Notes under the pieces: generated by a model | What the model saw: only the letters and a program-made list of their open reading frames with translations | The model's database searches: none | Told to the model about the DNA's origin: nothing | Source of the DNA: Escherichia coli | Lineage (GTDB): Bacteria > Pseudomonadota > Gammaproteobacteria > Enterobacterales > Enterobacteriaceae | Assembly: GCF_024700885.2 (NCBI RefSeq) | Contig: NZ_CP117014.1 | Direction: 5' to 3' (one strand) | Length of the DNA: 64,000 bases | Part shown: one piece after another, positions 1 through 64,000 of the stretch | Numbering within the stretch: the stretch's first letter is position 1 | How the letters are laid out: every line of letters begins with the position of its first letter | Made by a program: the position numbers and the translations under genes

Positions 1-277
1 GTGGTGGACGACGAGTGATGGGAAAAGACTGTAGTTGTTCATAGTGTAGTGACTCCTTGCTTTCGGAGCCGCCATCGACTGTTCCACGGTCTGGTGGCGG
101 CGCAATAAAGGCTGGAACACCGTGAGTCAACGGGGGCTTTTCAGCCACCTATATTGCACCGCCATAGGTATGACGGCGGCAATAATACGAAAAACTAAAC
201 AGTTTGTCTCAAAAAGTTGACCGGTGTGCCAATCGGTAGTGAATGTACATCGGAGAAATTTACAATTCAACTTAAAA

Positions 278-291
278 TGTTAGAAAACTAA
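278..291 (+). promoter_or_regulatory. operator-like 14-mer, copy 1
   Basis: TGTTAGAAAACTAA; identical to copies at 3783 and 18510; abuts the ref stop codon. Confidence 0.5.
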
Positions 292-866
292 TTTATCGAT
301 TCAATCGCCATCTGATACAACGTCATTTCATCGGCATTGTGCCGTATGAAATCTGCTTTTCCGCCTATTTTTCCATCAGCATGAACAGGGACCAGCCAGG
401 GATATTGTTCTCGGACCTCGGCTGGCGCTGCGTACTGGTGGTGCCATTTACACAAAGGGAGGACATATTTATGCGCGTTCTCTGCCGTTCTCCCGAAGAT
501 ATGGTGCAGGGATACCACTGGGCTATGTTGCCCGTGAATATGGCAGGCAATGCAGGGGAGAGTACCTATAGCGGTCTGTATCCGGCGTTCATCGGCTGTG
601 AGTGATCTGCCTTTCAGGCCGCGTGACGTGCGTGTTTTTTTGGGCGGAGCGGATACAGCTTTATCTTTTCTCCGCTGTTCATATTGCTTTGCTTTTTCAT
701 TTTTCTTTTGCCGATATTCAGGCGATGCGGCCTTTTCTCTCGCTCGCTGCTGCTGGCGTTGAGCTTGTTGAAGGCGCTTTGCCCTTTGTTCCTCTCGCCA
801 GGCCGGGTCAGCCAATTTTTGCATGGCTTTTTGTCTCTGTTTCTCCCAATAACTCTGTTTCTGCAT
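288..866 (-). CDS. ref: Ref-like HNH endonuclease (recombination enhancement function)
   Basis: 192-aa ORF; K/R/Q-rich N-terminal half, then LPCIACH..VSLHHI.GRT..LPLC.WHHQ.AAPAEVRE.YPWLVPVHADG, which I recognise as the HNH core of phage P1 Ref. Confidence 0.85.
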   Translation of the reverse strand: MQKQSYWEKQRQKAMQKLADPAWREEQRAKRLQQAQRQQQRAREKAASPEYRQKKNEKAKQYEQRRKDKAVSAPPKKTRTSRGLKGRSLTADERRIQTAIGTLPCIACHIHGQHSPVVSLHHIFGRTAENAHKYVLPLCKWHHQYAAPAEVREQYPWLVPVHADGKIGGKADFIRHNADEMTLYQMAIESIN

Positions 867-930
867 GATGGCAGTCTCTTACTTTTCAACGATTTTTCTA
901 TGATTGATCAAAACGGTTAGATATTCAAAA

Positions 931-944
931 TTGATTTTCTAACA
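931..944 (-). promoter_or_regulatory. operator-like 14-mer, copy 2
   Basis: Minus strand reads TGTTAGAAAATCAA; lies in the divergent region between ref (minus) and the plus-strand operon starting at 1139. Confidence 0.5.
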
Positions 945-1138
945 CAAAACATTAATATCATCACTGATAAATGTTTGGAGGACATGATGCTTATAGCTTT
1001 AAGTGCGATCCACCAGCCATCTGTGAATGAGATTGGCCTGTTCTATGTGTTGTTTTTCGGGGCGTTGGCGCTACTTGAGCTTGGTATTGAGCTTTTCGCA
1101 GTGCTTATGTTTTGCGTCACGATTTTGGGGAAATTTTG

Positions 1139-1750
1139 ATGGTGAAACGTGTTTTGAAAATTTACATCGCGGGGCCGATGACTGGTTATCCAGATTACAA
1201 CCGTGCTGCGTTTAATGCGAAAGCGAGCGAGCTGATGGCTGAAGGGCATATCGTTCTGAATCCAGCTGTGTTACCTGGTGGCCTTTGTCAGAGTGAATAC
1301 ATGGATATTTGCCTGGCAATGGTGCGTTCTGCTGATGCGATCTACTTGCTCAATCGATGGGAGGAATCGATTGGTGCTCGTGCAGAGCACGCGCTGGCTG
1401 AAAAGCTGGGGCTGACTGTAATTTATGAGTCACCAACCAACATTGAATGCCAGGTTGCTCCGCATATTTACCGGGAACTGGTCAATGCACTGCGTGATAT
1501 CGCTGCTGTATATCACGGCACAGAACAGCTTCGTGAGCGTTTAGCCCATACCATTTCCTATTACCTGTCTTTATCTCATGAGCACAAGCTCCGCCAGAAG
1601 GTAATGATCAAATTTATCATGAGGTTATCGAAATCCCTGGCAAACGCCGATCCAAAGAATCCATTACCGAAAGAGGCAATGAATTACCTGAAGTCCTGCA
1701 ACGTTGTTTCTGAAGATGGCGTTCTTTTGGTTAGAAGGAGTTCTGCGTGA
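1139..1750 (+). CDS. DUF4406 (nucleoside 2-deoxyribosyltransferase-like) protein with extra C-terminal domain
   Basis: Start moved to the internal ATG after GGGG; KIYIAGPMTGYPDYNRAAF...ADAIYLLNRWEESIGARAE matches the DUF4406 signature from memory; C-terminal PHIYRELVN..GTEQLRERL module recurs in the 506-aa protein at 8866. Confidence 0.6.
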   Translation: MVKRVLKIYIAGPMTGYPDYNRAAFNAKASELMAEGHIVLNPAVLPGGLCQSEYMDICLAMVRSADAIYLLNRWEESIGARAEHALAEKLGLTVIYESPTNIECQVAPHIYRELVNALRDIAAVYHGTEQLRERLAHTISYYLSLSHEHKLRQKVMIKFIMRLSKSLANADPKNPLPKEAMNYLKSCNVVSEDGVLLVRRSSA

Positions 1751-2064
1751 GCTGGCGGGGATGGGGAAGGGCAGAAATCATGATACTCCGCCAGTGCGCC
1801 GGAACTATGACGGTCGAGAGTATTGGGAAGCTGATCGGTCGTACCGGTGATGCCGTCAGGACTAAAGCGCGGGAGTTGGGGATCAGCATGATTCTGAAAG
1901 GAGACTTTCATCCGTCAGCCAAATTCCGGCAGAGCGATATAGAACTGGCGCGGCAGCTTCATCAGTGTGGTGTTCCCCGCCGTGAGATCGCGGAAAAACT
2001 CGAAATGCCCCTGGGCATGATTAATCAGTACGTTTATTTCGAAAGGAGAGTACATGAAGTCTGA
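1747..2064 (+). CDS. hypothetical small protein with HTH-like segments
   Basis: 105 aa; GTGA overlap with the upstream stop; segments ESIGKLIGRTGDAVRTKAREL and REIAEKLEMPLGMINQY look helix-turn-helix-like. Confidence 0.4.
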   Translation: MSWRGWGRAEIMILRQCAGTMTVESIGKLIGRTGDAVRTKARELGISMILKGDFHPSAKFRQSDIELARQLHQCGVPRREIAEKLEMPLGMINQYVYFERRVHEV

Positions 2065-2557
2065 AGGTTTAACGCCAGCACAACTGGCAGAGCGTAACGC
2101 TGAGTATGTAACGGAAATTTCCCGACTTGAGAAAGCGTGTGCTGCGCTGGCGGCGGAGAATGCGAGACTGAATGCGATATGTGAGGATCGCCGCACGTTC
2201 ATTATGAATGGCGTGCAGCTTGGCTTTATCAAGGTGCCAACAGTGGAAATAGATCCAGCTCTCGAAACAATTCGTCTCGCCCTATCACCACAAAAAACCA
2301 CTCCTGCGACCGACACTTTCCTGGATGAAGTGAAGACTGAAGCACGCAAGGAGGGCGCTTACTTTGTGGCGAACAGGATGCTGGCTGCTTGGGAAGCTGG
2401 TTTTATTGATGATACTGCGAAGAACGCCGCGGATATTGCCCGGATGATTCTTACCTCTACTGAGTTTATGGCTAATGCGCGGGAAGGCGATTTTGACCGC
2501 TCATTCTCTGATGGCGTTCTCGAAGATATCGCCGAACAGCTTAGAAAAGGAAGGTAA
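2054..2557 (+). CDS. Ead/Ea22-like protein (short paralog)
   Basis: 167 aa; coiled-coil ALAAENARL plus C-terminal ATDTFLDEVKTEARKEG..AAW..GFID module shared with the ORF at 5766. Confidence 0.5.
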   Translation: MKSEGLTPAQLAERNAEYVTEISRLEKACAALAAENARLNAICEDRRTFIMNGVQLGFIKVPTVEIDPALETIRLALSPQKTTPATDTFLDEVKTEARKEGAYFVANRMLAAWEAGFIDDTAKNAADIARMILTSTEFMANAREGDFDRSFSDGVLEDIAEQLRKGR

Positions 2558-2560
2558 ACA

Positions 2561-2809
2561 GTGAGTAATACCGCACGACTACAGCTTGGTTTTTCACCGC
2601 TATCAAAAACCATCGTGTTGGCAAAAATGCGTGACTTAGGGGATGGAACAAAACGTCGTGTTGGCAATGATCGCGGTCGTGATGTAACCAACGAGGCCGC
2701 TCAACTCCTCTGGCATCTGGTCATGGCAGAAGGCGGTGAAATTAATTGGGAGCTGGATGATGGTTCTCGCATGGTATTGAAGGCAGAAAAGCAGGAACCA
2801 CCACAGTGA
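2561..2809 (+). CDS. hypothetical protein
   Basis: 82-aa ORF, GTG start, tightly packed in the plus-strand operon. Confidence 0.35.
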   Translation: MSNTARLQLGFSPLSKTIVLAKMRDLGDGTKRRVGNDRGRDVTNEAAQLLWHLVMAEGGEINWELDDGSRMVLKAEKQEPPQ

Positions 2810-3081
2810 ATATCGACACCACGATAACGCTCGATACGGCCCTAAATACCGGTCTGGCACTTCTTGGTTGGCTTTACATCATGTCCCGTACCTGGCGATG
2901 GCTGGGTTCCATTTTCCTAAAAGAGTGGAAAAAACGGCGCAAACAGGAACTACGCCAGAAGGCATTAGAAGCGTTCTATGACGCATTTGAACTTAGCCGC
3001 ATTGAACCAGGCACAACAGCCAGAATAGCGACAAAAGGCGACCTGATGATAGTGATGTTCAGACAGGAGAAAACCAAATGA
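2806..3081 (+). CDS. hypothetical small membrane protein
   Basis: 91 aa; 4-nt overlap with the upstream gene; hydrophobic segment GLALLGWLYIMS. Confidence 0.35.
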   Translation: MNIDTTITLDTALNTGLALLGWLYIMSRTWRWLGSIFLKEWKKRRKQELRQKALEAFYDAFELSRIEPGTTARIATKGDLMIVMFRQEKTK

Positions 3082-3302
3082 CAGAACAGACGATGACAAA
3101 TCGCGAACTTGTTGATGCCGCGATTGAACTTGCTGGCGATTTTTATTCCATGATGGGGTACACGCATCGCCCAGGCTTCAAATATTGGGAGTCTCCGCAC
3201 CCGCAAGAGCAACGGGTATTTCAAATGGCCTGCCGCGCTTTTGAAGTTATTCGCGGTTCTGATGTGATGGACGCGGTTGCTGATTTGGAGGATGAAGAGT
3301 GA
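3078..3302 (+). CDS. hypothetical acidic protein
   Basis: 74 aa; about 15 D/E versus 6 K/R by my count; ATGA overlap with the upstream gene. Confidence 0.4.
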   Translation: MTEQTMTNRELVDAAIELAGDFYSMMGYTHRPGFKYWESPHPQEQRVFQMACRAFEVIRGSDVMDAVADLEDEE

Positions 3303-3610
3303 ACACAATTAAAGAAATGCCGGTAGAACGTGATGAATATGGCTGCTGGACACATCCGGAGTATGAGAAGTTTTGCGCAGGTCGTGAATATATTTCCACT
3401 GAGGAATTTGACGCCTGGATGAAGGAAAATAATCTTCAGTGGACTATTCGCAGTATGGATGAAGATGATTTTGATCTGGACGCAGCTGGTCCCGATATTG
3501 CCGCCTGGGAACCGGAGCGACCAGAGGGTGAAGGCTGGTTTGTTGGCTCTATTCATGACACTGAAGATGGTCCGGTTTGTATCTGGCTGCGTGAGAAGGT
3601 TGCCGCATGA
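3299..3610 (+). CDS. hypothetical strongly acidic protein
   Basis: 103 aa; about 26 D/E versus 9 K/R by my count; GTGA overlap with the upstream gene. Confidence 0.4.
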   Translation: MNTIKEMPVERDEYGCWTHPEYEKFCAGREYISTEEFDAWMKENNLQWTIRSMDEDDFDLDAAGPDIAAWEPERPEGEGWFVGSIHDTEDGPVCIWLREKVAA

Positions 3611-3782
3611 CCCAGGCTCTGCATGAAGTGAATTTATATAGCCGTATTGATGGTTCTGGCTATAGAAACTAGACACGGGCGCGGTTTTTAGCGGAAATCT
3701 GACGCTAATGCAGGTGAAGGGAGGGCAGCTTAAAGTCTGATCAAATCATTTACGCACTCAAAATCACGTTAGAACATTGATT

Positions 3783-3796
3783 TTAGTTTTCTAACA
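3783..3796 (-). promoter_or_regulatory. operator-like 14-mer, copy 3
   Basis: Minus strand reads TGTTAGAAAACTAA; faces a weaker half CGTTAGAACATTGA at 3767-3780; 43 bp upstream of the ORF at 3839. Confidence 0.5.
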
Positions 3797-3838
3797 TATT
3801 ATTTTACCGATCGGAACAAAACAGAGTCGGTATGCATT

Positions 3839-4834
3839 ATGAGTGCAATAATCACCCCATATGTCGTAAATGAAACTGGTGTGGCTGTCTTTCCTGTAGA
3901 TAAGCCCACCAGCAATTACATCGGCGCAGGACGCCGTTTTCTTATATCCCCATTGCCGCGTGAACAGGCTGAAAACACCCCTGATGGTGTCGTTGACCTG
4001 AATTATTCACTGGTTGCCAACCAGTCACTGGCACCCTTTTTTCAAAGTGAGCGCGTATTTAACGCGTTAGGTGGTGAGGATTCTCTCGTTCACTGGGTTA
4101 GCACCAACATTCACGATTGCCAGGTGCATGATAAGCGCGATTGCAGCCACCAGCTAACCACCCATTTCTATAACGGTTCTGCCGTTCGCCTGTGCTGGAA
4201 GCATGATGCGGAATACATGATGAAGGGATACGGCAAGCTGGAAGACCAACTGTCACTGAATCGCGCCAACTGGATTATGAACTGGGCTGCCAGCGAGTTA
4301 AAACTTCCGCCAGATCGCGATCTGAGCATGGTTGAACTCACCTTTTGGGCCATTCGCCGGAATCTTAAAGACGAACTGCCTGATGAAGCTGGTCGCATTG
4401 CATTTTGTCAGCCAAAAACTGAAATCCCTACCGGCACTCTGAAAGAGTCGGATATTACTTGGGAGCATAGTACCCGCGAGCTGGTGGATATTTCCGCAGA
4501 GCAGATCGTCAATCTGTCCGTCGATGAAGATTCTGGCCTCCTATATATGCGCCGTCCAAAAACCTTACTCGGAAAAAGCCCGGCTTATCTCCGGTTTGTG
4601 GTGTCTCGCCCGTGTGTAGGCTGCGGCGGCAAGGTTAATCACCCATTCATGTACCGCGCCCGCTCGTTAAACGAACACGACCGCTGGACTGTTCCTCTTT
4701 GCGATGACTGCGCCAGAAGCGCAGAAAACGATGTCCGGGCATGGGAAAAAGCACATGGCATACGCCTTTACGTAGCCGCTAACCAGCTTTTCGACTTCGC
4801 CATTGAGCGCGGAGTGATCACGTTCAATAACTGA
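3839..4834 (+). CDS. DUF968-like protein
   Basis: 331 aa; C-terminal Cys cluster CVGCGG...PLCDDCA resembles the prophage DUF968 family (from memory). Confidence 0.45.
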   Translation: MSAIITPYVVNETGVAVFPVDKPTSNYIGAGRRFLISPLPREQAENTPDGVVDLNYSLVANQSLAPFFQSERVFNALGGEDSLVHWVSTNIHDCQVHDKRDCSHQLTTHFYNGSAVRLCWKHDAEYMMKGYGKLEDQLSLNRANWIMNWAASELKLPPDRDLSMVELTFWAIRRNLKDELPDEAGRIAFCQPKTEIPTGTLKESDITWEHSTRELVDISAEQIVNLSVDEDSGLLYMRRPKTLLGKSPAYLRFVVSRPCVGCGGKVNHPFMYRARSLNEHDRWTVPLCDDCARSAENDVRAWEKAHGIRLYVAANQLFDFAIERGVITFNN

Positions 4835-4847
4835 TGGGAGCAATGCA

Positions 4848-5141
4848 ATGAGTCAAGGTAATGGTGACGGAGCTGCAAAGTGCAGAATCTCCACTTGTTT
4901 GATTAATGACAAAAAAATAGAACCGTGCGCGGCGTTGGCACAATCTCTGGAGAAGGATGCTGAATACACGACGCGGAAAGGTCTGCTGAAATACAAAATC
5001 TATAACCATGAATTAATTCATTCACAAGACCTGATCATGCTGCGGTCTGGTGAATTTTCTAAATCGCCTATTCGAGTTTCATTTTGCCCATTCTGTGGTG
5101 AAAGTCTGAAAACGTGGGAAGCGGAGGCAACCAGTGAATAA
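4848..5141 (+). CDS. hypothetical protein with C-terminal CxxC
   Basis: 97-aa ORF; FCPFCGESL near the C-terminus. Confidence 0.35.
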   Translation: MSQGNGDGAAKCRISTCLINDKKIEPCAALAQSLEKDAEYTTRKGLLKYKIYNHELIHSQDLIMLRSGEFSKSPIRVSFCPFCGESLKTWEAEATSE

Positions 5142-5778
5142 CCGCTTTTACATGATGTGCTTGCGTGAAACTGTGGGTAATAACGCCTCATTCCATTGCC
5201 ATAACGGCAATGGTTACAGTTCTGATATCGATCGCGCTCATATTTACACGCTGGAAGAAGCCCAAAAAGCCTGGAATTGTGGGCGAGATATCGATCAGCC
5301 TGTTTGTGCCGATAGTGTGGATGCAATGGCTGTGTGGCACGTTGATTGCCAGTACATCCCTACAGAAAGCCTGATTGAGTCAGATTGCACTGAGTATGTG
5401 GCCTACAAAAAAGGTAGCTGGAACGGCAACGATGTTTACTGGCTTCAACACGGTGGATTGCCAACAGATGACTTCAGTAAAGCGACCATCTTTAGCTTCG
5501 CCAACAAAAACGAACCAGGAATAGTTTGGTTGCCATTTTCCATTGCTGATGCAGCAAAGCGCCGGACGTTCAATATCAATAACTTTAACCGCAGAACAAT
5601 GGTTCAGGGCGCAGGTTTGGTCATGCCTGACTGGTTGAAAGAGCAGAACAGAAGAAAGAAGTCGCGAAGCGGGAAGGTGCGTTGGAATTGTCCGCATTGC
5701 GGAAAAATAACCTGGCAGTACAGCCCATATGATTTTGAAGGCTGTCGTGATTACAACTGTGAAGGATGGCGAGAATGA
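5134..5778 (+). CDS. hypothetical protein with C-terminal zinc-ribbon-like motif
   Basis: 214 aa; WNCPHCGKITW...CRDYNCEGW. Confidence 0.4.
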   Translation: MNNRFYMMCLRETVGNNASFHCHNGNGYSSDIDRAHIYTLEEAQKAWNCGRDIDQPVCADSVDAMAVWHVDCQYIPTESLIESDCTEYVAYKKGSWNGNDVYWLQHGGLPTDDFSKATIFSFANKNEPGIVWLPFSIADAAKRRTFNINNFNRRTMVQGAGLVMPDWLKEQNRRKKSRSGKVRWNCPHCGKITWQYSPYDFEGCRDYNCEGWRE

Positions 5779-6488
5779 CAATTGACTATCAGGTACTGCG
5801 TGAGGCGGCAGAAAAGGCAACACCAGACGAATGGGTCGCATTTATTTCGACGGATACTGGTACTTATGCGGTGCACACGCCCGGTGATGAACGATGTGAA
5901 GACGTTATCAAATGGACCGGCTTTGATGGACAGAAAAATGCAGAGAACAACGCTCGTTATGTTGCCGCGTTCAACCCAAAGGTTGCACTGGAGCTTCTTG
6001 GTGAAATTAAGCGCCTGGAGGACACAAATATTGATGCTATGTGTCGAATTGCAGAGCTTGAGACTAATCTCGCGGCGCTGGCGGCGGAGAATGAACTGGC
6101 TCGTAAGGCAGTTCAGGCATTCTGCGATGTTGTTGGCGACAACACCGAGGTTATCGCTGAGGAGGTTGGGCGAGATGGCGTTCTGGTTATTTTGGAGGCC
6201 ATGAAGGCAACAGGAAATATGCCAGCCACCGATGCTTTTCTGGCTGAAATTCGTGCGGAAGCACGCAACGAGGGAGTTAACTATACCGCCAGCCGTCTTG
6301 CTGCTGCGTTCAATCACGGATTTATCAATAAGTCTTTGCGTGAAGTTTTCGACGTTACACGCATGATTTTGTCAGCGAAAGAAGAGTTGGCTAATGAAGC
6401 GCATCCGATTGATGGCCTGTCTGGTGAATATGCGGAGAAATCCCTTGAAGAATGGGCGGAACAGATTCGCAAAGGAGCTGACAAGTGA
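5766..6488 (+). CDS. Ead/Ea22-like protein
   Basis: 240 aa; N-terminal YQVLREAAEKAT..W module shared with 7423; central ALAAENELA; C-terminal ATDAFLAEIRAEARNEG module shared with 2054. Confidence 0.55.
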   Translation: MARMTIDYQVLREAAEKATPDEWVAFISTDTGTYAVHTPGDERCEDVIKWTGFDGQKNAENNARYVAAFNPKVALELLGEIKRLEDTNIDAMCRIAELETNLAALAAENELARKAVQAFCDVVGDNTEVIAEEVGRDGVLVILEAMKATGNMPATDAFLAEIRAEARNEGVNYTASRLAAAFNHGFINKSLREVFDVTRMILSAKEELANEAHPIDGLSGEYAEKSLEEWAEQIRKGADK

Positions 6489-6895
6489 AGAAGATGATTT
6501 TTATCGCGGCATTGTTGGTGAATATCCAACAAGTGCATGCTTCAGCAGCTATTGTAGCCTCTACCGCCGCGACTACGGCTGCTGTAGCTGCTGCGAACTC
6601 TGCGAATATCGCAAACCAACAGGCACAGCGTGCTGCTAATGCATCAGCCAGCGTTCACTCAATCACCATTAAGAGCAGTAAGCAAAATCTGGGATTCATA
6701 ACGTGCGGCACGCGTTCTAATGAAGCTGTAGGTTCACTTGGATGTACGGTATATGGGGGTAGTGAGAATAGAGAAATTCCATGGAAAACGTGGCCCGGAT
6801 ACGTTCTTGGCTCGAAGCTCCCGGCCAGTTATGAAGTAAACGCCGTATCGTTTGATCACTATAACGGCGTGGCAACGGTCTATTTTGCATATTGA
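6485..6895 (+). CDS. small secreted protein
   Basis: 136 aa; signal-peptide-like MKKMIFIAALLVNIQQVHA followed by an Ala/Thr-rich stretch. Confidence 0.45.
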   Translation: MKKMIFIAALLVNIQQVHASAAIVASTAATTAAVAAANSANIANQQAQRAANASASVHSITIKSSKQNLGFITCGTRSNEAVGSLGCTVYGGSENREIPWKTWPGYVLGSKLPASYEVNAVSFDHYNGVATVYFAY

Positions 6896-6902
6896 GGCCC
6901 GC

Positions 6903-7436
6903 ATGAAATTCTCCAAATTTTCTGAGTTGGTGAATCGTATTTTGTTGAATCGTATTTTGTCCAACAACCACAGCCATCGTCGCGATATGGATGTAACGAT
7001 CGTTGTTCATTCGCCTGGCAGCATTGGTTCAACACCCTCAGTTGAGGTTCAGTCAATTCACGCTGGTTTTGATTGGGATTCCGGGAAAGTGCTGATTTTC
7101 CCAGCACAGCCACTGACCACTCTAACACCAGAACAGATTACTGATATTACTGATAGTGTGCGCAAAGGTCAGTCCTGGCACGCATATCAGGAATACAAGA
7201 AGCATAAAGAGCAGTTGGAAAAATTATCGATTGAACTTGATACCGCAAAACAGCGCATTGCAGAGCTGGAGAGCAATCGCGCGGCGCTGGCGGCGGAGCA
7301 TGGTATTCAGATTGCAATAAATGAACTGCTTGCTCTGGCCCCGCGTCTGGATAAACGAGCGGTGGATGCACTCTCTGTGGCTGTGGAGCACCTGTGTAAA
7401 CTGATTAAGAAGGAGGCAGTCAGTGAGCAAAATTAA
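6903..7436 (+). CDS. hypothetical coiled-coil protein
   Basis: Start moved to MKFSKF; contains ELESNRAALAAEHG, the same junction motif as the Ea22-like paralogs. Confidence 0.4.
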   Translation: MKFSKFSELVNRILLNRILSNNHSHRRDMDVTIVVHSPGSIGSTPSVEVQSIHAGFDWDSGKVLIFPAQPLTTLTPEQITDITDSVRKGQSWHAYQEYKKHKEQLEKLSIELDTAKQRIAELESNRAALAAEHGIQIAINELLALAPRLDKRAVDALSVAVEHLCKLIKKEAVSEQN

Positions 7437-8178
7437 TTACCAGGCACTGCGTGAGGCGGCAGAGAAAGCAACGTGGGGAGACTGGGACTCATATAAACCA
7501 CACCGTGGCGCACGTGGTTATAAGGTCCGACTAAGTGGTCAGGCCATTGCGCAACACGTTCTGAAAAACAACGCTGAATTTATTGCTGCCTTTAATCCAA
7601 AGGTTGCTTTGGCATTACTGGATGAACTGGAAAGAAACCAGCAATACATCAAACGCCGCGACCAGAAGAACGAGGATATTGCTCTTACGGTTGGGAAGCT
7701 GAGAGTTGAGCTTGAGGAAGTAAAACAACACGCTGAAGAATTATCCGAAACCAAGGCTGTTCGTAACCAATGGCGGCCAGATATTTGCCCAATAACCGGA
7801 CGTGCATTTTTCATGTGGATTGAGCATCCAACATTGGGAAATGTGCCGACATATGGTGGCCCATTAGATAGTTACACCATTCCAACAAAGGACGGTGACG
7901 GTGAGTTTTCATGTGAGCGTTACGATCATGATTTTGGCGGTTGGGTAGAAAGCGAATGTCTTGGGTTATATCTGATTGATGATAGAGAACAATGCAGGGT
8001 CTACGAACTGGAGGAGCGCGTTAAGGAACTGGATGCTCGGGAAATATCGCTCCCGGAACGTAGCAGCATGCTTCATCGAACAGATTTTCACGATGATTAC
8101 CAAACGGTAATGGCATACAAAGTTTCTGAAGTCATCGATGCAATCCGCGCTACTGGCATTCGCATCAAAGGAGAGTGA
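7423..8178 (+). CDS. Ead/Ea22-like protein (N-terminal module)
   Basis: 251 aa; INYQALREAAEKATWGDW..NAEFIAAFNPKVALALLDELE parallels the ORF at 5766. Confidence 0.55.
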   Translation: MSKINYQALREAAEKATWGDWDSYKPHRGARGYKVRLSGQAIAQHVLKNNAEFIAAFNPKVALALLDELERNQQYIKRRDQKNEDIALTVGKLRVELEEVKQHAEELSETKAVRNQWRPDICPITGRAFFMWIEHPTLGNVPTYGGPLDSYTIPTKDGDGEFSCERYDHDFGGWVESECLGLYLIDDREQCRVYELEERVKELDAREISLPERSSMLHRTDFHDDYQTVMAYKVSEVIDAIRATGIRIKGE

Positions 8179-8179
8179 G

Positions 8180-8590
8180 ATGAACGCTATAACCAAAGAA
8201 CGTATCAAATTATTCATTAAAAATCCGCTTGATAACGGACTTACTCGTGGCGAACAAATGGAACTGGCACGAATTGCTCTGGCATCGCTGGAAGCAGAGG
8301 CAGTTATGTTCTGTATATCAGGACAAAATGTAGATTCAGAAGAACATGTATCAACCAGCAAAGCGGTTGTTGATGCCTGGGTTGAAGAATGGAATCAGGT
8401 TGACGGAAGTCCTGGCGAACCACTGTACAAAACTATGCCACTCTACTATCACGCTGCCTTGCCAGCGCCGGTAGTGCCGGATGAAATGTATTGGCAGGAT
8501 GCGCCAGTTGAAGGCAGCAGCAAAGCGGCTGCATACGCTACAGGCTGGAACGCCTGCCGCGCCGCTATGCTTCATGGGAAAGGAGAGTGA
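8180..8590 (+). CDS. hypothetical protein, paralogous N-terminus to 8866
   Basis: Start at ATG after GGAGAG; ITKERIKLFIKNPLDNGLTRGEQMELARIALASLEA is nearly identical to the first 40 aa of the 506-aa ORF. Confidence 0.5.
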   Translation: MNAITKERIKLFIKNPLDNGLTRGEQMELARIALASLEAEAVMFCISGQNVDSEEHVSTSKAVVDAWVEEWNQVDGSPGEPLYKTMPLYYHAALPAPVVPDEMYWQDAPVEGSSKAAAYATGWNACRAAMLHGKGE

Positions 8591-8591
8591 T

Positions 8592-8855
8592 ATGGCAACT
8601 TTAACAAAAAAAGAACGGGCATGGTTGAACGAATTACAGGACGTTCTTGATCGCTGTCCATCACCGAAAAAAATTGGTTTTTACACCATTGGCGATAAAA
8701 GCATTTACCTGTATGACCTGCGCCGCATGGATGAAATCATGGAGACTCTTGATAATCGTTCGTCGATGGATTGGTGTGTTGCTGTTCATGATATGAATGC
8801 AGGGTTTGATGAAAAGATTTTGTTCCCCTCATCAGTTGAAAGCACTGCGGGTTAA
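8592..8855 (+). CDS. hypothetical protein
   Basis: 87 aa from the ATG after GGAGAG; packed in the operon. Confidence 0.4.
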   Translation: MATLTKKERAWLNELQDVLDRCPSPKKIGFYTIGDKSIYLYDLRRMDEIMETLDNRSSMDWCVAVHDMNAGFDEKILFPSSVESTAG

Positions 8856-8865
8856 GGAGTAACAC

Positions 8866-10386
8866 ATGACCACTATTACCAAAGAACGTATTGAATTGTT
8901 CATTAAAAATCCGCTTGAAAACGGGCTTACCCGTGGTGAACAAATGGAACTGGCACGGATTGCGCTGGCATCGCTGGAAGCAGATCCAGTTAAACGAGTT
9001 AACTCAGATCAGATGCGCCGAGTCTGCTTAGAAGCTAATCGCCATTTAGATAAATATGACGCGATGGCGAAAGAGGTAAATAAGTTGCTTGGACGCATCG
9101 CCCCGCCAGCGCCGGTAGTGCCGGAAGAAGCAACTCCGGAAAACGTAGAAATGCTCTCTGGCTATGTTTCCACGTACAAATTAACCGATAGCGAGCGCGA
9201 TATTGCTGCCGAAATATGGAACGCCTGCCGCACCGCCATGCTTCAGTCCGGAAACTTTCGGGAAAGCAAGAATTCGTCAACCAATAATTTTCGGGAAATC
9301 GCGGAAACGTCAACCAACTATCCGGTAATTCCTAGTGAGGTGTTGTCAGCAATCCTGAAGTTTGCCAGAGTTCGTGCCGATTTCGATGATTTTGACGGTG
9401 ACAGGCGAGGTATCGGTGATTGTCTGGATGAGGCCGAGCAAGAGCTTATCGTTACCATTAACAAATATGCCAGTCAGTTGGCAGCAGAACCGATAGCGAC
9501 TAATGACGTTCGAGAGCAAACAGCCGTTCCGCCAATACAGGCTGATGTCGCGCAAGCAATTGAAAATCTCAAGCAGAAGTTAGTGGAATGCAATCGCTAT
9601 AACTACTGCGCAGATGCAGTTAAAGGCGTAGAGGATGCCAGCCGCGTCTTGGCACTCCAAAATCAAAATATGTCAGCACCGGTAACGCCGGAGGCCATTG
9701 AAAACGCAATTGAATATATCCGCAGTATCGCTTTTCACATCGATGAAGACGATTACCACGGCAAGCATATTGCGTATTTCATGCGACAAGCATTGGCCTG
9801 GCTGGAAGGGCATTCATGCAGCGACGACAGGCTGGGTAAGGCCGACAATCAACCCGCATCTGGTAACCAGTCTGCCGAATCCAATCGCGGTAATGAGTGG
9901 ACCGGCAATCCTGATATTGATAACGCCATCATCATGCTCGACCGCATAGATACGGCGGAAAGTTGCGATGATGACCGTATTGAGGCCGTTAAGGCTGTGT
10001 TGCGTAGACTGGCAGGCAACTATCCGGATATTCCGGATAGTTCGGTGCCAGCGCCAGGAAAGGGCGTCACCGGTGAACGTATCCGCATTAAGCCGCATGT
10101 TTATCGCGAACTGGTTAACCGTCTCCACGATACAGCGATCAAGTGTGCTGGCACCCAGCAATTACGAGAAAGAATTAGCCGTGTTTTGGGCGACGTTATT
10201 ACACCAGATCATCATAAACAAGCCGAGAAAAGTGGCCTGGAAAGGTGTCGCCTTGAGGCGGCATTAAACATTAAGCCGGGGCATACGCTTGGCATTATTG
10301 ATGCACTATTGGTTCATAAGATGGCCAGGGCTTTATTGCCGCTGGTGGCTGAAAAGCATGAGGTGGACCATGCCAACGAAAGCTGA
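8866..10386 (+). CDS. multi-module hypothetical protein
   Basis: 506 aa; N-terminus paralogous to 8180; C-terminal PHVYRELVNRLHD..GTQQLRERI module paralogous to the tail of the DUF4406 protein. Confidence 0.5.
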   Translation: MTTITKERIELFIKNPLENGLTRGEQMELARIALASLEADPVKRVNSDQMRRVCLEANRHLDKYDAMAKEVNKLLGRIAPPAPVVPEEATPENVEMLSGYVSTYKLTDSERDIAAEIWNACRTAMLQSGNFRESKNSSTNNFREIAETSTNYPVIPSEVLSAILKFARVRADFDDFDGDRRGIGDCLDEAEQELIVTINKYASQLAAEPIATNDVREQTAVPPIQADVAQAIENLKQKLVECNRYNYCADAVKGVEDASRVLALQNQNMSAPVTPEAIENAIEYIRSIAFHIDEDDYHGKHIAYFMRQALAWLEGHSCSDDRLGKADNQPASGNQSAESNRGNEWTGNPDIDNAIIMLDRIDTAESCDDDRIEAVKAVLRRLAGNYPDIPDSSVPAPGKGVTGERIRIKPHVYRELVNRLHDTAIKCAGTQQLRERISRVLGDVITPDHHKQAEKSGLERCRLEAALNIKPGHTLGIIDALLVHKMARALLPLVAEKHEVDHANES

Positions 10387-10654
10387 ATTACAGGTGCGCG
10401 TAGATGAGCTTGAAAAAGAGAACGCGAGCCTCAAAAAAATGCTGTCGCGGGCGGAAAGGGAATTATCAGGCAAATTATTGCCAGAAGAACTGCCACCAGC
10501 AGATATACCTGATCGAGTGTCCTGGTGGATGAAGTATTTCCGTGCACCGTGGGAGGCGTTTTGGTGCTACGACCATCGCAGATGGTGTGATGAGCTTGAT
10601 AGCAGTTTCCCCTATTTTGCAGAAGGGAACTCTTGCCCTGAATGTAGGCGTTAA
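10370..10654 (+). CDS. coiled-coil/CxxC small protein (paralog A)
   Basis: Start at ATG after GAGGTGG; ends W..ELD.SFPYFAEGNSCPECRR. Confidence 0.45.
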   Translation: MPTKAELQVRVDELEKENASLKKMLSRAERELSGKLLPEELPPADIPDRVSWWMKYFRAPWEAFWCYDHRRWCDELDSSFPYFAEGNSCPECRR

Positions 10655-10959
10655 TGATGACCGGCGAGCTTTATTTTAAAATGGCACGGGAGCGGCGTGT
10701 GCATCTGGATCGGATATTTCATCTCCAGAAGAGAGTAGAAGAACTGGAACGTCGTCTGAACTGTTATCCTGTTGATATGGTGTCTGCAATACCGCCGATT
10801 CCAATAGAAATGCAGATCCGCCTATGGATGGAAGAATATGGAATGCCGTGGGAGATATTTTTCTGCTTCGACCATAAACAGTGGGTAGATGAGCTGGATA
10901 ATAGTTTCCCATATTTCACAGAGAACACATGCCCAGTATGCAGGAAGAACGGAATATGA
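10654..10959 (+). CDS. coiled-coil/CxxC small protein (paralog B)
   Basis: 101 aa; ends WVDELDNSFPYFTENTCPVCRKNG; paralog of the preceding gene. Confidence 0.45.
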   Translation: MMTGELYFKMARERRVHLDRIFHLQKRVEELERRLNCYPVDMVSAIPPIPIEMQIRLWMEEYGMPWEIFFCFDHKQWVDELDNSFPYFTENTCPVCRKNGI

Positions 10960-11480
10960 CAAAATTTGGAAAGCTGGAAGCTCATTTGCTAACTCGCAAC
11001 TACCGCCATGATATACACCCATATAGACAGTGGATCGATGAAAGCGAAGGAGTAGTTACATTCCCTCTCTACAGGTTTGATGGGATGTTGGCTGGGTATC
11101 AGACATATAGACCAGGTGCACCTAAGCAGCATAGCAATCCGAAGATGGCCCGGTATTTCACGCGATCACACGGCAGACAGTTACTTTGGGGAACCTATCT
11201 TCCTTTAAAAGATGGCCCAATATGGATAACTGAGTCTATTTTTAAGAGCGCAGCTGTACACAACGCGGGCGGCAATTCGTGGGCGCTGTTAGGTTCAACT
11301 TTCTCCGCAGGATTACGCCGTCAACTTGCGATGCTGCCGTATGACTTTCGCGTAATAGGTGACAATGATGCGGCTGGTGAATCACTTGTGAAGTCTTTCG
11401 GAAAAGGTTTTGTGGCCCCGGATCTTGACGAGCTACAACCACATGAAGTGTCTCATTTGATTTTTAGCCATAGCCAATAA
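10956..11480 (+). CDS. small Toprim-domain protein
   Basis: ATGA overlap start; WITESIFKS (Toprim Glu) and VIGDNDAAGE (DxD) motifs. Confidence 0.5.
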   Translation: MTKFGKLEAHLLTRNYRHDIHPYRQWIDESEGVVTFPLYRFDGMLAGYQTYRPGAPKQHSNPKMARYFTRSHGRQLLWGTYLPLKDGPIWITESIFKSAAVHNAGGNSWALLGSTFSAGLRRQLAMLPYDFRVIGDNDAAGESLVKSFGKGFVAPDLDELQPHEVSHLIFSHSQ

Positions 11481-11688
11481 GCATCTCTCCCCTTTGAGGT
11501 CACAATTAGTGGCCTTAAACAATGTGTTTTCTACCTCGATTTAGCCTTTATTATCGTTTTGCATTTCTCTAATCCGGGCAACGAGGTTACGCTGATTCGT
11601 TGGTGATGAATAGTAGCAAAGCGCACAAAATCATCTGCGGTGGTTGATGTACGTAACGCGTTTGCACCAAATGTGTCTCTTTAATGTA

Positions 11689-11708
11689 TACTGTATAAAT
11701 GAACAGTA
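11689..11708. promoter_or_regulatory. LexA (SOS) box
   Basis: TACTGTATAAATGAACAGTA fits CTG-N10-CAG; 20 bp upstream of humD. Confidence 0.75.
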
Positions 11709-11727
11709 TTATTGAGGTGAAAACGCT

Positions 11728-12117
11728 ATGGGCTTCCCTTCTCCTGCGGCGGACTATGTTGAAAGCCGAATTTCTCTTGATCAGCAACTAATCAGGCATC
11801 CATCAGCGACATACTTCATGCGGGCGGCAGACAGCCATCACCGTGAGGGAATATTGCAGGGTGCTTTGCTGGTGGTTGATTCTTCGCTTACTCCAGTTGA
11901 TGGTTCGCTGCTTGTGTGCGCTATGGAGGGAGAATATCGCGTAAAAAGATACCGGAAGTATCCGCGCCAGCACCTGGAGGATTTAAGCACCGGGAAGAAA
12001 GAGGCGTTACCAGTAGATGACGATGGTTACACGGGTAGTAATGCTGTTTTTGGTGTGATCACCCACATTATCAATGACGCCAGGGGCGGTGAATTTGATG
12101 ATAGTCCTGCTATATGA
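11728..12117 (+). CDS. humD: UmuD'-like protein HumD
   Basis: 129 aa; begins GFPSPAADY like processed UmuD'; LVVDSS..P..G.L....EGEY.VKR core; same position before phd as in P1. Confidence 0.8.
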   Translation: MGFPSPAADYVESRISLDQQLIRHPSATYFMRAADSHHREGILQGALLVVDSSLTPVDGSLLVCAMEGEYRVKRYRKYPRQHLEDLSTGKKEALPVDDDGYTGSNAVFGVITHIINDARGGEFDDSPAI

Positions 12118-12251
12118 TTTGTTTTCAGAGAAACCATAGAGAGGCATGACTGGATCTATATCGCCCTGGCCATTTAAATGATTCCTCCCATTAGACGCGG
12201 TTACTCACTTGAAGATAAGATGAGGTTATAATTCTCTTTTTAGGTACGCGA

Positions 12252-12674
12252 ATGAGTTCGTCTGCTTTTGTCACTGTTGTCACTGGAGTAAGCGTTTTTG
12301 TCCTAGGTCGACTCATCATCAAGGGGGTTGAGTCTTACATTTCATTCAAGGAACAGTTGGGGGAAATATCGCATCTGTTATTGTCTAACCAAGCAAAGCT
12401 ATCGAATCCCCGCTCTGACTTAAAACAAGAAATCATCCATGATTTGAAAGATGCGGCAGCACAGTTACGGGTGAAGTACGAACTATTACCTTTCTATATC
12501 AAAATGTTACACATCGGTTTTCGCCTTGTTCCATCAGAAACTGAAATTCGTAAAGCGGCGCAAGAATTGAATCTGATAGCCTCGATACATGATGGTAAAA
12601 CCGGAGAGCTGCCATATGAGCACATAGCCAAGATTGGATTACTGCTCAGAATTCCAACCACTTATTCTGCTTAA
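12252..12674 (+). CDS. orphan AT-rich gene, N-terminal TM protein
   Basis: 140 aa; hydrophobic N-terminus SSAFVTVVTGVSVFVLGRLII; visibly AT-richer than its flanks; sits between humD and phd. Confidence 0.45.
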   Translation: MSSSAFVTVVTGVSVFVLGRLIIKGVESYISFKEQLGEISHLLLSNQAKLSNPRSDLKQEIIHDLKDAAAQLRVKYELLPFYIKMLHIGFRLVPSETEIRKAAQELNLIASIHDGKTGELPYEHIAKIGLLLRIPTTYSA

Positions 12675-12782
12675 TCCCAGCAATTGCAAGACTGCATCTC
12701 GAGGATTTAAGGCACCAAGAAGTGGTATTCAGCATCATTAAAACCTATAATTGCGTACACATAACGAGCACACGAGGTGTTT

Positions 12783-13004
12783 ATGCAATCCATTAACTTC
12801 CGTACCGCGCGCGGCAACCTTTCTGAAGTGCTCAACAATGTTGAAGCCGGGGAAGAGGTTGAAATCACCCGCAGAGGCCGTGAGCCAGCAGTAATTGTCA
12901 GCAAGGCTACTTTTGAAGCCTACAAAAAAGCGGCGCTGGATGCCGAATTTGCATCCCTGTTTGACACCCTGGACTCCACCAACAAGGAACTGGTTAACCG
13001 ATAA
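12783..13004 (+). CDS. phd: Phd antitoxin
   Basis: [49 protein letters not shown]... matches P1 Phd (73 aa) as I remember it; start trimmed from ORF 12777. Confidence 0.95.
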
Positions 13005-13384
13005 TGAGGCATATATCACCGGAAGAACTTATTGCGCTTCATGATGCGAATATAAGCCGCTACGGCGGCCTGCCGGGAATGTCAGATCCGGGTAGGGCAG
13101 AGGCCATTATCGGGAGAGTTCAGGCCAGAGTTGCCTACGAAGAGATCACCGACCTTTTCGAAGTCTCCGCCACCTACCTGGTGGCTACGGCGAGAGGGCA
13201 TATATTCAATGATGCCAATAAGCGTACCGCGCTAAACAGTGCGCTGCTATTTCTACGCCGTAACGGTATACAGGTATATGATGATCCCGTGCTGGTGGAG
13301 CTTGCAGTGGGGGCTGCAACTGGTGAAATCCCCGTATCTTCAGTAGCGAAAAAACTACGTGAACTATATGGTTCCAATATTTGA
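13004..13384 (+). CDS. doc: Doc toxin (Fic-fold kinase)
   Basis: 126 aa; [11 protein letters not shown] Fic-like motif; ATGA-coupled to phd as in P1. Confidence 0.95.
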
Positions 13385-13386
13385 AA

Positions 13387-13414
13387 AGAAGCCCGCTCAA
13401 CCAGGCGGGCTTCT
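13387..13414. terminator. bidirectional stem-loop terminator
   Basis: AGAAGCCCGC-tcaaccag-GCGGGCTTCT between convergent doc and the 364-aa gene. Confidence 0.6.
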
Positions 13415-13419
13415 TACTA

Positions 13420-14514
13420 TCACTCAATGATTTTTTCTGCTGTCAGCCAGCTAATTTCTTGCCTGTCTTTCGGCGGTTTTAGCATGTGGGCGTATTCAGC
13501 GACATTCTCCCACGGAATTGTTTTTGCCCACTCAACGATAGCATTGTGATCTGCAGTGAAGAGTGGAATGGTGTGCGATTTCAACCATTCTAATGTCGTG
13601 ACGCCATGTTTTTTGGCGTGGTGCTGCGCATGATGCCGGGCTATCACTCGTAATGGTATTGTCCATTCACTACCATCAGGCATCGAAAAGCGCATTGTCT
13701 TCGGCATATCTGATTCAAGAACAGCCTCCCTAATACCAGGGAACTCACCAAGAATCATACGACGATAGTCATCACTATTTCGCCCGCCATACCTTTCGGC
13801 AAAATGATCAAGATATTCTTGGGTAATAAATGGTGAATCCTCCGCACTCAGCTTAATGGCTTTATATACACCACTCGGATTATCTTCAGCTAAAGCACGT
13901 CCATGATGTGAATCATAAAAAAAGCCTATTTCCTCTGGTGACGGAATTGAAGTGAGCAATATGCGTGAATCACCACTAGTCATGCTTGCCCACACAATGC
14001 TGTATGCCCGATCGCTGATATGTGCGGAATCCACAATAATGAATAAAAGATGGTCGGCGTAGTGACCTGCAATGCTATCTTCATAGTTAAGGCGGAAGTT
14101 ACAAAAGCACATTCCCCAAAATTCATTGAACATCAGACCGCTATCACCGACCTTAAAATACTCAATGATAAAAGGTTGTTTTTTCAGCAATGCCTCCCAA
14201 CATTGCCACACATATGCAACAATTCCTCTTTTGCAAACATTTGATTTTGGATAAACAATTACTGTCCGGGAATCAGGATACATAATCGTATAAAGGGTAC
14301 TAATAACAGCAAGCACTTGCGGTCGTCCGATCCCATACGGAGTGGTGACAGTAGCTTTTGCATTATTGGGCTGTATAGCTTCAACAATTTGTTGTTGCTG
14401 GTGGCTTAAATCAATATCAAACAATTCTTTTGCTGCCAGTACCCAATTGTCTTTATATTTCTCCACCAGCGACAGCCAGCGCGGATCTTTATAAATATTG
14501 CTCTTAGTCGCCAT
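13420..14514 (-). CDS. PacB-like terminase ATPase-domain paralog with degenerate Walker motifs
   Basis: Start set to MATKSNIYKDPRW (overlaps the upstream stop: ATGGCGACTAA). Aligns by eye to PacB residues ~10-265 (DPRW, SHQQQQI, YFYDSHH, SPF.T, YGGR). Walker A GHGTGKS becomes PYGIGRP and Walker B LDEAS becomes VDSAH. The C-terminal ~100 aa is unrelated to the PacB nuclease half. Confidence 0.6.
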   Translation of the reverse strand: MATKSNIYKDPRWLSLVEKYKDNWVLAAKELFDIDLSHQQQQIVEAIQPNNAKATVTTPYGIGRPQVLAVISTLYTIMYPDSRTVIVYPKSNVCKRGIVAYVWQCWEALLKKQPFIIEYFKVGDSGLMFNEFWGMCFCNFRLNYEDSIAGHYADHLLFIIVDSAHISDRAYSIVWASMTSGDSRILLTSIPSPEEIGFFYDSHHGRALAEDNPSGVYKAIKLSAEDSPFITQEYLDHFAERYGGRNSDDYRRMILGEFPGIREAVLESDMPKTMRFSMPDGSEWTIPLRVIARHHAQHHAKKHGVTTLEWLKSHTIPLFTADHNAIVEWAKTIPWENVAEYAHMLKPPKDRQEISWLTAEKIIE

Positions 14515-15271
14515 CTGCCACTTCCTTAACTTCTTCTTTGGCCTGTTCTGCAATCGCCGCACGGCATTTCGCCCTGGCTGTAGCGATTGCTTCAGCTCGC
14601 ACATCGTCTGGAATCGTTGACGTGATATACATATCCAGTTCTTCGGCACGGAATACTGTTTGGTCCAGATATTCGCGTAGCATCCAGGTAAATTCGAAAT
14701 CACACGCGATAATCTCTGCGCTACCTTCTGCACCATTTGGGAAATGAATAAATGCCTGTTTAGCCAAACCGATAACACGACATGCGGTTGCCAAAACAGC
14801 GACAACTAGGTTTACATTTTCACACGCTACGGGCTGGTTAACGCCGGAGATTACTCCATTTAACTGTCGGTTATATGGAAGGTAGTTTGAGATGCGTTCT
14901 ACGCGCCATGTGCCAGTCAGGCTGCCATTTTTAAATATAATTGGTGTAACGGATAGCCCAAGCTCGCGTATAAGTCGTTGCGCTATAGCAGGATCATTAA
15001 ACAGGTCTAATGCTACACATTCGAAAGACTGCGCAAGGGCAAACAGTTCTTCCAGAGAGTAGTCTTTGCCCCTGGCGGTGATGTAACGACGAACGCCGCT
15101 GTCTGCATCACTCCATATAGCTACGCCATGCTCTTCATTCAGCTCTTCATTAAAGCCGAGATACGTCATGATAGTGCGTTCAATCGTGTCAAACGGCAGT
15201 GACATGTCGGCGTTAACAGCCACCAGCAGGCCATTACGCAAGCGGTATTGAATTGTTTTAGTGCTTTCCAT
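14504..15271 (-). CDS. hypothetical protein coupled to the PacB paralog
   Basis: 255-aa ORF; no motif recognised; its stop overlaps the start of the downstream gene. Confidence 0.5.
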   Translation of the reverse strand: MESTKTIQYRLRNGLLVAVNADMSLPFDTIERTIMTYLGFNEELNEEHGVAIWSDADSGVRRYITARGKDYSLEELFALAQSFECVALDLFNDPAIAQRLIRELGLSVTPIIFKNGSLTGTWRVERISNYLPYNRQLNGVISGVNQPVACENVNLVVAVLATACRVIGLAKQAFIHFPNGAEGSAEIIACDFEFTWMLREYLDQTVFRAEELDMYITSTIPDDVRAEAIATARAKCRAAIAEQAKEEVKEVADGD

Positions 15272-15277
15272 GTCAAA

Positions 15278-15718
15278 TCACTCCACAACAAACCAGTCAC
15301 AGGCCAGCAGGTCGCCAACTGAAGGCACCCACGGAACAACTACACCTTGTGCATTTTTTAAGGCGAAATAAGCACCATACGGAACGAGGTCGCCGGGGAA
15401 ATATCCCTTAATGGCTTCCATTCGTGCCGGGTACTGTCCTTCAGGAACCAGCCAGCAGAATTGGTTTTCGCCGTTCCACCCGCGTCGAGCAACTTTCTTG
15501 CCTTCCTTCAGCCACATCAGCGCGTCTGAAAAGTCGGCTGCTTCAAGGTCGATTTCTTCTTGCTGGGTGGTGATGCCACCAGCAGAAATAGTTACGCTCC
15601 CGGTAAGATTAATCATCACGCCGTTGTCATCCGTAATGATGACCGTGGTTCCATTTTTTTTGTGAGCTTTGTATTTGGGACGGAACTTAAAAAGCTCTTT
15701 CGTTGCCATGTTATTCAT
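15278..15718 (-). CDS. DUF2829 (Tad2-like) domain protein
   Basis: C-terminal 85 aa FSDALMWLKEGKKVARRGWNG...VPWVPSVGDLLACDWFVVE fits the DUF2829 signature (A..LK.GKKV.R.GW ... D.LA.DW.V) from memory; extra ~60-aa N-terminus. Confidence 0.65.
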   Translation of the reverse strand: MNNMATKELFKFRPKYKAHKKNGTTVIITDDNGVMINLTGSVTISAGGITTQQEEIDLEAADFSDALMWLKEGKKVARRGWNGENQFCWLVPEGQYPARMEAIKGYFPGDLVPYGAYFALKNAQGVVVPWVPSVGDLLACDWFVVE

Positions 15719-15732
15719 AGTCTTTTCTCTGC

Positions 15733-16227
15733 TTATAACTTTTCGTACTGAAGCGGTGAACGCTTAATTTCAAAGTGGCCTTCCGATGTGCTACCAAAGC
15801 CACCAGCACCACGCTCCGTTTCGTTGAGTTCCTCAACCTCGACTAGTGAGACTTGTTCAACACGCTCAAAAATTCCTTGCATGACAGCCATTCCAGGCTT
15901 GAGACAAACGCCTTCCCCGCCGGGATCAGTAATCAGTTTTGCCATGATTTCGCCGCGATAATCGGAGTCGATAATTCCTACGCAGTTAGCCAGGCGAGTA
16001 TGTTTTTTGCAGCCCAATCCTGATCGCGGATAGAGTTTCAGACACCAGCCGGGCGGGATCTCCATAGCCAGTCCGGTATACACCCACCAGCTTGAGGAAA
16101 TTGCACCATTGCTATCGACGCATGGTTTTATTTCAACAGCCTCAAAATCCATCGCCGCCGATCCGGAGGTGGCATAAGCTGGAAGTTTTGCTGCCGGATG
16201 TAGGCGTTTCACTTTTACGTAAATCAT
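15733..16227 (-). CDS. dut: dUTPase
   Basis: 164 aa; GIIDSDYRGEI and RGAGGFGSTS trimeric dUTPase motifs. Confidence 0.8.
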   Translation of the reverse strand: MIYVKVKRLHPAAKLPAYATSGSAAMDFEAVEIKPCVDSNGAISSSWWVYTGLAMEIPPGWCLKLYPRSGLGCKKHTRLANCVGIIDSDYRGEIMAKLITDPGGEGVCLKPGMAVMQGIFERVEQVSLVEVEELNETERGAGGFGSTSEGHFEIKRSPLQYEKL

Positions 16228-16706
16228 TGTTTTTTAGCTCTCTGCGTGAAGGTGTAAACCCGACGTTTGATATGTGGAACGGTAGGAACAGGAAGACAGG
16301 AACTTTCAATAACTCCTTGCTCATCCAGCGATCGCACCGCCCGCAAGAACTGCGACGTGTCGCCGCCAAACTGGCGGGCATAGGTGCTGCCGTTATGAAG
16401 TATTTGAGCTATTACCCGAGTTTTTGTCTGGCTGTCACGATATGCGAATAGCCGCACGGCCTCTTCTGGCGCAATCGCTAACTGATAGCCTTTCCCGGCA
16501 CGGTGTCGAATGAATCCATGCGCCAGTAGGTTTTTGAGTTCGTTACGAGTGCGAACAGATCCGTAACCCAGGAAGTGTGGATTGATAACGACTGGCTTAA
16601 ACCATTCCGTAGGTGCTTTAGCTAATAGAGCTAACAGCTTCCCGGATAATTCTGGATAGGAAGACGGGTAACAATTCAGAGATGGGTAATAAGTTTTCAC
16701 CGACAC
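16224..16706 (-). CDS. hypothetical protein with two winged-helix-like segments
   Basis: 160 aa; NELKNLLAHGFIRHRAGKGYQL and FLRAVRSLDEQGVIES. Confidence 0.45.
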   Translation of the reverse strand: MSVKTYYPSLNCYPSSYPELSGKLLALLAKAPTEWFKPVVINPHFLGYGSVRTRNELKNLLAHGFIRHRAGKGYQLAIAPEEAVRLFAYRDSQTKTRVIAQILHNGSTYARQFGGDTSQFLRAVRSLDEQGVIESSCLPVPTVPHIKRRVYTFTQRAKKQ

Positions 16707-17041
16707 CCCCTTGCAGGATATCGACCGGCATTAGTATCCGGTGCAATAAAGCCGGTAGTGGGGCGAGTGAAAGCGAGATTAATCTTCTCGACCATAGTGC
16801 GATAATTTTCCTGATAGTGGGCCAGGAGTTTTTCGGCGGCAATGATGGTTACTTTCCGGACGTAGCTTTCTGCTTCCTCCAGATTTCGCCAGTTTTTTTC
16901 GAGGGTAAACACAGGGACGGCCTCAAGCCCGGTCATGATGCCGAACACAACGACAGCATGACTGTTCTTAACACCAGCGGCGAAGGTTACGGTGTAACCA
17001 TCCACCTTGAAGCGTCTTGATTCCGTGATTTGACTCTGCAA
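16697..17041 (-). CDS. hypothetical protein, first gene of the operon downstream of dre
   Basis: 114-aa ORF overlapping the next gene by 10 nt; operator copy 4 lies upstream. Confidence 0.4.
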   Translation of the reverse strand: MQSQITESRRFKVDGYTVTFAAGVKNSHAVVVFGIMTGLEAVPVFTLEKNWRNLEEAESYVRKVTIIAAEKLLAHYQENYRTMVEKINLAFTRPTTGFIAPDTNAGRYPARGCR

Positions 17042-17099
17042 AGCACCCTCCTAAATAGGCGAGGGTACTTTACAGCAAAGGCGTTAATCTAAAAAGATG

Positions 17100-17113
17100 T
17101 GTTAGAAATTTAA
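17100..17113 (+). promoter_or_regulatory. operator-like 14-mer, copy 4
   Basis: TGTTAGAAATTTAA between the dre stop (17115) and the 114-aa gene start (17041). Confidence 0.5.
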
Positions 17114-17114
17114 T

Positions 17115-18143
17115 TTACGAATCCATCAGGCGGCTATTAGCCCCCACAGACACGCCGCCACGGCGAAGATACCGCATAAGTGTTTCCGGTTTCTTCCAGG
17201 TTCCTTCCTGCATGATCTCCACCATAGACACCTGCTTTTCAGCCATATCAATAGCGGCCCCGACGCGTGCACTATGCCCGGTCCACGTCCGGTATCTTCC
17301 TTTGTTTGGCGTAGCATCTCTTTTATTCAGCAACACCCAGGCGTCGCTGAATATTTTCTCCATTGCAGGTGCAGTAAGGGGCGTTGTCGTGATCCTGGCC
17401 TTATTGCTACGGTGTATCGGCGGGAACAGCACTGCGTCAGGATGTTCGCGAAGCCCGGAAACATCCAGCCAGTCATTCAGCACAGCGGTAGTGCGACGGG
17501 AAAGCACCTTATCAAGCCCGGCGGCGGTCGTTATTGTCTTCGTGTGTGAAATATGTAGCGTGACAGTGTCACCTGTTTGATCCAGATCTCCTACACGAAT
17601 ACGCGAGATTTCCGACATACGCATCAGCGTATTGTATGCAACAAAGAGAAAAGCCCGGTTGCGCAGGTCCACCAGCCGTTCTGACCTGGACAACAGGACG
17701 TCGAGCAGTTTCAGATCGTCCCACCGAAGCGGTATAGCCTGGCCTGTTCGTTCGCCTTTTTCAGTTGCCGCTTCGCGCCGGATGCGCCGCATAGCCAGAG
17801 AAACACTTTTATCATCCGAAAGTGGCGGAAGGCCACAATGCGAAAGCAGCATATTCAGCATGGCGTAGTGCTTATCAATGGTGGTCGAAGCCAGATCGGC
17901 ATCATGCAGCTGAAGAAAATACTCGCGGGCCATTTCTGGTGAGATCGGAAACCAGGCAAGCTGGCGAGCGTGACACCAGCGCGCCCATGAATGAAACACC
18001 AACCGGAGGTCGCGCAGAGTATTCGGCGCATAAGCCCCCTGGTCATTCATGAACCGCATAAAGTTTTCTGCAGCCTCCTGGTACTCTTTGCCAATGTTGC
18101 GCAGAAAACCACCGGAGCTGCCAGAGATAATTAATTCACTCAT
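17115..18143 (-). CDS. dre: Dre tyrosine recombinase (Cre homolog of phage D6)
   Basis: 342 aa; aligns along its length to P1 Cre (WFP..PE....Y, VSL.MRRIR.E, AYNTL.R..EI.RIRV.D, GHSARVGAA.DMA); begins MSELIISGSSGGFLRN as I recall for Dre; cognate rox site 150 bp upstream. Confidence 0.9.
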   Translation of the reverse strand: MSELIISGSSGGFLRNIGKEYQEAAENFMRFMNDQGAYAPNTLRDLRLVFHSWARWCHARQLAWFPISPEMAREYFLQLHDADLASTTIDKHYAMLNMLLSHCGLPPLSDDKSVSLAMRRIRREAATEKGERTGQAIPLRWDDLKLLDVLLSRSERLVDLRNRAFLFVAYNTLMRMSEISRIRVGDLDQTGDTVTLHISHTKTITTAAGLDKVLSRRTTAVLNDWLDVSGLREHPDAVLFPPIHRSNKARITTTPLTAPAMEKIFSDAWVLLNKRDATPNKGRYRTWTGHSARVGAAIDMAEKQVSMVEIMQEGTWKKPETLMRYLRRGGVSVGANSRLMDS

Positions 18144-18295
18144 GAAACTATTTAACCTCTATATACAGATAACGCTACGCGAAAAATATAAAAATGACAG
18201 GGTAGCTATAAGTTAATTTTCAAGATTCAAGCCTTTGATTCGAGGCGCGTATTTTCAGTGATGTCAATACTGATCATCTACCCATAATTATAGCC

Positions 18296-18327
18296 TAACT
18301 TTAAATAATGCCAATTATTTAAAGTTA
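18296..18327. other. rox recombination site
   Basis: TAACTTTAAATAAT-GCCA-ATTATTTAAAGTTA: perfect 14-bp inverted arms around a 4-bp spacer, identical to the published rox site as I remember it. Confidence 0.9.
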
Positions 18328-18422
18328 TAAAATGCCGATTTTTTTTAATCCATCATAGATTGATGATGACCAGTAACACGTTGCCTTCATGGTCTTTAAT
18401 TTGCGAAGTGTGGTTTCTACGG

Positions 18423-18436
18423 TTGGTTTTCTAAAA
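18423..18436 (-). promoter_or_regulatory. operator-like 14-mer, copy 5 (degenerate)
   Basis: Minus strand reads TTTTAGAAAACCAA; between rox and the ORF at 18538. Confidence 0.3.
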
Positions 18437-18509
18437 TTGATGACAAAAAATCACAGTTCGATCCTTTACTCACTCTGTTATTCGACATAAATTTGTCATA
18501 GTAATTTTA

Positions 18510-18523
18510 TGTTAGAAAACTAA
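18510..18523 (+). promoter_or_regulatory. operator-like 14-mer, copy 6
   Basis: TGTTAGAAAACTAA, 15 bp upstream of the ATG at 18538. Confidence 0.5.
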
Positions 18524-18537
18524 ATCGAGTAGGAATA

Positions 18538-19575
18538 ATGAGTAAGAAGTCGATCGAGAAAGAGTACAAACGGTTCCTGCAAACCGCTGAACGGTGGAAA
18601 GAGCTGGTGGTCGCAAACTCTGTTTTCCATGATACCAGTTATGCTGGCGAGGAATTCCGCCATGTTGCATTAACGCATGACCAAAACATATTAGAAGAAG
18701 CTGAAAAATGTCTTGCTGAATGGAAAGCCTTCGTTGACATGTGCCGCGATGCCGACGGCAAAGCGTCGAACATTGTTGAGTCTGTATATTCTCCGATCCC
18801 ATTCATCATTGAGGACACCAATCAAAGCACGCATGTCGTTGTGCAAAGCGCTACAACAACACGTACATTTACACGTGAACAATTGCTAAAAAAATACGAC
18901 AAAATCATAAAGAAAAGCCTTAAAAATAGGGTTTTTTCTCAAATCGTAGGTGATCTTGAAGAAGAACAGCGCTTCTTTGAAGCTGAGCCTGAAGGCGAGA
19001 TCTACCGGGCGCGTAAAGAGGCATATACAGATGTTGTGCTGACAACAAACATCGAAGGCAGCAATGCCCTTTCTCGCTTTAGAGTTGGCGCACATGGTGC
19101 ATTGGTTTTCGCAAGACTACCGAAGACAACGATCCCCGTTGTCAATAATGTTGGTGAACGCCGGAGCATTACAATTTATTCTGGCGTCGAATCGGTACCT
19201 TGCAGCCTTCTCGGCGATTTTAACTTATATCGTGTTCGTGACCTGGAAAAACACCAGCCAAGCTATGTTGCGAAGTCGTACATCTTAAGGAACATCGATA
19301 TTCGCAATGAAAGCCTTAAGCAGAAATCCGCTAAGATGCTGGAGGATGCCGATCCGGCTATTCGCCATATCATTGAGCGTAAGATACGTACATCACGTGA
19401 AGCAATGGCAAGGCTGGATAAAATGGATCTGGAATTGTTAGACGTAATGATGGCCTCTGGAGACGACCTGACCGGCATTAAACTGAATGAAGCTCGTAAA
19501 AAATACGGCAAAGCAATCGAAGAACGTTACGGATACACATTCCCCCAAACGCAGTACGCCGCGAAGCTCTGGTAA
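18538..19575 (+). CDS. hypothetical protein at the c1-equivalent position
   Basis: 345 aa; sits between rox and the 3' end of pacB, where P1 has c1; two operator copies upstream; no sequence similarity to P1 C1 visible to me. Confidence 0.5.
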   Translation: MSKKSIEKEYKRFLQTAERWKELVVANSVFHDTSYAGEEFRHVALTHDQNILEEAEKCLAEWKAFVDMCRDADGKASNIVESVYSPIPFIIEDTNQSTHVVVQSATTTRTFTREQLLKKYDKIIKKSLKNRVFSQIVGDLEEEQRFFEAEPEGEIYRARKEAYTDVVLTTNIEGSNALSRFRVGAHGALVFARLPKTTIPVVNNVGERRSITIYSGVESVPCSLLGDFNLYRVRDLEKHQPSYVAKSYILRNIDIRNESLKQKSAKMLEDADPAIRHIIERKIRTSREAMARLDKMDLELLDVMMASGDDLTGIKLNEARKKYGKAIEERYGYTFPQTQYAAKLW

Positions 19576-19584
19576 TCACAACCG

Positions 19585-19605
19585 GCCCCGCATCGCGGGG
19601 CTTTA
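19585..19605 (+). terminator. stem-loop terminator
   Basis: GCCCCGC-atc-GCGGGGC followed by TTT; between convergent genes. Confidence 0.6.
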
Positions 19606-21111
19606 TATATCCAGATCCGGCATTTCGATATCCGCCAGAACCTGATCTCGGAAAGTTGCCATTTCGGCACCAATATCTTCATTAGCAGGCACATAGTCCA
19701 CCAGCATAGTGAAGCAGTAGGTATCCCATCGGTCAGGCGATTTGATGTTTAGCTTTTGCCGCATGTGCTCTTTGCGCATCATCGCCATTTTCCCTTCTTC
19801 ATTCAGTAAAAAGGGGATTTTTGACGCTTGCTCTGCCGTTTTAGGGTCACTGTCTATCCGCATACGCCCTGACTTTATGGCATCACGCGCCATAATGTTT
19901 GCGTAGGCACGCTGATTAACAAATCGCTCCCTGTCTTTGTTCGCAAACATGGGTTTTCCCCACCGAATACGTACCGGGTTCGCACCACGACGCACCAACT
20001 GCGCACACGTATCAGAACCAAAACCATCAGCATCAACCGCGATTGTTATATTCGGGTATTTTTCCGGCGTACATTCGTTATATATGAAGTCAGCAAAGGC
20101 CAATGGGTCCATAGTGCCAGGCATCTCCATTACCTTAAAGTTAACAACGCGCCGCTTATCCCTGTGACCTGATACCTTGCAGATGTTGAGGACCGACTTA
20201 TCTCGCCCATTACCAACGTCAGCCGTTGCCACCCATCCCCAGTTTTTCTCCAACAACACCTTGCGGCGAGCAGAGCGATCGCATTCATCACGACCAAGCA
20301 AATAGCCGTTAATTTCTCGTGGGAACTGACCAAGCACCTTGACCATGTACTCAATAGAATCGCGCCCACCATATTCCAGAAGCTTCTCCTTGATGAATTG
20401 TGGTGTGACGAACGGTGATTCTTCCGAGTTAAGAACAATTGCTGTCCAGATCCCTTTCGGGTTGTCTGGGGTTTTTGCTCGAGAATGGTGCGAATCGTAG
20501 AAATAACCACTTGGCCTTGTTGGCTGGGATAGCATCAACATCCGGTTATCTTCTTCAGTAAGAGCACCGGTCATTACGCCGATCGCCTTATCAGATATAC
20601 CAGATGCTTCATCCAGAATTAGAAGCAAATGTGCCGCGTGTTCCCCCGCCAGCGCTTCTTCGTTGCCGAGTCGATAACCTTTGCAGAGAACTTCCCAAAT
20701 CCCCTTACGGGAGCGCTCATAAAACATGGTGTCAGAGAGGACAAAATAGGTCTGCAACCACCCATGACGCTTAACTGCATTCGCCCAATACTGTTTAACG
20801 TATTTGAATACGCCTGTTTTTACCTGGCCTATCTTGTTAGCAACAATGATGACACGGGCATCGGGGAACAGGATCATAAAAATCAACAGCAACATCGCGG
20901 TAAGGGACGACTTCCCCGTTCCGTGTCCGGACGTGACGGTCGTCCTACTCCCCGTTTCCTGCACTGACTGAATGATCTGCTGCTGCTGGTGGGAGGGGAA
21001 CATCCCAAAAATATCGACTACAGCCTGGGTAAAGTTGTAGCGGTATTTGATTACCATATCGCGCCAGCGTGGATCGCTGGTGACGCATTTAATCTTGCGC
21101 CCGCCAGCCAT
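19603..21111 (-). CDS. pacB: terminase large subunit PacB
   Basis: 502 aa; Walker A GHGTGKS, Walker B LLILDEAS; follows pacA with an ATGA-type overlap as in P1. Confidence 0.85.
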   Translation of the reverse strand: MAGGRKIKCVTSDPRWRDMVIKYRYNFTQAVVDIFGMFPSHQQQQIIQSVQETGSRTTVTSGHGTGKSSLTAMLLLIFMILFPDARVIIVANKIGQVKTGVFKYVKQYWANAVKRHGWLQTYFVLSDTMFYERSRKGIWEVLCKGYRLGNEEALAGEHAAHLLLILDEASGISDKAIGVMTGALTEEDNRMLMLSQPTRPSGYFYDSHHSRAKTPDNPKGIWTAIVLNSEESPFVTPQFIKEKLLEYGGRDSIEYMVKVLGQFPREINGYLLGRDECDRSARRKVLLEKNWGWVATADVGNGRDKSVLNICKVSGHRDKRRVVNFKVMEMPGTMDPLAFADFIYNECTPEKYPNITIAVDADGFGSDTCAQLVRRGANPVRIRWGKPMFANKDRERFVNQRAYANIMARDAIKSGRMRIDSDPKTAEQASKIPFLLNEEGKMAMMRKEHMRQKLNIKSPDRWDTYCFTMLVDYVPANEDIGAEMATFRDQVLADIEMPDLDI

Positions 21112-22475
21112 TAATCATCCTCCGGCGGTTCTATCGCGATATCATCATCTCCGGCGTCATACCCTGCATCAGATGCATCATAATCACCGTAAATTTCAGC
21201 CGTTGCCGAAGGGTCAATATCCAGCTCTTCGTCGTTGGCCTCGAATTCTCCAGCTTTACGCTCGCCATTGCGGTCGTAATCTCCGCACCCCAATTCTTCA
21301 ACAATGGTTGCCACATCCGCCCGGCGCTCTGCCAGCCATTGCGGATGGTTAGCCTGAAGCGTTGCAAACTCCCTTGCCTCTTTGTCCAGCTGTTCATCAT
21401 CAACATCATTGACGTCAGAAACAGGTGGTTCGAGAAGAGTGATAGCTTTCGCCGCGCGCGCCGCGAGGATAGCCGGGACGCTGACACCCTGGCGCTCGAT
21501 GTATTCAGCAACACCGATATCATCCAGTTCCTCGCGCTCACGCATACGTATAGCGGCGGCGATAACTCTGGCTGCGCGTGCGTCAGCGCCAATGCGATAT
21601 TCAATCTCTTTGCCACGCTGTTCGGCCTGTAGGCGTGCTAATTCGAGTTTTTCTCTGGCCTCAGCCTCTTTGAATGCTTGCTGGCGAGCGCTCTGACGAA
21701 GCTTTTCATCCCCCTGTCGCAGCTTTTGTTCGGACTGATATATAGCTGCCAACCTACTGATAAAATCATTCATGTAGTAGGCCGCGTCACTGATTAGACC
21801 GAGAAGGCGCTGCCCAGGGTGCATTCCTTCTGGCTCTTTATCGCCCAAGGCGTCTATTTCCGCCTGTAGACGTTCGGCCTCCTGATCAACAATGCTTTGA
21901 TACTGAAGTGCGCGCTCTTGCGCCATTTGAATTGCTAACCGCAGGTGTTCTTCTGCGCCGTTCTTCATCATATCGCGAGCCACATTCGTAGTTGGCAATG
22001 TGGCACGCTGCACAGCACCGTCAGGGATCATTGCAGAAGATCCCTCAATTTTTGGGGCGTTTTTATCTTCTTCGGGGATCATTTTCGCCATTTTTTCGCG
22101 CAATGATCTCCTGACAGATTCTTTTATCTCATTGTTATTATTTGAATTATTTTCATGATCCGAAGTTTTCTTTCTCGGCATACTTCGGAAAGAACCTGCG
22201 CCCTGCGAATTGTCAATTTCTGTAAATTTTGTTTTTTCTGCACCCTCTTCCAGCTTTTTTGTTGCTCTTCCCGCCCGTTTTTTTTCAGGTGATTTGGTGC
22301 TTTTTTTTGTTGTCTTTACCTGCGACCGCACCTCATTTTTTTTCATATTGAGATGCTTTCTGGCTGTATTGAAGCTAAGGCCATGCTCCTCACAGTATTC
22401 CTTTACAGTGATCCCTTTTTCTTCACGCAACGCTATAAAGCGGGCGCGGTGCTCCTCCCAATTAACCAGACTCAT
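21111..22475 (-). CDS. pacA: terminase small/pac-recognition subunit PacA
   Basis: 454 aa; N-terminal HTH-like EYCEEHGLSFNTARKHL, charged middle, acidic C-terminus; immediately upstream of pacB. Confidence 0.7.
   Translation of the reverse strand: MSLVNWEEHRARFIALREEKGITVKEYCEEHGLSFNTARKHLNMKKNEVRSQVKTTKKSTKSPEKKRAGRATKKLEEGAEKTKFTEIDNSQGAGSFRSMPRKKTSDHENNSNNNNEIKESVRRSLREKMAKMIPEEDKNAPKIEGSSAMIPDGAVQRATLPTTNVARDMMKNGAEEHLRLAIQMAQERALQYQSIVDQEAERLQAEIDALGDKEPEGMHPGQRLLGLISDAAYYMNDFISRLAAIYQSEQKLRQGDEKLRQSARQQAFKEAEAREKLELARLQAEQRGKEIEYRIGADARAARVIAAAIRMREREELDDIGVAEYIERQGVSVPAILAARAAKAITLLEPPVSDVNDVDDEQLDKEAREFATLQANHPQWLAERRADVATIVEELGCGDYDRNGERKAGEFEANDEELDIDPSATAEIYGDYDASDAGYDAGDDDIAIEPPEDD
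22026..22160. other. candidate pac site (GATC cluster inside pacA)
   Basis: Five GATC within 135 bp (22026, 22039, 22077, 22105, 22157), mostly as TGATC(N) hexamers; P1 pac is a Dam-regulated TGATC(A/G) cluster inside pacA. Confidence 0.3.
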
Positions 22476-22864
22476 AAAGCAACACCACGCTTTTTAACGG
22501 CGGCATTCCACAGCTTATTCGCCATGTCCACCAGCTCTCGTTGCTCTTTTCGCGCCTGTTCGACTGATTTCCTGCTACAGTTTTTAACCAGTAAACTGCC
22601 ATATTCAGGGGTTCGCCCACGCACCTTGAACTGATATCCGTTCAGGCCATGCAACCAGTATTTTCGTGGGTAAACACGATCATCAAGCTCACAGATTGCC
22701 CTGCTTGAACGAACAAAATGACGAATGATGTTAGTTACACTTACTCGTGAAACATGGAGATGAGGGTATTTTTCTTTGGCGAGAGTGGTAATTTCAGTGA
22801 CTGTCAGATAGCAGTCAGCCCTGATCATGATATCCGCAATTTCTGCGCTGCTGATTTGTTCCAT
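22472..22864 (-). CDS. lpa: late promoter activator (Lpa)-position protein
   Basis: 130 aa; overlaps the pacA start; operator copy 7 upstream, as expected for C1-controlled lpa in P1; assignment is positional. Confidence 0.45.
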   Translation of the reverse strand: MEQISSAEIADIMIRADCYLTVTEITTLAKEKYPHLHVSRVSVTNIIRHFVRSSRAICELDDRVYPRKYWLHGLNGYQFKVRGRTPEYGSLLVKNCSRKSVEQARKEQRELVDMANKLWNAAVKKRGVAL

Positions 22865-22942
22865 TAATCCCCCGGGCAGGAAATGACCGAGGGGATGATA
22901 ATGAGAATGTTAAAACTGTATAGACTGGTAAAAAGATGAATG

Positions 22943-22956
22943 TATTAGAAAATTAA
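22943..22956 (+). promoter_or_regulatory. operator-like 14-mer, copy 7 (variant)
   Basis: TATTAGAAAATTAA, about 80 bp upstream of the lpa-position gene. Confidence 0.4.
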
Positions 22957-22972
22957 TACTAAATATCTAATG

Positions 22973-23365
22973 CTACCAGCTAGACAAACGAACAACATGT
23001 TTCACTTTTGCGATCCACTGTCCGCGATAACTATTGATTACGGCCTGTGCCAGCTTCAAATTGGCTTCAAAATCAGCCTTACTACCATCAGACTCCACCA
23101 GCATTCCTCCATCTATTTCTGGTAAACATAGATAATCCTGCTCAACCTGCAGCGGCATTGATGGCTCTCTGAATGGGGTTACTTGCTCTGCTTTCCAGCG
23201 AAATCTAACCCTTATCCCCCTGGTGGTCATTACTAGATAGCCTGTTATAGTGCTTTTATGGCCCACATCAGTACGCGTGGCATTGCATGACTCGATCTTA
23301 CAGTTAGCGATAGACCACTCCATATTGGTGGCCTGTTGAGTGCTTAATTTGGTAGTCCCGTACAT
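22973..23365 (-). CDS. hypothetical protein (pdcA position)
   Basis: 130-aa ORF, ATGA-type overlap with the upstream gene. Confidence 0.4.
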   Translation of the reverse strand: MYGTTKLSTQQATNMEWSIANCKIESCNATRTDVGHKSTITGYLVMTTRGIRVRFRWKAEQVTPFREPSMPLQVEQDYLCLPEIDGGMLVESDGSKADFEANLKLAQAVINSYRGQWIAKVKHVVRLSSW

Positions 23366-23940
23366 CAGAAAGCCTCCCAGTCAGTCGCGATAATATCCAC
23401 ACCAGTTGCAAACCAGTCTGTCTGCGCCTGTAAATCCCCATTCATCATTACCAGGCGAGGCATCACCATCACATCGCACCCTTCCACAATATCGAATGCC
23501 TCTTCCGGCAAGAATTCGAAGAGCTTTTCTTTGCTGCCAATACTGCCACGGAACATCGATATATAGCTCCCTTTGGGCCATGATGTCCGCCGGGCATCAA
23601 GCCCTTTCATCATCCAGTAAAAAGCCGAGGAAAAAGGGATATTCTTTTTGCCAATGATTACATTATTCGCTTCTGTGTATTTCAGGAACTTAACTAACCT
23701 TACCATTGACTCGGATAACGCAACGTATGGCTCATGATTGATTGCTGACACGCTTACACCGTGCAATCCAACGCTTACCACTGTCATATCGCCGCTCTGT
23801 GCGGTTTCGATATTGACGCCTTTGCGAACTAATGAGGCGTAAATTTCCTCTCGCTTTTGGGTCCAGCGTTCACGCTTCCCTATGAAGTCACTCAAAATGA
23901 GATCTTCTTCTGTATATGCGTTATCGTTCGCCATTAACAT
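23365..23940 (-). CDS. protein with C-terminal DUF2829-like domain (pdcB position)
   Basis: 191 aa; FSSAFYWMMKGLDARRTSWPKGSYI...DWFATGVDIIATDWEAF follows the DUF2829 pattern. Confidence 0.5.
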   Translation of the reverse strand: MLMANDNAYTEEDLILSDFIGKRERWTQKREEIYASLVRKGVNIETAQSGDMTVVSVGLHGVSVSAINHEPYVALSESMVRLVKFLKYTEANNVIIGKKNIPFSSAFYWMMKGLDARRTSWPKGSYISMFRGSIGSKEKLFEFLPEEAFDIVEGCDVMVMPRLVMMNGDLQAQTDWFATGVDIIATDWEAF

Positions 23941-24162
23941 AACGTTTCCTTTTTTACACGCGCGACTATCCCCCGGAAGTACCGGTAGTGATGTCGTAAC
24001 TTCGTATTAATTAAGGGGTACAGCCTGAGCGGCTATATGATGAATTGAAAGGAGTTGTGGCGGTGGTGCCTCCACCTGCCAGGTTAGCCACTCCTGGCGA
24101 CGTCACTTATCAGAACGTAGTGAATGAAAATGGCTTCGTCACGAGCGCATAGCCGCAATTAC

Positions 24163-24210
24163 CACAACGGAAACGGCGCTCACGCTAATTAAACGCCTTT
24201 TCCTGTTGTG
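24163..24210. repeat. hairpin H1
   Basis: CACAACGGAAACGGCG / CGCCTTTTCCTGTTGTG, 15-nt loop, one mismatch and one bulged T. Confidence 0.6.
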
Positions 24211-24392
24211 CGCCGTGCTCTTCCGGCTGTCACACCGAATCGCCAGGATGGTGAATCCGCAGTCCGACGCTATGAACGGGGCTTGCACATTCCGGCTACC
24301 TGGTGTGCCCATGCAGTGTTAGTAAAAGGTACCTAACAGCTACACCAGACCGCTAACGACGCATGTGCCATACGCCGTGTTACAACCAAATG

Positions 24393-24468
24393 TGGTGGCC
24401 CCTACCGGACTTGAACCGGTGACCGTGCGATTATGAGTCGCCCGCTCTAACCACTGAGCTAAAGGGCC
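24393..24468 (-). tRNA. tRNA-Ile2/Met (anticodon CAT, ileX-like)
   Basis: Reverse complement GGCCCTTTAGCTCAGTGGTTAGAGC..GACTCATAATC..GGTTCAAGTCC..GGGGCCACCA folds as a cloverleaf and closely resembles E. coli ileX. Confidence 0.85.
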
Positions 24469-24477
24469 AGATTACTG

Positions 24478-24606
24478 TTAATTACGCTTACGCTTTTTGC
24501 CAGAACCGCGTAAGGCTTTTGCCGCTTGCTCTACCCCGTATGCAACCACCAGCAGAAACAATAATGTCCACTCCGGGTTTTTATCGGCAAACGCCCAAAA
24601 ATCCAT
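24478..24606 (-). CDS. possible 42-aa membrane peptide
   Basis: Hand translation MDFWAFADKNPEWTLLFLLVVAYGVEQAAKALRGSGKKRKRN; AGGTGG 9 nt upstream; below the ORF-track cutoff. Confidence 0.25.
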   Translation of the reverse strand: MDFWAFADKNPEWTLLFLLVVAYGVEQAAKALRGSGKKRKRN

Positions 24607-24785
24607 CACTTGCAGCCACCTTTTAAGACAAAACGCCATTGCTGTTAGGTTGCGGTGCCGGGCGCCTCCCGGTGACGTTAACCAGTTAACAATTAACGCC
24701 GGATCACTTATGGATTCTCGTTACGCCAGTAAAAAGACCACCTTTACTGTTTTAACTGTTCCGCGTGCGCTTAGCCGCATTCACC

Positions 24786-24895
24786 GCAATGGTAAGAGCA
24801 TTTGGCTGACTGGGCGGCGATGACGCCTGTACGCATTTGGTGATCCGGTTCTGCTTCCGGCATTCGCTTAATTAGCCAAATACCCTTAATGTTGC
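24786..24895. repeat. hairpin H2
   Basis: GCAATGGTAAGAGCATTTGGC / GCCAAATACCCTTAATGTTGC (21 positions, 16 Watson-Crick); ends 2 nt from the CCA end of tRNA-Ser. Confidence 0.5.
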
Positions 24896-24897
24896 AC

Positions 24898-24984
24898 TGG
24901 CGGAGAGTAATGGAATCGAACCATCATCGCTTGCGCAATGGGACGGTTTTCAAGACCGCTTGAGCACCATGCTCCCTACTCTCC
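24898..24984 (-). tRNA. tRNA-Ser (anticodon TGA)
   Basis: 87 nt; acceptor GGAGAGT/ACTCTCC, anticodon loop CTTGAAA, long variable arm (6 bp plus GCAA loop), T-loop TTCGATT, encoded CCA. Confidence 0.85.
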
Positions 24985-25114
24985 CGTTATTGTGGCGACC
25001 GGTGCTGATCTCCGGCTTGCGGTTATTTCAGACTCTCACGGGCGTTTAATTGCCCCGCCGAACAGCTCTTTTCCGCAATAGCTGCAATGTCTTTCGCGCA
25101 TCAGCCTGCGCATT

Positions 25115-25214
25115 CACCACAATGTTGAGAACACTGGTTGTCACGCTGCAACGCAACATTTATTCGTAGATTGGGATATGACCCCGTTACGCCAGTGTTC
25201 TCAACGTTGTAGTG
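25115..25214. repeat. hairpin H3
   Basis: CACCACAATGTTGAGAACACTGG / CCAGTGTTCTCAACGTTGTAGTG: 23 positions, 21 Watson-Crick, 1 G-T, 1 mismatch; 54-nt loop. Confidence 0.65.
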
Positions 25215-25350
25215 CCGGTTACGGTTCCGGCCAGACCTCTTCCTCAACGGGGTGTTCTCCATACGGACTACCGTTTATTGGTCGTTCCTGCGGTTTATGT
25301 TGTGAAGCCAGATGCTTATCTTCTGGTTGCTTCAAAGAGCTGCACTTCAT
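25215..25350 (-). pseudogene. decayed tRNA-Thr-like copy
   Basis: CCGGTTACGGTTCCGGCCAGACC aligns with the 3' third of the intact tRNA-Thr (GCCGGTTAACGGGATCGAACCGCTGACC); T-arm destroyed, no CCA; the 5' part is only weakly alignable. Confidence 0.4.
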
Positions 25351-25437
25351 CACAACGGTAAGAGCATTTATGGCTCGCATCGCGGGAAAAAGCCCACGGT
25401 AGAGAGTCGAACTCTACAAATGCTCTTACCTGTTGTG
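25351..25437 (-). ncRNA. hairpin H4: tRNA-like junction with a T-arm
   Basis: 19-bp basal stem CACAACGGTAAGAGCATTT / AAATGCTCTTACC(T)GTTGTG. On the minus strand it encloses GTAGAG-TTCGACT-CTCTAC (25399-25417, canonical T-loop) and CGTGGG-CTTTTT-CCCGCG. It starts 1 nt after the CCA of tRNA-Thr. Confidence 0.5.
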
Positions 25438-25438
25438 T

Positions 25439-25514
25439 TGGTGCCGGTTAACGGGATCGAACCGCTGACCATTCGCTTACAAAGCGACTGCTCTACCAAC
25501 TGAGCTAAACCGGC
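25439..25514 (-). tRNA. tRNA-Thr (anticodon TGT)
   Basis: 76 nt; acceptor GCCGGTT/AACCGGC, D-arm GCTCAGTTGGTAGAGC, anticodon loop TTTGTAA, T-loop TTCGATC, encoded CCA. Confidence 0.85.
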
Positions 25515-25518
25515 AATT

Positions 25519-25605
25519 TGGTGGGGAGTGATGGAGTCGAACCACCCGAGTCGCAATGACAGTAGATTTACAGTCTACCCCGCTACCCCTACGGACTAAC
25601 TCCCC
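25519..25605 (-). tRNA. tRNA-Tyr (anticodon GTA)
   Basis: 87 nt; acceptor GGGGAGT/ACTCCCC, anticodon arm GTAGA-CTGTAAA-TCTAC, long variable arm, T-loop TTCGACT, encoded CCA. Confidence 0.85.
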
Positions 25606-25610
25606 TAAAT

Positions 25611-25687
25611 TGGCGATGGTGGGTGGATTCGAACCACCTACCGAAAGCTTAGAAGGCTGCTGTTCTATCCTACTGAGCTACACCATC
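25611..25687 (-). tRNA. tRNA-Arg (anticodon TCT)
   Basis: 77 nt; acceptor GATGGTG/CACCATC, anticodon loop CTTCTAA, T-arm GGTGG-TTCGAAT-CCACC, encoded CCA; the anticodon stem has one mismatch. Confidence 0.8.
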
Positions 25688-25887
25688 ACTTGCCGGGTAC
25701 GTCTCCGGCGAGGGCTTCCACCTCCGTATGCTTTTCGGCGCACCGCGCCCTGGCTGCAATTCGGTAACAGGGGATGCACAACCCTGGCTTCCAGCGTGAT
25801 TAGCGCCTTCAGCATGACGGGATATACCCGTTACAAGAAGTTCTCCCAGGATGCCATTAAGCAATGGCTGTTACGCGGGAAGGACGC

Positions 25888-25964
25888 AACAGGTAAGGGC
25901 GCTGACCAGAAAGACCTGACCCTTCTCATTCATCTGGTTAATCACACCAGCGCCCTTGCCTGTT
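25888..25964. repeat. hairpin H5
   Basis: AACAGGTAAGGGCGCTG / CAGCGCCCTTGCC(T)GTT with inner stem ACCAGA/TCTGGT; same bulged T as H1 and H4. Confidence 0.6.
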
Positions 25965-26148
25965 ATGCCTCCCCGTTCCCTAATACACAGACGGGGACAC
26001 TCTGCGGTCGATTTTTTTGACGGGGGACGACTCATACCCCGTGGCGTCTGGCTTCTTAGGCCGCTACCATCATCAGATCATCGTTTGCATTTACTTTAAT
26101 GGTCAGTTTCTAAACCGCCGCAAAGTCGCTAACCATGACGAAAACCCT

Positions 26149-26172
26149 AAAAAAGCCCACCCGAAGATGGGC
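26149..26172 (-). terminator. rho-independent terminator (minus strand)
   Basis: Minus strand reads GCCCA-TCTTCGGG-TGGGC followed by TTTTTT. Confidence 0.55.
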
Positions 26173-26191
26173 AAATACGCTACATCTCACA

Positions 26192-26270
26192 CAAGAAAGA
26201 AGCCGACTGCCTGAGCTGGATTCACTTTCAAATGCCCGCTGAAAGGGATCACAAGTCGGCTTCTTTCTTG
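26192..26270. repeat. hairpin H6
   Basis: CAAGAAAGAAGCCGACT / AGTCGGCTTCTTTCTTG: 17-bp perfect stem, 45-nt loop with inner stem CTTTCA/TGAAAG. Confidence 0.7.
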
Positions 26271-26486
26271 ATGCGGCACTCTCTCCGCCCGTCACCGCTC
26301 TGTCTCGGTTGTCGCGTTTGCCACGCCAGCCGTAACGAGGTTTAAAGTCTTTACACGTTTCCATCACTCGACTGCCGTCTGTGGCTGTTCGTTGCAGCGG
26401 GGGTGCCTCCCCCTGGGGATATCCCCGGCCTTACCCCATTCTTTCAAGACACAATGCAAGGCCACATCCGCATAGGTGCATTACCG

Positions 26487-26551
26487 CAACATTAAGGAGA
26501 CTCAGGGCAAAAGGTAACCGCCACAAAAATCCCTATGCCTCCTTAATGTTG
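26487..26551. repeat. hairpin H7
   Basis: CAACATTAAGGAG / CTCCTTAATGTTG: 13-bp perfect stem. Confidence 0.65.
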
Positions 26552-26559
26552 AAGATGTG

Positions 26560-26614
26560 CATTGATGATTAGATGCAGCATGTACCGTTACTCTCTGCCG
26601 GACCATCATCAATG
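26560..26614. repeat. hairpin H8
   Basis: CATTGATGAT / ATCATCAATG: 10-bp perfect stem, 35-nt loop. Confidence 0.55.
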
Positions 26615-26750
26615 AACACCTTAAAAAGACCTTCCGTGGCTCAACATGTATTGTCGTTTACTCCGCAAAGTGCTCTCTCTGAAACCACTTTCCGCACTAA
26701 ACCTGCTGAACTTTGGCCTGCACGGTGCCAAAGCGTGCTCTTGCATTACT

Positions 26751-26764
26751 ATACATTTCTAACA
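26751..26764 (-). promoter_or_regulatory. operator-like 14-mer, copy 8
   Basis: Minus strand reads TGTTAGAAATGTAT and overlaps a TATAGT -10-like hexamer pointing into the non-coding island. Confidence 0.45.
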
Positions 26765-26906
26765 CTTTAATTTGTTAAATGCTGGTGGGCGAACAATAAC
26801 CAATAAGTGACTATCAAGCCCAGCAAGCGAAACGTGGGTACCGCCCACCAGCAAGGAAAATTCTATGTTAAGTTATCTTCACAATCAATACATTCGAATT
26901 GTGATT

Positions 26907-26920
26907 TTAGATTTCTAACA
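26907..26920 (-). promoter_or_regulatory. operator-like 14-mer, copy 9
   Basis: Minus strand reads TGTTAGAAATCTAA, followed by TAAAAT; directly after the stop of the 402-aa gene. Confidence 0.45.
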
Positions 26921-26922
26921 CA

Positions 26923-28131
26923 TTATTTCCCATAAAGATCTTCTACACCCCCATTCTTCTTATCCCATTCGTTCGCCCATACCCGGCAAGCGTCAATGAT
27001 TTCCTGACGACGATCTCCTTGCATGAACGGGATGCTTTCATGGAAACAGCTTGGAATGCAGGCCACACTGAATACAGTATCAAACTCCGTCTGCTTGATT
27101 GCCTCCAGCGTCTCCGGACGCATTTTTAATTCATCGATTGGCGCATCCTTAGAGTCCATAATCCGGCGATATAAGCGCGGAAAATCCGTCTCCAGATACG
27201 CCATAATTTTATCTGCGAGACATTCGTCTATGTCGGTATTCCAGTCCTTTTCGAAGCCCGGCAGGCGATAGTAAAGCGGCGTTCCCCATACCGATGGGAT
27301 CACATCCATCGTTAACAGGCGATTGGTTCTGATTTGTTGATGGTAATTAGCCGTCAGCAGTGCTTCGCCACGCTGCCCAGTTTCCGCAACCAGGCCGTGC
27401 GGATACTCATGGATGTAGGCAATGGCATCCCTTCCATCATACATAAGTGGAAATGTCTCTGGTCTTTGTCCCATGCCACAAGCACGGTTCAGATCGTGAC
27501 CAAGCTGTGAGCACTCTCGCTTTAATGTTTCGATAATGCTCTGCGCTGTAGCCAACTTTTTACGCAGTGTGACGCCTTCGCCTTGATAATCAATGCATTG
27601 CTGATTGAGCTTGGTTAAACGCTCTTTTAGTTCCCGGCGCTCTCTTTTCAGCGTGCGGTTATCCTTCTCCGCAACATCCAGCCGCTTTGTCAGGCTTGGC
27701 GGATAGTCTTTTTTGTAACGGTTCAAATCGGCTTCGGCAGATTTACGCAGTGTATTTGCCTGTTCAAGACGCGCTTCCAGATTGCCGATCTCATTACGCA
27801 TATTCGCGGCAAATTGATTAACTGCATCACCCAGGCTTTCAACTGTCGCTGATACGCCTGTGACTTGTGAAAAACGGATCAAGCCATCATTAACTGCTTG
27901 TTGGTATTCCTCAAACTGATCCACCAGCTTATTGTAATCAACTGCCCCATCATCAAGCAGCTTGTTGATTTCCGCCACCAGGTTATCTGTAGTGGCAATG
28001 ACACTCTCGTGCAGTCGCTTTGACAGGTCATCACCCGGATTCCGTTTCTGTATAAGAGCGATTTGTGTGCGCAGCGTTTCAATTGCTGTCGAGATAATTT
28101 CCAGATTAGAAGTATCAGTGTGTTGACTCAT
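26923..28131 (-). CDS. coiled-coil protein of unknown function
   Basis: 402 aa; N-terminal ~215 aa heptad-rich, globular C-terminal half; operator copy 10 lies 25 bp upstream. Confidence 0.55.
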   Translation of the reverse strand: MSQHTDTSNLEIISTAIETLRTQIALIQKRNPGDDLSKRLHESVIATTDNLVAEINKLLDDGAVDYNKLVDQFEEYQQAVNDGLIRFSQVTGVSATVESLGDAVNQFAANMRNEIGNLEARLEQANTLRKSAEADLNRYKKDYPPSLTKRLDVAEKDNRTLKRERRELKERLTKLNQQCIDYQGEGVTLRKKLATAQSIIETLKRECSQLGHDLNRACGMGQRPETFPLMYDGRDAIAYIHEYPHGLVAETGQRGEALLTANYHQQIRTNRLLTMDVIPSVWGTPLYYRLPGFEKDWNTDIDECLADKIMAYLETDFPRLYRRIMDSKDAPIDELKMRPETLEAIKQTEFDTVFSVACIPSCFHESIPFMQGDRRQEIIDACRVWANEWDKKNGGVEDLYGK

Positions 28132-28155
28132 TGCTATTCCCGTTACTTTGTTAAA

Positions 28156-28169
28156 TTATTTTTCTAACA
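28156..28169 (-). promoter_or_regulatory. operator-like 14-mer, copy 10
   Basis: Minus strand reads TGTTAGAAAAATAA. Confidence 0.5.
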
Positions 28170-28212
28170 TATTTTATTAGTTTGATGACAGTATCGAAAG
28201 ATGCAATAAACA

Positions 28213-28238
28213 AAAAACCCGCTAATTGGCGGGTTTTT
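28213..28238 (-). terminator. stem-loop terminator
   Basis: AAAAACCCGC-taattg-GCGGGTTTTT, symmetric A/T runs. Confidence 0.6.
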
Positions 28239-28244
28239 ATGCAA

Positions 28245-28559
28245 TTACTGTGTTGCAGCCTGATAAATAAGATACGCGATAAATACAGGTACGATGGCCC
28301 ATTGCAGCAATGAAAGTAGCCTCATTACTGTTATTGGGGTAACTCCATCCACGTATTGTTTCTCTGACATTTTCCCGAACCAACTAACCGACAACAGTGC
28401 CGAGTTTTCCCCCAATTCCAGCTCTCTGAGAGCTTCACGGATTAACGGCGCTGTCACAGCCTTAACCGGTGTGCTCAACGTGATACTCCGCGTCCTCCCC
28501 GCATCGTCAGCGAACGCCAGACTCACATAATATTTTTTGCTCAATGTACAAACTCCCAA
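28245..28559 (-). CDS. hypothetical protein with C-terminal TM segment
   Basis: 104-aa ORF; LLSLLQWAIVPVFIAYLIY near the C-terminus; start uncertain. Confidence 0.35.
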   Translation of the reverse strand: MGVCTLSKKYYVSLAFADDAGRTRSITLSTPVKAVTAPLIREALRELELGENSALLSVSWFGKMSEKQYVDGVTPITVMRLLSLLQWAIVPVFIAYLIYQAATQ

Positions 28560-28741
28560 TCATCAGCGCTTGCACTTTCCGGGGTTATGTGAACCTTATC
28601 GCCAGTAACAATATTGCGAGCTTCAAAACTTCCATTGATACGTTTCGAGATCTCAATACATAGAGCCTGCTGCCATGAGCGACGACGAGCGATAGCATTA
28701 GTTCCTGCAGGGATAAGTTCTGCCACGTTAAGTAACCGCAA
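28541..28741 (-). CDS. 66-aa protein, weakly DUF2829-like
   Basis: AIARRRSW near the N-terminus and SASADDWEFV at the C-terminus echo the DUF2829 end motifs. Confidence 0.35.
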   Translation of the reverse strand: MRLLNVAELIPAGTNAIARRRSWQQALCIEISKRINGSFEARNIVTGDKVHITPESASADDWEFVH

Positions 28742-28755
28742 AACGATTTCTCCGT

Positions 28756-29250
28756 TTAATCAAGACAAACATACTCCGTGATAGCTTTTATGGCTTCAGC
28801 GGCACTGCGCGCCTCAAAGCAGTAGTAACCGGCTTCTGTGAGGCGAGTCATCCAGACGAGTTGTTCGGGAGTCAGGCGATTTCTCCCATGTTTCATCTCA
28901 ATGCGCATTCCGTGGTATCCCCCACAAGCAAGGTCTATAGAAAGATCGGGATATCCCTTCTTTTGGCCCTCTGCCACCATTTTTATTGCCGTCCTTATGC
29001 CTCGCAGGCCACCGTTTGGAGTGGCGTGAGTATGCTCATACACATAACGCATATTGCGATACATCCAGTCCAGGACGCGAACCTGCTCGTAATGCTCATG
29101 GTTCCTTTTGATTAGATCTGGGTTTTTCTCCAGTTCTCTAAGAGCTGCGGCATGTGGGGATGTTTCAGAATATTCACTGCGACGCCTTCTCTTTCGCGCT
29201 ATTTTTCTAACACACCCATTGATAGTAAATATGCGAAATAATAACAACAA
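28756..29250 (-). CDS. VRR-NUC domain nuclease
   Basis: YPDLSIDLACGGYHGMRIEMKHG (D...ExK) followed by LTPEQ..W; start uncertain because operator copy 11 lies inside the annotated 5' end. Confidence 0.6.
   Translation of the reverse strand: MLLLFRIFTINGCVRKIARKRRRRSEYSETSPHAAALRELEKNPDLIKRNHEHYEQVRVLDWMYRNMRYVYEHTHATPNGGLRGIRTAIKMVAEGQKKGYPDLSIDLACGGYHGMRIEMKHGRNRLTPEQLVWMTRLTEAGYYCFEARSAAEAIKAITEYVCLD
29199..29212 (-). promoter_or_regulatory. operator-like 14-mer, copy 11
   Basis: Minus strand reads TGTTAGAAAAATAG. Confidence 0.4.
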
Positions 29251-29386
29251 CGTTAGATTTGTAAAACAAGAGAGATACTACTCAAGGATGGTCTATATGC
29301 AACAGGTCGGATTTGCTTTTAGAGTAAAGAGTGACCTTAATCAACAAGGAGGGTAAATCGCATGGCATTTACCCAACCTGTTATTT

Positions 29387-29647
29387 TTAAAGGGTTATTT
29401 TATCCTGTTCGGATAATTCTTTGATTGTCTTGTCGATTGCGATCAACCAACCTTCATAGGTTAAATCATCAACAAGTTCTACCAACTTATCATCGGTGTG
29501 AGGAAAGTATATCCAGCTCCAGTTCGCAGGGTTTTCTGCTTTTCGCAGCGTAAAAACCTTCTTGTATCGGTGGAACTCAAGGATATACCCCTTCGATATG
29601 GAATATTCCTTTAGGTCTTCGACCGTAAACCTACGATTCTTTCGCAT
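29387..29647 (-). CDS. hypothetical protein
   Basis: 86-aa ORF, 2 nt after the upstream stop. Confidence 0.4.
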   Translation of the reverse strand: MRKNRRFTVEDLKEYSISKGYILEFHRYKKVFTLRKAENPANWSWIYFPHTDDKLVELVDDLTYEGWLIAIDKTIKELSEQDKITL

Positions 29648-29649
29648 GG

Positions 29650-30084
29650 CTACCCCATAATTCGATATTTCTCTATAGACTCGTCGTAACTTGTGTACAC
29701 GTATGGCTCTGTATCATCGGCATAAGGTGCGACTTCCAGAGCATGAACAGGATTGTATACCGCGTCATTTTCCAGGCGATCGCTCGAATACAGATGCCCA
29801 GCCAAAACCGTAAGCGCCGGGCGACTCATTTTGTAGATCTCTGCCACATCACTATCTACAACTTGTCCAAATGATATGTCGCCGCGCTCCAGCAATAACG
29901 TTTTAAGCGCAGGCCACCACGGCCCATAAAGGTGATAAAGCTGTGGATCTCGTTTCAGCCTTTCCACCATGCCATTCAGATATGCATCCAGAAACGCCTC
30001 TTCACTCCTGCCATTGAGCGCCTGCGGCAAAATGTCCTCAAGGTAGGATTCCGTCGGTTTTACAGTGTCAATTAATGTCGTCAT
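29650..30084 (-). CDS. hypothetical protein downstream of darB
   Basis: 144-aa ORF; no motif recognised. Confidence 0.45.
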   Translation of the reverse strand: MTTLIDTVKPTESYLEDILPQALNGRSEEAFLDAYLNGMVERLKRDPQLYHLYGPWWPALKTLLLERGDISFGQVVDSDVAEIYKMSRPALTVLAGHLYSSDRLENDAVYNPVHALEVAPYADDTEPYVYTSYDESIEKYRIMG

Positions 30085-30120
30085 TCAAATTCGGCCCCAG
30101 TTGGGGCCGCTCCTTATCTG

Positions 30121-33100
30121 TTAGGCCGCATCGGCGATTATTTTACGCAGTTCATCTACCGAGTAACGCGTAGATACCATCCATGCAGGACGGTCAAAGT
30201 TCACATCAGCAACCGGGTTTGCTTCAAAATTCCAGAAACGTCCGCCAATCTTCTTAATCGCGTCTTTGGCGTTCCGTATTGTCGAGGAACCTGGTTGGTC
30301 GGCAATGAGATAAACCGCGCCAACGTCCTCGCTGACGCTCCACCAGCGCCCGCGAACACGCGCCTTAGCGCGAATCGGCTTATCATTAACCACAATGATA
30401 TAGTCATCATTCGCCGCTTCATCAGCTCTGGCTTCAGCCACTGCCGCCTGCTCTTCTCTTTTGCTTTCAGCCTGCTCAAGCCTTTCCGCGATCTCTGATT
30501 CAGTGGCCCCGCCGTTTTTCAGCGATACATAGTCCTGCCACGTTGCCGATTTGAGCGTATCCGGCAACTCATTCACATAGTCGCCGTCTTTCAACTCACG
30601 GGCGCGGCGGGTAGCCATTTCTACCAGGCGATTAACAGAAACAGCATCAGCAAAATCGTCCTTACTAATGTGTTTTTCATCAAATGCATTGATGACAGCC
30701 CCCACCTTAATCCACTGTGCTGCCGGTGATTCCAGGGGGTTATCAGCCTGAACAATGGCGAGTTTCGCTCCATCTACCCCATTATTCGCCAGCTGTTCCA
30801 ATGCCGCCCATCCATCTGCATCACTGAGTGATTTATATTGCTCAAACAATGCATCGCGCCAGGCCACCAGCGCAGAACGTGTTTTTTCGATCTTCGCCTT
30901 AATTTTCGCGATCTTGACCTGATTAAACATCCGTTCAATATCATCGATATTGCTAAAGGCTTTCATCCTGCCCTGGAATAAACGGTATGCCAGCACGGTC
31001 CTCCAGAATGATTCCAGACCTTCTCCGGACGGTTTGCGGAACAAGCTAAGAATATCTTCAGAAGTGACTTTATTAAGCGAACGACCTGACAGACCACGCC
31101 CAGCCATCCAGTTTTCGAACTCATGGGCAACATCATCCATCGTTGCCTGTGCGCCCCATGCCTGCATTCCCTGGGTGTAATCATACCCATACAATGCCTG
31201 GAGGAATCCCTCGCCGTCCACGATATTCAGCGGGTTATCACTGGCTTGTATTTTTGCCACTTCACGCTTCAGCGCCTCGTCGTTGCCATCAGGATATATC
31301 CATCGCTCAGGTGCTATATCCGATGCTCGCCCGATTTTTTGGCCTATCACGCCATCATAGGCCGATGACAGCGCGATCTGACCATCATCTGTGCGATATG
31401 CCCAGTATTTAATAGCTGACCCACCGCCCCATGCATTACCAGGTTTACCAGCAATAACATTCATTACCCCATTGCGAATAGCATCATAGAACTGATCGCG
31501 AGTAAGTATTGTTGATAGCTGGTGGCACTGAACACCACGCGCAGCCGTTGCGCGCGATTCAGCTACCCCCTCTTCAAAAGTTACCGCTTCAATCACAGAG
31601 TCAAACGGCAATGTAACGATTGACCCCGGTGCTCGAGCGTAACGACTTGCTCTATCCAGCCAGGCGATACGGCAGAGGTATTGTGCTTTTTCACCGTCAA
31701 TTTTTTCCACCCGGACAATCGCTGTTGTTTCGCGATCATCAATGACTGCACGGTAATAACTACCTTTATGCAACAGGATATTCTTGTCAGTGCGCATATA
31801 TTCCTGTGGGTTCTGAATAACATCGATACTGATATCCAGCACACCAGACTTAATAGCGCGCTCCACCTCACCACGAGAGCGTTTCATTATGGTATCCGCG
31901 TCTTTTGCCCTGGTGATCGCAAACCGCAGCACCCGCGCACGTTTTCTGTAGCTACTCAACTGCTCAAGCGCGTATTTTTGCCCATTCCTGTTCGTACCCG
32001 CTTTTATCAGGTCGTCAAGATTGCGCTGGTAATACTCTATCTGTTCCATCGCGCTTTTCAGTTCTGTCTCCATCATGCCGATATCTTTTCCGGCGGCGTT
32101 TGCCGCTTTCAGGTAGATATCGAGAGCATTGTTGGCCTCGCGCTGTGCTTTCAGTTTCAGACGTTCTTCACGCTCTTGCGCCTGGCGAGCCATGATTGCG
32201 CGGCGTTCTTCCGGGTTTGCCGCCAGCATAATGGCGCGTTCATCAGCATCATCCGCATCACCATTGGCGATCTCTGACATGTCGGATGTCATCACCATCT
32301 TGATCCAGTCTTTCTTACGTTTCAGCGTATCCAGACGGAAGTCGTCGAATGTGCCTTTGCCACAATAGTAGTGAACATTGACCTTTTCTTGCGGTGAACC
32401 TACGCGCGCACCGCGCCCATTTCGTTGGTCGATACTGGCTGGTGTCCAGGGTAGTGTCAGGTGGTGGATATCGGTTGTCCCGATGTGCAGGTTAATACCT
32501 ACTTCAGCCTTCTTGTTACAGATTATGATGCGCGTGCGACCTTCGTTATAGTCGGCGGCAATACCTTCCATGCCCTCAAGGCCAGCATCATTTTTAGCGG
32601 AGAGATAATCCTCATATTGGGCAAGTTTGCTGTAGTAGGTTTCCCATGCCCCTTCTTTGTATTCACCGTTTTTGTTTGGAGTAGGTTCGGTCGGCTTATT
32701 CACCTTCTTCAGCTTGATGCCACCAGCCTGGCTAACTGTCGTCGCATTGATAATGCCAATCTCCTGCTCCGGCATTTGCAGTGCACTGGCGATAATACGG
32801 CGCAGCTTCTGGTGCTGGGCTTTTTCATCAATAAAGACGATCTGCTTACCGTTCTTCAGACCTTCACGAAGATTTTCGATCAGCGCGGCATACTTCGGCG
32901 GGATGGGGTGCGACACCTGCTGCATATCAATGCCGGCAGCCGCAATGGCCTTCAGTATTTCAGCTTCCAGTTCAATGCTGGCACGTATTTCAACATGCGT
33001 CGGATGTTCACTAAAAGCGGTCTTCACTACCTTGCTGGTACGCGTACTGACCAGCCCGCCAGCGCCGTCTTCCTCGGCCTCATCAACATCATCTGCCACT

Positions 33101-36100
33101 TTACCGCCAGCTACTTTTGGCAAGGCATCAGCAATAGCTTTTACCTGGTCTGCAAGCTCAACGGGGAACTGGAATGTAATCGCACTGGCATACAGATCCG
33201 GGTCTATAGCAACCTTATCCATGTCACGGATGATGGAGAAGATGAAATCATCCGGTTTGTCGTTAGTGATATGCCCGTTTTCATCGACTGTCAGCTCATC
33301 ATTGCGACTTAACTCCTGAGCACGCTTACGAAGCTCTTCATAAGCAGTCTCCTGCTCCCCTGTCATCGGGATCTGCAAGGTGTTCTCGATGATGTCGGGA
33401 ATTTTAACCGTCGCTCCGACATCTGCAGCAGTCTTCAGAGTGGTCCAACGATGGAAAATACCACGCAGGCCGTCAAGGTTCTGGAAGCCCACCAGCCCCT
33501 GCTTCTCTTCCACTTCCCCGGAAATTTTCTGGACCTGAACTGTGGCTGTTTTGCCAAACACACGAACGAAATCATCAGGCGTAATGATGCCCATGCGCAT
33601 CCACTCTTCCTGCGGAATGACAGTAGACAGCATGTTGAAGGCATCAATCGGACTGTTCACCAGCGGTGTTGCCGTCAGCATGACTACACCACGCCCGTTG
33701 TTGCGTTTCATCATGTACGCAGCTTTTACAGCCATGTCGCGGGCCATCTTGGATACTGCCGGGTTAGGCAAATATGCCAGTTGTCCCGCTTCACGCCCGG
33801 CATTAAAGGAGTTGCGGTAGTTATGCCCCTCGTCGGCAATCACGCTATCGAAGTTCATATCCTCAAAGTACGGGATATTCTGCTTCTTCGTTGTACCGGT
33901 ATTCGCGGCCTGATCCTTAATCTTGTTCTTCTTCTGCGCATCACGGTGTTTACCGGACGCCAGGTCAAGACGCCCCATTTCCACAGCATTAAAGACAGCT
34001 TGCTGTGAGTTCTCCTCGATGGTTTTTTCTCGTAGCGGGATAGACGCGAATTGTTCTTTTGTCATGATGACCGTTCGCCAATTTGACGACGGGATCATGT
34101 TCATGCGCTGAACGATAACGGCGCTGGCGGACTCTTTCACAACATTTCTGGTAAGAGGCTGCCCGTTACTGTCGAGGCGTGGTTCGCCATTTTCATCAAG
34201 CACCGGCGCGGTCAGAATATTTCCGCTGTCATCACGAACTTCATCCAAACCGATAAACATCATATTGGCGAAGGCATCAGCACTGTAGAAACTCTGTGCC
34301 TCGTGATACCAGTTCTGATAAACCGCCTTCGGAACAACAATACACGTGCGTTTAGTGCGACCTGTTTCGAAGTTATACGCCTCAAGCGCAAGCGCGGTCG
34401 TGGTTTTACCCAGCCCGGTACCAAATCCCATGATGCCGCGCCCATCTTCTGACAAGCTACGAACTTCTTCATTCTGATAAGTCAGAGGAATGCGCTTTCC
34501 ACTAATCCCTTCCAGGCCAAGCGGTGCGTTAGAGTGCGTGAACGGAATGAAGCCATTGAATGCGTCGTTATAGTCACGGGCTATCTGATCCGCCTGCGGG
34601 TGGGTGCGTAACCAGTCGTTAAAGCTAACTTCCAGTTGAGCAATTTTATCCAAGTACTCGTTAGCGTTCTGCCCACGCGGTTTAACACCGTTCAGGTAGT
34701 TTTCTAACTGGTTCAGGAAGCCGTCTTTATTGTTGGCCTTCTTGAACTCATTCCCGTTTTTGCCGTTTACGGTTCGTAGTTGATAGCCGGTAAATACCCC
34801 GTCCTTACCTTCGTAATCGTCCGGAGATACCAGAATGCCATCGACGACCTTCAGATCAGGTTCAGTGTACTTAAACTCGTCATAGCCCTGCTCTGCCAGG
34901 AACTCTTTTATCAAGCGGCGATCCAGCCAGCGGGCATTCAGATTAACGGTGACTTTATTTAGTGGCGTGAAAATGCGTTTCTCTTCGATTTTCGCCAACT
35001 GACGCTCAAAGTTCGCTTTCTGCTCACCTGTTGACGCATCACGCCAGCCCACCAGCAGTGCTGTTTTGGTTGCAACATCGCCGCTGGTGGCGCGGTCCAT
35101 CGGCAGCAGACAGCCATACCCATCAATAGCGATATCATCAAATTTCGCCAGGTATTCAAGGACCGCGTCGTCGTCCTCTGGCAGTTCACCAGCAAACGCC
35201 TCACGAAAGTCGCCCAGCGTTATAGGATTAAGGGCTACATCACTAAAAAGATGTGCTATCACTTGTTCAGGACGCGTAAAGTCAATACCGGCAGCACCAT
35301 CCGTTACATCAAGTCGCCCTGCCAGAAGGTCAGAAGTGGAACCATCCTGTTTCACATTGCCAGTGAACGTCATCCAGTTTTTAGCGCCAGCTTCAGCAAG
35401 CCCATTCAGCTTAATCGCGTGCGGTGGTCCATACTTCGCAACTTCTGCTGCCGCCAGGCGGGATGCATCTGCCAGTTTGTCATCAACGTTCACCCCCAGG
35501 TTACGCAAATCAAGTGCCTTGTTGATCAACTGACCTATCAGTGCACCGCGCATAACGCGCTCCCTGTCTTTTTCTCGCTGCTTGCCAGCAAAGCGAATCA
35601 TTGCTGCCACTTCATCACTGACAACCGATGGATAGTCGGACGCGATCGCCGATATCTGGTCCCATGACAAAGCCAGAATCCCGTTTGTTGACTGGAACGC
35701 GATCTGCAGATCGCCAAACGTCGAAACACCATATCGACTTACATCAAGCGCGGAGGATTTGGTTGTCGTGTCCTTAACCCATTTCAGACCATCAAACTCA
35801 TGCCAGATACCGCCTACAAGGCGTTTATCGCCCACTTTCGCGCCCTGCCATGCCTGAGTAGTTACGCCGAGCAAATCCCAATTGATGCGACTATCAAAGC
35901 GACGAGATAGCGCGGTTTTCATCGACTCATTGGATACACGACCGTCTTTTTTCACCACCAGGGTATTGCGGAAGCTGGTACGTTCCATGTCGCCGTAAAC
36001 AAATCGCTTCCCTTCGGTTGTAAACCATTTCCCTTTGAGGAAGGTATCCCAAAGGACGTTTGCCGATTTGAGCGTCGAATCATCCGTATCGGGGATCATC

Positions 36101-36957
36101 ACCAGGAAGGCTTCCGGGTGTTTACGCAATACCCATACGTCCACCACGGTATCTGTACCTGATTCACTGAACGTACCGGAAGGCATACGATGCGCGCCCA
36201 AAAATTCCGCTTTACGGCTGACTTTATCGCGCAATTTTTTGTATTTCGTACCATCAGTCATGCCATTCGGCACCACCAATACGATAAGCCCACCAGGTTT
36301 AACCTTGTCGATCGTGCGCAGCACAAAGTAATTGCCAACGTTCTTCTCGTTTGCATATGCCGGATCAAGCCCTGCAACGCCGGAACGGCCTTCGCCAAAC
36401 GGTACGTTACCAACAGCGTGGTCATACATTGCGTCTTTCGCCGCCAGCGCCTCAAACGCCCCGATATTCACATCGTCTTCCGGGTGCAAAAGCTGGTTTA
36501 TTCGACCGGAAATCGGAGACAGCTCGGCGCTGGTCATTATCATTCCCTGCCGTTTTGTCTCCTGGAAAATACCCGTGCCAGCTGATGGTTCCAGTACGTG
36601 ACCGCCATCAATACCGTAGTCAGCAAACAGCTCCCATATACCTTCAGCCATAAACTGTGGCGTGTAGTATTCGTATTGGCTGCCCTCACCATCTGTCAGG
36701 CCGCCTTCACCGGTATACCCAGCAAGAATCTGACGTTGTTCGTCAGTTAATTTCGCCCCATCGAAGCCGGGCGGAAGGGAATTAAGAAGATTTACTGCGG
36801 CATTGTTTGCTGCCCGGCGTGTTTTCTGAATACTGACGCCATCGGCTTTCCTGACGCCAAAGGTCGCAACAGCACGTAATTTATGCAACCGACTAACAAT
36901 TTCAATCAGTTCGCCTAAGCTGGAGGCTTCACTGATTGAATGAAGTAGTTTGTCCAA
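30121..36957 (-). CDS. darB: DarB-like methyltransferase-helicase (capsid-packaged anti-restriction protein)
   Basis: 2278 aa (P1 DarB is about 2255 aa); MTase motifs EPSAGTG and NVPF; helicase motifs GTGLGKT, DEGH, TATPL, QRNGRGARVG. Confidence 0.85.
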   Translation of the reverse strand: MDKLLHSISEASSLGELIEIVSRLHKLRAVATFGVRKADGVSIQKTRRAANNAAVNLLNSLPPGFDGAKLTDEQRQILAGYTGEGGLTDGEGSQYEYYTPQFMAEGIWELFADYGIDGGHVLEPSAGTGIFQETKRQGMIMTSAELSPISGRINQLLHPEDDVNIGAFEALAAKDAMYDHAVGNVPFGEGRSGVAGLDPAYANEKNVGNYFVLRTIDKVKPGGLIVLVVPNGMTDGTKYKKLRDKVSRKAEFLGAHRMPSGTFSESGTDTVVDVWVLRKHPEAFLVMIPDTDDSTLKSANVLWDTFLKGKWFTTEGKRFVYGDMERTSFRNTLVVKKDGRVSNESMKTALSRRFDSRINWDLLGVTTQAWQGAKVGDKRLVGGIWHEFDGLKWVKDTTTKSSALDVSRYGVSTFGDLQIAFQSTNGILALSWDQISAIASDYPSVVSDEVAAMIRFAGKQREKDRERVMRGALIGQLINKALDLRNLGVNVDDKLADASRLAAAEVAKYGPPHAIKLNGLAEAGAKNWMTFTGNVKQDGSTSDLLAGRLDVTDGAAGIDFTRPEQVIAHLFSDVALNPITLGDFREAFAGELPEDDDAVLEYLAKFDDIAIDGYGCLLPMDRATSGDVATKTALLVGWRDASTGEQKANFERQLAKIEEKRIFTPLNKVTVNLNARWLDRRLIKEFLAEQGYDEFKYTEPDLKVVDGILVSPDDYEGKDGVFTGYQLRTVNGKNGNEFKKANNKDGFLNQLENYLNGVKPRGQNANEYLDKIAQLEVSFNDWLRTHPQADQIARDYNDAFNGFIPFTHSNAPLGLEGISGKRIPLTYQNEEVRSLSEDGRGIMGFGTGLGKTTTALALEAYNFETGRTKRTCIVVPKAVYQNWYHEAQSFYSADAFANMMFIGLDEVRDDSGNILTAPVLDENGEPRLDSNGQPLTRNVVKESASAVIVQRMNMIPSSNWRTVIMTKEQFASIPLREKTIEENSQQAVFNAVEMGRLDLASGKHRDAQKKNKIKDQAANTGTTKKQNIPYFEDMNFDSVIADEGHNYRNSFNAGREAGQLAYLPNPAVSKMARDMAVKAAYMMKRNNGRGVVMLTATPLVNSPIDAFNMLSTVIPQEEWMRMGIITPDDFVRVFGKTATVQVQKISGEVEEKQGLVGFQNLDGLRGIFHRWTTLKTAADVGATVKIPDIIENTLQIPMTGEQETAYEELRKRAQELSRNDELTVDENGHITNDKPDDFIFSIIRDMDKVAIDPDLYASAITFQFPVELADQVKAIADALPKVAGGKVADDVDEAEEDGAGGLVSTRTSKVVKTAFSEHPTHVEIRASIELEAEILKAIAAAGIDMQQVSHPIPPKYAALIENLREGLKNGKQIVFIDEKAQHQKLRRIIASALQMPEQEIGIINATTVSQAGGIKLKKVNKPTEPTPNKNGEYKEGAWETYYSKLAQYEDYLSAKNDAGLEGMEGIAADYNEGRTRIIICNKKAEVGINLHIGTTDIHHLTLPWTPASIDQRNGRGARVGSPQEKVNVHYYCGKGTFDDFRLDTLKRKKDWIKMVMTSDMSEIANGDADDADERAIMLAANPEERRAIMARQAQEREERLKLKAQREANNALDIYLKAANAAGKDIGMMETELKSAMEQIEYYQRNLDDLIKAGTNRNGQKYALEQLSSYRKRARVLRFAITRAKDADTIMKRSRGEVERAIKSGVLDISIDVIQNPQEYMRTDKNILLHKGSYYRAVIDDRETTAIVRVEKIDGEKAQYLCRIAWLDRASRYARAPGSIVTLPFDSVIEAVTFEEGVAESRATAARGVQCHQLSTILTRDQFYDAIRNGVMNVIAGKPGNAWGGGSAIKYWAYRTDDGQIALSSAYDGVIGQKIGRASDIAPERWIYPDGNDEALKREVAKIQASDNPLNIVDGEGFLQALYGYDYTQGMQAWGAQATMDDVAHEFENWMAGRGLSGRSLNKVTSEDILSLFRKPSGEGLESFWRTVLAYRLFQGRMKAFSNIDDIERMFNQVKIAKIKAKIEKTRSALVAWRDALFEQYKSLSDADGWAALEQLANNGVDGAKLAIVQADNPLESPAAQWIKVGAVINAFDEKHISKDDFADAVSVNRLVEMATRRARELKDGDYVNELPDTLKSATWQDYVSLKNGGATESEIAERLEQAESKREEQAAVAEARADEAANDDYIIVVNDKPIRAKARVRGRWWSVSEDVGAVYLIADQPGSSTIRNAKDAIKKIGGRFWNFEANPVADVNFDRPAWMVSTRYSVDELRKIIADAA

Positions 36958-37108
36958 AGGATTTCCCCCTCTAAACCGTAAAAAATTCCGCTATGCGGTA
37001 CGGTTGAGAGGGTATGGAGAATGTTATTTTCAGGGGGACGATACTACCGTCAAAATCACATACTCCCCATAGTTTGCCTACTTATTAACCCATGACCGGG
37101 AGAAAAAT

Positions 37109-37594
37109 ATGGCAAACATTGAACCTCGCTGGCTAATTGAAGCCCGTAAGCACATTGGCTTGACTGAAATAAAAGGCGCTAAACACAACCCTGAAATCGT
37201 TCAGTTCTGGCGCGACATCAAGCGCGGCGGAATTAAAGACGATGAAACGCCGTGGTGCGCAGCATTTGTCGGTGCAATGCTGGAACGTGTAGGCATTCGC
37301 TCAACAAGATTTGAGTCGGCAAAATCCTATCTGGATTGGGGCGAGAAATTAGATACACCGGCATACGGATGTATCGTTGTATTTACCCGCGTAGGCGGTG
37401 GGCACGTAGGCTTCGTTGTCGGACGCCGCGCCAATGGCGATCTGCTTGTCCTGGGTGGGAACCAGGGGGATGCGGTTAATATTCGCGCATTCCCAACATC
37501 AAGAGTGTCTGGCTATCGCTGGCCTGCTGGCGAACCACGCAATACCGCCCTGTTACCAGTCGGAGACGCAGCAACCTCAACTAATGAGGCATGA
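37109..37594 (+). CDS. TIGR02594-type (NlpC/P60-CHAP-like) peptidoglycan hydrolase
   Basis: 161 aa; TEIKGAKHNPEIVQFW..TPWCAAFV..GGHVGFVVG pattern of that family (from memory). Confidence 0.6.
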   Translation: MANIEPRWLIEARKHIGLTEIKGAKHNPEIVQFWRDIKRGGIKDDETPWCAAFVGAMLERVGIRSTRFESAKSYLDWGEKLDTPAYGCIVVFTRVGGGHVGFVVGRRANGDLLVLGGNQGDAVNIRAFPTSRVSGYRWPAGEPRNTALLPVGDAATSTNEA

Positions 37595-37599
37595 AAAAA

Positions 37600-37618
37600 G
37601 CCCCGGCCAGGCCGGGGC
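37600..37618 (-). terminator. stem-loop terminator
   Basis: GCCCCGGC-cag-GCCGGGGC with a T-run on the minus strand. Confidence 0.55.
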
Positions 37619-37626
37619 ATCACGCT

Positions 37627-37827
37627 TCAAGTCACGATCCAATCATTACCGACTATATCAGCCGTCGATAAATCAACTTCCCGGATCTGGAGTCCATTAA
37701 TACAAAACCATCCGGTAGTAGAGTAATTATCAGGCCAGGCCCATACACCAACACTCCATGCTTTACGGCGGCACACTTCAGCCTGTCCTTCCCTGATTTT
37801 TTTTACCGCCTGCATGATGTCCATCAC
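37627..37827 (-). CDS. 66-aa protein, DUF2829-like
   Basis: MQAVKKIREGQAEVCRRKAW...STADIVGNDWIVT mirrors the N- and C-terminal DUF2829 motifs in a shortened form. Confidence 0.4.
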   Translation of the reverse strand: MMDIMQAVKKIREGQAEVCRRKAWSVGVWAWPDNYSTTGWFCINGLQIREVDLSTADIVGNDWIVT

Positions 37828-38531
37828 TCACCTCCCCAACCGATCACCTGGAATTGCCCCATTTTGGGGTGATACCAGCGTTTTCCTCGGTGTTCAGCCT
37901 CCGACATCATCCGGTTAAAAGCATTCATGAAGGGAGATAAGGCCACGATGGAACGACGCGACAATACCCCCTCTGGAGTCAAAAACTCATGTGTATCGGT
38001 GGGAATCCGGTAAGCGTTGACAAGGTTTCGGCATTTGGCTTCAGTCAGGCCGCATTTCGCCGCCAGCTGGCGGTAGCCAATGTAGCCTTCCGGAATATTG
38101 CCTTTCTTTATTTGCTCGACGGTTTCAGCGACCTGGCTAACCTTTGACTCAACAGCATGAATCAGCTTTTGCTGCTGAACTGCATTCGCAGCCATTGCAG
38201 CGATCATCTCTATTTCGGTCAACGGCTGGCGTACTTGTTCTTCCAGTTCGCGCCAGCGGTCCACCAGCCGGGCGGTGAATTCGGGAGAGAGCTGCGCGAC
38301 GACAATGATGCTGTCTCGTTTGCCTTGCTCGCCTTCGAAGACGTAAGCCTCAACGCCACGACGCAATCCTAAGTTATTGATTTTTTCGAAAACAGCCATT
38401 GGCGGTTTTCGGATAATGCTTCGAGCAACCATACGCTCAATACTACGTTTAACGTCAGAGTGTTGGCTTCCCACCAGCTCCGCAATCTCAATGCTGGTCA
38501 TTGATAGTTTTTCGAGAATGCAGATACCCAT
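37824..38531 (-). CDS. Rha-family regulatory protein (antirepressor position)
   Basis: 235 aa; MTSIEIAELVGSQHSDVKRSIERM is the typical Rha N-terminus; follows an icd-sized ORF as ant does in P1 immI. Confidence 0.6.
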   Translation of the reverse strand: MGICILEKLSMTSIEIAELVGSQHSDVKRSIERMVARSIIRKPPMAVFEKINNLGLRRGVEAYVFEGEQGKRDSIIVVAQLSPEFTARLVDRWRELEEQVRQPLTEIEMIAAMAANAVQQQKLIHAVESKVSQVAETVEQIKKGNIPEGYIGYRQLAAKCGLTEAKCRNLVNAYRIPTDTHEFLTPEGVLSRRSIVALSPFMNAFNRMMSEAEHRGKRWYHPKMGQFQVIGWGGE

Positions 38532-38755
38532 CAGTGTGCCTCCGCAATTCCGGGATTGGTAATATTGCGATACCAGGGATTAGTGTTTGGTTGTGGGGAA
38601 GTAGAGAAACGACCAGTAAGAACACCATGCTGATCAGGGATCAGAGAACGGGCTTCTTTTTCGGTTGCGGCAATTGCGAAGTGATCGCAGCGTTTTTGCA
38701 GGGAGTGGAAACGCCAGATGAATTCTGGACGTGAGCAAGGATTGGCATTAACCAT
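38531..38755 (-). CDS. Icd-position small protein
   Basis: 74 aa (P1 Icd is 73 aa); 1-nt ATGA overlap with the downstream Rha gene; positional call only. Confidence 0.35.
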   Translation of the reverse strand: MVNANPCSRPEFIWRFHSLQKRCDHFAIAATEKEARSLIPDQHGVLTGRFSTSPQPNTNPWYRNITNPGIAEAH

Positions 38756-38759
38756 AGTT

Positions 38760-38990
38760 ACGGCCTCACTAACAGGTTTAACAACCTGCCACCCGCTGTC
38801 AAACAGGTGGCAGGACGTGACAGGGTTGACAGACTGGCGTTAGTGAAACCAGCAGGCCGAAGCCTCCCCATCACGCCCCACCATAATTCGGGCGTAACGC
38901 GGTTTACGGACACAAAAATACCGCAATATCGGAAATCTGCGGTTGTCCGCACTAACATTCAGGCTGTCAAACCCGGTCGCAGAATTTGCT
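38760..38990 (-). ncRNA. candidate c4-like antisense RNA region
   Basis: Non-coding leader between operator copy 12 and the icd-position ORF. The minus strand carries GTTTGACAGC twice (38972-38963, 38804-38795) flanking the complementary CTGTCAAC (38832-38825), plus hairpin CCTGCCACC/GGTGGCAGG. Confidence 0.25.
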
Positions 38991-39100
38991 ACGACGGCAT
39001 GAATATAAGCCTGAAAACATGGAAGATCAACTAAAAATTTCAGCAATGGATGACTTCAGTCGATGATGCAGATCATACATTCCGTTTTAGAAACAGCAAA

Positions 39101-39114
39101 TTAATTTTCTAACA
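39101..39114 (-). promoter_or_regulatory. operator-like 14-mer, copy 12
   Basis: Minus strand reads TGTTAGAAAATTAA; faces the weak half TTTTAGAAACAGCA. Confidence 0.5.
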
Positions 39115-39168
39115 TAAATAATCGGCCGAGCATTTTCCGATCATTGGGATGTTTTGTAGACACACAGG

Positions 39169-40131
39169 TCATCCCCTAAATCCCGCAGGGATTGACCAAT
39201 CCTCACGGTCAAATTCAGACCGATAGCCACGCTGTTTCATCAGGTCAAAGGCTTCACCAATGGTTGCACACCCCTGGGAGCCAGAATAATCCATTGAGAA
39301 ATCTAGGGCACTGGATTGTTTAGGCTTATTCACTGCGGTAGCGGCACTACGTATCCATGCAAATTTTTTTGCCAGCTTTTCAGCGGTACGATACAGAGCC
39401 TGCCGTTTTGCGTGCCCCTCGTCTGAACGACGCTTTGCAGCTCTCGCTTTTGCCGCCGCCAGGCAGTGGTTGGTATGTTCTTCCCTGATTACTGGTTTTT
39501 TATCCAGTACCCCGTTATCCGTTTGAGAACTATCTGCAGGTGAAGCCTTTGGCTGAACCGCGCATGATCTTTCTCTTCTTTTGGCTATAGAGTGACTCTT
39601 ATTTTCTATTGGCTGTTCATTTTGAACATGGGGGGACTTGTTCAATTTGAACAGGGGGTTCCCAGTTTCAAAAAAATAACGAACCTTTGAAATCAACTGC
39701 TTAACCAGTTTTGTGGCGTTGGCAAATTTGATGCCCTGCTTACCCCCTATCTCCATTGCTACATGAATGAAGTGGAGAAATTGTGTCGTAAACCGATATA
39801 CGTTACACACCTGGGCATTGTTATTCGCTACCTGATGTTGCTTAACAAGCATTCCGCACTTCGTCGCTTCAGCAAATGCCCGGCGCACAGTAGAAATACT
39901 GCGTCCTGTAATCTCGGACATATCAGCATATGAGCGACGGATCATGTATTCATCGGTAGACCCTGCCAGGTTGGCGAACTCGGCAATAATGGCGCTATGT
40001 GAAGGGGAAAGAAGACCGCTATGACGAGCAAAAAAACTCAACTGATGACCTTTGATTTTTTTGTGGTATTCAGTGTTGTTTTTATACTCAGAAGTGTTGA
40101 AAGTTACTGAAACTGAATTTAAAATACTCAC
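39169..40131 (-). CDS. wHTH protein, possible RepL-like lytic replication initiator
   Basis: 320 aa, GTG start; MSEITGRSISTVRRAFAEATKCGMLVK winged-helix segment; operator copy 13 upstream, as for C1-controlled kilA-repL in P1; functional call is weak. Confidence 0.35.
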   Translation of the reverse strand: MSILNSVSVTFNTSEYKNNTEYHKKIKGHQLSFFARHSGLLSPSHSAIIAEFANLAGSTDEYMIRRSYADMSEITGRSISTVRRAFAEATKCGMLVKQHQVANNNAQVCNVYRFTTQFLHFIHVAMEIGGKQGIKFANATKLVKQLISKVRYFFETGNPLFKLNKSPHVQNEQPIENKSHSIAKRRERSCAVQPKASPADSSQTDNGVLDKKPVIREEHTNHCLAAAKARAAKRRSDEGHAKRQALYRTAEKLAKKFAWIRSAATAVNKPKQSSALDFSMDYSGSQGCATIGEAFDLMKQRGYRSEFDREDWSIPAGFRG

Positions 40132-40194
40132 CAGATAGTTCCGTGAAAAAATCTATCTACCGTATAAATCTATGGCAGTGGATTTATACACCCA

Positions 40195-40226
40195 AAAAGC
40201 CGCTTCTCAGCGGCTTTTGCTTTTTT
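40195..40226 (-). terminator. stem-loop terminator after the pro-position gene
   Basis: AAAAGCCGC-ttctca-GCGGCTTTT with T-runs on both strands. Confidence 0.6.
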
Positions 40227-40304
40227 GGCAGTCGCTACCGGAGCAGTGACCGCGATCCTACTCGATCCCATCCACCAGGATCAACAGTGTATATAAATAC
40301 ACTA

Positions 40305-40318
40305 TGTTAGAAATTTAA
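40305..40318 (+). promoter_or_regulatory. operator-like 14-mer, copy 13
   Basis: TGTTAGAAATTTAA, preceded by the palindrome AGTGTATATAAATACACT (40286-40303). Confidence 0.45.
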
Positions 40319-40331
40319 CTTAACAAGGCGA

Positions 40332-41330
40332 TTACCCCCTTCTGGAAACGAAGAGTAACGGGGTAGTGTTTTTGTTCTCCTTCGGTGATAACTCTGGTTC
40401 TTTCTTGCCTGATACCGGTAAGCCATAAGTAGCATTTGCCCCAAGAGATTCAAGCATCGCAGCCACTATGCGGGCATCATCTTCAGACTGCATACGGCAG
40501 AGCGCCCGGCGCTGTTCTGCGCTGATAAAAACAGGCATTTCCTGGATAGCTTCACGCAAAATCCGGCGGCATTGCTTTGCATTTTCCCCCTGGCTTTCCA
40601 TCATCGCTGTTTGAGCGCGCAGCTTATCTCGAAGCTGTATGTTTTCCACTTCAAGGAGCATCAATTCTGATTCCAGGGCTTCACGATGTGCAGATTCGAG
40701 CATGGCTTGCTGATTTTTCATTGCTGAAAAGTGGTGAACCAGATCCGTAGCAGCGTTATCGGTAAAACCTTGTTCGATAAGTGCTGCATGAATAGCCGCA
40801 TCGCGCTCTTCTGCTGATTCAAGCATCAGGCTTTTCTTGTCGAGGCTGATATAGTTAGGCACAGTTACGTAATCAAAGCCGTGGAAAGACTTTACCAGGG
40901 ATACCGATGAATCTGGACCAGATGTAGCCCACGACCAACCACCAGCACCAGAATTAATCATGCCCTGAACAATACGCCCGGTGTCTGTATTCAGTATTTC
41001 CTGCGTATGAGTAACAATGCCGTTGTCGTCAATCGAAATGTCGATAGTCCTGTTTGACGGCACGTTCTCCAATACAACAGGCTTCCCATCTACCATCACA
41101 ACAGAGACTTCCGGCAAGTTCAGGCTTTTCGTTTTGTTATAGTGCATCGCCCGGCGACCATGACCGTAATAACCATACATCTCACCCAGCGCGATACGCT
41201 CTTTTGTTTCTGGCGAGTTGAATGTGTCTCGTACCGACTGAATGACGTAATTTCGGTTGTTCTGCGGTGTGTGTTTGCGGATTTTCTCTACCAGGGAGAA
41301 GCGATCCGTAACAGTATTCAGTGATTGCAT
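40332..41330 (-). CDS. pro: head processing protease/scaffold-like protein (pro position)
   Basis: 332 aa directly after the portal-position gene; C-terminal coiled coil; positional analogy to P1 prt-pro. Confidence 0.45.
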   Translation of the reverse strand: MQSLNTVTDRFSLVEKIRKHTPQNNRNYVIQSVRDTFNSPETKERIALGEMYGYYGHGRRAMHYNKTKSLNLPEVSVVMVDGKPVVLENVPSNRTIDISIDDNGIVTHTQEILNTDTGRIVQGMINSGAGGWSWATSGPDSSVSLVKSFHGFDYVTVPNYISLDKKSLMLESAEERDAAIHAALIEQGFTDNAATDLVHHFSAMKNQQAMLESAHREALESELMLLEVENIQLRDKLRAQTAMMESQGENAKQCRRILREAIQEMPVFISAEQRRALCRMQSEDDARIVAAMLESLGANATYGLPVSGKKEPELSPKENKNTTPLLFVSRRG

Positions 41331-41343
41331 TATTTCCCTCCGG

Positions 41344-43026
41344 TTAATTGCTCATCACAAATTTTGCAAAGTTTATTAACTGTTCTGGCGTCCAGTTTTC
41401 CGGATCGTCACCGGACGACAACGGCGCGGATTCGTACATACCATGCTCGTTGTTTTGCTCTGATTCATTCGCCTTAAACTCTTTGATCATGGTGTTGAGA
41501 GTGTCATCGTCGATGTGCAACTGCTCAGTGAACAGATAACGCATAAACGCGTCGCTACCAGCCAGTTTCGGGTTGTTCTGGATCTGGTCCATAATTTGGG
41601 AGATGACAGCAACAAAGTTGGCGCGTGCATCCAGTTCTCGGTTTTCCTCTTCCTGGATAGCTGTGTTCATTGAGTTGAATTGCACGTCATAAGGGCGGTT
41701 TGTTTCGGTGTAAACCTTGCCGTATTTATAAGCGAGGTGAATGTCCAGAAGCCGATAAATAGTTCGCTGGGCGGCCTGTCTGATCCAGTTCGCACGCAAT
41801 GCAGCCTGGATAGCAGTTTGCTGCCAGCCGCCTTCTCCAAGCCCTCCGCTCATCTGATCAGCCCAGCCAAGCATTGTTGCGTCAATGCCGAGGCTTGCAG
41901 CAAGCTGCCGGAGGTGAAACATAACGTCTTCGATACCACTGATATCTGCGGGTATGGATTGCGTATCAATGGTGATGCCGTTCTTCCCGTCTCCCATAAC
42001 AGGTATCAGATGGTTAAGCACAGTCGGAATAGCGTTGGCATTAATCGACCTTTGCGCCACCAGGTCACTATGACGCTTCAATGCCTGGCTGACGCCACGC
42101 GTATAGTTCGCCGCATTAACCGGGTCCAGTGTGTTCGTCGTAAGAGCAATCAGGCGGTCAATTTTGGCTGCATTATTTCGCGTTGATTTCAGCGCGGCGA
42201 GCGAAGCACATAAATTAAGGTAAGGTTCATAGCTGTATTCCAGGAATGAAGTTCCGTAATTCTGCGTCTCCATTAACGGCTTATCAGCCTGATCACTTAA
42301 CAGTGAGTACCCTTTTGTGCCGTAGCTAACCGGAATAACTTTATGCTGTGGCGTCCAATAGGGATTTTTCATGGAAACCAGATTCCACGGTTCGGTTATT
42401 ACTCTGCGCAAACTATGCGTATCCAGAATGTAATCACCACTGAAACCTACCAGCTGGCTACCACGATAAAACTCCTGGACGAAGTGTGGCAGAGTGTAAT
42501 AACTGGACTCAATGCCTGTTATCCCCCTGCCCTGTTCAGCATAAGGTCGGACATAAGACACCCCAAAGATCGCCATAATCATGGCCCATGAAGGAAGTCC
42601 GTCATTAATCACCGTCCCCAAATCAGCGGTTAACTCTTCACATCTACTTACTGCCTCGGCATCGGAACCATCCTTTGGCGAAAGGATGAATGCTTGTCCG
42701 GTTTTTTTTGAAGGCGCAAGCGCATGTGCAATGTGAATATTTAAAGCCGTCGAGATAGTCGGGCTTTTAGCCATCGTTTCCAGGATGTTGTACTTTTGCA
42801 GGCGGTCGCCGGGCAGTTCTGCCGAAATTGATACTGTATCTGCCGCGCTTGTCATGCCATCGCTATTGCCACCCAGTATCCCCGGACGTAAAGCGGACAG
42901 ACCAGAACGCGCAACGACACTATGACCGCTCGTAAAAACGACCGGATCGGCAGGCGTGACATCGCCACTGTTGAAGGCTTTCTTCAATGCCGACAGAAAG
43001 CCTTTGTTTTTGTCTTTCGTTGCCAT
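41344..43026 (-). CDS. prt: portal-position protein
   Basis: 560 aa; size and position upstream of the pro-position gene as in P1; no motif verified. Confidence 0.5.
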   Translation of the reverse strand: MATKDKNKGFLSALKKAFNSGDVTPADPVVFTSGHSVVARSGLSALRPGILGGNSDGMTSAADTVSISAELPGDRLQKYNILETMAKSPTISTALNIHIAHALAPSKKTGQAFILSPKDGSDAEAVSRCEELTADLGTVINDGLPSWAMIMAIFGVSYVRPYAEQGRGITGIESSYYTLPHFVQEFYRGSQLVGFSGDYILDTHSLRRVITEPWNLVSMKNPYWTPQHKVIPVSYGTKGYSLLSDQADKPLMETQNYGTSFLEYSYEPYLNLCASLAALKSTRNNAAKIDRLIALTTNTLDPVNAANYTRGVSQALKRHSDLVAQRSINANAIPTVLNHLIPVMGDGKNGITIDTQSIPADISGIEDVMFHLRQLAASLGIDATMLGWADQMSGGLGEGGWQQTAIQAALRANWIRQAAQRTIYRLLDIHLAYKYGKVYTETNRPYDVQFNSMNTAIQEEENRELDARANFVAVISQIMDQIQNNPKLAGSDAFMRYLFTEQLHIDDDTLNTMIKEFKANESEQNNEHGMYESAPLSSGDDPENWTPEQLINFAKFVMSN

Positions 43027-43209
43027 GAGTCACCGCGAAATGTTTTCAGTTTGCGGCAGCATAATCAGTATGTGATTTTTGATGATGGATCTTTTCAACT
43101 AGAAATATTGGCTGGCCCCTCTCGTAACAAAGTGAAGAATAAAACTTGAATATGCACATTGTGCGCATTAAGATTGAAAAAGTTGACCACTTTGCTGCGG
43201 AGAAATCCC

Positions 43210-43512
43210 ATGAAAAGCTCTTTAATTAATTCCAAATTACACCAACTTGCTATCAAAAATCGAGTTCCTGCATGGTCGGTTTACATGCATATCAGCCGCG
43301 CATGTCTGAGCAATGAAAACATTTACAATCTGCAAATTCTAAGCCGGGAAGGCAGGACTTTGTTTAGCGTTGCAGAGGATTCCTATAAGGCCTGGGATAT
43401 GCTGGATGACGCGTTAAGCCAATACGCGCAAACAGAAGAATGCCAAAAAGAATGGGCCAGGTACTGTGATGAAGGGATGCCATGCTGCGGTCTATTCGGC
43501 GCAGCTCTGTGA
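43210..43512 (+). CDS. hypothetical protein
   Basis: 100 aa from the first ATG (the ORF-track start at 43159 is TTG). Confidence 0.3.
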   Translation: MKSSLINSKLHQLAIKNRVPAWSVYMHISRACLSNENIYNLQILSREGRTLFSVAEDSYKAWDMLDDALSQYAQTEECQKEWARYCDEGMPCCGLFGAAL

Positions 43513-43524
43513 ATCGATTCAACG

Positions 43525-43788
43525 ATGATATACTTCGTTGCGAATCACAGCATTGGCAAAGGGCATATTGTGAAACAACTCCCACCAAACACCCCGGAAA
43601 CTATAATTGAAATCCGCCAGCGAATGGGGCTAACGCAAACGGAGTTAGCCCACAAAATGGGGTATCAACTCCGGGCTTGGCAATTCAAAGAAGATAGAAA
43701 TAAACCGAGACGCCTTATGGCTGGTGAATTTGAGTACCTGTTATTGCTTGCTGGAGAGCATCCTGAATTTATTCTTACACCACGCTAA
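43525..43788 (+). CDS. hxr: XRE-family HTH protein
   Basis: IIEIRQRMGLTQTELAHKMGY is a classic Xre HTH; P1 has hxr next to the dar operon; start uncertain. Confidence 0.5.
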   Translation: MIYFVANHSIGKGHIVKQLPPNTPETIIEIRQRMGLTQTELAHKMGYQLRAWQFKEDRNKPRRLMAGEFEYLLLLAGEHPEFILTPR

Positions 43789-43793
43789 AAAAA

Positions 43794-43809
43794 CCCGCCT
43801 GACGGCGGG
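43794..43809. terminator. bidirectional stem-loop
   Basis: CCCGCC-tgac-GGCGGG with A-run before and a T-run on the minus strand. Confidence 0.5.
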
Positions 43810-43822
43810 ATTATCAATCATA

Positions 43823-44116
43823 TCAATTCACATCAATGTCTTGATATGATTCGCCAGTATCGTCTTCGTCGTCAGGATCTCCTTCCACCTCTGGCCACTC
43901 AACCTCCCAGCCAACAGTTTCCAGGCTCCGCAGAACAAACACCCCATCGGCATGAATGGTATTCACGATCCCCATTGCGGAATTTGAGTTGATAAAGCGT
44001 AAATCTTGCGCAATATTTTCTTCCGAAATATCGCCTTCAAATATACGCAATGTGCCGTCATCAGAGCATTCAACAATCCCTCTAATCCCAGCGGGACTCA
44101 CAATGCTATACTTCAT
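43823..44116 (-). CDS. hypothetical protein with acidic tail
   Basis: 97 aa; overlaps the end of the ddrB-position gene by 11 nt; C-terminus EGDPDDEDDTGESYQDIDVN. Confidence 0.4.
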   Translation of the reverse strand: MKYSIVSPAGIRGIVECSDDGTLRIFEGDISEENIAQDLRFINSNSAMGIVNTIHADGVFVLRSLETVGWEVEWPEVEGDPDDEDDTGESYQDIDVN

Positions 44117-47100
44117 TTTGCAACTCCTTCATACATCCCAAGAAAAATTCCAGCACGCCGTCATTGTTTAATACAGAGTTAGTCGCCTGCTCCGGATCGG
44201 CATACATCTGCAAGGCCATAGAAAAAATCTCAGTCGCCCTGCAATTGCTTAATGCAGGTGGCTTTGATATAAATCTGCCGCTGACAGAACTTACCGTATT
44301 TTCCATATAAATTTTAGACATATATCCATGACTTAGGTCGGTTCGCACCAAATACTCAGCACTGCCACGGCTACCAATATTATGATAAGAAACTTTACCG
44401 TTAGTTTTTGATTTAATGAAGGCTTTGGCCCTCTCCAATAGATGGGGATTTGAATGTTCTATATGGTGACCTATTTCATGCCATAATACACGCTCGTGAT
44501 CACTATTAGCATCAATTGTTATATTCCCATTTCGACTTGCAAAAGCACGAACATTGTTCTTGTGGTTAATATTTTTTAATGTAGATAAAGTCCCTCCTGA
44601 AATAATATAGGCTTTTTCAATCGTCTCGCGAATACTGTATGCTTTACGGGAGAAAGTTTCATTATCGTGACCACTTAACTGCTCTGCTTCATCAGAAATA
44701 GCAATCCCACGACTCCATTCCTTAGACTGGTCATGTGACACATTTGACGATTCAAGAATCATGTCAAATGCGGCTCTGACTTTTTTATGTACTACATTTT
44801 CAAGCGCATTAGGATAGGCTTTTTGTCCACGTGTTAATGAAGCTATTTCATATAGTTCTGCTTGCAAGTCTTCCGGTATGTCCAGATTAAAAACAAGCAT
44901 TTTTTTCAGATCATATCCAATCCCATGATCATTCTGGTGCAAAACCTCAGCAAGGTAGTCAGTGAGTTTTTCCTTATTTGACCTAACTTTATTGATTTGT
45001 TCTATAGTAAAGTCAACACGCTCCTTGATTCCGTAATATGAGGAATGCTCTGCTAATTCCACTATCTCCTTAAGCCTGACAAGTGTCTCAATATACGCAT
45101 CAGCGATCTCCTCTGCCGTTAGTTCAGAGCTAACTCCGACACTGGCTGTTATTTTCCTACCAGCCGCCATAATATCGTCGATATTATGCAAGCTCTTTTT
45201 GAATAACTTCAAAGTATTTTGGATTATGCACACCATCTCTTCTGCGCTTCCAGCTTTATTCATTTCCTTTCTAAATCTTAAAGCTGTTTTCTCTGCAATA
45301 GACGCTGGAGATTTTAAATAGTTACCTAACCAAACAAGACAACCATTGCGCAATTCATCAATACTAAAGTCATCAGGAATATGTTTTGCTGCATTATGTA
45401 AAACACGTATAAATTGTTCAGCGGGCACGCCTTCTTCTGATATGTTGCAAAACGTTTCAATATCACAATCAATATTTCTTTCATCTGCGAGCGAAGGAGC
45501 TTCATCTCCTTTTTCAATCGCGTCACGCAGTGCGTTAGCATAAAAATTGCTGCGTTGATAAGACAATAACATCGTTGTTAACACAGCGTCGCTGTATCCA
45601 TAACGTTTAGCCCACTCCTTAATCTCATTAACGGTGACATTGCGAATATAAAAACCAAGTTCCAAAAATACATTGCGCTTTATTTTTTTTGCGGACTCCT
45701 TAATTTTTTCTGACACCTTCACGATTCGGATCAAGTCCTCCACGCTGGTCGCATCAGCAATTAGCTTTGAAATGTATGGTTCGACATCTCCTGAAACCGA
45801 TTCAAACATGGCGAAATTAAGCCCTTTACCTTCGCCATACTCAGCCTCAATTTCATCAGAAACGGCAGATAAAATGCTACGCAGATCGACATCTCCGCCG
45901 CCGAACATATCGCCTAACGCTTGTTGCTGGTGAATAAGTTCATCGTTAATTTTTTGCGCCAGTTTCTTGAAAGCTGCCCCCATTCGCTTAGCGCTTCGGT
46001 TGTTGGCAACAATAAACAGAGCAAGCGCTTCTGCTTCCGGAGTGCTATCTCCAAACAATCCACGCTGTGCGATCACCTCTTCTACTGCCTGACCGTTATC
46101 TTTTGCTTCACGAACAAGGTTAATTGCTTCCTGTAGCGCGGCAATAGCCTGTTTATCCAGACCATTCAATTGCTCTATACCGTCTACCAGTCCGGTTACC
46201 GTGTCATGGTGAACATCACCTGAAAGCGACTGCATTTGCGCAAAATCGCTGGCTGCCGTATTTAATGCGGTAAGAATGTTACGCATTTCCGGATCTGGCT
46301 CTTCCGCCACCAGCCGAACAAGCCTTTCATCCTTGTACGCTTTGGCAAAAATTGCATTCTGGATGCGGTCGATAAGTTGTTTCGTTGGACGCCCATCGGC
46401 AGTAAGCAAACCTGCCGTCGCCGTATCACCTATTTCGCGCAAAAACGCACGAATAAACGCATCATTGGACCGCGCCAGTAGATTTCCATCATCTGAAGGA
46501 TTAAATAGCGCCATGACGCTCTCAGTGAGAAATTGCGCATCCGCATACGCTTTTTCACTTGCAGCCATCTCTTGCAGATCGCTGATGTTTGAATCGCGGG
46601 CAAATTGTGCGCGGTCTACATCTGTGAGTCTTTCTCGCACCAATACGGGCATAGACATTTGTGAAATGTCGTCAGGATTCAGACCAAACTCTTTTGCATG
46701 ATCGATCAGGTACTGGCGATATTCATCCGCCTGCCCTTGCTCATAGGCACGCCAGATACCCATGCTCCTTCCGTTGCCGGATTCAACAACGTTGTCCGGA
46801 CCAACTATCGGCGCTCCGTGGCTGCTCATGCCGGAATCCGTTAATTGTGCCGGGCGTAAATTGGAGGCAATACGGTTAACCTGGAGTTTGCTTGATAGCC
46901 GTGTACGGTCACGTGGCTGGAGTTCTTCCGGGAAGGCCGGATTAATCGTACCGTCAAGGTTGTTCGAAATGATCAGACTGCTGGCATCAACGACCTTAAA
47001 AGCCGTCTTTACCTCTGCCCCTTTACTGGTGACTACGTAACTACTGCGCCCCTGGCGTGTTTCTCGCCTCTCTAATGAAGAAACCAGCGCAATAACACTG

Positions 47101-47147
47101 TTAATGTCTGCTGCTTCGGATAGCGCGGAAGTAACTGACTTGTTCAA
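44106..47147 (-). CDS. ddrB: DdrB-position large protein with C-terminal HEXXH module
   Basis: 1013 aa after the ddrA-position gene (P1 order darA-ddrA-ddrB); WHEIGHHIEH encoded at about 44466-44480; the C-terminal half is visibly AT-richer. Confidence 0.5.
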   Translation of the reverse strand: MNKSVTSALSEAADINSVIALVSSLERRETRQGRSSYVVTSKGAEVKTAFKVVDASSLIISNNLDGTINPAFPEELQPRDRTRLSSKLQVNRIASNLRPAQLTDSGMSSHGAPIVGPDNVVESGNGRSMGIWRAYEQGQADEYRQYLIDHAKEFGLNPDDISQMSMPVLVRERLTDVDRAQFARDSNISDLQEMAASEKAYADAQFLTESVMALFNPSDDGNLLARSNDAFIRAFLREIGDTATAGLLTADGRPTKQLIDRIQNAIFAKAYKDERLVRLVAEEPDPEMRNILTALNTAASDFAQMQSLSGDVHHDTVTGLVDGIEQLNGLDKQAIAALQEAINLVREAKDNGQAVEEVIAQRGLFGDSTPEAEALALFIVANNRSAKRMGAAFKKLAQKINDELIHQQQALGDMFGGGDVDLRSILSAVSDEIEAEYGEGKGLNFAMFESVSGDVEPYISKLIADATSVEDLIRIVKVSEKIKESAKKIKRNVFLELGFYIRNVTVNEIKEWAKRYGYSDAVLTTMLLSYQRSNFYANALRDAIEKGDEAPSLADERNIDCDIETFCNISEEGVPAEQFIRVLHNAAKHIPDDFSIDELRNGCLVWLGNYLKSPASIAEKTALRFRKEMNKAGSAEEMVCIIQNTLKLFKKSLHNIDDIMAAGRKITASVGVSSELTAEEIADAYIETLVRLKEIVELAEHSSYYGIKERVDFTIEQINKVRSNKEKLTDYLAEVLHQNDHGIGYDLKKMLVFNLDIPEDLQAELYEIASLTRGQKAYPNALENVVHKKVRAAFDMILESSNVSHDQSKEWSRGIAISDEAEQLSGHDNETFSRKAYSIRETIEKAYIISGGTLSTLKNINHKNNVRAFASRNGNITIDANSDHERVLWHEIGHHIEHSNPHLLERAKAFIKSKTNGKVSYHNIGSRGSAEYLVRTDLSHGYMSKIYMENTVSSVSGRFISKPPALSNCRATEIFSMALQMYADPEQATNSVLNNDGVLEFFLGCMKELQNEV

Positions 47148-47240
47148 AATACACTCCCCTTACATAGAAAGCAGGAAGTGTAAAAAGTGTGTGATTTATG
47201 GACTTACAGGAAAGTGAAAGGGGCATTTCAGCCCCTTTGA

Positions 47241-47609
47241 TTACCCTGCATAACCGTTGGCTTTCACCCAGCTTATGGTCTGCTCTTTTGCCTGTTCCAA
47301 CGTAAGGAACTCGCCAACATAGTTTGAGATCCCACGCAGCGCATCAATAAATTCCATTTGTGTGGACTTTGTGAACACACCGCCCAGGAAGTCAGTCACT
47401 ATCTTAGGAACTTCATCTACAACAGGATCAGTCTGTTGTTGCGGTTCCGCTGCCGGTTGCGCGGCAGTCCCCAAGCCCAATTTCAGCATCACATCAACAA
47501 TCTGCTTACCAATGGTGACGCGTTGCAATACTGGCGCCGTTTTCTGCGCCTGCATTAGATCTGATAGCTCTTTACCTAATTTCAGGCGGTCTAAAACAGA
47601 GATGGTCAT
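47241..47609 (-). CDS. ddrA: DdrA-position protein
   Basis: 122 aa; ATGA-type overlap with the darA stop; positional. Confidence 0.4.
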   Translation of the reverse strand: MTISVLDRLKLGKELSDLMQAQKTAPVLQRVTIGKQIVDVMLKLGLGTAAQPAAEPQQQTDPVVDEVPKIVTDFLGGVFTKSTQMEFIDALRGISNYVGEFLTLEQAKEQTISWVKANGYAG

Positions 47610-49534
47610 TAAGCACCTCCCTGCTGAATTTCAGCCAGAATGTTGATCAGGTAGTCAACTGCTGCACCAACAGTGGCTTCGTTCTCGTCGTATCGACCTG
47701 CGCTGATTAGAGCGTTTGCTGCTTCCTGCACATGATCAAGTTCAGCACTGATGACCGTCAGATCGCGGGATGTAAACTGCTCCGGCACGGATTTCAGGTA
47801 CTCCAGTGCTTTATCTGCCTCCTGATCAGCTTCACTTGCTGATTCACCAGCTTCTTCTGGCTCCGGCTCCTGTTCTGGTGCTGGTTGTGGTTGTGATTCC
47901 GGCTCAACCACATGCTCTGCTTTTACTTCGCTTGAATGATTTTGAAGGGCGTTATACACGTCCATAATGAAAAGGTTCTCCCCATCACCAAGTGGATACG
48001 CCACGTTTGGAAACGCTTTGCGGAAAAGAATTTTCACTTGCGCCTTGAATGTTTTCAGGTCACTGCCAAACAGGTCTACATAGCCATCAATATGTTTCGA
48101 CATGCTGGACACAACCAATTGGCCTGCAAAATCTTTCAGCTCATCTTCATCAGGAAGATAGAGCAACTCGTACTGGCTGACTTCTTCATCTGTCAGTTTA
48201 CGGTCATACGTAATGATACCGTGACGAGCATATTCGTAATACTGATCAGCCTGGTCAGGACGATCAAGCACGGCTTTATTTCCATCCGGCACAGCACCAA
48301 CACCAGCCGGGCGAGATTGAAGTGCATAGTGGTATTTACCTACATCCTGGCTCTCTGGTTGTGATACTGGGTTCGTCTCGGGGTCTGTCTGTGGTGGTTC
48401 GGGGTCTTCCTGCTGGCCTGGTAACACATCAACTTTATATTTATCTGCGTTATGCTCTCGGTAGGCTTTAAGTAATTTGGTTGCAGCATCTGCCAAACTG
48501 CCTCCTTTGACAGCACTGGCATCAATACTGAATTTACCTTCAGGTGCTACTATCGTAACGAAATTGTCACTGCCGGACGTGATATAATTAACTTCAGCGC
48601 CATTATCCAGCACTGTTTTTCCGTCAATGGCAAGATTATGTTTTACATGTCGCAGCTGGTCACTAAACGCTCGTTCCTTCGTTTTTTCACCTTTAGCAGA
48701 CAACAATTTATCGCGTTTTTCTTGTAATTCCTCGTTGATGGCTTTCTGGGCATCAAGTTTTTTTTGCATCTCCGTAAGAGCAGCACGCTTTTCAGTCAGC
48801 CCACGTTGCGCAACGTCCACCTGATCAATCATTATTGACCGTTCTTCTGCCAGTTTATCTGCTTCATTGAGATAACTCTCAATATCTGCCTTCATTTTGT
48901 CCTGGCGCTCTTTTGCTTTCTTAAATTTTTCGCTGTTACGCTCAATCAAATTAGATAGCGCCTGGCATACCTGGCTTAAAGAAACATCTCTCCCACCAAT
49001 CGGGGCGACAACGTGAGTTACGTTACGCTTATTAAGTAAAAACTGAAATGCAACAAGCTCGTCGTTACTCTTTATTTTTGCCCCGTCAGCTGTTGGAGAG
49101 TGGAAAATTATGCTTGTACTCTGCCCGTCAGTAAGTGGTATCTGCGCGGTCAAAACAGGGATATTAGCTACCCGACGTACACGACCGATAATCGCACCAC
49201 CAATACAATTACGTCCATTTTCATCGGTCCCGGCTTCATCAGTCCCTGCCATAATATTCGTACCATTCAGGCCACGATTCAGCGCACGGACGAAAGCTCG
49301 CATTGTTTGGGCTAACCGAATTCTGGTTGTAGTTATGGACTCAAACATAGCTTCGTCAGACACAACCAGAATTTCATTGCCCATATAGGCAAGCTCAATA
49401 TCTTCTAAGGTCGCCGCCTCAAAAATCAGGTCATCTTCGCTTAATTCTTCTGAAGACCAGCGACTTGGCACATAGCCGGGGATCGTATCAGCAAAAGTAG
49501 ACTGAATATTAATTCGTAAAGGATTGTTAATCAT
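47609..49534 (-). CDS. darA: DarA-like capsid-packaged anti-restriction protein
   Basis: 641 aa from the ATG 6 nt after GGAGG (P1 DarA is about 639 aa); overlaps the hdf-position stop (ATGATTAA); acidic Pro/Glu-rich linker. Confidence 0.55.
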   Translation of the reverse strand: MINNPLRINIQSTFADTIPGYVPSRWSSEELSEDDLIFEAATLEDIELAYMGNEILVVSDEAMFESITTTRIRLAQTMRAFVRALNRGLNGTNIMAGTDEAGTDENGRNCIGGAIIGRVRRVANIPVLTAQIPLTDGQSTSIIFHSPTADGAKIKSNDELVAFQFLLNKRNVTHVVAPIGGRDVSLSQVCQALSNLIERNSEKFKKAKERQDKMKADIESYLNEADKLAEERSIMIDQVDVAQRGLTEKRAALTEMQKKLDAQKAINEELQEKRDKLLSAKGEKTKERAFSDQLRHVKHNLAIDGKTVLDNGAEVNYITSGSDNFVTIVAPEGKFSIDASAVKGGSLADAATKLLKAYREHNADKYKVDVLPGQQEDPEPPQTDPETNPVSQPESQDVGKYHYALQSRPAGVGAVPDGNKAVLDRPDQADQYYEYARHGIITYDRKLTDEEVSQYELLYLPDEDELKDFAGQLVVSSMSKHIDGYVDLFGSDLKTFKAQVKILFRKAFPNVAYPLGDGENLFIMDVYNALQNHSSEVKAEHVVEPESQPQPAPEQEPEPEEAGESASEADQEADKALEYLKSVPEQFTSRDLTVISAELDHVQEAANALISAGRYDENEATVGAAVDYLINILAEIQQGGA

Positions 49535-50147
49535 GCTCATCCTCCAGGCGCGCGATTTCTTCTTTAAGAGCACGTGTCTTAGCTACTTCCTGAGACAAGG
49601 CAGCTTTAACGTTACCCGTATCTTGCATTACTTTGTCTGACTTGCTCTGGAGTTTAGACAGTTTGTCGTTAGCATTAGCGATATCTTCACGGAGTGCATC
49701 ACGTGATTCTTTCGCTTCAGCTAATTTCTGAGCGTTAGATTTAACTCCCTGCCGCTTCTTATTTCCGTCATCAATATTTTTTGCTGCACGAGCAAGTTTT
49801 CGAGCTAATGACTTCTGGAAAGAAGTTGCTCCGCGATTAAATAAAGCCGCAAGAGATTGCCCCAAAGCCGACATTGTTTTTACTGGCTTGAACGGTACTG
49901 TTTTACCATTCAGTTTGATCCCAGATATATCACCGGTATCGTTAACCTGAACTTCCATTGTCTGTTCATCAATACCAATAAGGGTAAATGTGCGCGTCAT
50001 GATCCCATCTTTCTTCCTGCCATTACTTGCAGGGATCACCCTCGCTATCTTGTAACCACCTTTGCTGATTTCTTTGACGAGTTTTGCCAGCCCCTTTTCG
50101 TTTAACTCATCATAATTAAGAAGAACATAATTATTCTTATTTGACAT
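49527..50147 (-). CDS. hdf: Hdf-position protein
   Basis: 206 aa from the ATG after AAGGAG; immediately upstream of darA, as hdf is in P1. Confidence 0.4.
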   Translation of the reverse strand: MSNKNNYVLLNYDELNEKGLAKLVKEISKGGYKIARVIPASNGRKKDGIMTRTFTLIGIDEQTMEVQVNDTGDISGIKLNGKTVPFKPVKTMSALGQSLAALFNRGATSFQKSLARKLARAAKNIDDGNKKRQGVKSNAQKLAEAKESRDALREDIANANDKLSKLQSKSDKVMQDTGNVKAALSQEVAKTRALKEEIARLEDEHD

Positions 50148-50583
50148 CCCAGTCTCCTTCACGCTTTTCGATCGTAAACTGGCGCTCTATGCAGTCATTG
50201 ATAGGGAAAATGCGATAAAGCGGATTCAGTCGGCAGTTACCGTTAGTCAATGTGACTTTCAGATCCCACTTCGTTGGCTCAAGATATTTCGTATCGATGA
50301 GCAAATACTCTTCTCTCTCACCGCGTTTTGAGGCGTCAACTGGTCGCGTTTTCCCTGAAATAACCACAGATGGATTTTTCAGGTCTTGCAACCAATATTC
50401 GATTTGAGCATTGCTGACCCAGCTTCGCTTAACACGTAGCGAAACAGGAAATGCTATAGCGGATTCTTTCACTACAGCGTCACCAATACTCAAAATCTCA
50501 ACACTCTTGCGACGAAAAATGAAACGGTCAATGATGGCAACAAATGCCATGATAAAAATGAAATAATTTCCAAAGTTACCCAT
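50137..50583 (-). CDS. lydB: LydB-like antiholin
   Basis: 148 aa (P1 LydB is 147 aa); N-terminal TM; ATGA overlap with lydA. Confidence 0.5.
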   Translation of the reverse strand: MGNFGNYFIFIMAFVAIIDRFIFRRKSVEILSIGDAVVKESAIAFPVSLRVKRSWVSNAQIEYWLQDLKNPSVVISGKTRPVDASKRGEREEYLLIDTKYLEPTKWDLKVTLTNGNCRLNPLYRIFPINDCIERQFTIEKREGDWDVK

Positions 50584-50909
50584 TATTTCTCTCCACCTTT
50601 TCCCCCATTCGCTATTACGCTTAAGAGATTCAAGACGTAACTAGCTCTGGACTTCAAGCCCTGTAAAATTTCACTACCGTTGTTACTGGCAATCAGAACA
50701 ACGCAGAAAATGATACCTTCAGGCCATTCTTGGCTAACCGCCACCCCATACCCCGCAAGCCCGGCTGTTACCGCAGTAAACAATTCACTCGCAAGATTGA
50801 GCAGGGACGCAGAAATGCGCCCGTCTCTAACTCCGAGAAGGAATACGCCGGTTCCACTTAGTAGGGATGTTATGACTACTACAGCCAGATTTTCATAATC
50901 TGCAAACAT
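50583..50909 (-). CDS. lydA: LydA-like holin
   Basis: 108 aa (P1 LydA is 109 aa); three hydrophobic segments; next to cin as in P1. Confidence 0.55.
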   Translation of the reverse strand: MFADYENLAVVVITSLLSGTGVFLLGVRDGRISASLLNLASELFTAVTAGLAGYGVAVSQEWPEGIIFCVVLIASNNGSEILQGLKSRASYVLNLLSVIANGGKGGEK

Positions 50910-51012
50910 ACCCCTCCAGAAATAACATCTAATGCGCCACTAACTTAGTCAGTTTGTTATTTCCTTACAGGACATCTTCTAGGATCGTATCCTTAGCATA
51001 CAAGGGAGACAT

Positions 51013-51048
51013 ATGCTTATTGGATACATTCGCATATCAACAAATGAT
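51013..51048 (+). pseudogene. orphan N-terminal fragment of a serine recombinase
   Basis: ATG CTT ATT GGA TAC ATT CGC ATA TCA ACA AAT GAT = MLIGYIRISTND, matching the first 12 aa of Cin, then unrelated sequence to a stop after 52 codons; convergent with cin. Confidence 0.5.
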
Positions 51049-51125
51049 GATGCGCCGCGCGATAAATGCACTCTATCTTGTGCGATAAATGGCATCCACG
51101 CGGCGTTTCATTATTTGAAAAAGAA

Positions 51126-51698
51126 TTACATTTCAGGTTGCGTTATGACAGTCCCAACAGGGTGATAGCGGTAGATCGTTGACAGTCCAATATCATAGAT
51201 AATTGCCAGCCGCTTTCTGTCATACCCTTTCTGGAGCAATCTTGCGATCTGCTCATGCTGCTCCTTCGTCAGTTTCGGGCGACGTCCTCCAACTCTTCCT
51301 TGTGCTCGCGCAGCAGCCAGTCCTGCCAGCGTGCGCTCAACTATCAGTTCACGCTCCATTTCTGCCAGTGCACCCATCATATGAAAAAAGAACCTTCCCA
51401 TCGGAGTGCTGGTATCGATTGAATCCGTCAGACTGCGAAAATTGACACCTTTTGCGCGTAACTCTTCTGTGAGAGCAATGAGGTGTTTCATTCTTCTACC
51501 CAACCGATCCAGCTTCCAGACCACCAATGTATCCCCTCTTTTAAGGCACTTTAAAGCGCGTTTCAGGCCTGGTCGTTCCGACTTGGTTCCGCTCATTTTG
51601 TCCTCAAAAATCTGTTCACATCCTGCGCACATTAATGCATTGCGTTGCAAATCTGTGTTTTGGTCATTTGTTGACACACGTATGTAGCCAATCAGCAT
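51126..51698 (-). CDS. cin: Cin-type serine DNA invertase
   Basis: 190 aa from MLIGYIRVSTNDQNTDLQ (catalytic Ser); C-terminal HTH GLSTIYRY; the 45-codon N-terminal extension in the ORF track runs into cixL and is rejected. Confidence 0.9.
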   Translation of the reverse strand: MLIGYIRVSTNDQNTDLQRNALMCAGCEQIFEDKMSGTKSERPGLKRALKCLKRGDTLVVWKLDRLGRRMKHLIALTEELRAKGVNFRSLTDSIDTSTPMGRFFFHMMGALAEMERELIVERTLAGLAAARAQGRVGGRRPKLTKEQHEQIARLLQKGYDRKRLAIIYDIGLSTIYRYHPVGTVITQPEM

Positions 51699-51752
51699 TA
51701 AAAATACTCCCTTTTGAGTGGTTAAAGTACTGAGATAATGTGGGGAGGATTT

Positions 51753-51778
51753 GAGAGATAAACGTTGGTTTGGGAGAA
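51753..51778. other. cixL crossover site
   Basis: Reverse complement TTCTCCCAAACCAACGTTTATCTCTC; the first 14 nt are identical to the site at 53584, in inverted orientation. Confidence 0.8.
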
Positions 51779-52123
51779 GCGGCAAAACGGAATGTGGGCA
51801 CAGGAGATAATCAGATACCGGATATGGGAGCATTCGCTTCTGGTTCGGGATGGTTCAGGCTACCAGGTGGATATATTGTTCAGTTTGGCACTTTTTCAGG
51901 AAACACGACCCGCTTTATCAGTGGACACTTCCCTATACCATTCCCTAATCGGCCGATGGTTTCAGTCAGTGTTATGTCTGATGCCGTTCAGTCAGACCCG
52001 TCGAATCCTGCCCCGCATGTTTTGTCTGTAAATTTTGAACATATCAGTAATTCAGCGTGGCGTGTGGCAACCAGTGATATCTCACAGCAATACAGATTCA
52101 GTTATATTTCGATAGGATGGTAG
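51770..52123 (+). CDS. alternative tail-fibre C-terminal segment Sv' (silent orientation)
   Basis: Reading frame continues from cixL as [21 protein letters not shown]...; it has no start of its own and would fuse to Sc after inversion. Confidence 0.7.
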
Positions 52124-52125
52124 AA

Positions 52126-52566
52126 ATGCAGAAATATATTTTCAGTGCCGATAAAAATGCGTTTTTCCCTGTGGAGCTTAAAATCGCTTATCAGGAATCC
52201 GGCGAATGGCCCGATGATGGAATCGAAATTGACGACACTGTTGCTGCCGAATTTATGAAGGAAGCACCAGAAGGAAAATACAGAGGTGTCATCGACGGAA
52301 TGCCTGCATGGATTGATATTCCACCGCCAACTCATGAGGAACAAATTGCCGCAGCCGAACTGAAAAAGCAGCAATTGATTAATCAGGTCAACGAATACAT
52401 AAACAGTAAGCAATGGCCTGGTAAAGCGGCGATTGGTCGCCTGAAAGGTGAGGAACTGGTGCAATATAATTTGTGGCTGGATTATCTGGACGCACTGGAA
52501 CTGGTCGATACTTCCAGTGCGCCAGATATTGAATGGCCTACGCCTCCGGCAGTTCAGGCCAGATGA
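52126..52566 (+). CDS. tail-fibre assembly protein U' (silent orientation)
   Basis: 146 aa; MQKYIFSADKNAFFP and C-terminal W..YLDAL..VDTS.AP.I.WP are typical Tfa motifs. Confidence 0.75.
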   Translation: MQKYIFSADKNAFFPVELKIAYQESGEWPDDGIEIDDTVAAEFMKEAPEGKYRGVIDGMPAWIDIPPPTHEEQIAAAELKKQQLINQVNEYINSKQWPGKAAIGRLKGEELVQYNLWLDYLDALELVDTSSAPDIEWPTPPAVQAR

Positions 52567-53131
52567 CATCAGGCGCGGTGCTGGTATCTGTTGCCTCCAC
52601 CGCGTCAATGTAATCCAGCACAGCGTTAAGTCGGGTGGTTTCTGCCTGCGTCAGCTTCCGCCCGGCCCGTAATTTCAGCTGAATCAGACTGATGGAAGCC
52701 ATTGCAGCATCAATCAGCGACTGGCGCTTTACTTCTGCCGCGTCTAGTGCGGCGCTATGCTGTGCCTCGGTATCCGTCACCCATTTCTCACCATCCCATT
52801 TATCGTATGGCGTTAACGGTGAAAGCGTGACATAACCGTCTTTGATGGCACCGATATAATCCACTGTAACAGCTGCGCCATTTTCTGTTGAGTAAACAGT
52901 CTCATTGCGATGGTCTTCTTCATGGCTCCATCCCTTACCCGTAAATACTGCCACTCTTCCCGGAATGTATTCGCCCGGGTCAATACCAGTGGAACAGGCG
53001 GGCATACTTACGCCAGTATTAATATATTCATCAGACCAGCCAGTATATTCATACGTAACTGCCTCATAATAAAAACAACGCATATTACCCGGTACTGTAG
53101 CCAGCCCATTTTCATCAAAAACAGGTTTCAT
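52538..53131 (-). CDS. U: tail-fibre assembly protein U
   Basis: 197 aa; C-terminal LNAVLDYIDAVEATDTSTAPDVIWPELP Tfa motif; ATGA overlap with the S stop. Confidence 0.75.
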   Translation of the reverse strand: MKPVFDENGLATVPGNMRCFYYEAVTYEYTGWSDEYINTGVSMPACSTGIDPGEYIPGRVAVFTGKGWSHEEDHRNETVYSTENGAAVTVDYIGAIKDGYVTLSPLTPYDKWDGEKWVTDTEAQHSAALDAAEVKRQSLIDAAMASISLIQLKLRAGRKLTQAETTRLNAVLDYIDAVEATDTSTAPDVIWPELPEA

Positions 53132-55740
53132 TATGCAGCCCTCACAATATAATTAAAGGCGATGTTACGTGGACGGTTTTCATTAGCTGTTGGCACGACA
53201 CGAGAGGCGTCGAATCCAAGGTCATCGGTTTTGCCTATATCAGTTGTGTTATTCGGCATTCTCGCTGATCGTGTTCCTGCATCGTAAAAAGCCCCTCTGA
53301 TTGCATCAAAAGACATACCGATCCCGCCATCTGCGAATCCCTCAATATTTCTTATTGCATCCCCCTGTGAAGATAATAATTGTCGCCCGGCATCCACTCC
53401 ACGTCCGTCATCCCAGCCACGAATAAATTCACCGCGTAAATCAGGCAATTTATTTGTCGGATAAACCTTTGCCAGTTCCGGGTATTCTTCAGCAGAAAAA
53501 GCCGCACCGTTGCATTTCAGCCAGCCTGTTGGCGGAGTGGCGGAAGGCCACGGAACAGGCACACCAACGGGTAATGCCGAACCTTCTCCCAAACCAAGGT
53601 AATTGAGGACATCTTTTATACTGCCCTTAGCGATAATAGCGCGACCAATAGCTGTAAGGGTTGTCAGCGCTGCGCGGTCTGCTCCGGTAAAATAAGGCAA
53701 CCGATCTGCTGCAGTGGCAAGTCCTGCCAGAGCAGTGAGCGTGGCATCTGCCGGTTGTTTTCCGTTTGCCAGATCGTATGCAGCCTTGACAGCTTTCGGT
53801 GTAGCGGCCAGCACTTCAGACGTGCTGTTAGTGGCACTACTGAGCTGAGTGATGCCTTTCGCTGTCAATGAAGCTGTTGGCACACCAGTGATCTGATTCC
53901 AGGGATGTATATGATTGGATGGTGCCTTTCCGGCTGCTAGATCGTATGCAGCTTTAACCGCTTTTGGAGTTGCAGCTAATGTTTCAGAAGTGCTGTTGGT
54001 GTCGCTACTGAGCTGAACTATCCCTTTTTGTGTCGTGGTTGCATCCTGGGCTGTGTACTTCCCGTTAGCCAGGTCATATGCAGCCTTGACAGCTTTCGGT
54101 GTAGCGGCCAGCACTTCAGACGTGCTGTTAGTGGCACTACTGAGCTGAGTGATGCCTTTCGCTGTCAATGAAGCTGTTGGCACACCAGTGATCTGATTCC
54201 AGGGATGTATATGATTGGATGGTGCCTTTCCGGCTGCTAGATCGTATGCAGCTTTAACCGCTTTTGGAGTTGCAGCTAATGTTTCAGAAGTGCTGTTGGT
54301 GTCGCTACTGAGCTGAACTATCCCTTTTTGTGTCGTGGTTGCATCCTGGGCTGTGTACTTCCCGTTAGCCAGGTCATATGCAGCCTTGACAGCTTTCGGT
54401 GTAGCGGCCAGCACTTCAGACGTGCTGTTAGTGGCACTACTGAGCTGAGTGATGCCTTTCGCTGTCAATGAAGCTGTTGGCACACCAGTGATCTGATTCC
54501 AGGGATGTATATGATTGGATGGTGCCTTTCCGGCTGCTAGATCGTATGCAGCTTTAACCGCTTTTGGAGTTGCAGCTAATGTTTCAGAAGTGCTGTTGGT
54601 GTCGCTACTGAGCTGAACTATCCCTTTTTGTGTCGTGGTTGCATCCTGGGCTGTGTACTTCCCGTTAGCCAGGTCATATGCAGCCTTGACAGCTTTCGGT
54701 GTAGCGGCCAGCACTTCAGACGTGCTGTTAGTGGCACTACTGAGCTGAGTGATGCCTTTCGCTGTCAATGAAGCTGTTGGCACACCAGTGATCTGATTCC
54801 AGGGATGTATATGATTGGATGGTGCCTTTCCGGCTGCTAGATCGTATGCAGCTTTAACCGCTTTTGGAGTTGCAGCTAATGTTTCAGAAGTGCTGTTGGT
54901 GTCGCTACTGAGCTGAACTATCCCTTTTTGTGTCGTGGTTGCATCCTGGGCTGTGTACTTCCCGTTAGCCAGGTCATATGCAGCCTTGACAGCTTTCGGT
55001 GTAGCGGCCAGCACTTCAGACGTGCTGTTAGTGGCACTACTGAGCTGAGTGATGCCTTTCGCTGTCAATGAAGCTGTTGGCACACCAGTGATCTGATTCC
55101 AGGGATGTATATGATTGGATGGTGCCTTTCCGGCTGCTAGATCGTATGCAGCCTTGACAGCTTTCGGTGTAGCCGCTTTTCTTTCTTCTGTACTGCTTAT
55201 TTCATTAGAGAATTCGACACCAACAGCCCGGTTAACCCGGTATTTAAGCACAATCATTTCTTTAGTCACAGCCGTTGCGCCGCTAGGCACGATAACTCGA
55301 CATAATTCAATTTGATTCTGCCCAATAGTATTGTCCGTACGCGCGTAAATTCTTGCAGCACTGACAGAAGATGCGCTATCTACCTGTGTCGTTTTTACAC
55401 CATGTTCAAAATTGGCTTCCAGCACAATAATGTTGGTAGCCCCTGCCTTTACCGAGACAGTCACATCTTCTATTTGCTGAACGGATATCTGAACATTATT
55501 TACATCTACTGAAGCAGCCCCTTTACCTTCGGAGTTTTCAGAAGTTATGCGGACACTCAACCCTGTGCCGGGAACCGGTTCAAATCCACAGTAAAAGCCA
55601 GGCAAAACAATATTTTTTAGTTTTCTGTTAAGAGCCAGACTACTATAGAGTTCGAAATATTGAACATCAGCAAGCAACGACTGTGAGACACCAGAGGATA
55701 GTGTCATTATGTTGTTCGTTTTATCAGCCCCCATAATCAA
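53131..55740 (-). CDS. S: tail fibre protein S (Sc plus currently expressed Sv)
   Basis: 869 aa; repeated AATPKAVKAAYDLA / LSS.TNSTSE fibre motifs; cixR is embedded at the YLGLGEG junction. Confidence 0.85.
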   Translation of the reverse strand: MIMGADKTNNIMTLSSGVSQSLLADVQYFELYSSLALNRKLKNIVLPGFYCGFEPVPGTGLSVRITSENSEGKGAASVDVNNVQISVQQIEDVTVSVKAGATNIIVLEANFEHGVKTTQVDSASSVSAARIYARTDNTIGQNQIELCRVIVPSGATAVTKEMIVLKYRVNRAVGVEFSNEISSTEERKAATPKAVKAAYDLAAGKAPSNHIHPWNQITGVPTASLTAKGITQLSSATNSTSEVLAATPKAVKAAYDLANGKYTAQDATTTQKGIVQLSSDTNSTSETLAATPKAVKAAYDLAAGKAPSNHIHPWNQITGVPTASLTAKGITQLSSATNSTSEVLAATPKAVKAAYDLANGKYTAQDATTTQKGIVQLSSDTNSTSETLAATPKAVKAAYDLAAGKAPSNHIHPWNQITGVPTASLTAKGITQLSSATNSTSEVLAATPKAVKAAYDLANGKYTAQDATTTQKGIVQLSSDTNSTSETLAATPKAVKAAYDLAAGKAPSNHIHPWNQITGVPTASLTAKGITQLSSATNSTSEVLAATPKAVKAAYDLANGKYTAQDATTTQKGIVQLSSDTNSTSETLAATPKAVKAAYDLAAGKAPSNHIHPWNQITGVPTASLTAKGITQLSSATNSTSEVLAATPKAVKAAYDLANGKQPADATLTALAGLATAADRLPYFTGADRAALTTLTAIGRAIIAKGSIKDVLNYLGLGEGSALPVGVPVPWPSATPPTGWLKCNGAAFSAEEYPELAKVYPTNKLPDLRGEFIRGWDDGRGVDAGRQLLSSQGDAIRNIEGFADGGIGMSFDAIRGAFYDAGTRSARMPNNTTDIGKTDDLGFDASRVVPTANENRPRNIAFNYIVRAA
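53584..53609. other. cixR crossover site
   Basis: TTCTCCCAAACCAAGGTAATTGAGGA inside S. Confidence 0.75.
53781..55151. repeat. perfect 300-bp tandem repeat, about 4.6 copies, inside S
   Basis: 60-nt sequence lines at 53821/54121/54421/54721/55021 (and the following lines) are letter-identical; each unit encodes 100 aa made of two diverged sub-repeats of 56 and 44 aa. Confidence 0.95.
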
Positions 55741-56183
55741 CCCTCAACTTGCTCGATTGTCATGAGAATACTGTAACGTTTACCTTTATAGAGGGTATCT
55801 TGCTGGGTGCAAAGCACACCAAAAGCCTGTTCCTCAGCATCAACAAGCACAAGCGTGTTAAAGTCGTAAGGCGTGTTATCCGGCATTCTTTCTTGAGGGA
55901 AGGCTGCATTGATCGTGATAATCCCATCCACGCTGGACAATATCAGATCGGACACAGCAAACTGTTGAGCGCCACTCAATTTAAAATCGAGCGGAATGTC
56001 CGCTATATTCCAGCCTCCTGCACCATTAGCAGTTACCAGACTAGATTTGCACCAATACGCCTTAGAGATAACAAAACGCGCACCTTTGCCGATCGCCGAC
56101 TCTGCGCGGCGTGAATAATAGTAGGAAAGTAATTGCGCCTTATACAGGCGGTTACCATCTCTTGCCTTTAAATTTTCAGCCAT
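55737..56183 (-). CDS. R: tail-fibre-associated protein R
   Basis: 148 aa; overlaps the S start; P1 order S-R-16. Confidence 0.5.
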   Translation of the reverse strand: MAENLKARDGNRLYKAQLLSYYYSRRAESAIGKGARFVISKAYWCKSSLVTANGAGGWNIADIPLDFKLSGAQQFAVSDLILSSVDGIITINAAFPQERMPDNTPYDFNTLVLVDAEEQAFGVLCTQQDTLYKGKRYSILMTIEQVEG

Positions 56184-56277
56184 ACGAACATAGCCCCTTC
56201 ATAAGCAATGAACCAAAGGAGAGTATGCTCAGTTTGTGATTTCCGTTGTTCTTCCCCCAAATGCGGGGGAAGAATTA

Positions 56278-57123
56278 TTAAACAGATTGAAGGTGGTAAT
56301 CCAAAGGCCACGCATCGAGTGGGGTTACATCAAGATGTAATTGCTTTTCTGCCGTTCGGTTCGGTATGGCATTAAGAGAAATATTGTCTGCCTGGCAGGA
56401 GGTATCACTACGGGATAGCATATCAGCCATACTCTCAGTAACATAAACACCTTCAATTACCGAAACATCCGTAGACAGGTAATTTAATATTTCTGCCACT
56501 TCAGGGAATACAGCACTAAGCCGAAACGAGACGCCATCAAAAACAATATGCAATGGCAACAAAGGGGCTATTACTGTTTCGAAGTCAGATAACAATTTCT
56601 GCACAGCGGCTTCTTTATCCTGCTCTCCATATGAGCGATATAGCTTGTTCTGATCAACAACGACCAGCCCCCTTGATGTCAGGAAGAGCTCACCGAATTG
56701 AGCCTGTGCCGTAGGTATTTCTATTTCGGTCGCAAAATATGAACCATAGGGGTGTTTTTCTATATTTACAGGTGCATACAGCGGTTCCCAACTAACAGGA
56801 ATACAACCGAATTCACGCCAGAATGTCTGCTCAATAGGCAAGATAGTACCTTTAAAGTGCACTTCATCTAAACGCTGCGCCAGAAGCATTGGCCTACGGG
56901 CATTATCTTTTTCAGTGATAACGAAAAAACGCCCGTATTCAGCAATGCGGGCATCCATATCCTCACTGTCCATAGTGAAGAAGGATTTTCTGTTACTTAT
57001 TCTTGTTAATATTGGTTCTACTGCCTCATTCCAGACATCCTGTAAAGCGTCTATAAATGCACTCCAGAGATGTGAATCCTGTTTTACTTTAGTTAATCGT
57101 TCCTTAAGCCAATTATCTTTCAT
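56278..57123 (-). CDS. 16: baseplate/tail-fibre attachment protein (gp16 position)
   Basis: 281 aa; positional match to P1 gene 16. Confidence 0.45.
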   Translation of the reverse strand: MKDNWLKERLTKVKQDSHLWSAFIDALQDVWNEAVEPILTRISNRKSFFTMDSEDMDARIAEYGRFFVITEKDNARRPMLLAQRLDEVHFKGTILPIEQTFWREFGCIPVSWEPLYAPVNIEKHPYGSYFATEIEIPTAQAQFGELFLTSRGLVVVDQNKLYRSYGEQDKEAAVQKLLSDFETVIAPLLPLHIVFDGVSFRLSAVFPEVAEILNYLSTDVSVIEGVYVTESMADMLSRSDTSCQADNISLNAIPNRTAEKQLHLDVTPLDAWPLDYHLQSV

Positions 57124-57133
57124 GCTAACCTCA

Positions 57134-58564
57134 TTACGGGTAAGAAATGCTGAACGTTGAAGATTTTACGTTAAGATAAATGAAGTCATTAAAGTAAACA
57201 GCATCTTTCATATTTTGTATTGTTATGTCGTAAGACAGAAACATATCCAGAGACTCTATTACTCGCCAAATATCTTTAACTTTTACCTGTGCATAACATT
57301 GCTGGGAATCATCATCACTCTGTAGTAATAAACTGAATGATGACGAATCACGGCCAAAATTATCTTCCAACGCTGCTTTAATAGCATTTTGAGCATCGTC
57401 TATCAGAACATTTTTACGTGCAATACCTATAAATTTTATAGTAAATGGCTGTTCATTTGTATCTACATACTCGAACCGCTTGTTCAACTCATTTGGAACA
57501 TTCTCTAGAGCTTTCAGTATTTCTGATTTTAGCTGAGCCTGGCTTACACCCGGCTTATGTCCGCAAAAGAAAATTTTGTTGATGTTTCGAACGTCAAACC
57601 CAGTTATTTTCTCTTGTAACGCTTCGCCCCAAACGTTCAACCATGAAGTTCCATGAACAACATTCTGAATGAATTGGCGATAATCACCGCCCCATACCAC
57701 TTGTTCATCGTATGCAACATAATACTGAGCACGATTTCGAGTTTCTTCTGTAGTTTCCATACCACTACCACCGGTAATGATCGAATCAGTTTTAAACTCT
57801 AGTGACTCCGCATATTGAGCGATATTTCCAGCCGGTTCTAACTTTTGTCCTTCAGCCAAAGTATAGTCGCCAAGGCTAGCCATAACATCGATTCGAACCT
57901 GACAGCCTGCTGGAGGCATCATACCCATAGAACCATCACCAAACTTGACTCCAAGTTGTTCTGTAGGTTTATATGCCAATGAATAGTGCTTACTCTTGTC
58001 TCTGGACATTCTAAATAATGGGTTATATGTCCATTTTTCTTCTACTCCATCTGTAATAACATAAACATCCAGGCTAGAGACTTCTTTTGTTAACTCTCTG
58101 GAAAGCAACAATGTCAGAAATAAAGTTTCCTTCTCAATATCAAATGTAATGCTAACAGCTTCATGCTGTTTAGTTTCTACGCCAGAAACAGTTCCTCCAG
58201 CAGGAATTACAACACTGTTAATAATTGCCAAAGGTGTTTGGTCATTGGCAAGCAATTCAGCCCCGGCTGGTAACGTAATATCCCGATCAGTTTTATTGGT
58301 TATAGACGTTGTTCCGTATGAAGCACTAACAAATCGCCCTACGTAGCTACGGTCTTCAGCAACCGCTAAAATACTTGAGCGACGCGTTGCCGTTGAAATA
58401 AGTCCCTCAGTGAGGCCGCGGCTTGCAAATGTACGGGCAATATAAATAAGCTGCGCTCCGAATATAGCGTGCATCTGCACAAACTGACTATTTACAAATC
58501 GTGACCACCATGTGTTTTCGTTTAACTTGGCGTTAAATTTGTCCAGTAATTCTGTAATCGTCAC
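57134..58564 (-). CDS. bplA: baseplate protein (BplA position, gpJ-like)
   Basis: 476 aa; overlaps the upstream gene by 4 nt; positional. Confidence 0.5.
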   Translation of the reverse strand: MTITELLDKFNAKLNENTWWSRFVNSQFVQMHAIFGAQLIYIARTFASRGLTEGLISTATRRSSILAVAEDRSYVGRFVSASYGTTSITNKTDRDITLPAGAELLANDQTPLAIINSVVIPAGGTVSGVETKQHEAVSITFDIEKETLFLTLLLSRELTKEVSSLDVYVITDGVEEKWTYNPLFRMSRDKSKHYSLAYKPTEQLGVKFGDGSMGMMPPAGCQVRIDVMASLGDYTLAEGQKLEPAGNIAQYAESLEFKTDSIITGGSGMETTEETRNRAQYYVAYDEQVVWGGDYRQFIQNVVHGTSWLNVWGEALQEKITGFDVRNINKIFFCGHKPGVSQAQLKSEILKALENVPNELNKRFEYVDTNEQPFTIKFIGIARKNVLIDDAQNAIKAALEDNFGRDSSSFSLLLQSDDDSQQCYAQVKVKDIWRVIESLDMFLSYDITIQNMKDAVYFNDFIYLNVKSSTFSISYP

Positions 58565-58935
58565 GCGCCCACCCCACTTGATTTCTGCATAACAATATCC
58601 ATGCTCCCACCTTTCGCATAAAAACTAATTAATAAAGAATCTTCAGAAATTGATGTGCAACGAATCCCCTGCACATCCAAACCTGGCAAGTCTTGTCGTA
58701 GTTTTTTCATCATTCTCCCTTCAATAGCCACTTCAACTATGTGCGAAGTTTCAGAGCCGAATGGTTCATGCTTAAATTCTTCCATTGGACTCCCCCAAGA
58801 GGGTAAACCATAAACACTCCCTTCAGGGGTTCGTAGCCACTCGTCAAGTCGGGCCATCCATGCTGCGGTACTTCCTTCTGCAATAATGACACCGCTCTCA
58901 TTCGTTTGAAGTCTTGCGTCTATTTCGTAAAGCAT
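58561..58935 (-). CDS. pmgA: small baseplate protein (PmgA position, gp25/GPW-like)
   Basis: 124 aa directly after the sit-position gene; size typical of a baseplate wedge subunit. Confidence 0.4.
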   Translation of the reverse strand: MLYEIDARLQTNESGVIIAEGSTAAWMARLDEWLRTPEGSVYGLPSWGSPMEEFKHEPFGSETSHIVEVAIEGRMMKKLRQDLPGLDVQGIRCTSISEDSLLISFYAKGGSMDIVMQKSSGVGA

Positions 58936-58940
58936 CAGTA

Positions 58941-61900
58941 TTAATCCTCAAGCAGAGCATCCAGCGACTGGTCATTAATAGTTGTGCTCGCACGTGGTCG
59001 CGGCTGCGGCTGCGATGTTTTGACAACATTATCCGGATCGCCTTTTGTATTGTTCTTGTTCACATTCAGCAGATCGTTCAGGATAGAGCAGATGTTATCC
59101 AGCGCCTTCAACATAGCAGGATCGTTATTTATAGTGTCAGTAGTTAATGGTTGTCTTATTCCGCTTCGTGCGAGATCGGTTACAGTAGGGAGTTGTGGCG
59201 GCATAGCAAGAAAAGGTTCTTGCACAGCTGAAGCAGAGCCAAATATGGCGTTATTGGCACCAGTTGCTATTCCCCTAATGCTATTAGCGGTTTGTTGAAT
59301 CCCCCCATTCAGCCAGTCTCCAACATTTCTTGTTAATGGGCTAATAGCTCGCGCAATCGCACTATTCTGCCCAGTAGACTGCATTACAAGATCGTTCAAT
59401 ATCCCTGTACTATCAATCCCCCCAACAAGTCGTGAAAGGTTATCGCCAACGGCAGGAATTACTGCGGTTCCTGTCTGTTTAAGCCCTGACACCGTGGAAT
59501 CAAATAGCGAACCAAAGAAGCTCTTATCCTCACCTGTAACCACCTTGTAGCCGTTGTCATAAATCTGCACATCACTTGGTGCCGTGATAGTTCGTTTTCC
59601 AGAGGTAACTACTGGCGCAGCTCCCGCCATAGCCTGGCTGATTGCTAGAGCCTGCTCCTGCTGTGGAGTTTTCGGAGTAGAAGGGGATACTTGATCTCCC
59701 GGAAGTAGATCAATGATTTCTGTATCGTGATTAACAGTGCGTTTTTGTTGTATGGCTGTTGCGATATCAGCCACTTGAGAAGCTTTTTTAAATCCAAAAG
59801 ATTTACCGGTTAAGCCGGATATCTTTTCAGTAAGAGCCTGATCCATTCCTTTCGCTTTTTCGGAAAGCGAAGATATAGAACCAAACGAAGTAGCCAACGC
59901 AAAATCCTTTACCAGGTCCAGACTTGTTCCAGCAAGGCTGGTAGCCGCGCCGCCAAATAAATTACTTGCACCACTGATTCCGCTTTCATTTATTGCGATT
60001 AACCGCTCAAGCAAACTCGATGGAGAGCCGGTATTAACATCAGCGTTCTCTGGATTAATCGGTTGTGGTTGGTTACCTGTTTTTTGTGGCTTTTTGACTG
60101 CCTGGGCATGTTGTGCAACCTCAATTGGCTGTTGTGTTGCTGTCGGAACGGCATTCAAAACTGGTTGAGCTGGAGATTTTCCATTAGCATATTTTACCTT
60201 GCGACCAACACTATATTGCGAATCGCGGGCAATTAGCTGACCACCATTTTCTTTCTGAATTTTATTAATCCGCGCCAAGGTTTCGTCAGAGAATTGCCCC
60301 TCCCATCGACCAGTGTTTGTGTTAAATGCTCCAAGTGCGTTCTTAATGAACTCATTATTAACTGCCGGATTTCCGCCTTCTTTCGTCGCAATTGCACGAA
60401 CTAATTGCGTCATAACCTCTGGTTTGCTGACATCTATTTTTTCATTAGGCGATACACCAAGATATTTACTGACGTTATCAATATATTGGTTAGTATTGTT
60501 CTCATTTGGCGGTGCCCATTTTGAAATGATGCTGGATACCGTCTGTAACTTCTGATATCCCGCTGCGGCACTGGTGCCGTTGTAATAGCTGGAAACCTGG
60601 TTTGCCAGTGCCCTGATCCCTTCTTCAGGTGTGTTAAATCGCGCAAAACGTTGTTCACCTTTTGCATTTGGCGATTCCAGCGTCGCCCCTTCCTGGTTGG
60701 CAAAAACAAGATTGCCGAGATTATTATTTCGGTAATTGCGGTTTTTAGCGTTGCTGCCGCCAATATTCAGATCCGCTGCAATGGTGTTGTTGGCAGGTGC
60801 ACTAAATTCAGTTGGAGAAGTATACCCGTGCTCACCAACTCCATCCTCGCCATTACGCCCACCTTGTAATTGTTCACCTAGAGAATGAATCGCATCGACA
60901 GTTTTTTTGGTGCCGTCTTCAACAGCTTTTTTTACTTGTTTCGTGTTTTCGTCAGTGGATAAAAATGTATCCTTAAGGCTACCAAAAACAGATTTGGTGA
61001 TATCTACCGCGCCGTTAACACCACGAGCAATATCTCCGGTATCAAAATTCTGAAGTTTTTCACCTGCTCTTTCAAATCCTAGCGCAGAAATTCCTTTCCC
61101 TATCAAGTTCGTTGCGCCCGACACCAAGCCCCCCATATCGAGCACATTAGCTGTTGCGTAAGCCGTTTTTTGCTGTTCGGATACAGCATTATCGTCACTT
61201 AATCCAAAGGCTGCCTTTTGCGCCTCTGTATCTGTGTAACCATCTATGGCGTCATATCCAGCCATTGCCAGCGAACCGATGATAGGGACCGCTCTTGCCG
61301 CTGTGGATGCTGCTGATTTAACACCTATTTTTGCAGCACTTTTGAGGGCTACAGATTCAGTTTTTTTCTTTGCAATGGCTTCGCCGGTTTTAATGGTGGC
61401 ATCTTCAGCCACAACACCAGCTGACTTCACGGCCTTAGCAGTATTTTTTGTTTCCTTTGCAATCCCCTTTGATGTATCGCTGATAGTGCTTACATCTTTG
61501 GGTTTGCTGATCTTATTTTTAACTACTTTTGCTGCTCCGACACCAGTGCCAGCCGCAGCGCTACCGGCAGCAACTTTTTCGCCAGCGGAGAGTGCTTTTT
61601 TCCCAAGATTGCGTCCTTTCCTTTTCGATTTGTTCCGTTTATTTTTTCCCGTCTGATCACCAATATTGATTTTATTTCTTCTGCTTGCTCGATTTTTCCA
61701 GAGATCACTTAAGCCGAACTTATTTCCAGAAGACACTGATTTCCGAAGCTTAACTATCTCGTCAGAAACATTTTCCAGACCATCAATTATTTCGTTGTCA
61801 TTGGTCTGAAGGATTTTGGTTTGCTCTTCTACTGCTTGTGCGGATTTTGTCTCAACAGCGTTATTGAACGCTTTTGCAGATGTTGCTTTTTGAGAATTCA

Positions 61901-62810
61901 CCGCCGCCGGATAAGTAATTACTGGTGATATTGCTTTCGAGGTTGATGTTTCTTTTTTCCCCTTTTCTACCCATTCTTTAAGAGATTCTGCTTTACCTGT
62001 GATCTCTTTAGTTATATCGTACATGCCACGAGCCGCCATCCAGAACGGCCCACCAGCACCGACACCAGCTGCATTTGTTAAAGACTCTTCACTGGAAGAC
62101 CGATTGCCATCTACCCCCATAATGGAACCTAGCTTTCTGAGAAAGCCAGCTTGTAATTTTGCGTCGGCTTTACGTGCGTTCTGCAATTCTTTTTTTCTGG
62201 CTACATCCTCATTGCTTTTTTGGGATACAAAACGTCCATTACTATCCCGCAGCGGGCCTTTTAGACTTTGGGGGGATTGTGGTTCAAGAGGGGCTGAATT
62301 AGCAGCTACCGGTATAAAACCGTCCGATTTTCGGATGGTCTGACGTGATTGCACGGAGCGAACACTTTCTGGTGTGTTCGTTGCAACGATAGAGCGGTCC
62401 ACGGTTTGGTTTATCGGTGCCCTCTCCTTTTTAGCAGGGAGACGTTTTTTATATGGGTTAGTTTGGACATCTCTAACGCTATCAGATGTACTTTGCTCGT
62501 ACTCTTTACGCCTGCGTGATAGTCTGTTGCTAACTCTGCCTTGCCTTTCGTCCTGTTGAGTTATGGTGCTTGCCCCAGAAAGAATGGCGTCTTTTACCTC
62601 AGCAAGAGCTTTAAGTTCGTTTGTGCTCGCTTCCTGAATAGCGTCAATTATTGCGATACGGTCTTTATTCTCTTTCAAAATAACCTCTCTTTTACCAGCG
62701 CGATCAACGTTTCCCGGCTTGAGCTTTGTATTTTTCTTCCAGGGCTTTTGACATATGGAGTGCTCGCCATTGCGGTAATTGTTCAGCGTCACTAACGGGC
62801 TGATATCCAT
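58941..62810 (-). CDS. sit: Sit-like tape-measure / injection transglycosylase protein
   Basis: 1289 aa (P1 Sit is about 1140 aa); Ala/Gly/Ser/Lys-rich low-complexity regions; position between the pmgB and pmgA equivalents. Confidence 0.65.
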   Translation of the reverse strand: MDISPLVTLNNYRNGEHSICQKPWKKNTKLKPGNVDRAGKREVILKENKDRIAIIDAIQEASTNELKALAEVKDAILSGASTITQQDERQGRVSNRLSRRRKEYEQSTSDSVRDVQTNPYKKRLPAKKERAPINQTVDRSIVATNTPESVRSVQSRQTIRKSDGFIPVAANSAPLEPQSPQSLKGPLRDSNGRFVSQKSNEDVARKKELQNARKADAKLQAGFLRKLGSIMGVDGNRSSSEESLTNAAGVGAGGPFWMAARGMYDITKEITGKAESLKEWVEKGKKETSTSKAISPVITYPAAVNSQKATSAKAFNNAVETKSAQAVEEQTKILQTNDNEIIDGLENVSDEIVKLRKSVSSGNKFGLSDLWKNRASRRNKINIGDQTGKNKRNKSKRKGRNLGKKALSAGEKVAAGSAAAGTGVGAAKVVKNKISKPKDVSTISDTSKGIAKETKNTAKAVKSAGVVAEDATIKTGEAIAKKKTESVALKSAAKIGVKSAASTAARAVPIIGSLAMAGYDAIDGYTDTEAQKAAFGLSDDNAVSEQQKTAYATANVLDMGGLVSGATNLIGKGISALGFERAGEKLQNFDTGDIARGVNGAVDITKSVFGSLKDTFLSTDENTKQVKKAVEDGTKKTVDAIHSLGEQLQGGRNGEDGVGEHGYTSPTEFSAPANNTIAADLNIGGSNAKNRNYRNNNLGNLVFANQEGATLESPNAKGEQRFARFNTPEEGIRALANQVSSYYNGTSAAAGYQKLQTVSSIISKWAPPNENNTNQYIDNVSKYLGVSPNEKIDVSKPEVMTQLVRAIATKEGGNPAVNNEFIKNALGAFNTNTGRWEGQFSDETLARINKIQKENGGQLIARDSQYSVGRKVKYANGKSPAQPVLNAVPTATQQPIEVAQHAQAVKKPQKTGNQPQPINPENADVNTGSPSSLLERLIAINESGISGASNLFGGAATSLAGTSLDLVKDFALATSFGSISSLSEKAKGMDQALTEKISGLTGKSFGFKKASQVADIATAIQQKRTVNHDTEIIDLLPGDQVSPSTPKTPQQEQALAISQAMAGAAPVVTSGKRTITAPSDVQIYDNGYKVVTGEDKSFFGSLFDSTVSGLKQTGTAVIPAVGDNLSRLVGGIDSTGILNDLVMQSTGQNSAIARAISPLTRNVGDWLNGGIQQTANSIRGIATGANNAIFGSASAVQEPFLAMPPQLPTVTDLARSGIRQPLTTDTINNDPAMLKALDNICSILNDLLNVNKNNTKGDPDNVVKTSQPQPRPRASTTINDQSLDALLED

Positions 62811-62824
62811 ACAGAGTCAGGTTG

Positions 62825-63646
62825 TTAATAATGGTTAGCCATCCATTCAGATCTAATTGATGGGATAAACTCTCTATTGAGAAAGGGGACGTACAGTGTG
62901 GTTGTCACATCTGCACCCTCCTTAGCGTTTTTGCAATGTTGCGGAGGCAGGATCAGTCGGCTTGAGCCTCTCTCAATAGACATTTTCAGGCCGTGACGTA
63001 GGTCTTTTTGCATAAGCTGTATGCGAGCCACAAGCGGAGTAAATTCGGTTTCAAGCGCCATGCTTTCAATGATGTCAAAGCGTCGGTTAGCGGCCTGCGT
63101 GAAGTCCTCCGGATCGTCTTCAAGCGCCGTGCATAAAGCGAGTTCAGCAATTCGCATCCGTGCTACGCCAGCACTGTATTCGGGACTTTTCATATCAGGA
63201 AGTGACGCTCGCATTCGTTCAAGGAGTTCCGCACCTTTCCCGGTTAATGGTTTAAGTATCCAGTCAGTTGGTACTCCATTTACTGGTACGTTGGTTTTCA
63301 CGTAAGGAGGTACAGTGAGTATTTCTACTGTTTGGGCCAGGTCGCTCAGGTTAATATCTGCATGATGCGTATTACCGCAGTGACTGCACTCATAGGAGTA
63401 GGTCATTACTGCATCGGGGCGCGAATTAACAAATATCCACCAAAGGGCAGTTCTGCGATCCTGGACTGTCCAGTAAGCACTGTCGTTAATTTCACCATCC
63501 TGCATAGAGTTAAGGTACTCTGTAGTAGTTGCCTCATCTTCTGCCGGGTTCAGGTCAGAATATTTCAGCGCATCCTTCACGGTAGGGGCGTGGAACTGAA
63601 TTTCTGTCTCAGGACGGGAAGGCAATGGGAATTTTGGAATGTTCAA
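62825..63646 (-). CDS. hypothetical structural-module protein (PmgB position)
   Basis: 273-aa ORF, first gene of the minus-strand tail block next to oriR. Confidence 0.4.
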   Translation of the reverse strand: MNIPKFPLPSRPETEIQFHAPTVKDALKYSDLNPAEDEATTTEYLNSMQDGEINDSAYWTVQDRRTALWWIFVNSRPDAVMTYSYECSHCGNTHHADINLSDLAQTVEILTVPPYVKTNVPVNGVPTDWILKPLTGKGAELLERMRASLPDMKSPEYSAGVARMRIAELALCTALEDDPEDFTQAANRRFDIIESMALETEFTPLVARIQLMQKDLRHGLKMSIERGSSRLILPPQHCKNAKEGADVTTTLYVPFLNREFIPSIRSEWMANHY

Positions 63647-63732
63647 GTATTCCTCCGATAAGCAGATGTCTGTTTATTCGTTGGAGGATAGGTAGTGTGT
63701 GAAATTGGGTGGAGCTTTGTAATTCTTCTTTT

Positions 63733-63741
63733 TTATCCACA
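63733..63741 (+). promoter_or_regulatory. DnaA box
   Basis: TTATCCACA consensus. Confidence 0.7.
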
Positions 63742-63744
63742 GGA

Positions 63745-63795
63745 TAGATCCAATATATAGATCCTGATTAGATCCATATAGTACCAAATAGATCC
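63745..63795. repeat. four TAGATCC heptamers (Dam GATC sites) of oriR
   Basis: TAGATCC at 63745, 63758, 63769 and 63789, as in the AT-rich half of P1 oriR. Confidence 0.7.
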
Positions 63796-63840
63796 CGTAG
63801 CTCTTCAGGCCGCGCCACATAAGGCTTTAACCACTATTCA

Positions 63841-63944
63841 GATGTGTGCTGGAGGGAGAACGATGTGTGCTGACGGGAAAAATATGTGTGCTGGAGGGTT
63901 TTACATGTGTGCTGACGGGATGTAGGATGTGTGCTGACGGGAAA
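63841..63944 (+). repeat. five RepA iterons (incC/oriR)
   Basis: (G/T/C)ATGTGTGCTG(G/A)(A/C)GGG... at 63841, 63862, 63883, 63904 and 63926, with 21-22 bp spacing; matches the P1 19-bp iteron ATGTGTGCTGGAGGGAAA. Confidence 0.85.
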
Positions 63945-64000
63945 AAAAGCCGGATATCCACTGTCGTAAACTTTATTCACAACATGACGGTAACTTATTG

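Follow-up and report, generated by a model that had tools for sequence, protein, structure and literature searches.

We found that a phage-plasmid gene of Escherichia coli encodes a 146-amino acid protein of the Tad2 (DUF2829) family, for which the best-supported prediction is a role as an anti-Thoeris sponge for ADPR-derived signals. The gene lies in a 64,000-nt stretch of E. coli contig NZ_CP117014.1 (GCF_024700885.2), referred to here as the window, and all positions are counted from its first letter. The product consists of a complete Tad2 domain preceded by the remnant of a larger N-terminal part. Its identification as Tad2 is already known from a RefSeq DUF2829 label and from a preprint survey of D6-like phage-plasmids, and the protein is an ordinary, uncharacterised member of a well-understood family, located in the expected place. 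As far as the searched literature shows, the new points are the deletion architecture, the lost module related to the phage L protein Dec, the link to an experimentally tested homologue and the allelic mosaic; these are refinements and do not constitute a new kind of system.

The gene is the counterpart of orf114 of phage D6, the two proteins being 98.6% identical, and E. coli plasmid NZ_CP074704.1 carries a gene 100% identical to that of the window. RefSeq labels D6 orf114 as 'DUF2829 domain-containing protein', with the remark 'similar to C-terminal half of J46_0048 protein of phage SJ46', and the PGAP name of one allele is 'Thoeris anti-defense Tad2 family protein'. In PHROGs, the window protein was assigned to phrog_872 and phrog_1048, neither of which has a known function. 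Scans with NCBIfam and PADLOC, covering the protein and four neighbours, yielded no match, and neither library has a model that reaches the protein.

Searching the whole window protein against Pfam-A gave a single match, to PF11195.14, Tad2-like (formerly DUF2829). With an E-value of 5.9e-23 and 81.6 bits against a gathering cut-off of 25, this match is far beyond chance. It spans residues 62-145 and covers profile positions 2-73 of 73, which bears out the proposal of the initial annotation that the C-terminal 85 amino acids fit DUF2829 from end to end; the sequence quoted there, FSDALMWLKEGKKVARRGWNGENQF...VVPWVPSVGDLLACDWFVVE, corresponds to residues 63-146. A sequence search of the PDB returned only Tad2/AcrIIA7 chains at E < 1, namely ModTad2 (9eib, E 8e-21; 8v3e, E 1.1e-20), HgmTad2/AcrIIA7 (8kbi, E 3.7e-11), AcrIIA7 (9kzr, E 1.2e-10), SPO1 Gp34.65 (8sme, E 1.4e-9) and SptTad2 (8wjd, E 7.8e-9). 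The same search with the last 61 residues alone added nothing.

We then modelled the window protein as a monomer with AlphaFold2 on the basis of 62 homologues. The pLDDT exceeded 90 across residues 61-146, where the Tad2 domain comprises helix H63-71, six strands and helix H134-138, together with a 25-residue insertion between β2 and the next core strand. When the model was compared with the PDB by Foldseek, the best 24 matches were all Tad2 structures and the next match had E > 1. The top match was 9eib, ModTad2 with His-ADPR (E 9.4e-11), and target-normalised TM-scores reached 0.78-0.90. The window protein retains helix α1 (DFSDALMWLKEG), through which SPO1 Tad2 tetramerises, and this helix is highly conserved.

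The ligand pocket was mapped using the pocket maps of SPO1 Tad2 and HgmTad2. In SPO1 Tad2, gcADPR is contacted by W25, N26, W73 and D79, while S76 coordinates a water (10.1101/2023.05.01.538930); W25, N26, W73, S76 and D79 align with W81, N82, W130, S133 and D136 of the window protein. The gcADPR site of HgmTad2 was verified by mutation of W21/N22 and S90/T92/D93 (10.1101/2023.11.15.567273), and W21, N22, G23, W87, S90 and D93 of that protein align with W81, N82, G83, W130, S133 and D136, the predicted pocket residues of the window protein. Both ADPR-pocket motifs are kept, G-W-N-G after β1 and W-x-x-S-x-x-D before the last helix. The columns invariant in all 62 homologues are R78, W81, W130, S133, D136, A139, D141 and W142, and N82 is nearly invariant. 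Fold and pocket conservation, which the initial annotation had named as checks on its reading, thus gave the same answer: the predicted fold matches solved Tad2 sponges alone, and the residues aligned with the SPO1 Tad2 contacts are conserved. Every family feature open to computational testing was found, and the window protein belongs to the Tad2/DUF2829 family. The features of the gene and its surroundings are collected in Table 1.

Table 1. Positions of the Tad2-like gene, the parts of its product and neighbouring features in the window
Feature	Position	Strand	Details	Basis
Tad2-like gene, complete CDS	15278..15718	-	ATG at 15718, stop codon 15278-15280; 146 aa + stop	
N-terminal stub	15659..15718	-	residues 1-20 (MNNMATKELFKFRPKYKAHK)	comparison with P0012 and P0001; DNA alignment with L001
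Deletion junction	15654..15661	-	A8 on coding strand (T8 on +)	MAFFT alignment with L001
Linker	15554..15658	-	residues 21-55 (KNGTTVIITDDNGVMINLTGSVTISAGGITTQQEE)	AlphaFold2; profile match to Dec 6e3c
Junction motif IDLEAA	15536..15553	-	residues 56-61; directly before helix α1	homologue alignment
Tad2-like (DUF2829) domain	15281..15535	-	residues 62-146	Pfam, AlphaFold2, Foldseek, pocket mapping, dN/dS
isaA-like gene	14504..15271	-	downstream neighbour; 255 aa, phrog_2326, function unknown	PHROG E 9.7e-134
dUTPase gene	15733..16227	-	upstream neighbour	Pfam PF00692 E 1.7e-14; PHROG 135
cre-like recombinase gene	17115-18143	-	start of gene string	
Sigma-70-like promoter	18287..18314	-	TTGGCA, 16-nt spacer, TATAAT; 11/12 matches	consensus scan

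Positions 14531-18200 of the window share 97.6% identity with Escherichia phage D6, which is related to P1 and is maintained as a plasmid. The first 25 kb of the window match a 95-kb E. coli phage-plasmid at 98.7% identity, and about two thousand weaker plasmid matches were also obtained. Among the neighbours are cre-like, phd/doc, humD, terminase and c1-type genes, which point to a phage origin. These matches identify the window as a D6-like, P1-related phage-plasmid.

The Tad2-like gene belongs to a minus-strand string headed by the cre-like recombinase gene, with two small ORFs of unknown function between the recombinase and dUTPase genes. The dUTPase stop lies 14 nt before the Tad2 start, and the order is the same in D6, in pEP91B-2 and in L001, a 91-kb contig that holds the locus of homologue P0012 and has the gene order of the window. 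The isaA-like gene starts 6 nt after the Tad2 stop and its product is 48% identical to P1 IsaA; it adjoins the Tad2 gene in both D6-like and P1-like (SJ46) elements. After the isaA-like gene, the string of the window also holds a further 364-amino acid ORF that D6 lacks. In P1-like elements such as SJ46, the same Tad2 gene is flanked by ssb and isaA, next to the dar/ddr anti-restriction genes. The P1 IS1/isaA locus has no Tad2 gene, ssb being followed directly by isaA, and tblastn of the first 30 kb gave no match.

The sigma-70-like promoter, a strong one, is situated upstream of the recombinase gene and may drive the whole minus-strand string as far as the Tad2 and isaA-like genes. Between this promoter and position 14300, the sole terminator-like site on the minus strand is a weak stem of 5 pairs that lies within the recombinase gene (18012-18000). 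Co-transcription of the recombinase-dUTPase-Tad2 string is plausible, and the string is a probable operon. The Shine-Dalgarno sequence of the Tad2-like gene is weak (GAGA, about 10 nt upstream), and its expression may therefore depend on coupling to the dUTPase gene.

In the survey of phage-plasmids, AntiDefenseFinder-type screening recorded 'Tad2 AcrIIA7 (anti-Thoeris)' in 93% of the D6-like elements and in 56% of the P1-like ones (10.1101/2025.09.12.675607). If the prediction made here is true, D6-like and many P1-like phage-plasmids carry a ready countermeasure against TIR-based (Thoeris) immunity, and this would help explain their broad host spread. Pathogenic E. coli, Shigella and Salmonella commonly harbour such elements, which sometimes carry resistance genes. 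The practical value is modest, since the Tad2 family is well characterised in structure and mechanism and earlier work had already recorded it in these elements.

A 2025 preprint assayed 18 Tad2 proteins against seven signalling systems (10.1101/2025.08.24.671296), and we compared all 18 with residues 56-146 of the window protein. Tad2_68, an 87-amino acid protein from IMG/VR metagenomic data, was the nearest tested homologue, with 68% identity over 82 residues. ModTad2 reached 46%, HgmTad2 and SPO1 Tad2 36% each, and the remaining assayed homologues 23-38%. TmoTad2 and CcaTad2, both inhibitors of type II Thoeris, were considered as closer relatives and rejected, because their identity of 35-38% is no closer than that of SPO1 Tad2.

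Tad2_68 is listed as a validated inhibitor of type I Thoeris (3'cADPR) and of type II Thoeris (His-ADPR), with negative results for type IV Thoeris and for two CBASS and two Pycsar systems (Table S2, 10.1101/2025.08.24.671296). All ten mapped pocket positions are identical between Tad2_68 and the window protein, and the insertions have the same length and nearly the same sequence. The two differ in that Tad2_68 is a standalone domain, whereas the window protein adds the 61-residue N-terminal remnant, and their domains have diverged by 32%, about one residue in three.

The other well-described members are more distant. ModTad2/MoTad2, from a Myroides odoratus prophage (9eib, 8v3e), is the best solved-structure match by both sequence and fold and has the W-N-G and W..S..D motifs in common with the window protein, along with an insertion of 24 residues compared with 25; however, it differs at 4 of the 10 mapped pocket positions and has no N-terminal extension. 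The founding member, SPO1 Tad2 (Gp34.65; 8sme/8smf/8smg), comes from a Bacillus lytic phage, whereas the window protein comes from an enterobacterial phage-plasmid. It shares the fold, the main gcADPR contacts and an equally short insertion, while its secondary contacts I63, T65, D67, H71 and T78 are replaced by L, N, Q, V and G. HgmTad2, which is AcrIIA7 (8kbi-8kbm, 8wjc), has the family and the ADPR-pocket motifs in common with the window protein, and its native form of 151 amino acids also carries an N-terminal extension. Its 42-residue insertion builds a cyclic-dinucleotide pocket, in contrast to the 25 residues of the window protein. Membership in the cyclic-dinucleotide-binding subgroup (HgmTad2, SptTad2), which is marked by a β2-β5 insertion of about 40 residues, was rejected on this length.

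The phenotype of Tad2_68, the identical pocket positions and an insertion too short for a dinucleotide pocket together make an anti-Thoeris sponge for ADPR-derived signals the best-supported prediction, with His-ADPR and 3'cADPR as the most likely ligands rather than cyclic oligonucleotides. As Tad2 specificity shifts between close relatives (10.1101/2025.08.24.671296), we hold this prediction to be probable and place it no higher. The initial annotation had suggested an immune-signal sponge, and the comparisons support that reading, with the sponge activity itself predicted by analogy.

If the window protein behaves like the Tad2 proteins of solved structure, its C-terminal 85 residues would form a homotetramer of two V-shaped dimers interlocked via helix α1. 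Each inter-subunit pocket would receive W81/N82/G83 from one chain and W130/S133/D136 from another. These pockets would bind and sequester ADPR-derived second messengers that TIR proteins make, most likely the type II Thoeris signal His-ADPR and/or the type I Thoeris signal 3'cADPR; the host effector would stay off, and the phage-plasmid could replicate or establish. The linker retained ahead of the domain resembles a trimer-forming spike and might interfere with or alter this assembly.

Thoeris is uncommon in E. coli, and when this is set against the 93% carriage of Tad2 in D6-like elements, a commoner signal may be the real target. The protein would then be a working Tad2-type sponge with a non-Thoeris ligand, such as a CBASS cyclic dinucleotide, the Pycsar signals cCMP/cUMP or some other nucleotide signal that is commoner in Enterobacteria, and this ligand would occupy a second pocket formed by the β2-β3 insertion. 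The Tad2 family overall inhibits CBASS, Pycsar and three Thoeris types (10.1101/2025.08.24.671296), and ModTad2, the closest solved structure at 46% identity, binds cUMP in its second pocket. Moreover, the insertion is the hyper-variable, recombining part of the gene, with three allele types, which fits specificity switching. Its length of 25 residues is nevertheless that of SPO1 Tad2, which is no cyclic-dinucleotide binder, while the HgmTad2 pocket uses 42 (10.1101/2023.11.15.567273), and Tad2_68, with a near-identical insertion, was negative on both CBASS and both Pycsar systems (10.1101/2025.08.24.671296). We therefore regard a non-Thoeris ligand as unlikely, and an ADPR-derived signal stays the preferred assignment.

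Next, we analyzed the 61 residues that precede the Tad2 domain. The initial annotation had described an extra N-terminal domain of ~60 amino acids; the residues are present as stated, but they do not form a domain, since the pLDDT is 41-65 over the N-terminal ~60 residues, Pfam gave no match for the N-terminal 61 residues, and the segment is what an internal deletion has left. Weak Pfam matches to EFP OB, PilY2 and DUF5076 were dismissed, all being far below their own cut-offs. Most close homologues are 216-233 amino acids long, and only residues 21-146 of the query align with them. The first 20 residues of the window protein are also the first 20 of the Dec-like β-barrel domain found in these longer relatives: P0012 reads MNNMATKELFKFLPKYKAHK-NVSASK...(79 aa)...NDVS-KNGTTVIITDDNGVMINL, and the window protein MNNMATKELFKFRPKYKAHK-KNGTTVIITDDNGVMINL.

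We aligned positions 15200-15800 of the window (minus strand) with L001 positions 5901-6800 using MAFFT. Relative to full-length alleles, the window allele lacks 237 nt (79 codons) in frame; both breakpoints fall within A5 runs of the full-length allele (CACAAAAAC ... TCCAAAAAT), and an A8 run is left. D6 carries the same deletion, and its annotators had already noted the half-length similarity to SJ46 J46_0048. The full-length phage-plasmid alleles (SJ46 J46_0048, P0001/P0012; 216-233 amino acids) occupy the same locus, with dut upstream in D6-like elements and the isaA-like gene downstream, and are up to 98-99% identical to the window protein in the linker and Tad2 domain. They differ in carrying the 79 extra residues, a Dec-related β-barrel modelled with confidence at a pLDDT of 84-93, which the window and D6 allele lacks. 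In the window protein, the linker at residues 21-55 was modelled as four short strands with a pLDDT of 55-65. These comparisons show that the N-terminal 61 residues are a remnant consisting of a 20-amino acid stub and a stalk-like linker, left when an in-frame 237-nt deletion took out the barrel. Stub and linker are probably dispensable for sponge function.

Whether such an allele is still functional can be judged from its divergence and its spread. Comparison of the Tad2 domain with that of D6 showed 8 synonymous changes and 1 non-synonymous change, and comparison with that of SJ46 showed 9 and 1, respectively. The corresponding dN/dS of about 0.03 indicates that the domain is under purifying selection. 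An exact-sequence look-up placed the 146-amino acid sequence on 527 public contigs, which come from E. coli and Salmonella. In a whole-gene search of 5,426 complete E. coli genomes, the gene was present in 212, and 212 of the 219 matching places are on plasmids. Only about 6 of 218 matching records in these genomes have the deletion allele. A 50-nt query spanning the junction found no match in the complete E. coli genomes, the A8 run probably having been masked as low complexity. Taken together, selection and spread favour the truncated allele being a functional gene.

Alternatively, the gene could be decaying, the deletion having crippled the protein and the ORF persisting because the event is recent and neutral. 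This would agree with the rarity of the 146-amino acid allele in complete E. coli genomes, with the low confidence of the modelled N-terminal remnant, and with the frameshifted stubs and domain deletions seen at the same locus in other elements. However, the ORF is intact and the entire Tad2 domain untouched, and the domain differs from D6 and SJ46 by 8-9 synonymous changes to 1 non-synonymous change. The allele is also common to the independently isolated phage D6 and the 527 E. coli and Salmonella contigs, and natural standalone Tad2 proteins of 85-90 amino acids are functional (10.1101/2025.08.24.671296). Decay is thus quite improbable, and the truncated protein is more readily viewed as a functional Tad2.

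The module lost from the window allele is related to Dec of phage L. A profile of eleven N-terminal parts matched Dec (6e3c) over Dec residues 5-127 with an E-value of 5.3e-8, compared with 0.015 for a single N-terminal sequence. Residues 10-77 of Dec form a capsid-binding OB-fold and residues 93-134 a trimeric β-helix spike (PMC6449081). In the profile match, the N-terminal tail of Dec aligns with residues 1-20 of the window protein and its C-terminal trimeric β-helix spike segment with residues 21-55. Dec has the capsid-binding OB-fold, which is deleted in the window protein, and has no Tad2 domain. Classification of the window protein as a Dec-like decoration protein was rejected, because the capsid-contacting OB-fold is missing, with 79 barrel residues deleted.

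When the N-terminal 99 residues of a full-length relative served as query in a word-indexed search, only 11 fragments were recovered. The family was revealed by an exhaustive search that used P0137 as query and gave 2,129 cluster representatives of the Dec-like barrel; P0137 is a naturally occurring variant in which the Dec-like part is retained and the Tad2 domain lost. Many of these are standalone proteins of 85-105 amino acids, and others are fused to Tad2-like or Phage_gp49_66 domains. The Dec-like barrel is thus a promiscuous small module, and homology to Dec does not imply capsid binding. A protein acting mainly through its Dec-like remnant and stalk, or as a virion-associated structural or accessory particle protein, is highly improbable given this promiscuity, the deletion of exactly the part that binds the capsid in Dec (PMC6449081), and the position of the gene among early/accessory genes, outside the morphogenesis genes.

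At least four unrelated N-terminal modules occur among relatives of the window protein, each joined at (E)IDLEAADFSDALMWLKEGK within the conserved junction. Standalone Tad2 versions of 85-90 amino acids also occur among the relatives, such as P0080 (86 amino acids) in the same clade. With unrelated modules joined at one junction, the N-terminal part is an exchangeable accessory. HgmTad2 likewise works with a 47-amino acid N-terminal extension (10.1101/2025.08.24.671296). The joined modules, among them the Dec-like β-barrel with its stalk, a Phage_gp49_66-like module and a helical one, could supply a second ligand-binding or oligomerising unit, or could place the sponge on or in the particle.

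E. coli and Salmonella are not known to carry type II CRISPR-Cas, which counts against an AcrIIA7-type anti-CRISPR that inhibits Cas9. AcrIIA7 (HgmTad2) is in the same Pfam family and was recovered in the PDB search by two structures, 8kbi and 9kzr, but its identity to the window protein is only 36%, and an AcrIIA7-like role is very unlikely, close to negligible, because the anti-Cas9 activity of HgmTad2 and other Tad2 proteins was irreproducible in vitro and in vivo (10.1101/2023.11.15.567273).

Finally, we compared the Tad2 domains of the phage-plasmid alleles. The variable part among them is the insertion, which builds a second pocket in solved Tad2 proteins. Three types were distinguished: the window type, with WNG and PEGQYPARMEAIKGYFPGDLVPYGAY; a long-insertion type, with PDKHGASRLTPIKHAINGELEINFDSPLAPYGTH; and a short type, with a different W..S..D strand and with Lys in place of the pocket Asn (R[G/E]WKG). 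Segments without any divergence lie next to segments with dS > 1, which indicates recombination among phage-plasmid alleles. These mosaic alleles, which vary in the specificity-setting part, offer a compact natural panel for specificity experiments. The observations could be joined in a single reading, in which the modules at the junction are functional partners, the 146-amino acid allele is a separation-of-function deletion, and the three alleles differ in the immune signal that they recognise, perhaps with one signal among them that has so far not been described in Enterobacteria; we consider this combination speculative and, as a whole, rather doubtful.

The same locus varies further in other elements, where we observed frameshifted stubs (P0136, P0138 and P0140), a deletion of the Tad2 domain (P0137) and a deletion of half the domain (P0078). 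Deletion derivatives that damage the domain are rarer, P0078 and P0137 being present on 1-3 contigs. The locus is thus prone to deletions and frameshifts in other lineages.

Across P1/D6-like phage-plasmids, the Tad2 domain occurs in three sharply distinct alleles, as revealed by comparing the window with the phage-plasmid loci L001, L005 and L006. One of the three alleles carries Lys in place of the pocket Asn (WKG). The allele boundaries are mosaic, with zero divergence adjoining dS > 1. Judged from these sequences, the mosaic looks like ligand-specificity switching driven by recombination.

Features of the Tad2 locus and neighbouring phage-plasmid genes in the window
Feature	Coordinates	Strand	Remarks
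phd/doc-type toxin-antitoxin pair	12777-13384	+	PhdYeFM antitoxin, 75 aa; Fic/Doc toxin, 126 aa
364-aa ORF	13420-14514	-	11-nt overlap with end of isaA-like gene
isaA-like gene, 255 aa	14504-15271	-	phrog_2326; 48% identity to P1 IsaA
Allele-variable Tad2 region	15380-15460		residues 87-113; from comparison with L001, L005, L006
A8 homopolymer within Tad2 CDS	15654-15661		codons 20-22; left by deletion junction
cre-like tyrosine recombinase gene	17115-18143	-	D6 'dre' gene
Near-consensus sigma-70 promoter	18287-18314	-	11/12 matches; upstream of cre-like recombinase gene

Deletions and frameshifts readily arise at the Tad2 locus, as seen in six variant homologs (P0028, P0078, P0137, P0136, P0138 and P0140). 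In P0137 (135 aa), the Dec-like part is retained and the Tad2 domain is gone; half of the Tad2 domain is deleted in P0078, and P0136, P0138 and P0140 are frameshifted stubs. Another variant of the locus is a 241-aa in-frame dUTPase-Tad2 fusion, in which ...ERGAGG is joined to ITTQQ.... Homopolymer runs such as A8 are slippage-prone, and slippage at the A8 run could cause a frameshift that switches the Tad2 gene off.

The Dec-like barrel belongs to a large family of 2,129 representatives (50% clustering), P0144-P0288 among them, and no Pfam model covers it. Standalone barrel proteins are 85-105 aa long; in other proteins the barrel is joined to a Tad2-like or a Phage_gp49_66 domain (examples checked: P0150, P0184, P0153 and P0175). 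In the Tad2 relatives P0116 and P0120, the N-terminal module instead looks like Phage_gp49_66. These combinations suggest that small modules of this kind form a pool in phages and are shuffled. In P0036, P0038, P0043 and other relatives, the Tad2 domain is followed on its C-terminal side by a crAss001_48-related domain (PF21825), another repeatedly occurring fusion.

In D6-like and P1-like (SJ46) elements alike, the Tad2 gene is always followed immediately by the isaA-like gene, whose product has no Pfam match, even though the upstream neighbours vary between the two kinds of element. The two genes may form a cassette. The adjoining 364-aa ORF was mechanically called as 461 aa, with the start placed too far upstream. 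It is also present in the E. coli plasmids NZ_CP074704.1 and pEP91B-2 and absent from phage D6, where pdcA occupies its position. Its product has no match in Pfam, and its sequence reads like that of a P-loop ATPase. The phd/doc-type pair is a plasmid addiction module, with a counterpart in both P1 and D6.

Follow-up and report, generated by a model that had tools for sequence, protein, structure and literature searches.

The window, a 64-kb stretch of Escherichia coli DNA (64,000 nucleotides), contains between 24053 and 26928 a region whose minus strand carries five tRNA genes and a series of inverted repeats. The first-pass annotation had listed eight such repeats, H1-H8, and all of them were found where it had placed them. 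The features are given below with the scores of the covariance model R1 (CM), which was built only from P1/D6/SSU5-like copies of the hairpins, lambda and Qin sequences being left out.

24053-24168 (−): STnc100-like branched domain closed by GUUGUGGU...GCCACAAC (RNAfold; direct repeats D10/D12); its 5' strand overlaps the H1 3' arm, and it precedes a Tad2-like ORF
24163-24210 (−): H1, family hairpin, CACAAC-A-GGAAAAGGCG...CGCCGUUUCC-GUUGUG (CM 49.8 bits, E 2e-11; plus strand 14.2 bits; fold −23.2 kcal/mol, z −5.7)
24393-24468 (−): tRNA with CAT anticodon, P1 trnI/Ile2-type position (ARAGORN; Rfam tRNA 66.7 bits; P1 annotation)
24651-24789 (−): STnc100-like domain, leader of a TciB-like small ORF at 24478-24639 (Rfam RF02076, 39.1 bits, below the gathering score of 47)
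24783-24897 (−): H2, family hairpin with a 64-nt element, X, in its loop at 24810-24873 (CM 48.8 bits; plus strand 16.1); the 15-bp stem forms on the minus strand only, through two G-U pairs
24898-24984 (−): tRNA-Ser (TGA) (ARAGORN)
24990-25122 (−): branched domain closed by UUGUGGUG...CGCCACAA, between H3 and tRNA-Ser (RNAfold, −43.5 kcal/mol)
25112-25217 (−): H3, family hairpin with a GUUGAG-type stem and a base 3 bp longer (CM 57.9 bits; plus strand 36.3; fold −47.9 kcal/mol, z −8.3); the P1 copy is nearly identical
25351-25437 (−): H4, family hairpin (CM 70.9 bits; plus strand 43.5)
25439-25687 (−): tRNA-Thr, tRNA-Tyr and tRNA-Arg(TCT) cluster (ARAGORN; Rfam)
25886-25966 (−): H5, family hairpin without a bulge, an A-U pair standing there (CM 57.5 bits; plus strand 30.7)
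26147-26172 (−): intrinsic terminator-like hairpin and U tract (terminator scan; P1 annotation and alignment)
26192-26270 (−): H6, perfect 17-bp inverted repeat outside the family (no CM match; folds)
26392-26490 (−): STnc100-like branched domain closed by GUUGCGGU...GCUGCAAC, overlapping the H7 3' arm (RNAfold, −50.3 kcal/mol; repeat D10)
26487-26551 (−): H7, marginal family member (CM 18.3 bits, E 0.014)
26552-26622 (−): H8, separate hairpin outside the family (no CM match; z −2.5)
26860-26888 (−): promoter-like site TTGATT-17-TAGAAT (promoter scan, consensus match only)

All eight repeats fold better than dinucleotide shuffles on both strands (z from −2.5 to −8.3 for the minus strand, from −2.3 to −7.5 for the plus strand), H8 being the weakest. 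The CACAAC...GTTGTG base said to be common to H1-H7 was recovered by the model in H1-H5 (49-71 bits, E 1e-11 to 1e-17, minus strand) and weakly in H7, the sole further match in the window, but not in H6; H6 and H8 gave no match in the scan of the 64 kb. In the Salmonella relative L004, conservation does not extend to the 3' arm of H7, and H8 is conserved in sequence, without covariation. H6 is kept in the Salmonella relative with one C-to-U change that makes a G-U pair on the minus strand; together with the neighbouring terminator-like hairpin, which is conserved with P1 at the end of the P1 "dicF-like region", it looks sRNA-like. The single bulged T assigned to H1, H4 and H5 is present in H1 and H4, where it is a bulged A on the transcribed strand, but the position is a paired A-T in H5.

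The adjacency to tRNA genes is exact: tRNA-Thr (25439-25514, minus strand) is separated by 1 nt from the end of H4 at 25437, and tRNA-Ser by 2 nt from the end of the H2 repeat at 24895, so that on the minus strand both hairpins begin just past the CCA. Of the decayed tRNA-Thr copy proposed beside H3, a remnant of ~11-17 nt of the tRNA 3' end could be recognized, but the full alignment was no better than shuffles (score 24; shuffle mean 17.5, maximum 34). A repeating unit of tRNA plus hairpin describes H4 and H2 but is too narrow for the family, members of which also occur by themselves, for example behind CI repressor genes, behind tR' and ahead of dicF. The region mostly lacks a credible ORF, as had been stated, except for the 53-aa ORF at 24478-24639 (−), which lies at the position of the TciB-like/DUF3927 gene annotated in D6 and related plasmids and has no Pfam match. 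The P1 CDSs plp and upl, annotated on the opposite strand over the equivalents of H2-H4, are interrupted in relatives and likewise have no Pfam match.

The promoter-like site could be the start of a minus-strand transcript. It is flanked by direct repeats (D13; 26752-26772 and 26908-26928) that may be operators, and the P1 homologue of this region is annotated as the C1-controlled Pban operon.

Conservation and strand of the stem family

H1-H5 belong to an RNA stem family common to P1/D6-like, SSU5-like, lambda-like and rV5-like phages. Its consensus, 5'-CACAAC(A)GKURAG...CUYAMC-GUUGUG-3', is a covarying stem of 19 bp, after which a GUGAAU tail usually comes. Among 47 oriented copies, 96.1% of the stem cells are paired, against 35-59% when the partners are slid, and compensatory substitutions were found in the stems of relatives: 14 of the 19 pairs show changes on both sides (110 cells), which none of 500 shuffles matched, although such pair counts alone do not prove an RNA function because DNA inverted repeats also give "covariation". 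The count was also made in an 18-sequence version. Between the P1 copy of H4 and the copy here, for example, the stem differs by compensatory changes (GGUAAGGGUA/UACCCUUACC versus GGUAAGAGCA/UGCUCUUACC). Each of six positions of the 5' arm is conserved in at least 43 of the 47 copies, and two A-U pairs are invariant; the bulged base occurs in only 18. Most family representatives have main stems of 16-26 bp on the transcribed strand and loops of 15-82 nt that are mostly unrelated in sequence. As in the window, family hairpins of P1-like and SSU5-like loci adjoin the CCA of tRNAs, and in rV5-like phages a stem enclosing X directly follows the tRNA-Ser CCA.

The two strands are not equivalent. 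The transcribed strand always scores higher in the model (56.5 versus 34.6 bits in lambda, for instance), and it gives the better fold in 18 of 24 clusters (Wilcoxon p 0.003). It also carries more G-U pairs (26, against 11 on the other strand; p 0.02), one stem position being a U-G wobble in 26 of the 47 copies. At eight lambdoid-type loci from IMG/VR, in four of which a Peptidase_S24 repressor was confirmed with Pfam, the preferred strand is that of the flanking genes. The opposite-strand fold is as good or better in H5 (−36.5 kcal/mol on the minus strand, −38.4 on the plus strand) and a few other copies.

Relatives in lambda and the Qin prophage

The whole lambda genome contains a single R1 match, at 44783-44868 (+) (E 3e-13; hairpin 44787-44862), in the late leader immediately 3' of tR', where GenBank has only the doubtful orf-64; none of the other RNase III sites of lambda was matched by the model. 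The lambda hairpin has the same base and the same bulged A as H1 and H4, and is provided with a CUGAAU tail; the X element, which here occupies the loop of H2, comes next in lambda. Unlike the hairpins of the window, it is a single copy and has no tRNA genes nearby. In vivo RNase III processing sites are reported for lambda late RNA (Daniels et al. 1988) and may coincide with this hairpin.

Two further matches were found in the K-12 Qin prophage, between ydfC and dicF (E 1e-4) and between cspB and essQ (E 1e-6). The first, CAUAAC-G-CGAAAGCGCA...UGCGCUUCCG-GUUGUG, is a sequence homologue of the family with the bulge beside the base box. Its place is an untranslated spacer of a polycistronic phage transcript, with an sRNA and an STnc100-like leader downstream; such a leader is found in the window as well. 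This Qin hairpin differs from H2 and H4 in that no tRNA adjoins it and in being the most divergent member and the weakest match (25.5 bits), and it is here that cleavage has been demonstrated: an RNase III processing site lies upstream of dicF in the Qin dicBF operon (Faubladier et al. 1990; bioRxiv 10.1101/2023.04.14.536235), and a 190-nt DicF species, whose 5' end is the RNase III cut, is lost without the enzyme (bioRxiv 10.1101/2023.04.14.536235). If the 190 nt are measured from the annotated 3' end of dicF (1649434), the 5' end falls at 1649245, ~12 nt inside the 3' arm of the hairpin and adjoining the near-invariant G-C and A-U pairs of the family, a position uncertain by several nt because the length was estimated on a gel. 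The second Qin hairpin (1641160-1641227) contains a candidate RNase III site, 1641188 (essQ-cspB; 25 versus 0 reads), from a very long list (Gordon et al. 2017, Table S1).

Probable processing stems and alternative interpretations

The hairpins exist, covary, are strand-specific, adjoin the 3' ends of tRNAs and have homologues in Qin and lambda. Because the E. coli relative is a proven RNase III site, they most likely mark cut points of the tRNA/small-RNA transcript, and from this homology we infer that the copies in the window may also be cut by RNase III. Our main reading, to which we give a probability of about 0.6, is that H1-H5, and perhaps H7, are minus-strand RNase III-type processing stems, from a family with stems of ~19-26 bp, in a long, mostly untranslated phage transcript. 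Precursor processing by RNase III/E was one of four roles offered by the first-pass annotation, and it is the one that gains support, from the membership in the family of the dicF hairpin with its mapped RNase III-dependent 5' end and of the hairpin in the late leader of lambda, for which RNase III sites are reported.

The transcript would probably start at a repressor-controlled promoter near 26860-26888, by analogy with the C1-controlled ban operon of P1, and would run through the sRNA-like modules, the five tRNA genes and the small ORF leaders to the Tad2-like gene. Cleavage by RNase III would fall in each arm, roughly one helical turn above the CACAAC/GUUGUG base, the 16-26-bp stems being long enough for the enzyme. 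Cuts just 3' of tRNA-Thr (at H4) and tRNA-Ser (at H2) would leave short trailers to be trimmed by exonucleases, and other cuts may separate, or perhaps excise, structured cargo lying within or between the stems, such as X, the T-arm-like loops and the STnc100-like domains. A secondary consequence might be that the conserved arms provide short homologies for the exchange of modules between phages. A terminator reading of the family hairpins fails; no U tract is found past the stems.

Helices at which host RNase III cuts a long precursor into mature units are familiar from the T7 early region (R1-R5) and the rRNA operons. In the rRNA operons, from which spacer tRNAs are freed too, the stems surround the mature RNA in the way that H2 surrounds X. 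There is no sequence similarity between these sites and the family, and the T7 sites have internal loops that direct single cuts, whereas the family stems are near-perfect with a conserved sequence. Positive sequence specificity is slight in E. coli RNase III, so the enzyme alone leaves the strong conservation of the stem base and the GUGAAU tail unexplained; an additional factor, or recent recombinational spread, may lie behind it.

It is also conceivable, though unlikely, that the stems are primarily scaffolds for small stable RNAs, on the model of the species 1 and 2 RNAs of the T4 tRNA cluster or of rRNA processing stems, in which the loop or domain is the functional part and the stem closes, protects or excises it. 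X shows 98% identity to its lambda copy and 87-90% identity to the copies of rV5-like virulent phages, and it is closed by three unrelated stems: that of the family here, GUUGUGCUG/CAGCACAAC in lambda and UGUUGACC/GGUCAACA in LL12. Each of four STnc100-like domains has a closing helix of 8 bp; the homology of the one at 24053-24168 to the other three was judged by eye. The domain just 3' of H2 resembles STnc100 (RF02076)/PasD, which have been reported as prophage sRNAs: its outer helix UGCGGUG...CACCGCA aligns to the model, the GGUGAAU tail of the hairpin forms the first strand of the model's closing helix (consensus caUGGUGAAU), and the domain is 78% identical to the dicF-dicB spacer of an E. 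coli Qin-type (dicB) prophage. STnc100/PasD and the hairpin family both occur in lambdoid prophages; the hairpins themselves, unlike these domains, lie outside the aligned part of the model. The H4 loops here and in P1 contain T-arm-like hairpins, but the likeness is not significant (mascRNA 14.9 bits, E 4.5), and the loops have no Rfam match. The loops are otherwise unrelated, vary from 15 to 82 nt and are freely swapped among relatives, which fits optional cargo. A stable tRNA-linked small RNA is in any case compatible with processing.

A quite improbable alternative places the function in DNA: the arms would be recombination joints that swap, duplicate or mobilise cassettes of tRNA and small RNA genes, by homology or by an attC-like enzyme. 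Breakpoints are enriched in the arms among ~70 related loci (13 of 44 distinct breakpoints in 14.7% of the region, p 0.009). H1 lies exactly at a breakpoint between P1-type and D6-type homology (24209-24211, 35 loci), the H4 loop has been exchanged precisely at 25366 (47 loci) and 25418 (37 loci), and the modules X and tRNA-Ser/Tyr/Arg recur in unrelated phage groups. Such enrichment, however, is expected from homologous recombination at any conserved repeat and needs no dedicated function. Integron attC sites are likewise 50-120-nt imperfect inverted repeats in which AAC...GTT stands close to the outer ends, the centre varies and a single base is sometimes extrahelical, but the family ends, (N)CACAAC and GUUGUGG, do not fit the R'' (RYYYAAC) and R' (GTTRRRY) boxes, the bulge is limited to the minority of copies counted above, and the cargo consists of RNA genes instead of promoterless ORFs. 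The G-U pairs, the model scores and the constant orientation to transcription point to RNA and not to a duplex or DNA of either strand. The suggestion of attC-like sites thus fails on both the box consensus and the strand asymmetry.

Also in competition with processing stems, but very doubtful, is that the hairpins are bound by a factor that recognises RNA sequence-specifically, such as Nus factors acting through the boxA-like UGCUCUUA in the 3' arm, which would make transcription of the untranslated tRNA region Rho-resistant, or a protein of phage or host that is specific for the CACAAC/GUUGUG base and the GUGAAU tail. The stem base, the two invariant A-U pairs and the single-stranded tail are conserved beyond what RNase III needs, and an untranslated region of 2.7 kb should be open to Rho. 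In its commonest form the 3' arm includes UGCUCUUA/U, taken here to be the boxA core, but this octamer occurs in only 12 of the 47 copies and would be hidden in a stable helix; since its positions covary with the 5' arm, it is the pairing and not the boxA sequence that is kept. The GGUGAAU tail is partly explained as the 5' strand of the next closing helix. We know of no candidate binding protein, and nothing supports the protein-binding decoys that had been proposed. Decayed MITE or IS ends, or functionless chance palindromes, are hardly credible: the elements are short, with terminal inverted repeats, variable interiors and many copies over different replicons, but they lack target-site duplications, their flanks are conserved and differ between the two sides (5' NCAC..., 3' GUGAAU), all copies examined lie in phage, prophage or phage-plasmid operons, co-oriented with transcription where this can be inferred, no further copies occur elsewhere in the window or in lambda, the stems are kept by compensatory changes, and the CM E-values (1e-11 to 1e-17) exclude chance.

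We found no description of such hairpins in P1-like phages, their locus is annotated with ORFs instead in P1, and they match no Rfam family, so the earlier remark that nothing of this kind had been described there seems right. In kind the elements are not new, because their homologue in Qin, and probably that in lambda, is a long-known processing site.

Eight hairpins between the tRNA genes and one covarying stem family

The window is a D6-like P1-type phage-plasmid, in which positions 23900-27000 show 94% identity to phage D6 and, in part, 88% identity to P1 and P7. The roughly 3 kb between the ORFs ending at 23940 and 26923 holds five tRNA genes together with the eight inverted repeats H1-H8 (within 24163-26614); the P1 equivalent forms the leader and inner part of the ban operon, which C1 controls.

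tRNA genes of the region and annotated order in P1
Between the ORFs ending at 23940 and 26923, minus strand: tRNA genes CAT-anticodon, Ser, Thr, Tyr and Arg
P1: Pban/Op72, 'dicF-like region', trnA, trnT, tciABC, trnI, ban

All eight inverted repeats were recovered where the first-pass annotation had placed them, and each folded better than shuffled controls on both strands. The adjacency to tRNA genes was also confirmed, with H4 beginning 1 nt past the CCA of tRNA-Thr and H2 2 nt past that of tRNA-Ser. An alignment of 18 hairpins, taken from the window, from P1 and from D6-like plasmids and SSU5-like phage-plasmids, showed a 19-bp stem in which pairing stands at 95% and compensatory changes occur in 10 pairs. 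From it we built a covariance model (R1) containing no lambda or Qin sequence. R1 matched H1-H5 on the minus strand (19-bp stem plus flanks; 49-71 bits, E 1e-11 to 1e-17) and H7 marginally (18 bits); no other site was found in the 64-kb window, including H6 and H8. The proposal of a single stem family stands for H1-H5, weakly for H7, and fails for H6 and H8.

Read on the transcribed strand, the family consensus is 5'-CACAAC(A)GKURAGRGCAUUG...CAGUGCYCUYAMC-GUUGUG-3', and a GUGAAU tail often comes next. Hardly any variation affects the stem base and two A-U pairs, whereas the upper stem covaries; the loops (15-82 nt) are mutually unrelated. The single bulged T described from the sequence corresponds to a bulged A on the transcribed strand, save in H5, where the base is paired. 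When the alignment was extended to 47 oriented copies, pairing held in 96.1% of cells and both partners had changed in 14 of the 19 pairs (110 cells); these values were reached by none of 500 shuffles, and sliding the partner arm reduced pairing to 35-59%.

Strand asymmetry points to an element that acts as RNA

Because paired changes are expected from a DNA palindrome too, the argument for RNA rests on strand asymmetry and on co-orientation with transcription. H1-H5 score higher with R1 on the minus strand, that is, the tRNA strand, and the same rule, a higher score on the strand of the transcription unit, holds in lambda, in Qin and in eight IMG/VR loci. The fold was better on the transcribed strand in 18 of 24 sequence clusters, the main stems contain 26 G-U pairs on that strand vs 11 on its complement, and one stem position carries a U-G wobble in 26/47 copies. 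The observed asymmetry and the constant co-orientation point to a family that acts as RNA.

Members were sought with a simple inverted-repeat scan and with the covariance model. Family stems are present in every P1/D6-like locus fetched; in the SSU5-like plasmids, from E. coli and Klebsiella, they adjoin tRNA genes, and an AT-rich version lies in the tRNA cluster of one rV5-like virulent phage. Lambda has exactly one R1 site, at 44783-44868(+) (56.5 bits, E 3e-13), directly past the 6S RNA terminator tR'. The Qin prophage of K-12 has two, one in the ydfC-dicF interval and the other in the cspB-essQ interval, in the leader that separates the Q gene from the lysis genes. On eight lambdoid-type IMG/VR contigs the stem lies just downstream of a gene of ~210-240 aa on the same strand, which is the position of the early-left leader; the gene encodes a Peptidase_S24 CI-type repressor (Pfam) in all four cases tested. 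An exact-pattern scan across genomes, too narrow to define the taxonomic range of the family, gave seven matches, in Escherichia, Pantoea, Mixta, [Haemophilus] felis and three MAG contigs, and the MAG-contig matches labelled Bacteroidetes and Spartobacteria are probably chance palindromes.

Two homologues in Qin coincide with a computed and a candidate RNase III site

The best explanation is that H1-H5, and perhaps H7, are RNase III-type processing stems on the minus-strand tRNA transcript. RNase III makes staggered cuts that leave 2-nt 3' overhangs, and the criteria of Altuvia and colleagues from 2018 reportedly comprise the lack of antideterminant pairs in the proximal and distal boxes and a paired G-C between the cuts. 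In minus-strand folds, ~16-23 stem pairs extend from the base in H1-H5, and 16-26 in most family representatives, a length on the transcript in keeping with the approximately two helical turns (around 20 bp) of E. coli RNase III hairpins.

DicF is excised from the dicBF transcript, and a 190-nt species requires RNase III and has an RNase III cut as its 5' end (bioRxiv 10.1101/2023.04.14.536235, citing Faubladier et al. 1990). With the annotated dicF 3' end at 1649434, a length of 190 nt puts the 5' end at 1649245, 12 nt into the 3' arm of the family hairpin in Qin (base at 1649256). The computed end adjoins G-C and A-U pairs that hardly vary in the family, a location compatible with the Altuvia criteria; the length is approximate, and an error of a few nucleotides would not move this end out of the arm. 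Position 1641188, a candidate RNase III site from RNA-seq of wild type versus rnc mutant with 25 vs 0 reads (Gordon et al. 2017, Table S1), falls in the second Qin hairpin (1641160-1641227). The chance of this coincidence is ~1-2%, calculated from a rough guess of the density of the candidate list. In the literature, rnc-dependent cleavage is a feature of the Qin homologue, and we extend it to the window copies by homology.

No description of these hairpins for P1- or D6-like phages was found in the literature. The kind of element is classical, namely RNase III processing stems in phage polycistronic RNA, and at least one homologue of the family was mapped decades ago. What appears to be new is that one conserved, covarying sequence family is common to several phage groups, is tied to tRNA 3' ends and coincides with module boundaries. 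Three classic loci never connected before, namely the late leader of lambda, the dicF-upstream RNase III site and the tRNA stretch within the ban operon of P1, are thereby linked as carriers of one covarying RNA family missing from Rfam.

Alternative explanations

A role at the DNA level has some support. Among ~70 related loci, 13 of 44 homology breakpoints fall in hairpin arms vs 14.7% expected (p 0.009), H1 is the junction of the P1 and D6 gene orders, and the H4 loop is swapped precisely at the arm boundaries. We read these breakpoints as homologous exchange at conserved repeats and not as a dedicated recombination site. For the attC-like sites proposed by the first-pass annotation, the core boxes R'' RYYYAAC and R' GTTRRRY are not matched, the consensus being (N)CACAAC/GUUGUGG: position 3 of R'' is A and not Y in 44/47 copies, and in R' position 5 is U and not R in 42/47 and position 7 is G and not Y in 30/47. 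Function as attC in single-stranded DNA is also less favoured since the G-U pattern and the orientation point to RNA. An inversion of the H4 loop relative to the P1 H4 loop, mediated by the arms, was dropped as well: the T-arm-like hairpins of the two (UUCGACU/UUCGAAU loop) are at different places in the same transcribed orientation.

Intrinsic termination does not account for the family, in which H1-H5 have GUGAAU-type tails and no U tracts after their stems. A terminator scan gave a strong call at 26172-26155 with a 6-U tract (overlapped by a second call, 26175-26156), and also flagged the inner stem of H1 (24197-24175) and 26848-26834, neither with a contiguous U run after the stem. The core of boxA is YGCUCUUUA/YGCUCUUA and is single-stranded; a boxA/nut site was rejected on finding the octamer in 12/47 copies, always within the stem and at positions covarying with the partner arm.

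Coding is similarly disfavoured. The first-pass annotation saw no credible ORF; a 53-aa ORF does lie at 24478-24639, at the TciB-like gene position of D6, and gave no Pfam match. P1 has two annotated CDSs, upl and plp, on the strand opposite the ban operon, where they are antisense to the hairpins and tRNA-Thr (P1 locus L002, 4160-4729). As plp, which has a TTG start, is broken by stops or frameshifts in several relatives, upl is only partially conserved, and Pfam matches were found neither for P1 Plp and Upl nor for any ORF over the hairpins, upl and plp are probably annotation artefacts.

MITE or IS termini can be discarded: target-site duplications were absent, the flanks are conserved and asymmetric, and every copy examined lay in a leader or spacer of a phage operon. 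The hairpins are covered by no family of Rfam 15, and at permissive E-values only tRNAs, sub-threshold STnc100 and spurious miRNA-precursor or tmRNA matches were obtained. The loops are not tRNA remnants either; no loop gave a tRNA match at E up to 10 (only mascRNA, 14.9 bits), and the supposed decayed tRNA-Thr copy beside H3 is merely a short 3'-end remnant, not significant beyond about 11-17 nt.

A proposed transcript and its modules

The minus-strand transcript carrying the proposed processing stems probably starts at a promoter-like site. A sigma-70-like sequence, TTGATT-17-TAGAAT, is located at 26860-26888 (-) and is bracketed by direct repeats (26752-26772 and 26908-26928) that contain GTGTTAGAAAT (minus strand) and are kept in a Salmonella relative. 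By analogy with the C1 operators at P1 Pban, the repeats are candidate repressor operators, and the promoter may be repressor-controlled. Within 26780-26853 there is also a 12-bp inverted repeat, TGCTGGTGGGCG...CGCCCACCAGCA, which contains the Chi octamer GCTGGTGG in both orientations.

The transcript would run through H8, H7, an STnc100-like domain, H6, the terminator and H5; then tRNA-Arg, tRNA-Tyr, tRNA-Thr, H4, H3, a closed domain and tRNA-Ser; then H2 with the 64-nt element X in its loop, an STnc100-like leader and the TciB-like ORF; and finally the CAT-anticodon tRNA, H1, an STnc100-like leader and a Tad2-like ORF. Cutting of the family stems by RNase III would free the 3' sides of the tRNAs, whose 5' sides would fall to RNase P, and would separate the modules.

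The segments between the hairpins each fold as a domain with an 8-bp closing helix, (A/G)UUGYGGUG...CRCCRCAA, the first strand of which overlaps the GUUGUG arm of the hairpin before it; cleavage could therefore allow refolding from hairpin to domain, which is speculative. Four of these domains are branched and STnc100-like, each competing through the 8-bp helix with the preceding hairpin for the GUUGUG strand.

STnc100-like branched domains
26392-26490, minus strand: branched domain after H7
24990-25122, minus strand: branched domain after H3
24651-24789, minus strand: branched domain after H2
24053-24168, minus strand: branched domain after H1

All except the 24990-25122 domain have a GGAGGC-loop hairpin near the 3' end. 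The 24651-24789 domain scored 39.1 bits to Rfam STnc100 (RF02076), below the gathering score of 47, and the hairpins themselves fall outside the alignment to that model. A 2026 preprint on Pas sRNAs links STnc100 to PasD and does not describe the family hairpins. Two or three of the branched domains precede small ORFs, just as the dicF-dicB spacer precedes dicB.

The most far-reaching picture is a 'beads-on-a-string' array of RNA cassettes, in which alternating CACAAC/GUUGUG boxes bracket every module (tRNA, X, STnc100-like domain, T-arm-like loop) by a helix, neighbouring helices compete for GUUGUG, an RNase III cut triggers the refolding that closes the next module, and the boxes in DNA let lambda, P1/D6, SSU5-like and rV5-like phages trade cassettes. 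We consider this array unlikely as a whole; if true, it would constitute a shared modular system to process and shuffle non-coding RNA, in which a further sequence-specific factor might read the stem base and GUGAAU tail. Processing stems in themselves provide a likely function for ~2.7 kb in P1/D6-type phage-plasmids, a stretch that either lacks annotation or has probably been taken wrongly for coding sequence (plp and upl in P1), and suggest a route to tRNA 3' ends in long untranslated phage operons. The sequence conservation exceeds the known needs of RNase III, and this excess together with the mosaic breakpoints makes the family a tractable case of RNA processing signals doubling as module boundaries in phage evolution.

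Other features of the locus

X (24810-24873) is 98% identical in lambda (L014 2501-2564), where GUUGUGCUG and CAGCACAAC enclose it a short way 3' of the late-leader hairpin, with the same overlapping-helix arrangement around it. It is about 99% identical in P7 and 87-90% identical in rV5-like virulent phages (L090 about 1820-1890, -), in which it follows tRNA-Ser directly and is closed by a different stem, UGUUGACC/GGUCAACA; one of its internal hairpins there shows a G-C to U-A compensatory change. X had no Rfam match and is a candidate mobile small RNA.

At the position of the P1 'dicF-like region', 26147-26270 (-) contains H6, with a perfect 17-bp stem, and an intrinsic terminator. The two look like an sRNA gene, in which H6 is unrelated to DicF.

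A Tad2-like (Thoeris anti-defence 2) domain was detected in the 191-aa ORF at 23365-23940 (-) (Pfam PF11195, E 9.5e-10). This ORF comes immediately after H1 and the STnc100-like leader, so the tRNA/hairpin transcript may end in an anti-defence gene. D6 and P1 have tciA (TerB-like) between tciB and the STnc100-like leader; it is absent from the window (24608/24645 vs L001 2693-3321), and in other relatives this region holds an SPFH-domain gene, IS150 or a TnpB gene (L012 2376-3545), so that it is a hot spot of cargo turnover.

The tRNA-Arg(TCT) gene at 25611-25687 (-) has the acceptor stem, the T arm and part of the D arm in common with the tRNA-Asn gene at the homologous P1 position (L002 4778-4853), and differs from it in the anticodon arm and the adjoining half of the D arm. 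It resembles a tRNA gene that is chimeric or has been remodelled.

Follow-up and report, generated by a model that had tools for sequence, protein, structure and literature searches.

A conserved T-arm-bearing RNA hairpin beside tRNA-Thr in the tRNA array of a P1/D6-like phage-plasmid

The tRNA cluster of a P1/D6-like phage-plasmid from Escherichia coli raises the question of what follows its tRNA-Thr gene: an 87-nt element, H4 (25351–25437, minus strand), which contains a hairpin resembling the T-arm of a tRNA. Positions refer to the window, that is, the whole 64-kb stretch of DNA that was analysed. The segment 24300–26100 is 89–98 per cent identical to phages D6, P7 and P1 and their relatives, and in P1 and P7 the H4 region is annotated as the leader of the C1-controlled ban operon, in the order promoter and operator, dicF-like region, tRNAs, small genes and ban. 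H4 is located in the tRNA-rich leader of such a ban-type operon. Five tRNAs were found in the region by ARAGORN, all on the minus strand. Three of them, tRNA-Arg(tct) (25611–25687), tRNA-Tyr(gta) (25519–25605) and tRNA-Thr(tgt) (25439–25514), were also recognized by the Rfam tRNA model; they are co-oriented with H4 and occupy the DNA immediately upstream of it (25439–25687). The other two are tRNA-Ser (24898–24984) and a Met/Ile2-type tRNA (CAT; 24393–24468). This tRNA region gains and loses tRNAs and contains chimeric and interrupted ones.

Read along the minus strand from 25437 to 25351, H4 opens with the 5' arm of a basal helix (25418–25437), composed of CACAAC, a bulged A (25431) and GGUAAGAGCAUUU. 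There follow a T-arm-like hairpin, GUAGAG-UUCGACU-CUCUAC (25399–25417, loop 25405–25411), a second hairpin, CGUGGG-CUUUUU-CCCGCG (25381–25398), an 11-nt linker, AUGCGAGCCAU (25370–25380), in which a 3-bp mini-hairpin AUG/CAU is possible, and the 3' arm of the basal helix, AAAUGCUCUUACC-GUUGUG (25351–25369). The parts are thus ordered as basal stem, T-arm, closed stem, linker and basal stem. The basal helix comprises 6 + 13 bp (19 bp) and one bulged A, and the 6-bp T-stem abuts the 6-bp second hairpin without a spacer, giving 12 bp in all. This agrees with the sequence-only reading, which had placed the element immediately 3' of tRNA-Thr (its 5' end is 1 nt past the CCA, on the same strand) and described the same sequence with a 19-bp basal helix; both were recovered when the minus strand was re-read, and the T-loop is, as had been claimed, identical to that of tRNA-Tyr, UUCGACU in both.

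Whether the T-arm forms is not obvious from H4 taken singly. The fold energy of H4 is −42.0 kcal/mol, compared with −18.7 ± 3.0 for dinucleotide shuffles (z = −7.8), and the minimum-energy fold lacks the T-arm, the GUUCG of which pairs with CGAGC of the linker. The three-way junction was calculated at −40.5 against the minimum of −42.0 kcal/mol, i.e. 1.5 kcal/mol worse, and the T-stem pairs reach an ensemble probability of about 4 per cent. On the energy model of this one sequence, the junction is a plausible alternative fold and nothing more. A scan of both strands of the 64-kb window for the pattern G-UUCRANN-C with a closing stem of at least 5 bp returned six canonical T-arms, where about 0.25 would be expected by chance; five belong to the tRNAs and the sixth, the sole non-tRNA T-arm of the window, to H4.

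Homologues of the tip of H4, which we call type A, are found in a range of temperate phages. Sensitive BLAST searches with the H4 region detected diverged copies in the Enterobacter phages CobraSix and vB_Ecl_MII_001, and pattern searches for the tip led to about 50 viral contigs. A second pattern search, in which the whole T-arm was left unconstrained, gave back the same loci; consequently, the T-arm is present in every homologue. The patterns fixed parts of the second hairpin and of the linker, where conservation is therefore no evidence and only the pattern-independent copies count: those of CobraSix, MII_001, a prophage of E. coli STEC306 and plasmid pCUPF12A. In pCUPF12A the linker is AUGUGCGCCAU, so that the linker appears to be less constrained than the pattern-biased alignment suggests. 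The carriers of type A are lambdoid, P22-like and P1-like phages, the lambdoid prophages being those of E. coli, Klebsiella, Enterobacter and Salmonella. Among 5,426 complete E. coli genomes, 58 carry type A, at 46 chromosomal and 17 plasmid places, and none of these copies is annotated; PGAP leaves H4 blank. A metagenome scan yielded six chance matches and no new type A variants. None of 4,227 Rfam families matched H4 in scans that covered its region, the 116-nt element, the P1 and CobraSix loci and 11 further loci, and 'hits' of miRNA-precursor families to it were dismissed, as a long hairpin alone accounts for them. A literature search covering RNAs of the P1 ban operon, the arm sequences and tRNA-like elements of the lambdoid late region found no description of the element. 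H4 is one of the copies of a structured RNA that is conserved among temperate enterobacterial phages and has hitherto gone unannotated.

The comparison of these copies settles the choice between the two predicted folds. For 21 distinct homologues RNAalifold gave a three-way junction with the basal helix, the T-arm and the second hairpin. In the 21-sequence alignment 96.4 per cent of the pair cells are paired, against 38–60 per cent when the partners were slid; eight pairs show compensatory double changes, and none of 500 shuffles reached the observed pairing values, these control statistics being pair counts that ignore phylogeny. The diversity of the type A alignment is modest (92 per cent mean identity) and most copies in it were retrieved by pattern. 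The T-stem is 100 per cent paired, with pair 23–39 occurring as UA, AU, CG or UG and pair 26–36 as AU, GC or GU; two of its six pairs lie wholly in columns free of the search pattern, and both covary. The second hairpin is likewise 100 per cent paired, and pair 43–57 varies as UG, UA or AU, some columns of this hairpin being fixed by the search patterns. The T-loop UUCGACU is the same in all copies retrieved by BLAST or with patterns that put no constraint on the T-arm. The sequence-only reading had described a three-way junction with a T-arm as its first arm and had made the conservation of this arm in related genomes one of its touchstones; the consensus structure, the covariation of the stems and the invariant loop uphold it on both counts. 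Judged from aligned sequences, the junction is thus to be preferred over the fold computed for H4 singly.

The same covariation bears on the idea that in H4 a tRNA gene, or an attachment site derived from a tRNA, is decaying inside a palindrome and has no function. A region with such a turnover of whole, chimeric and interrupted tRNAs is where remnants might be looked for, T-arm-like mini-hairpins vary among other tips of the same hairpin family (see below), and the T-arm GUAG(A)GUUCGACU resembles GTAGGTTCGACT of the P22 attP/thrW core (PMC8022706). However, the compensatory changes in two T-stem pairs and in the second hairpin, together with the invariant loop, argue for selection, and the element is conserved across unrelated phage groups and in the 58 E. 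coli genomes. Decay would account for the origin of the T-arm but not for the compensatory changes, and we regard it as very improbable.

The strand on which the structure acts can be deduced from its wobble pairs. Of the 714 pair cells, about 62 are G.U when read on the tRNA strand and about three would be G.U on the opposite strand, and the fold therefore belongs to a transcript of the tRNA strand; the dominance of G.U pairs makes the fold of the second hairpin specific for the sense strand. Coding potential was rejected on either strand. A frame starting at the ATG of the linker has 53 codons in the window and just 13 in most homologues, since the 3' flank differs, and the plus-strand frames overlap tRNA-Thr. 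Pfam gave nothing.

H4 does not stand alone in its cluster. Besides H4, repeat and pattern searches brought to light at least three complete hairpins whose ends are the same (family consensus CACAAC-A-GGUAAG...CUUACC-GUUGUG), all on the minus strand: a 100-nt hairpin with diverged arms and compensatory changes (25115–25214), an 83-nt hairpin without the bulge upstream of the tRNA cluster (25885–25967) and a 48-nt hairpin with a minimal tip (24163–24210). The basal helices of these paralogues measure 17–23 bp, compared with 19 bp and one bulge in H4. A solitary 3' arm, downstream of tRNA-Ser (24785–24804, minus strand), represents a half copy; its place is taken in P1 by an intact hairpin. No family hairpin was found elsewhere in the 64 kb. 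Pattern scans of IMG/VR gave about 130 family loci, in which the outer helix is constant and bears at least 12 unrelated tip sequences of 48–111 nt. Some of these loci belong to lambdoid or other temperate phages of Klebsiella, Salmonella and Enterobacter that have no other DNA in common with the window. In species-representative genomes the arm pattern occurs at one locus only, because P1-like plasmids and prophages are rare there.

The arms of the family behave as a structured RNA in their own right. In an arms-only alignment of 15 tip types 94.3 per cent of the cells are paired and nine pairs show double changes, including covariation at arm positions 14–20, which the search patterns had left free. 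Basal-helix pair 18–31 is U.G in 10 of the 15 tip types, and in all 12 tip types compared the better fold is that of the strand whose 5' arm contains the bulged A, not that of the complementary strand. The arm covariation and strand bias therefore indicate a strand-specific RNA structure or, less probably, a structure of single-stranded DNA. The T-arm is not what unites the family. In P1 and D6 another 87-nt tip (type B), with AGGGUUCGAAUCCCU on its 3' side, takes the place of that of H4, P7 and others have a 68-nt tip without a T-arm there, most members lack a T-arm altogether, and T-arm-like mini-hairpins appear and vanish among the other tips. The emphasis originally placed on the T-arm is thus justified for H4, where this arm is real, but it does not define the family, in which the same basal helix bears unrelated tips.

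The exchange of tips on a common helix could suggest that the inverted repeats serve as a joint for recombination at the DNA level, i.e. as blocks of homology for the exchange of modules such as tRNAs, small genes and sRNAs between temperate phages, the RNA fold being incidental. Homology between the window and other P1-like phages breaks at hairpin arms, as seen in comparisons with P1, P7, Ro157c2YLVW and 813R1, and the last of these keeps both arms with the H4 tip replaced. The same outer 13 bp recur in P1-like, lambdoid, P22-like and other phages sharing nothing else, and one tip can be found on different arms (types D and E). On the other hand, compensatory changes preserve the pairing in the tip and in the inner basal helix, the G.U pairs point to a strand-specific fold, both features being unexpected in a pure DNA homology block, and neither target-site duplications nor an associated recombinase were seen. 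We consider it improbable that exchange is the whole explanation; a role in exchange is compatible with a role as RNA and does not compete with it. Two related readings were rejected. A miniature inverted-repeat transposable element (MITE) does not fit flanks without target-site duplication, a different tip at each position and strand-specific pairing. An integron attC-like reading of CACAAC...GTTGTG finds no integrase, no target duplications and, again, G.U pairing specific for one strand.

The layout of H4 invites comparison with the bacterial Y RNAs of the YrlA group. In YrlA the order of parts is stem, T, acceptor-like stem-loop and D; the RNA is modified by TruB and, in Mycobacterium smegmatis, cleaved by RNase P, and a GNCGAAN0-1G motif near its 5' end is the putative contact of Ro60 (Chen et al. 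2014, PMC4201824). H4 resembles YrlA in several respects. In both, a long stem is built from the 5' and 3' ends, and at its tip a T stem-loop precedes a closed acceptor-like one, which occupies alignment columns 41–59 in H4. The T stem-loop, nearly invariant in YrlA, is G-UUCGACU-C without exception in H4 homologues, with its 6-bp stem 100 per cent paired. The size of H4 (87 nt) falls within that of YrlA (about 80–130 nt), and YrlA RNAs are also found in phages. The two differ in that the V arm and D stem-loop of YrlA are replaced in H4 by the 11-nt linker, which offers a mini-stem of at most 3 bp and no GG signature of a D-loop, hence no D stem-loop. They also differ in context: YrlA lies next to rsr, H4 within the tRNA/sRNA array of temperate enterobacterial phages.

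Tests of membership turned out negative. The sequence-only reading had proposed a search with Infernal models, and neither the Rfam model of YrlA (RF02553) nor that of Y_RNA matched H4 at E ≤ 10, whether the sequence searched was 3.5 kb or 116 nt long, or the CobraSix homologue at the same threshold; the short covariance-model searches spanned 116–481 nt. In the P1 locus the YrlA model scored at one place only, over the two true tRNAs, and reached 25.6 bits there, the gathering score being 69. The 5' arm of H4, CACAACAGGUAAGAGCAUUUG, contains no GNCGAAN0-1G motif. No TROVE/Ro60 gene was recognized by Pfam among eight selected ORFs within about 4 kb, and the annotated regions of P1, P7 and D6 contain no TROVE gene; most E. 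coli hosts are not known to have a Ro60 orthologue. H4 has a Y-RNA-like layout, yet it is not a member of the YrlA family: of the YrlA-type architecture first ascribed to it, the order of parts stands, and membership fails on the model, the motif, the D stem-loop and the Ro gene. That H4 is a bona fide YrlA or Y RNA tethering the Ro60 protein (Rsr) is scarcely credible, for all its long basal helix with a bulge and its YrlA-like succession of T-arm, closed stem and linker, when the YrlA model is silent on H4 and its homologues at E ≤ 10 the motif and the D stem-loop are absent, and no TROVE gene was seen among the ORFs examined within 4 kb. H4 is not a tRNA either: it is not among the five tRNAs of ARAGORN, and the Rfam tRNA model did not match it at E ≤ 10.

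The surroundings of the family hairpins are similar in different phages. In the window, as in seven further P1-like loci, type A lies 1 nt past the tRNA-Thr CCA, and in about 20 loci it lies 6–8 nt past an intrinsic terminator downstream of Q; this lambdoid site is behind the tR' terminator, downstream of the Q antiterminator and the late promoter. In Stx phages the same site is a niche of tRNA genes. Other copies of type A are preceded by a small hairpin, GCUCCACGAAACGGAGC, or by the last part of an STnc100-like module. Elsewhere in the family, one hairpin (locus L121) overlaps the first 3 nt of tRNA-Arg and another (L146) has a tRNA-like sequence directly 3' of it. A promoter-like site and terminators of its own accompany the array in the P22-like phage BUCT554 and the L040 group, where it is oriented antisense to the structural genes. 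Most hairpins are followed by a module, GGUGAAUGCG..., with GUGGUG/CACCAC as its closing stem. This structured, STnc100-like module comes after the half hairpin in the window (24651–24788, minus strand; RF02076, 39.1 bits, below the gathering score of 47), and modules of this kind lie behind family hairpins in other phages as well. The hairpin is not the 5' part of STnc100, a possibility that was rejected: the STnc100 of phage 933W has no family hairpin upstream, and hairpin and STnc100 are therefore separate modules, though they often travel together. Pfam analysis of the eight selected ORFs within about 4 kb, the largest included, identified Lpa, a Tad2-like domain, VRR-NUC and a coiled coil. 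The Tad2-like anti-defence gene lies downstream of H4 in the same orientation; an accessory, anti-defence neighbourhood is plausible on this account, and the gene proves nothing about H4. Overall, the family hairpins present themselves as spacers in non-coding arrays of tRNAs and structured RNAs, with expression predicted from lytic-phase promoters.

The reading that we favour, with a probability of roughly 0.45 and hence tentatively, is that H4 serves as a spacer RNA which mimics a tRNA, is co-transcribed with the tRNA/sRNA array and excised, and punctuates that array. The structure, conservation, strand and position of H4 are observed, and from them we infer the following processing steps and partners. 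H4 would be transcribed on the tRNA strand within a non-coding array of tRNAs and sRNA-like modules, which forms the leader of a ban-type operon in P1/D6-like phage-plasmids and a late-operon leader behind tR' in lambdoid phages. Its basal helix of about 20 bp with the bulged A is the scaffold placed at the joints between modules and would insulate them and punctuate the array, and the hairpin would be released from the polycistronic transcript along with its tRNA neighbours. RNase P would generate the 5' end of whichever tRNA or tRNA-like module comes next, and the 20-bp helix may be a target of RNase III or of further nucleases. In this way H4 could set the 3' end of tRNA-Thr, the last tRNA, which has no downstream tRNA to provide an RNase P site.

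Where tRNAs follow one another closely, RNase P separates them by cleavage at the 5' end of the downstream tRNA, and the enzyme also processes non-tRNA hairpin RNAs, including the C4 RNA of P1/P7 and 4.5S RNA. Helices of about 20 bp are standard substrates of E. coli RNase III, and phage and rRNA operons use such stems as punctuation; the two-turn helix (about 20 bp) typical of these substrates is matched in H4 by 19 bp and a bulge, the pairing being kept by covariation. The tip would mimic the acceptor/T half of a tRNA, T-stem and closed stem together making 12 bp, and the T-arm may turn the excised, nuclease-resistant RNA into a ligand or substrate of elbow-recognizing enzymes such as RNase P, TruB and TrmA. 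The 12-bp stack of the T-stem and hairpin 2 has the strand polarity of T plus acceptor, its far end is closed by a loop, as has been described for the T and 'AS' stem-loops of YrlA (PMC4201824), and H4 has no RCCA-like tail. Beyond this stack the polarity is opposite to that of a tRNA, and the minihelix analogy is therefore limited to the T-stem and the second hairpin with its loop-closed end. A T-arm is missing from most members of the family and is thus dispensable for a general role as spacer.

The invariant T-loop and the covarying stems would also suit a function in trans, in which an excised stable RNA uses its T-arm tip to titrate an elbow-recognizing protein of the host or its defences. 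Candidate targets are anti-phage nucleases or colicins directed at tRNAs, enzymes of tRNA modification or the ribosome, and the basal helix would be a mere stabilizing handle, as in Y RNAs. Two unrelated tips present a T-arm on the sense strand, type A on its 5' side and type B (P1, D6 and BUCT554; AGGGUUCGAAUCCCU) on its 3' side, and the elements are found in predicted lytic-phase units, beside phage tRNAs and upstream of the Tad2-like anti-defence gene. The layout parallels that of YrlA, which is TruB-modified and, in M. smegmatis, RNase P-cleaved (PMC4201824). Against this, the T-arm is missing in most family members, H4 has no equivalent of the D-loop for a true tRNA elbow, and the linker that could replace a D-loop is variable. 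Such titration fits the same data as the spacer role; on balance we think it unlikely. A bolder version, in which H4 and type B of P1 make up a new, Ro-independent class of phage tRNA-elbow mimics built on the common scaffold and acting in trans during lytic growth, seems to us doubtful. In that version the RNAs, made alongside the phage tRNAs, might be decoys or inhibitors of host factors recognizing the T-arm or elbow, such as tRNA-targeting defence nucleases or colicins or the enzymes of tRNA modification and processing, and the family would form a modular 'RNA display' array with exchangeable tips.

Either role would matter for the understanding of phage tRNA clusters, which are now seen as a counter to translation bias and to tRNA-targeting defences. 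The non-tRNA RNAs that accompany them are almost unstudied, and H4, neither a tRNA nor a Y RNA despite its true T-arm, is a concrete case supported by covariation. If it acts as the spacer that we favour, in cis, it would explain the release of the last tRNA of the cluster and of the adjacent sRNA-like modules; action in trans would give phage anti-defence an additional, RNA-based layer. The element is short and resides in genetically tractable phages, and the predictions are specific: a stable RNA of about 87 nt, pseudouridine or m5U in the loop, and ends that depend on RNase P or RNase III. Its type B sister in the model phage P1 is masked by the doubtful coding annotation 'plp'. The common hairpin scaffold also marks the points of exchange of a mosaic accessory region.

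Several known phage systems share features with H4. In the T4 tRNA cluster, stable non-tRNA RNAs (species 1 and 2; bands C and D) are processed from the tRNA operon; phage and sequence are unrelated to H4. The C4 antisense RNA of P1/P7 and the CI RNA of P4, from the same group of phages, have a closing stem with internal hairpins and are excised from longer transcripts by the tRNA-processing enzyme RNase P, as would apply to H4. Unlike these RNAs, H4 lies at a different locus, has no sequence similarity to them and no evident antisense target; the Rfam C4 model did not match at H4 or at the P1 locus. The PeSL (promoter-early stem-loop) cassettes of T4-type phages, which mediate the shuffling of modules, resemble the H4 hairpins as stem-loops bordering exchangeable accessory modules, but H4-type hairpins have no promoter and show strand-specific RNA pairing.

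Similar in form are the RNase III punctuation hairpins (T7 early region, lambda N leader, sib) and the stems of rRNA operons, which like H4 place a bulged helix of about 20 bp between units; the punctuation hairpins also resemble the H4 family in having several copies per operon. They differ from the H4 family, whose tips are large and, in types A and B, tRNA-like, and from H4 itself, a presumptive RNase III substrate, in that its outer helix is conserved in sequence across unrelated phages. The outer 13 bp are conserved in sequence beyond what RNase III would need, which hints at a sequence-specific partner or at homogenization by recombination.

The tRNA-Arg(tct) gene of the window (25611-25687, minus strand) has its acceptor, D and T arms in common with the P1-type tRNA-Asn(gtt) (GATGGTGTAGCTCAG...GGTGGTTCGAATCCACCCACCATCGCCA), which in other phages is found in the slot held here by tRNA-Arg(tct). 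Judged from their sequences, the two genes look like an anticodon-arm swap on a single scaffold. Other tRNA genes are interrupted or rearranged in the phage, plasmid and prophage loci that we compared with the window. In locus L014 (2236-2365, minus strand), an insert of approximately 75 nt replaces the anticodon arm of a tRNA-Thr, which the Rfam tRNA model recognizes with 44 bits over 130 nt. This gene is flanked by tRNA-Asn and by a family hairpin, i.e. one sharing the bulged basal helix of H4, the 87-nt hairpin RNA element that follows tRNA-Thr in the window. In pCUPF12A (L212, approximately 940-1440), an insert of approximately 440 nt splits one tRNA gene of the cluster after its anticodon arm; the PGAP annotation records a partial tRNA-Thr only. 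The insert contains an ORF with a CANCHRKVH-type motif at its end; by its sequence, the ORF looks like a putative HNH endonuclease, and it may be an intron-borne homing endonuclease. Finally, a chimeric tRNA in IMG/VR contig 2778261532_000009 (L078) begins as tRNA-Asn, of which it keeps the 5' two-thirds, and continues as tRNA-Thr, which supplies the T-arm and the 3' end; it probably arose by a deletion between the neighbouring tRNA-Asn and tRNA-Thr genes.

The T-arm of H4, GUAGAGUUCGACU (25399-25417), and the linker AUGCGAG (25370-25380) each resemble one half of the P22 attP/thrW core, ATGCGAAGGTCGTAGGTTCGACT (quoted in PMC8022706), although their order is rearranged. This likeness is a possible clue to an origin from tRNA-Thr(CGU). 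At approximately 30 loci (e.g. L211 2483-2499 and L139 1483-1499), copies with the H4-type tip (type A) in lambdoid prophages have immediately 5' of them a small hairpin, GCUCCACGAAACGGAGC, with a 5-bp stem and a 7-nt loop.

The type B hairpin, which carries the T-arm on its 3' side, overlaps protein annotations in two phages. In P1, the genes upl and plp (L001 3518-4087, plus strand in the locus) are annotated opposite to the operon strand. The plp gene shares bases with the type B hairpin and with the 3' end of trnT. In the window, the corresponding frame is disrupted at the differing hairpin tip, which makes the annotation of plp doubtful. A diverged type B hairpin with 85% identity to that of P1 is present in Enterobacter phage BUCT554, a P22-like podovirus (L186 1201-1288), where it overlaps with a CDS annotated as a 'hypothetical protein' on the antisense strand. 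Compared with P1, its basal helix has compensatory changes and its T-arm is identical.

Upstream of the array of tRNAs and hairpins lies a strong terminator-like hairpin, GCCCATCTTCGGGTGGGC followed by a T-run (26155-26172, minus strand), with three further long inverted repeats upstream of it (26192-26270, 26487-26551 and 26549-26625). The terminator-like hairpin falls within the stretch aligning to the P1 'dicF-like region', in which the Rfam DicF model gave no score. An STnc100-like structured module (24651-24788, minus strand), which scores 39.1 bits on Rfam RF02076 and thus stays below the gathering score of 47, follows a solitary hairpin arm. Lambdoid and P22-like phages have similar GGUGAAUGCG...CACCAC modules 3' of family hairpins.

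The TerB-like genes tciA and tciB, present in D6, P7 and P1, are missing from the window at 24609-24645, where the alignment with D6 (L003 2748-3376) has a gap of approximately 630 bp corresponding to the tciA/tciB site. A co-oriented ORF of 191 aa, 3' of the array (23365-23940, minus strand), carries a domain like that of Tad2 (Thoeris anti-defence 2), matching Pfam PF11195 over the cut-off (E = 9.5e-10, 39.3 bits).
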